Assembly: GCF_006345805.1 (NCBI RefSeq)
Contig: NW_021827659.1
Span: forward strand, 1 to 9,992
Direction of reading: 5' to 3'
DNA from: Octopus sinensis
Lineage: Eukaryota
DNA: 9,992 bases
A program made the position numbers and the translations under genes. Position 1 is the first letter of the stretch; every line of letters begins with the position of its first letter. The notes beneath the pieces are model-generated. The model was not told where the DNA came from and did not search any database. It worked only from the letters and a program-made list of their open reading frames with translations. Below, piece by piece: positions 1 through 9,992 of the stretch.

Positions 1-104
1 TACATGTATAAATATATTTGAATATGTGTCAGTATATATCATTACTATATTTTATAGATTGTGATATTATATTCTATACACACGCACTCAAATATACATT
101 TATG

Positions 105-119
105 TATATATATATATAT

Positions 120-169
<50 letters not shown>

Positions 170-263
170 CGTGCGTACGTGTGTGTGTGTGTTTGTGTCT
201 GTGTGTTTGTGTGTGTGTGTGTGTCTGTGTGTTTGTGTGTTTGTGTGTGTGTGTGTATGTATT

Positions 264-294
<31 letters not shown>

Positions 295-330
295 CATACA
301 TACATACATACATACATATACAGAGTGAGA
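105..330. repeat. Compound microsatellite (TA)n/(TG)n/(TACA)n
   Basis: Perfect (TG)23 at 122-167, imperfect TG to about 256, then TA and TACA runs. Seen directly. Confidence 0.97.
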
Positions 331-364
331 GAGATTAATATCAAATATACAAGCACAGATAAAT

Positions 365-570
365 GTATGCGTATATATAGCATTTCATGTATAAATATGT
401 ATGAATACATACATACATATATGTATGTTTGTATGTCTGTATGTCTGTGTGTGTATGCACATATATTATATATATATATTTATATTTATATGAGTGTGTA
501 TGTGTGTATGTACGTAGGTATGCATGTATATACTTATACATGTATGTTCATGTATATATGTAAATATGTT
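365..570. repeat. Degenerate TA/TATG low-complexity tract
   Basis: Interrupted TATG/TACA/TA units seen directly. Confidence 0.8.
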
Positions 571-869
571 GAGCTCATGCAACGTAACGTGTCATTTTTC
601 CAAAACAAAAACAAAAATTAAATCTCACTTAAGGGAATATTTGTTATAAACCTCTGCTAATTCACTGAATGCAGATAACTGCAAATTAATGCACTTGCTG
701 CACTGGTTGTAATTGAATAATACACCCCGGCGTACCGGGTATATAGTGTCGAGCGGCGGGTAGAATTACAATTGGCGTTATATACTGCATCGGTGACACT
801 GTCAGACGAATCAAGCAGAAATATCACTTGACCATAATATCAATTTATAATCAAGAATGCAACCAATTA

Positions 870-1085
870 AACCCAACCCCCCACACCCATCCACCACCAC
901 CATCACCAGCACAACCTCTCCCCCCATAACCACCACCGCCACCACCGCCACCTTCCCCTGACATCATCTCCATAAATAATGTCAAAGCCACCATCAGTAC
1001 CACCGCTACCATCACCACCATTTTTTTTTATATACCCTTCCTCACAAACTTTACCTATATTATCATTACTACCACCCCCATCGTC
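870..1085. repeat. Imperfect (CAC)n-rich low-complexity tract
   Basis: Runs of cac/acc/atc triplets, C-rich on the + strand. Confidence 0.8.
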
Positions 1086-1204
1086 TATATGAGTGCGTAT
1101 GTGTGTCTATCTACCTCCGTATACATACATGTATGTATACATCATCATCGCAACCATCACTGTCAGCACTATATCGGTATTTATATATATTTATTTTACT
1201 ATTC

Positions 1205-1274
1205 ATTTATACATATATACATATACATATACATACATATATACATATATATATATATACAATCATATATATAT

Positions 1275-1316
<42 letters not shown>
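1205..1316. repeat. (TACA)n/(TA)n microsatellite
   Basis: Includes perfect (AT)17 at 1283-1316, which abuts the SINE 5' end. Confidence 0.95.
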
Positions 1317-1319
<3 letters not shown>

Positions 1320-1607
1320 CGGGCGTGACTGTATGGTAAGAAGCTTGCTACCCAACCGCATGGTTCCGGGTTCAGTCCCACTGCGTGGCACCGTTGGCAA
1401 GTGTCTTCTACCATAGCCTCGGGCCGACCAAAACCTTGGGAGTGGATTTGGTAGACGGAAGCTGAAAGAAACCCGTCGTGTATGTGTGTCTTCCACCACC
1501 ATCACTTGACAACCGATGTTGTCCTGTTGTCGATTTCTTTGACTAAAAGGGCGGCGCTCCAGCATGGCTGCAGTCAAATGTCTGGATCAAATAAAAGAGC
1601 CAAAGAA
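1317..1607 (+). mobile_element. tRNA-derived SINE (family A, CORE-like segment), probably internally deleted
   Basis: A-box-like tgactgtatggt (1326-1337) and B-box-like ggttcagtcc (1369-1378). The segment ggcaccgttggcaagtg resembles the MIR/CORE motif ccttgggcaag. It has an A-rich tail and (TA)n on both flanks. It matches my recollection of an abundant octopus SINE (not database-verified). Confidence 0.8.
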
Positions 1608-1679
1608 TATATATATATATACACAACACACACACACACATATATAAATGTAGGATCGACGTATAAGAAGATGGTTAGC

Positions 1680-2098
1680 AACCGTCTTACACAAAACAGC
1701 ATTACAAGCTACTTCAATGCTTTCTTCAACACATCCTGGTTTTCAAACAATACAGATAACACTAGAAGTAACACATACACATAGCTCACCAAACATCGTT
1801 TTCAGCTTTACACACATGGCAATCACAGTCATTCGGCAAAATAACAGCCCCAATTTTCCTCGGACCACCTATTATTTATCAAGTAATAGTGTACAAACAA
1901 CTCATTAGGTCCATCGTGGACTGCTCCTATACCTTCTGCAACCATATTCGCTCGACAAGATGTAATAAATTACGAAATACCCAAAGCAGTGGACTACACG
2001 TCATCACAAGTCGTACAGAGATATCACCTTCCGAAACAGAATACTTACCACAACATAAAACAATGCATATTTCCTTTAAATTGCATACCAAATGTTGA
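1680..2098 (+). mobile_element. Ancient, degraded non-LTR retrotransposon ORF2 remnant (post-RT/thumb region, I/Jockey-group-like)
   Basis: The frame from 1889 reads YKQLIRSIVDCSY..NKLRNTQSSGLHVITSR. This parallels the general LINE pattern YKxxIRSxxDY(A/S)..W..NKLQxxQNxALRxITGC. Weaker upstream traces are WL..NRL, THP and TLEVTH (cf. ILGVTY/F). Clade assignment is tentative. Confidence 0.55.
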
Positions 2099-2147
2099 CT
2101 CACTGATTGGACTTCACGTCGCTGTCCAAAATTATTCTTATTTTATA

Positions 2148-2292
2148 TCTTTTTTTTTATTTAGTGCGACCGTATTGGAGCTCAGCCTTGAAGAATTTTT
2201 TGTCGAATGAATCGACCCCAATACTTTTTTTTTTAAAGCCTGGTACTTATTCCATCAGTGTCTTTTGCCGAGCCGCTAAGTTACAGGGATAT
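2148..2292 (-). mobile_element. 3' half of a family-A-like SINE
   Basis: The reverse complement reads ccctgtaacttagcggctcggcaaaaga..ataagtaccagg..tggggtcgattcattcgac..aaggctgagctccaatacgg. It aligns by eye with 1525-1580 (gtcgatttctttgac..ggcggcgctccagcatgg). Confidence 0.7.
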
Positions 2293-2409
2293 GGTGGACA
2301 GTGAACGGCGTTAGGATGGTATAAAGATTAAAGTTGTAGTGAACTGACATGGGGGACTGGAAGCCCTCTGAATATTGGAGAAGAGTAACCTATATCATTT
2401 ACGATTAAA

Positions 2410-2641
2410 GGCGGCGAGCTGGCAGAAGCGTTAGCACGCCGGGCGAAATGCTTAGCGGTATTTCGTCTGCGTTACGTTGTGAGTTCAAATTCCGCCGAGG
2501 TCGACTTTGCCTTTCATCCTTTCGGGGTCGATAAATTAAGTACCAGTTACGCACTGGGGTCGATGTAATCGACTTAATACCTATGTCTGTCCTTGTTTGT
2601 CCCCTCTGTGTTTAGCCCCTTGTGGGTAATAAAGAAATAGG
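2410..2641 (+). mobile_element. tRNA-derived SINE (family B), near full length
   Basis: A-box-like tggcagaagcgttag and B-box gagttcaaattcc (2481-2493). The central gaggtcgactttgcctttcatcctttcggggtcgataaattaagtaccag is followed by hairpin gtcgat-gta-atcgac. A second copy at 7836-8055 confirms it is repetitive. Confidence 0.9.
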
Positions 2642-2659
2642 TAGTGGGGAACAGACACA

Positions 2660-2660
<1 letters not shown>

Positions 2661-2710
<50 letters not shown>
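2661..2710. repeat. (AC)25 microsatellite
   Basis: Perfect dinucleotide run. Confidence 0.98.
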
Positions 2711-2711
<1 letters not shown>

Positions 2712-3009
2712 ACACCACATATGATGAGTAGCATATTTGATTAATTTCGATTAATTGCAAATTCTGTGTTATTGAACACATTCTTGATTACCTAAACAAG
2801 ATATTACAGCTTGCGAGAAGCTATCAAAACCAAGAACAAACTTCAATGAACGCCATAAACAATGCAGCACAGTAGTAAAGCTGTATAAGCATAAAAACTG
2901 CACCGTGTTACAAACACACCTTTGTCTTTAAAAACTGTCAGAAATATAGTGAATCTTACTAACGACGCTATTGTTCACCATTTGTAATATCAATATGAAA
3001 AAAAGAACA

Positions 3010-3152
3010 TGTGTGTACACGTACGCTCACGCGCACGTACATGCACGTAATAGTGCATATTCATGTGTGTTTGTATGTGTGCGTATATATACATATATTT
3101 GTGCGTGTATATATGTGTGTGTATGCGTGCGTGTGTGTGTGTGCGCGTGTGT
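3010..3152. repeat. Degenerate (GT/GC/TA)n tract
   Basis: Alternating purine-pyrimidine dinucleotides. Confidence 0.8.
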
Positions 3153-3229
3153 GAATAATTTGATTCGGCTCTATGCGACTTAAAATTTTACGGGCCTCTA
3201 AACTCGCTTGGAGCCGAATCAAACTGTTT
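3153..3229 (+). other. Long hairpin / short inverted repeat (pre-miRNA-sized)
   Basis: Perfect 13-bp arms tttgattcggctc (3159-3171) and gagccgaatcaaa (3211-3223). Pairing extends inward to 3181/3201 with one G-U and two mismatches, and outward to 3153/3229. Loop is about 19 nt. The structure is certain; its function is unknown. Confidence 0.7.
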
Positions 3230-3299
3230 TTAAATAATACATGTAATTCCTACTAAATGTGTTGAGTGCCTTTTTACTTTCGTTTGTCCACTCACCCGT

Positions 3300-3300
<1 letters not shown>

Positions 3301-3370
<70 letters not shown>

Positions 3371-3429
3371 GACAGACAGACAGACAGAGAGACAGACATA
3401 CAGACAGGCATACAGACAGACAGAAAGAC

Positions 3430-3490
<61 letters not shown>
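3301..3490. repeat. (GATA)n/(GACA)n tetranucleotide microsatellite
   Basis: Seen directly. Confidence 0.98.
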
Positions 3491-3491
<1 letters not shown>

Positions 3492-3599
3492 TGGTAAATT
3501 TATAATACAAGAAAGTGAAATGATCAGGCTTTAATCCAAATCACAACAATCGTTTCTGTGCATGAGCAACACCTGTTAGTTACTGAGTGCTTCAGATAT

Positions 3600-3807
3600 A
3601 CGTATTATTTTACAAATATTACGTATTGGAGCAATCTCAAGAATAATCAGCCGAAATTGTGAGGATAATCTGGTTCTTGACTGAAGATAGAAAACTTCGA
3701 ATGACCCGTCCTTGTTTTCTTTGTATCGTCTATCTGGATTGTTTGTCGTCCCTTTTTGTATCACCTAGTTGTCCGGATGTTTTGCGTTCTTGTCCTATTT
3801 TGTATTT
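3600..3807 (+). repeat. Unclassified interspersed-repeat end with T-rich tail running into (TA)n
   Basis: The T-rich segment ends ..cttgtcctattttgtattt, directly followed by (TA)n. It resembles a repeat I recall from octopus sequence. There is no second copy in the window, so this is inference. Confidence 0.35.
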
Positions 3808-3854
3808 TATATATATATATATATATTATATATATATATAATATATATATATAT

Positions 3855-3890
<36 letters not shown>
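3808..3890. repeat. Interrupted (TA)n microsatellite
   Basis: Seen directly. Confidence 0.95.
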
Positions 3891-3892
3891 TC

Positions 3893-3947
3893 TAAATTTT
3901 CTAAAATCTTCCAGCCATGGTTTTTTTTTTTATCTCATTCTGAAAAG

Positions 3948-4001
<54 letters not shown>

Positions 4002-4055
4002 CTTTTCAGAATGAGATAATAAAAAAAACATGGCTGTGAGATTTTAAAAAATTTA
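3893..4055. repeat. Palindrome: ~60-bp inverted arms around (AT)22
   Basis: Arms 3893-3952 and 3997-4055 are reverse complements. The core 3930-4019 is a perfect 90-bp palindrome (23-bp arms plus self-complementary (AT)22). Confidence 0.95.
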
Positions 4056-4062
4056 TAAATAG

Positions 4063-4109
4063 GTCTTACAGCTGTTTCCAGGATTTTATTATATCCCTTC
4101 ATCAGAGAC
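4063..4109 (-). ncRNA. Minimal type I hammerhead ribozyme motif
   Basis: Minus strand: GUCU-CUGAUGA-AGGGAUAUAAUAAAAUCCUG-GAAA-CAGCUG-UA/AGAC. It has the complete catalytic core, stem I GUCU/AGAC, palindromic stem III and a GUA triplet. Predicted cleavage is between 4067 and 4066. Activity is untested. Confidence 0.7.
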
Positions 4110-4491
4110 GGTGTGAGAAAATGGTTAAGCAATAGTTATTCCAGATATGATACGAAATAGAGAGTGAAGTGGAGGAATGAAAATAGATGTGAGATATGCA
4201 TGGATATTGCATTTGTAGATCCTTTATTTAAACAAAATGGTATACATATAAGATTTTAATATCCTGTGAGTAAAATCCAATAGTATCTAAAATTGGTTAT
4301 TCCAAGTATAGAGTTTGTACACGGTGCTATTGAATCAAGTGTTTTATTTGATTTATTTAATTATTCTGCTTAAATAATGGATCTACAAATGCAATATCCC
4401 AGCATATCTCACATCTATTTTCATTCTTCCACTTCATTCTCTATTTCGTATCTTATCTTAATTAACTATTGCTTAACCATTTTCTCGCGCC

Positions 4492-4539
4492 GTCTCTGAT
4501 GAAGGGATATAATAAATATCCTGGAAACAGCTGTAAGAC
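4492..4539 (+). ncRNA. Minimal type I hammerhead ribozyme motif
   Basis: GUCU(4492-4495)-CUGAUGA(4496-4502)-stem II(4503-4523: 7 bp below a terminal A-G mismatch, AAUAA loop)-GAAA(4524-4527)-CAGCUG-UA/AGAC. Predicted cleavage is after 4535. Activity is untested. Confidence 0.75.
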
Positions 4540-4577
4540 CTTCTATTTATAAACGTCATATAAAGGCAAGATGTACC

Positions 4578-4623
4578 ACCGTTCGATGATGGCTGTAGCT
4601 AGTCGAAACTTCGAAGTCGCTGT
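4578..4623 (+). ncRNA. Variant/decayed hammerhead-like motif
   Basis: ACCGU-UCGAUGA-U-GGCU(GUAGCU)AGUC-GAAA-CUUCGAAG-UC/GCUGU. It has an 8-bp palindromic stem III and a GUC triplet, but the core starts UC instead of CU and stem I has a mismatch. Confidence 0.4.
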
Positions 4624-4726
4624 CAATATTATTCTTAAAGAATATCAAGTTTGTACTATACCAAAAGTATTTAGTAAGCCTTCTGTTTAATATTAGATTG
4701 TTTATATTATAAGATAAAAAGCATAG

Positions 4727-4953
4727 ATATATATATATATATACATGCATACATATCTATATACGATGATATATAGACATATATGTATGCATATATTTAT
4801 GCGTCTGCATGGATATGTAAATGTCAACTCAATATGTATATTAGCACACACACACACACACGCCACACACACACACACACAACACACACACCACACACAC
4901 ACATATATTATATATATATATATTATATATATATATAAATATATATATACACA
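4727..4953. repeat. Compound (TA)n/(CA)n microsatellite
   Basis: Seen directly. Confidence 0.9.
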
Positions 4954-5099
4954 CATCCACGTATGAGTGTGTACATAGCGTTTCTGTGAATCTAAAAGCA
5001 AAGGTCACATAGTTTTAGAAAGGCAGACTGTGTTAAATAGCAGCTGTAGGTTAAAGGGGAGATACCTTCAACACAGACCTCCCGCCATTAACACTTGTC

Positions 5100-5790
5100 T
5101 GGGGGGAGGCGGAGAAGATGGAGGCGAGATGGGGGAGGTGACGGAGAGGAAGTAGGGGCGTTGACAGAAGGGGTGAGGGTGGAGATGAAAGAATGGGAGA
5201 GGGGGGAAATGTGAGGGGAATGAAAAAAAGGGAGAGAGGTGTGGTGAGAAAAGGAGACAGGGCAGTGGCGGGAGAAGGAGCGACGGTGGGGGGTGACAGA
5301 AGAGAAGACGGGGATTGAAAGAAGTTGAGAGGGGAGGTGAGAGGTGAGAGAGGGTGGAGGTGGGAATTGGAGGGGAGGTTAGAGGAGAGGGGGAGGGGAC
5401 AGAAGGAGATTGGGGAGGTGACAGAAGAGAAGAGGGGATTGAAAGAAGTTGAGAGGGGAGGTGAGAGGTGAGAGGGGGAATGAGAGGAGAGAGGGTAGAG
5501 GTGGGAATTGGAGGGGAGAGGTTAGAGGTGAGGGGGAGGGGACAGAAGGAGATTGGGGAGGTGACAGAAGAGAAGAGGGGATTGAAAGAAGTTGAGAGGG
5601 GAGGTGAGAGGTGAGAGGGGGAATGAGAGGAGAGAGGGTAGAGGTGGGAATTGGAGGGGAGAGGTTAGAGGTGAGGGGGAGGGGACAGAAGGAGATTGGG
5701 GAGGTGACAGAAGGGATGAGGGTGAGGGAATCAAGAGAGGGGAGAAGGGAGGTGAGGGGAGAGAAGGGGCAGTGAGAAAAAAAAGAGAAG
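5100..5790 (+). repeat. G/A-rich polypurine tract
   Basis: The + strand is overwhelmingly G and A, with many G3-G6 runs. Confidence 0.9.
5295..5713 (+). repeat. 143-bp tandem repeat (two identical units plus a diverged 125-bp unit)
   Basis: Units start gacagaag at 5295, 5420, 5563 and 5706. 5420-5562 and 5563-5705 are identical when read base by base. Confidence 0.92.
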
Positions 5791-5804
5791 TACAAGCAGA
5801 CAGC

Positions 5805-6385
5805 CACCATCTCAGTTACACTATTACAACCACTACTACCGCCATCCCACCACCACCACCACCACCATTGCCACCGTGACCATTCTCCCCCAATGTCAGT
5901 ATTACCGTAACTATCACCTCCACTACCGAACACCGGCACCCTCACCACCATTGTCAACACATGGTCCACCTTTCCCCACACCATCACCATGCCACTAATA
6001 TTGCCACCACCACCACCACCACCACCACCACTATCAGCCTCACTCTCGCAACTACCCCCTCTACTTCCACCACCATTATCAACTACTGCAGCCATCAACA
6101 CTAACACACCACCACCATTACTACCGCCTTCACTACTACTACGACTACTACTACAAATACCATTACTCAATAAAAGCTTCAATACTATTTCTACTACTAC
6201 CACTACCACCACCACCACTACCAGCAACACAACCACTACTACTACCATCACCATCACTACTACTACTAATACTAATACTACTACTACTACAACCACCATT
6301 ACCACTACTACTTCTACTACTACAATCACCACCACCACCACCATTTTAACTATCATTGTCACTCTCACCTCCACCACCACCATAA
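5805..6385. repeat. Imperfect (CAC)n/(ACT)n trinucleotide tract
   Basis: Long runs of cac/acc/act triplets. Confidence 0.9.
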
Positions 6386-6389
6386 CAGA

Positions 6390-6570
6390 AAAGCCAATCA
6401 ATGAGGGAGTCGCTTACTTGGCCACTCGACCCTGCTAGAAATATCAGCCAAATCTCCCCTCAAATCCTGCGACTAAGCAACAACGACACCGACTGAAACA
6501 CCTGAGTCATGCTGAGCCGTAGGACGGCTGGATCAGGGCTGGCCTGGGGTTTTATAGCAGCTAACATGTT
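6390..6570 (+). repeat. Possible remnant of another interspersed repeat between trinucleotide tracts
   Basis: This is a complex-sequence island. ggccactcgaccctgctagaaatatcagccaaatctcccctcaaatc resembles a repeat I recall from octopus; no internal confirmation. Confidence 0.3.
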
Positions 6571-6579
6571 TTTATCCCC

Positions 6580-6734
6580 CGCCGCCGCCGCCGCTAGAAT
6601 CACCATTACAACTATTACGACCTCCCCTACTACCATCACTACTACCACTGCCGCCACCAACACTACAACAACCATCAGCACAACAACAACAACAACAACA
6701 ACAACAACTACTACTACTTCTACTACTACTACTT

Positions 6735-6779
<45 letters not shown>

Positions 6780-7045
6780 ACTTCTTCTTCTTCTACTACT
6801 ACTACTACTACTACTACTACTATGCTGCTACTACCGACAACAACACCACCACAATCACCGCGAATACTGTCACCATCACCCCCTACCATTACCTCCGCCA
6901 CCATTATCCCTATTATCTTCAGTATCAACAGCACCATCGCCACAACCACCACCACCACCATCACCACCACTACTATTACTCTCAGCCTCATCTCTATCCC
7001 CCATCCATACCACCATCACCACCACCACTACCATTCCTACAACCA
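6580..7045. repeat. Compound trinucleotide microsatellite (GCC)/(ACC)/(ACA)/(ACT)/(TCT)/(CAC)
   Basis: Successive pure runs, e.g. (ACA)n from about 6680, (ACT)n at about 6708-6778, (TCT)n at about 6781-6793, then (ACT)n again. Confidence 0.95.
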
Positions 7046-7289
7046 TTTATACGGTAACCTTAGCGATAAAGTTGTCAACATGTTAGATGTAATAGCAGTG
7101 GTGGCGGGGGTCAGAGTAAAAAGATAAAGAAATTATTTAAAGGTTTATATAGATTGTGGAGGCGGGGGGAGCTAAGAGGGGTGGGGAAGAAGGATATGAA
7201 GAAAGCAGAAACGAAAACAACAGATGTGCAAGGAAATCATGTAAACAAATAAAAAAAAAACAAGTAGAGGAAAGAAAAATTCTAAATTG

Positions 7290-7390
7290 AATGCCATGGC
7301 GGTATATATTCACATATGTCTGTGTTCTGGGTTCCAGTATCACGGGACCGATTTTACCTGTCGTCTTTTCCGGGGCCGATAAAATAAATT
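7290..7390 (+). mobile_element. Highly degraded family-B SINE fragment
   Basis: atgccatggcggtat..gttctgggttcca..gggaccgattttacctgtcgtcttttccggggccgataaaataa aligns loosely with 2448-2540 and 7875-7967. Confidence 0.45.
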
Positions 7391-7406
7391 AACTATTTAC
7401 ATCGGG

Positions 7407-7752
7407 ATAAAGTAAAGTAAAGGTAAAGCCTTCCTTCGGTCATGAATGACCATGGGATTGCATCAAGAAAGTTACCCTCCGAGGCACATGTCCTAGTAAG
7501 GTACTTTATGGGACCAGTAGTCGCCCATGCATATCAGCCTCCTCTCTCAACACCAAAGATGTTATCCAAGGAAAAACCGATACAGCTTGGTACCAGTGAT
7601 ATCGGAACTCGTTTCTGCAGCTGAGTGAACTGGAGCAACGTGAAATAAAGCATCTTGTCCAAGAATACAACACATAGCCCGATTCAAGACTCGACCTCAC
7701 TAACTCACGATTGTGAGCCCGTCGCTCTAACCACTAAGCCATGTGCCTTCAC
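7407..7752 (-). mobile_element. Full-length tRNA-derived SINE (family C)
   Basis: The minus strand begins gtgaaggcacatggcttagtggttagagc, with a consensus A box TGGCTTAGTGG (7731-7741) and a degenerate B box (7686-7698). It has a 3' hairpin ggtca-ttca-tgacc (7438-7451), a (TTTAC)-type tail (7407-7428) and a candidate 14-bp TSD. Confidence 0.88.
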
Positions 7753-7835
7753 CATGTAAACGCACATCGAGATAGAGCCATGGTAATCCAATAAAGCAAA
7801 CACACGCACTGTTGTATTCAGCTTCATTTCAATTA

Positions 7836-8055
7836 GGTGACAAGCTGGCAAGATCGTTAGCAACTCGGACAAAATGCTTAGCGGCATTTCGTCCGTCTTT
7901 ACCTGTCGAGTTCAAATTCTGCTGAGGTCGATTTTGCCTTTTATCTTTTCGGGGTCGATAAAATAAGTGCCAATTGAGCACTAGAGTCGATGTAATCGAT
8001 TTCCCCGTCCCGCCAAATTTGCTGACCTTGTGTCAAAATTTGAAACCAGTATTAT
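7836..8055 (+). mobile_element. tRNA-derived SINE (family B head/body, different 3' tail)
   Basis: It aligns with 2410-2572 (gctggca..gttagca..aaatgcttagcgg..gagttcaaatt..gaggtcga..ggggtcgataaa..gtcgatgtaatcga), then has an unrelated tail ending ..aaaatttgaaacc. Confidence 0.88.
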
Positions 8056-8074
8056 CTTGTAATCGATCTTAATG

Positions 8075-8153
8075 ATTATATAATAATATAAATAATATAT
8101 AAATATATGCATAATACATATAGTACATACCTACATACATACATAATACATAC

Positions 8154-8217
<64 letters not shown>
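8075..8217. repeat. (TA)n/(TACA)n microsatellite
   Basis: Seen directly. Confidence 0.95.
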
Positions 8218-8220
<3 letters not shown>

Positions 8221-8660
8221 GGTACAGGACATCAAAAAAATGTTGAACACAATGAGAAACGAAAACATAAAAACAAAAACCTTGACACGAATTTTTTTTC
8301 GAACAACGAAAACAAAACCCAGAGAAATGAGACAGACAACATGAATATTCCCCTTCTTCAGTTGTCCCTGTTTCAACTACTCCACGTCATGAAGGCAAGG
8401 ACAAGACGCGACTTCATTGAAACAGTCCTTCCCGCAAAGCAAATTAAATAAAATTTGAGATTCTCTGCGTAGGGTGAAAGTGGTAAGAACATGACAGTGA
8501 GAACAAAACAGTAAAAACAAATGGTGAGGACTGTTAAGCCAAGACGATAGAAGAATTATTATGAACGCTTAGGAAGACGAGCTTATGAAGGAAACAGTAT
8601 GAGCACGTTTAGTCTTTACGAAGGTTGAGGGTAGAAAGGTAGATTCTCTTTCGTCACGTG
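8218..8660 (-). repeat. Unclassified interspersed-repeat end abutting (TA)n
   Basis: The minus strand is T-rich and ends ..gatgtcctgtacccac immediately before (AT)n. It resembles a repeat recalled from octopus sequence; class unknown. Confidence 0.35.
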
Positions 8661-8661
8661 T

Positions 8662-9992
8662 CAGCTCCCAGTCAAACTGAAAGAGGGGGTAATATGCCCT
8701 ATCCATAAGGGAGGTAGCAGAGCAGATGCTAAAAATTATAGGCCTATCTCTCTGACCTCACACATCAGCAAAGTCATGGAACGAATAGTCCGTAAGAAAC
8801 TAATCATGTTCCTTGAAGAAAATGACTTACTGTCTGACACCCAGCATGGATTTCGACCAGGTAGAGGCTGCCTAACACAGCTCCTGCAACACTATGACTG
8901 GGTGTTGAAACAGCTACTAAATGGCTCAAATGTGGATGTAATATATCTTGACTTTGCAAAAGCCTTTGATAAAGTCGACCATGGTATGATCTGTCAACAC
9001 TGCGTGGTCTCGGCATAGGCGGGAAACTTGGAGAGTGGCTGCACAACTTCCTAAAAGACAGAAAACAGGCAGTTGTGAGCAATGGAGCCACCTCAGGAAA
9101 CGCAAATAGCAAGCGGTGTCCCACAGGGCACTGTCTTGGGGCCACTGATGTTCATAGTGGCCCTTTCAGACATGCCTTCAGTTGCTACGATGACCACCCT
9201 TGCTAGCTATGCAGATGACACAAAAGTCTCCCACGCAATACAAAACCCTGAAATATTGCGCATCTGCAACATGAGCTGGACACAATATCAGGTGGGCTGA
9301 GGACAAACAACATGCAGTTTTAATGCAGGTAAGTTCCAGGCCCTGCGCTACTGGCACACAAAGGTAAATGACGTGAAGACTGGATACACTGGCCCAGGAA
9401 GAATTGCAATCCCTGAGTCAAAATCAGTGCGTGACCTGGGCATTGACATGAGCAATGATGCATCTTTCTAAATGCTATTTGCTAATCTGGTGATAAAATG
9501 CAGACGGCTAGCTGGATGGATTCTCCGAACTTTCAGAACAAGAGAGAAGGAGACACTGATGGTCCTATGGAAAACATTTGTCCTCAGCCGCTTGGACCAC
9601 TGCTCCCACTTTGGTCACCACACAATAAAACAAACAGCAGAACTCGAAGCAACTCAGAGAAGCTACACAAAGAAAATCGTCTCAATGCAAAATGTCAGCT
9701 ACTGGGAAAGACTGAGGTATTAAACCTCTTCTCCCTGGAGCGGAGGCGGGAAGATATGCAGTGATATACATCTGGAAAATCCTGGAGGTTCTGTCCCAAA
9801 CTTTGGCATTCAAAGTTACTCTCCACCGCAGAACGGGGCGCCGCTGCGTGGTGCCAAGGATTCCAACATCACCATCAAAATACAGGTCCAATACTGCAAA
9901 CAGCTTGGGTTTCAGAGGACCACGGCTCTTTACCATCCTCCCTAAATGCCTGAGAGACTTACATGGTGTGGATGTGGGTTTTCTTTAAAACT
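8662..9992 (+). mobile_element. 5'-truncated, frameshifted CR1-group LINE ORF2 (reverse transcriptase and C-terminal region), running off the window end
   Basis: RT motifs: KNYRPISLTS (8731-8760), QHGFRPGR, YLDFAKAFDKVDH (LDFAKAFD 8947-8970), SGVPQGTVLGP (GVPQG 9115-9129), YADD (9208-9219), VRDLGI, then LxLFSLERRR and RGPRLFxxLP, which are typical of CR1-like elements. There are multiple frameshifts and an in-frame TAA at 9469. Confidence 0.93.

What the first reader, a model, noticed from the sequence alone, without database searches (positions are those of the whole stretch)
4052..4553. Two outward-facing hammerhead ribozymes capping an inverted-repeat element
Both arms of a ~190-bp inverted repeat carry a complete hammerhead core: GUCU-CUGAUGA-stem II-GAAA-CAGCUG-UA/AGAC, on - at 4063-4109 and on + at 4492-4539. 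Stem III is a single C-G pair extended by the palindrome CAGCUG, the hallmark of minimal type I hammerheads of Penelope-like elements and retrozymes that cleave as dimers (established). The core bases are identical in both arms, while about a dozen differences lie elsewhere. Both copies have an unusual A-G apposition at the 10.1/11.1 position of stem II, which may be a family-specific variant. Inference: this is an unannotated ribozyme-bearing cephalopod PLE or non-autonomous retrozyme-like family, able to cut transcripts on either strand.
Basis: partly seen in the sequence, partly recalled or inferred. Interest (0 to 1): 0.85.

Follow-up and report, generated by a model that had tools for sequence, protein, structure and literature searches.

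The report
Inverted Penelope-type hammerhead repeat pair
A 502-bp inverted repeat carries a minimal hammerhead ribozyme motif at each outer end; this looks like two truncated Penelope-like retrotransposon ends inserted back to back, a known pattern, and the ribozymes are probably relics at this locus.

Summary
Window 4052-4553 is an inverted repeat with 187/191-nt arms (13 substitutions, two indels) and a unique 124-nt centre. Each arm ends in a complete type I hammerhead core with 4-bp helix I, 5-7-bp helix II and the palindrome ACAGCUGU as helix III. A motif this good is expected about 2e-6 times per 10-kb window.

It matches the published 'minimal' hammerheads of Penelope-like elements (PLEs): short helix I, long helix II, an extra base after A9 and a palindromic helix III. 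The head-to-head layout, with ribozyme-bearing 3' ends outward in AT-rich DNA beside (TA)23, matches the documented PLE insertion pattern of inverted 5'-truncated copies.

It is not a retrozyme, because there is no tandem repeat. Rfam does not detect it.

Cutting transcripts on either strand is unlikely here. Each transcript carries one sense copy, whereas these ribozymes need two, and a read-through RNA folds into a -303 kcal/mol hairpin that buries the motif.

No relatives could be retrieved, so copy number, covariation, linkage to a PLE gene and cleavage remain untested. Verdict: a new member of a known kind, of low to moderate interest.

The parts
4052..4553 (.). Whole inverted-repeat element: two head-to-head copies of one unit, with the 3' ends facing outward.
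   Evidence: The RNA of the whole stretch folds into one long hairpin, -302.9 kcal/mol, z = -31.6.
4052..4238 (-). Left arm: the unit copy read on the - strand, 187 nt, ending in the hammerhead.
   Evidence: Alignment A1; difference list.
4363..4553 (+). Right arm: the unit copy read on the + strand, 191 nt, ending in the hammerhead.
4239..4362 (.). Unique 124-nt centre. It is either the further 5' part of one of the two copies or filler; which arm it belongs to is unknown.
   Evidence: Local alignment scores against the arms and against its own reverse complement are at the level of shuffled controls.
4492..4539 (+). Right minimal type I hammerhead motif. Helix I is 4492-4495 with 4536-4539. 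The core CUGAUGA is 4496-4502, followed by the extra A4503. Helix II is 4504-4510 with 4516-4522 (7 bp, first pair G-U), followed by the extra G4523. G12-A14 is 4524-4526. The predicted cut is after A4535.
   Evidence: Sequence, pattern search, descriptor, fold.
4063..4109 (-). Left minimal type I hammerhead motif. It is the same as the right one except for a 1-nt deletion that leaves a 5-bp helix II and an 8-nt loop. The predicted cut on the - strand is between 4067 and 4066.
4527..4534 (+). ACAGCUGU: A15.1 to U16.1, a self-complementary octamer that can form helix III between two ribozyme copies. Its mirror in the left copy is 4068-4075.
   Evidence: The lowest-energy dimer of two copies contains this 8-bp intermolecular helix and is 5.3-6.1 kcal/mol more stable than two monomers.
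4052..4059 (.). Terminal TTTATAAA, repeated at 4546-4553. The octamer is its own reverse complement, so it can be read either as the last 8 bp of the inverted repeat or as an 8-bp target-site duplication.
   Evidence: Sequence, alignment.
4546..4553 (.). Second copy of the terminal TTTATAAA.
   Evidence: Sequence.

Best explanation
The element is the footprint of a Penelope-like retroelement (PLE) insertion: two heavily 5'-truncated copies of the 3' terminal (pseudo-LTR) region of one PLE family, joined head to head. Each outer end therefore carries the minimal hammerhead that PLEs hold in that region.

Inferred mechanism. The PLE enzyme cut both strands of AT-rich target DNA next to a (TA)n tract. 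Reverse transcription was primed on both 3' ends. Both cDNAs copied only the last 190-310 nt of the RNA, and they met in the middle.

Role of the ribozyme. In the parent element, tandem sense copies can pair through the ACAGCUGU palindrome and cleave as a double hammerhead. At this locus the two copies lie on opposite strands, so no single transcript has two sense copies, and a read-through RNA is a long hairpin. The motifs here are most likely inactive relics.

Shown: the inverted repeat, the complete core, the helix dimensions, the palindrome, the predicted dimer and hairpin folds, and the AT-rich/(TA)n setting. Inferred: PLE origin, the dual-priming event, and inactivity.
For: 1. Complete hammerhead core with three helices at both ends, far above chance.
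2. The architecture matches the published PLE min-HHR description: helix I 4-5 bp, helix II 6-8 bp, an extra nucleotide between A9 and 10.1, and a palindromic 15.2-16.2/loop 3. The same paper reports dual min-HHRs 100-700 bp apart on opposite strands (PMC4209133). Here helix I is 4 bp, helix II is 7 and 5 bp, the extra base is A4503, the palindrome is ACAGCUGU, and the two motifs lie about 430 bp apart on opposite strands.
3. PLE insertions are highly 5'-truncated and often carry an inverted 5'-truncated copy that forms inverted repeats. They have short tails and a microsatellite bias, with (TA)n shown as a preferred target (PMC8557442). A purified PLE protein cleaves and extends both DNA strands and prefers AT-rich DNA (PMC11167929).
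4. The element sits in DNA of 25-30% GC, about 54 nt from a (TA)23 tract.
5. In the anole PLE the hammerhead lies at the pLTR/ORF junction (PMC11167929). By inference, that puts it near the 3' end of an insertion, as seen here.
6. Two copies are predicted to form the intermolecular helix III and helix I of a double hammerhead.
7. Penelope elements are abundant in octopus and squid genomes (PMC13282606, PMC8967140).
8. Two of the 13 arm differences are CG versus CA at 4487 and 4489, which fits ordinary decay of an old insertion.
Against: - No PLE reverse transcriptase or GIY-YIG gene is in the window. The only RT (8635-9992) is non-LTR-like, and none of its 120 listed homologues carries a GIY-YIG domain.
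- No related copy could be found in any searchable collection, so linkage to a PLE, family consensus and covariation are all untested.
- The G10.1-C11.1 pair, described as highly conserved in PLE min-HHRs, is G-U here, and an extra G precedes G12.
- Rfam gives no hammerhead match even at E <= 10. Canonical hammerheads with the same GAAACAGCUGUA scored 25-35 bits in the same kind of search.
- The sequence beyond the cut site is only 7-18 nt, against the 30-40 bp tail described for PLEs.
- No unambiguous target-site duplication is present.
Confidence: 0.7

Rival explanations
1. The 502-bp palindromic unit is itself a mobile, non-autonomous element. It would be either a PLE-derived 'inverted pLTR' element copied as a whole, or a MITE/foldback-type DNA transposon whose long terminal inverted repeats derive from a PLE end.
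For: Long, well-matched arms that end in an octamer readable as an 8-bp target-site duplication (TTTATAAA at 4052-4059 and 4546-4553). A second, unrelated foldback lies immediately to the left at 3916-4034. Animal retrozymes are reported to derive from pLTRs, so non-autonomous PLE derivatives do exist (bioRxiv 10.64898/2026.07.22.740005).
Against: The octamer is its own reverse complement, so it is equally well just the end of the inverted repeat. No second copy of the unit exists in the window or in 0.8 Mb of fetched loci. Inverted 5'-truncated pairs are already an ordinary outcome of single PLE insertions (PMC8557442).
Confidence: 0.13
2. Two independent insertions of the same PLE family landed head to head, one beside or inside the other, rather than arising in one dual-primed event.
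For: PLEs tend to insert into or next to existing copies (PMC6765202). The arms differ by 7% and by two indels, which could reflect different source copies.
Against: The two arms are truncated to nearly the same length and abut a single short unique segment, which is simpler as one event. A 7% difference is also what ordinary decay after a single event would give.
Confidence: 0.1
3. It is a metazoan non-LTR retrozyme, whose RNA is cut by its hammerheads and circularised.
For: It has a type I hammerhead with a short palindromic helix III, a unit size in the range of retrozyme monomers, and low GC (PMC7229834).
Against: Retrozymes are tandem direct repeats carrying canonical hammerheads. Here the copies are inverted, no direct or tandem repeat of the unit exists, and the motif is the minimal PLE type that Rfam does not score.
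Confidence: 0.04
4. The hammerhead-like motif arose by chance in an unrelated inverted duplication.
For: The two copies are duplicates, so there is only one independent occurrence. Rfam does not detect it. About 0.6 motifs of this quality are expected by chance in a 3-Gb genome.
Against: The expectation is 2e-6 per window. Chance matches to the bare core found in viral and metagenome contigs lack helices I and II. The motif sits exactly at the outer ends of an inverted repeat and shows several features that were not part of the search pattern.
Confidence: 0.03

Closest known systems
Minimal type I hammerheads (min-HHRs) in the pseudo-LTRs of metazoan Penelope-like elements (Cervera and de la Pena 2014, PMC4209133)
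   Same: Full core, 4-bp helix I, long helix II, an extra nucleotide after A9, a palindromic helix III implying action as a dimer, and occurrence as pairs a few hundred bp apart on opposite strands.
   Different: G10.1-C11.1 is replaced by G-U, and an extra G lies between helix II and G12. No link to a PLE gene is shown here, and no family consensus is available.
PLE insertion architecture: 5'-truncated copies with an adjacent inverted 5'-truncated copy (Craig et al. 2021, PMC8557442); cleavage and extension of both strands by a purified PLE protein (PMC11167929)
   Same: Head-to-head inverted copies with the 3' ends outward, in an AT-rich/(TA)n setting, with a short stretch beyond the ribozyme.
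   Different: Both copies here are very short (about 190-310 nt) and there is no element body. The stretch beyond the cut site is 7-18 nt rather than 30-40 bp.
Metazoan non-LTR retrozymes (Cervera and de la Pena 2020, PMC7229834)
   Same: Type I hammerhead with a short palindromic helix III, small AT-rich units, and an evolutionary relationship to pLTRs (bioRxiv 10.64898/2026.07.22.740005).
   Different: Retrozymes are tandem direct repeats with canonical 6-bp helix I and 4-bp helix II. This element is an inverted pair carrying the minimal motif.
Canonical animal type I hammerheads (Rfam RF00163), including metagenome examples with the same GAAACAGCUGUA (loci L015, L039, L072, L099, L125, L126)
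   Same: Identical core and an identical helix III/cleavage triplet, GAAAC-AGCU-GUA.
   Different: Those score 25-35 bits against RF00163, while the window motif gives no match at E <= 10. They have G10.1 directly after CUGAUGA, a 4-bp helix II and a 6-7-bp helix I.
Axolotl HHR_Amex2, with a U-U mismatch at the base of helix II (PMC7229834)
   Same: A natural animal hammerhead family that has a non-Watson-Crick apposition at the base of helix II.
   Different: The mismatch is different (U-U rather than A/G followed by G-U), and it belongs to a canonical retrozyme hammerhead.

Membership tests
Hammerhead ribozyme, type I | Conserved core C3-U4-G5-A6-N7-G8-A9, G12-A13-A14, A15.1-U16.1, and H17 at the cut site | tested here: met
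   CUGAUGA at 4496-4502, GAA at 4524-4526, A4527 paired with U4534, and A4535. The - strand copy is identical.
Hammerhead ribozyme, type I | Three helices around the core, with helix I open and helices II and III closed | tested here: met
   Helix I is 4 bp; helix II is 7 bp (right) or 5 bp (left); helix III is A-U plus C-G with loop AGCU.
Hammerhead ribozyme, type I | G10.1-C11.1 pair closing helix II next to the core | tested here: not met
   A4503 faces G4523. The first real pair is G4504-U4522. Both copies are the same.
Hammerhead ribozyme, type I | Score at or above the Rfam RF00163 gathering threshold | tested here: not met
   No match at the gathering threshold or at E <= 10. Control hammerheads with the same helix III scored 25-35 bits, against a threshold of 34.
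Hammerhead ribozyme, type I | Covariation in the helices across family members | not testable with these tools
   Only two copies are available, differing by one indel within the motif. No relatives were found.
Hammerhead ribozyme, type I | Site-specific self-cleavage after H17 | not testable with these tools
   This needs in vitro transcription or RNA end mapping.
PLE minimal hammerhead (min-HHR) | Short helix I (4-5 bp) and long helix II (6-8 bp) | tested here: met
   Helix I is 4 bp. Helix II is 7 bp in the right copy and 5 bp in the left copy after a 1-nt deletion. The criteria come from PMC4209133.
PLE minimal hammerhead (min-HHR) | [quoted passage not shown] | tested here: met
   A4503 on the + strand, and the base opposite T4098 on the - strand. 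The criterion comes from PMC4209133.
PLE minimal hammerhead (min-HHR) | Palindromic 15.2-16.2 and loop 3, allowing a double hammerhead | tested here: met
   ACAGCUGU at 4527-4534. The predicted dimer contains the 8-bp intermolecular helix.
PLE minimal hammerhead (min-HHR) | Location in the pseudo-LTR of an element that encodes RT plus a GIY-YIG endonuclease | tested here: inconclusive
   No such gene is in the 10-kb window. That is expected for 5'-truncated copies, and longer relatives could not be fetched.
PLE insertion structure | 5'-truncated copy with an adjacent inverted 5'-truncated copy, forming an inverted repeat | tested here: met
   Arms 4052-4238 and 4363-4553 lie head to head with the ribozyme-bearing ends outward. 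The criterion comes from PMC8557442.
PLE insertion structure | AT-rich or (TA)n target preference | tested here: met
   GC is 25-30% over 3501-5000. (TA)23 at 3952-3997 lies about 54 nt from the left end.
PLE insertion structure | A 30-40 bp tail at one end | tested here: inconclusive
   Only 7-18 nt follow the cut site, and the boundaries cannot be set without other copies.
Metazoan non-LTR retrozyme | Tandem direct repeats of a 150-450 bp unit | tested here: not met
   No direct or tandem repeat of the unit was found. The two copies are inverted.
Metazoan non-LTR retrozyme | Canonical type I hammerhead (about 6-bp helix I, 4-bp helix II) | tested here: not met
   Helix I is 4 bp and helix II is 7 bp. 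There is no RF00163 match.
MITE / foldback DNA transposon | Terminal inverted repeats flanked by a fixed-length target-site duplication | tested here: inconclusive
   TTTATAAA at both ends could be an 8-bp duplication, but the octamer is its own reverse complement.

The most novel reading that the evidence does not exclude
The 502-bp palindromic unit is not a one-off insertion scar. It would be a multi-copy, non-autonomous PLE derivative that moves as a whole. Its hammerhead would carry a family-wide, still active core variant in which an extra A after A9 and an extra G before G12 form an additional A-G pair stacked under helix II.
Probability: 0.08. Interest if true: 0.55.

Novelty: new member of a known kind. 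Interest (0 to 1): 0.25.

Why it matters
If the main reading is right, this is a routine repeat annotation: a Penelope-type insertion scar whose ribozyme motifs show where it came from. It also shows that standard Rfam scans miss the minimal hammerheads of these elements.

Two points deserve a small follow-up. The first is whether the extra G before G12 and the G-U closing pair are shared by the whole family, which would make them a tolerated core variant. The second is whether such long inverted pairs, once transcribed, act as hairpin sources of small RNAs rather than as ribozymes.

Tried and rejected
- Rfam at gathering thresholds and at E <= 10 gave no hammerhead match. Controls show that the model does recognise canonical hammerheads with the same helix III, so the miss reflects the minimal architecture, not the search.
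- The search for relatives found nothing. This covered: exact look-ups of four window ORFs; a family-specific pattern in viral, metagenome and prokaryote-genome collections; two conserved arm 21-25-mers; a six-frame translation of the arm against 5.8 billion proteins; BLASTN against 133 fetched loci, including 21 kb of Argonauta hians; and a literal sequence search of the literature.
- The generic pattern CTGATGA-N-GAAACAGCTGTA gave 10 viral hits, all chance matches without helices. It also gave 120 metagenome contigs, of which about 10 hold real-looking hammerheads. Seven or eight of those are canonical and none is of this family.
- Single-strand folding of the monomer is no better than shuffled sequence (z about -0.6). 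This is expected for minimal hammerheads and counts neither for nor against.
- I looked for a third partial copy or a palindrome in the centre and found none.
- I tried to identify the source organism through the neighbouring LINE RT and obtained only a 47% hit to an octopod.
- Lunse et al. 2017 on PLE hammerhead dimers is not held in the library.
- I rejected the retrozyme reading because there is no tandem repeat, and the chance reading on the statistics.

Full report
**What is in the sequence**

Window 4052-4553 is an inverted repeat. The arms are 4052-4238 and 4363-4553 and align over 191 columns with 13 substitutions, a 1-nt indel and a 3-nt indel. The 124 nt between them (4239-4362) show no similarity to the arms or to their own reverse complement beyond shuffled controls.

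Each arm ends, facing outward, in the same motif. On the + strand (4492-4539) it reads GUCU / CUGAUGA / A GGGAUAU AAUAA AUAUCCU G / GAAA / C AGCU G / U A, then AGAC. This gives every conserved hammerhead position:
- C3 to A9 at 4496-4502
- G12 to A14 at 4524-4526
- A15.1 (4527) paired with U16.1 (4534)
- H17 = A4535

Helix I is 4 bp, helix II is 7 bp, and helix III consists of A-U and C-G closed by AGCU. The - strand copy (4109-4063) is identical except for one missing U, which leaves a 5-bp helix II and an 8-nt loop. The only omission is that indel.

**Is it more than chance?**

- The bare pattern CTGATGA-N(8-38)-GAAAC occurs twice in the window against 0.03 expected.
- A fuller descriptor finds only these two sites, and gave one hit in 3000 dinucleotide shuffles of the window.
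- For helix I >=4 bp, helix II >=5 bp and a 6-nt palindrome, the analytic expectation is 2e-6 per window and about 0.6 per 3-Gb genome.
- Chance matches to the core plus GAAACAGCTGTA do exist in viral and metagenome contigs, but they lack helices I and II.

The two copies are duplicates, so this is one independent occurrence. No substitution falls in the 47 aligned ribozyme columns while 13 fall in the other 140. That is only weakly unusual (P = 0.02, post hoc), and an indel does lie in the motif.

**What kind of hammerhead is it?**

Rfam does not report it, either at gathering thresholds or at E <= 10 on a 601-nt slice. This is informative. Six metagenome contigs fetched with the same GAAACAGCUGUA carry canonical type I hammerheads. 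Five of them gave hammerhead matches of 25-35 bits in the same kind of search: four to RF00163 and one to RF02275. So the window motif departs from the canonical animal type.

Its departures are the ones published for the 'minimal' hammerheads of metazoan Penelope-like elements (PLEs): helix I of 4-5 bp, helix II of 6-8 bp, an unpaired nucleotide between A9 and 10.1, and palindromic 15.2-16.2/loop 3 (PMC4209133). ACAGCUGU (4527-4534) is its own reverse complement. Co-folding two copies predicts that 8-bp intermolecular helix together with an intermolecular helix I, 5.3-6.1 kcal/mol better than two monomers. That is the double-hammerhead topology.

One listed feature is not met. The G10.1-C11.1 pair, called highly conserved in that paper, is G4504-U4522 here, and an extra G4523 lies before G12.

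A4503 is the expected extra base. G4523 is described in none of the sources I could read. If position 4522 was once a C, it would have formed a CpG with G4523, and deamination would give the present U. A comparable natural C-to-U change is visible between two related metagenome copies, where C11.1 forms a CpG with G12 (L125 has ..GGGC GAAAC and L039 has ..GGGT GAAAC). That remains inference. A mismatch at the base of helix II has a natural precedent in an axolotl family (U-U, PMC7229834).

**What is the inverted repeat?**

The unit copies lie head to head with their ribozyme-bearing ends outward. PLE insertions are described as highly 5'-truncated and as often carrying an inverted 5'-truncated copy that creates inverted repeats. 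They have short tails and a microsatellite bias, with (TA)n shown as a preferred target (PMC8557442).

A purified PLE protein cleaves and extends both strands of AT-rich DNA, and in that element the hammerhead lies at the pLTR/ORF junction (PMC11167929). By inference, that places it near the 3' end of an insertion.

Dual min-HHRs 100-700 bp apart on opposite strands were already noted in Schistosoma (PMC4209133). Here the motifs are about 430 bp apart, the surrounding DNA is 25-30% GC, and a (TA)23 tract lies about 54 nt to the left.

The simplest reading is a single PLE-mediated insertion primed on both strands, with both cDNAs truncated after 190-310 nt. The terminal TTTATAAA at both ends is its own reverse complement, so it can be read either as the end of the repeat or as an 8-bp target duplication.

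The arms differ by 7%, including two CG/CA differences, which fits an old, decaying insertion. If the genome is an octopus and the published calibration applies (JC distance 0.09 is about 25 My, PMC13282606), a single event would be roughly 10 My old. This is a rough inference only.

**What does it do at this locus?**

Probably nothing as a ribozyme.
- These minimal motifs showed no detectable cleavage as monomers and only low cleavage as dimers in vitro (PMC4209133).
- A dimer needs two sense copies, and each strand's transcript here carries one sense and one antisense copy.
- A read-through RNA of 4052-4553 folds into a single hairpin of -302.9 kcal/mol (z = -31.6) in which every ribozyme base pairs with its antisense partner. 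The hammerhead fold is worth only -9 to -11 kcal/mol.
- Only a transcript that starts in the centre and runs outward, acting in trans with another family RNA, could form the active dimer.

The statement that the element can cut transcripts on either strand is therefore not supported.

**What it is not**

- It is not a metazoan retrozyme. Those are tandem direct repeats with canonical hammerheads (PMC7229834), and no direct or tandem copy of the unit exists here. Retrozymes are nevertheless reported to be pLTR derivatives (bioRxiv 10.64898/2026.07.22.740005).
- No PLE gene lies in the window. The only reverse transcriptase (8635-9992) matches RVT_1, has in-frame stops, and none of its 120 listed homologues carries a GIY-YIG domain. 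It is a separate non-LTR element about 4 kb away.

**Limits**

Every attempt to fetch relatives failed: exact ORF look-ups, pattern scans of viral, metagenome and prokaryote collections, a six-frame protein search, BLASTN against 0.8 Mb of fetched loci including 21 kb of Argonauta hians, and a literal literature search. The available collections do not hold the source genome.

Copy number, family consensus, covariation, linkage to an RT/GIY-YIG gene and cleavage are therefore untested. The 'cephalopod' label rests only on a 47% hit of the neighbouring LINE RT to an octopod protein. Penelope elements are known to be abundant in cephalopods, and canonical PLEs are reported to carry hammerheads universally. 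So even if everything is confirmed, this is a new member of a known kind.

**Verdict**

The best explanation, at confidence about 0.7, is an inverted pair of 5'-truncated PLE ends carrying minimal hammerheads. The ribozymes are probably inactive here. Interest is low to moderate (0.25). The one oddity worth a look is the G-U closing pair plus the extra G before G12.

Noticed in passing
window 3916-4034 (extends with mismatches to about 3902-4047): A near-perfect foldback: 55-nt arms, 98% complementary, centred on (TA)23, lying immediately left of the hammerhead element. It is unrelated in sequence to that element. It could be a MITE-like hairpin or a palindrome grown around the microsatellite.
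   Followed up: partly
window 8635-9992 (+): A decayed non-LTR (LINE-type) reverse transcriptase with several in-frame stops and a frame change near 9720-9760. It matches Pfam RVT_1 (72 bits). It has 3010 homologues; the best are 61-65% identical and unnamed, and the best named one is from Argonauta hians (47%). It runs off the window end.
   Followed up: partly
window 2395-2575 and 7824-8002: A dispersed repeat: two copies in the same orientation, 80% identical over 182 nt. No tRNA was detected, so its type is unknown, though a SINE-like element is possible.
   Followed up: partly
window 5103-5777 (core 5326-5722): A purine-rich minisatellite with a 143-bp unit, 2.8 copies at 95% identity, nested among shorter G/A-rich periodicities. 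It is followed at 6004-6970 by long (CCA)n, (ACT)n and (CAC)n tracts.
   Followed up: no
L125 1347-1391 (-) and L039 2354-2398 (-): Two metagenome contigs carry the same canonical type I hammerhead family. L125 has the G10.1-C11.1 pair while L039 has G-U at that position. This is a natural example of C11.1 decaying to U at the CpG it forms with G12.
   Followed up: partly
L049 2010-2047 (+): A metagenome contig (record name suggests groundwater) with CUGAUGA-U-GCUAU...AUAGC-U-GAAACAGCUGUA. It has one unpaired base on each side of helix II, the same layout as the window motif, and a 4-bp U/A helix I. It may be a real hammerhead or a lucky match.
   Followed up: no
L099 580-612 (+) and 1934-1965 (-): One metagenome contig holds a canonical type I hammerhead and, 1.3 kb away on the other strand and facing it, a minimal one with an extra U after A9 and the helix III palindrome CAUG. 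This is another case of paired opposite-strand hammerheads, but convergent rather than divergent.
   Followed up: no
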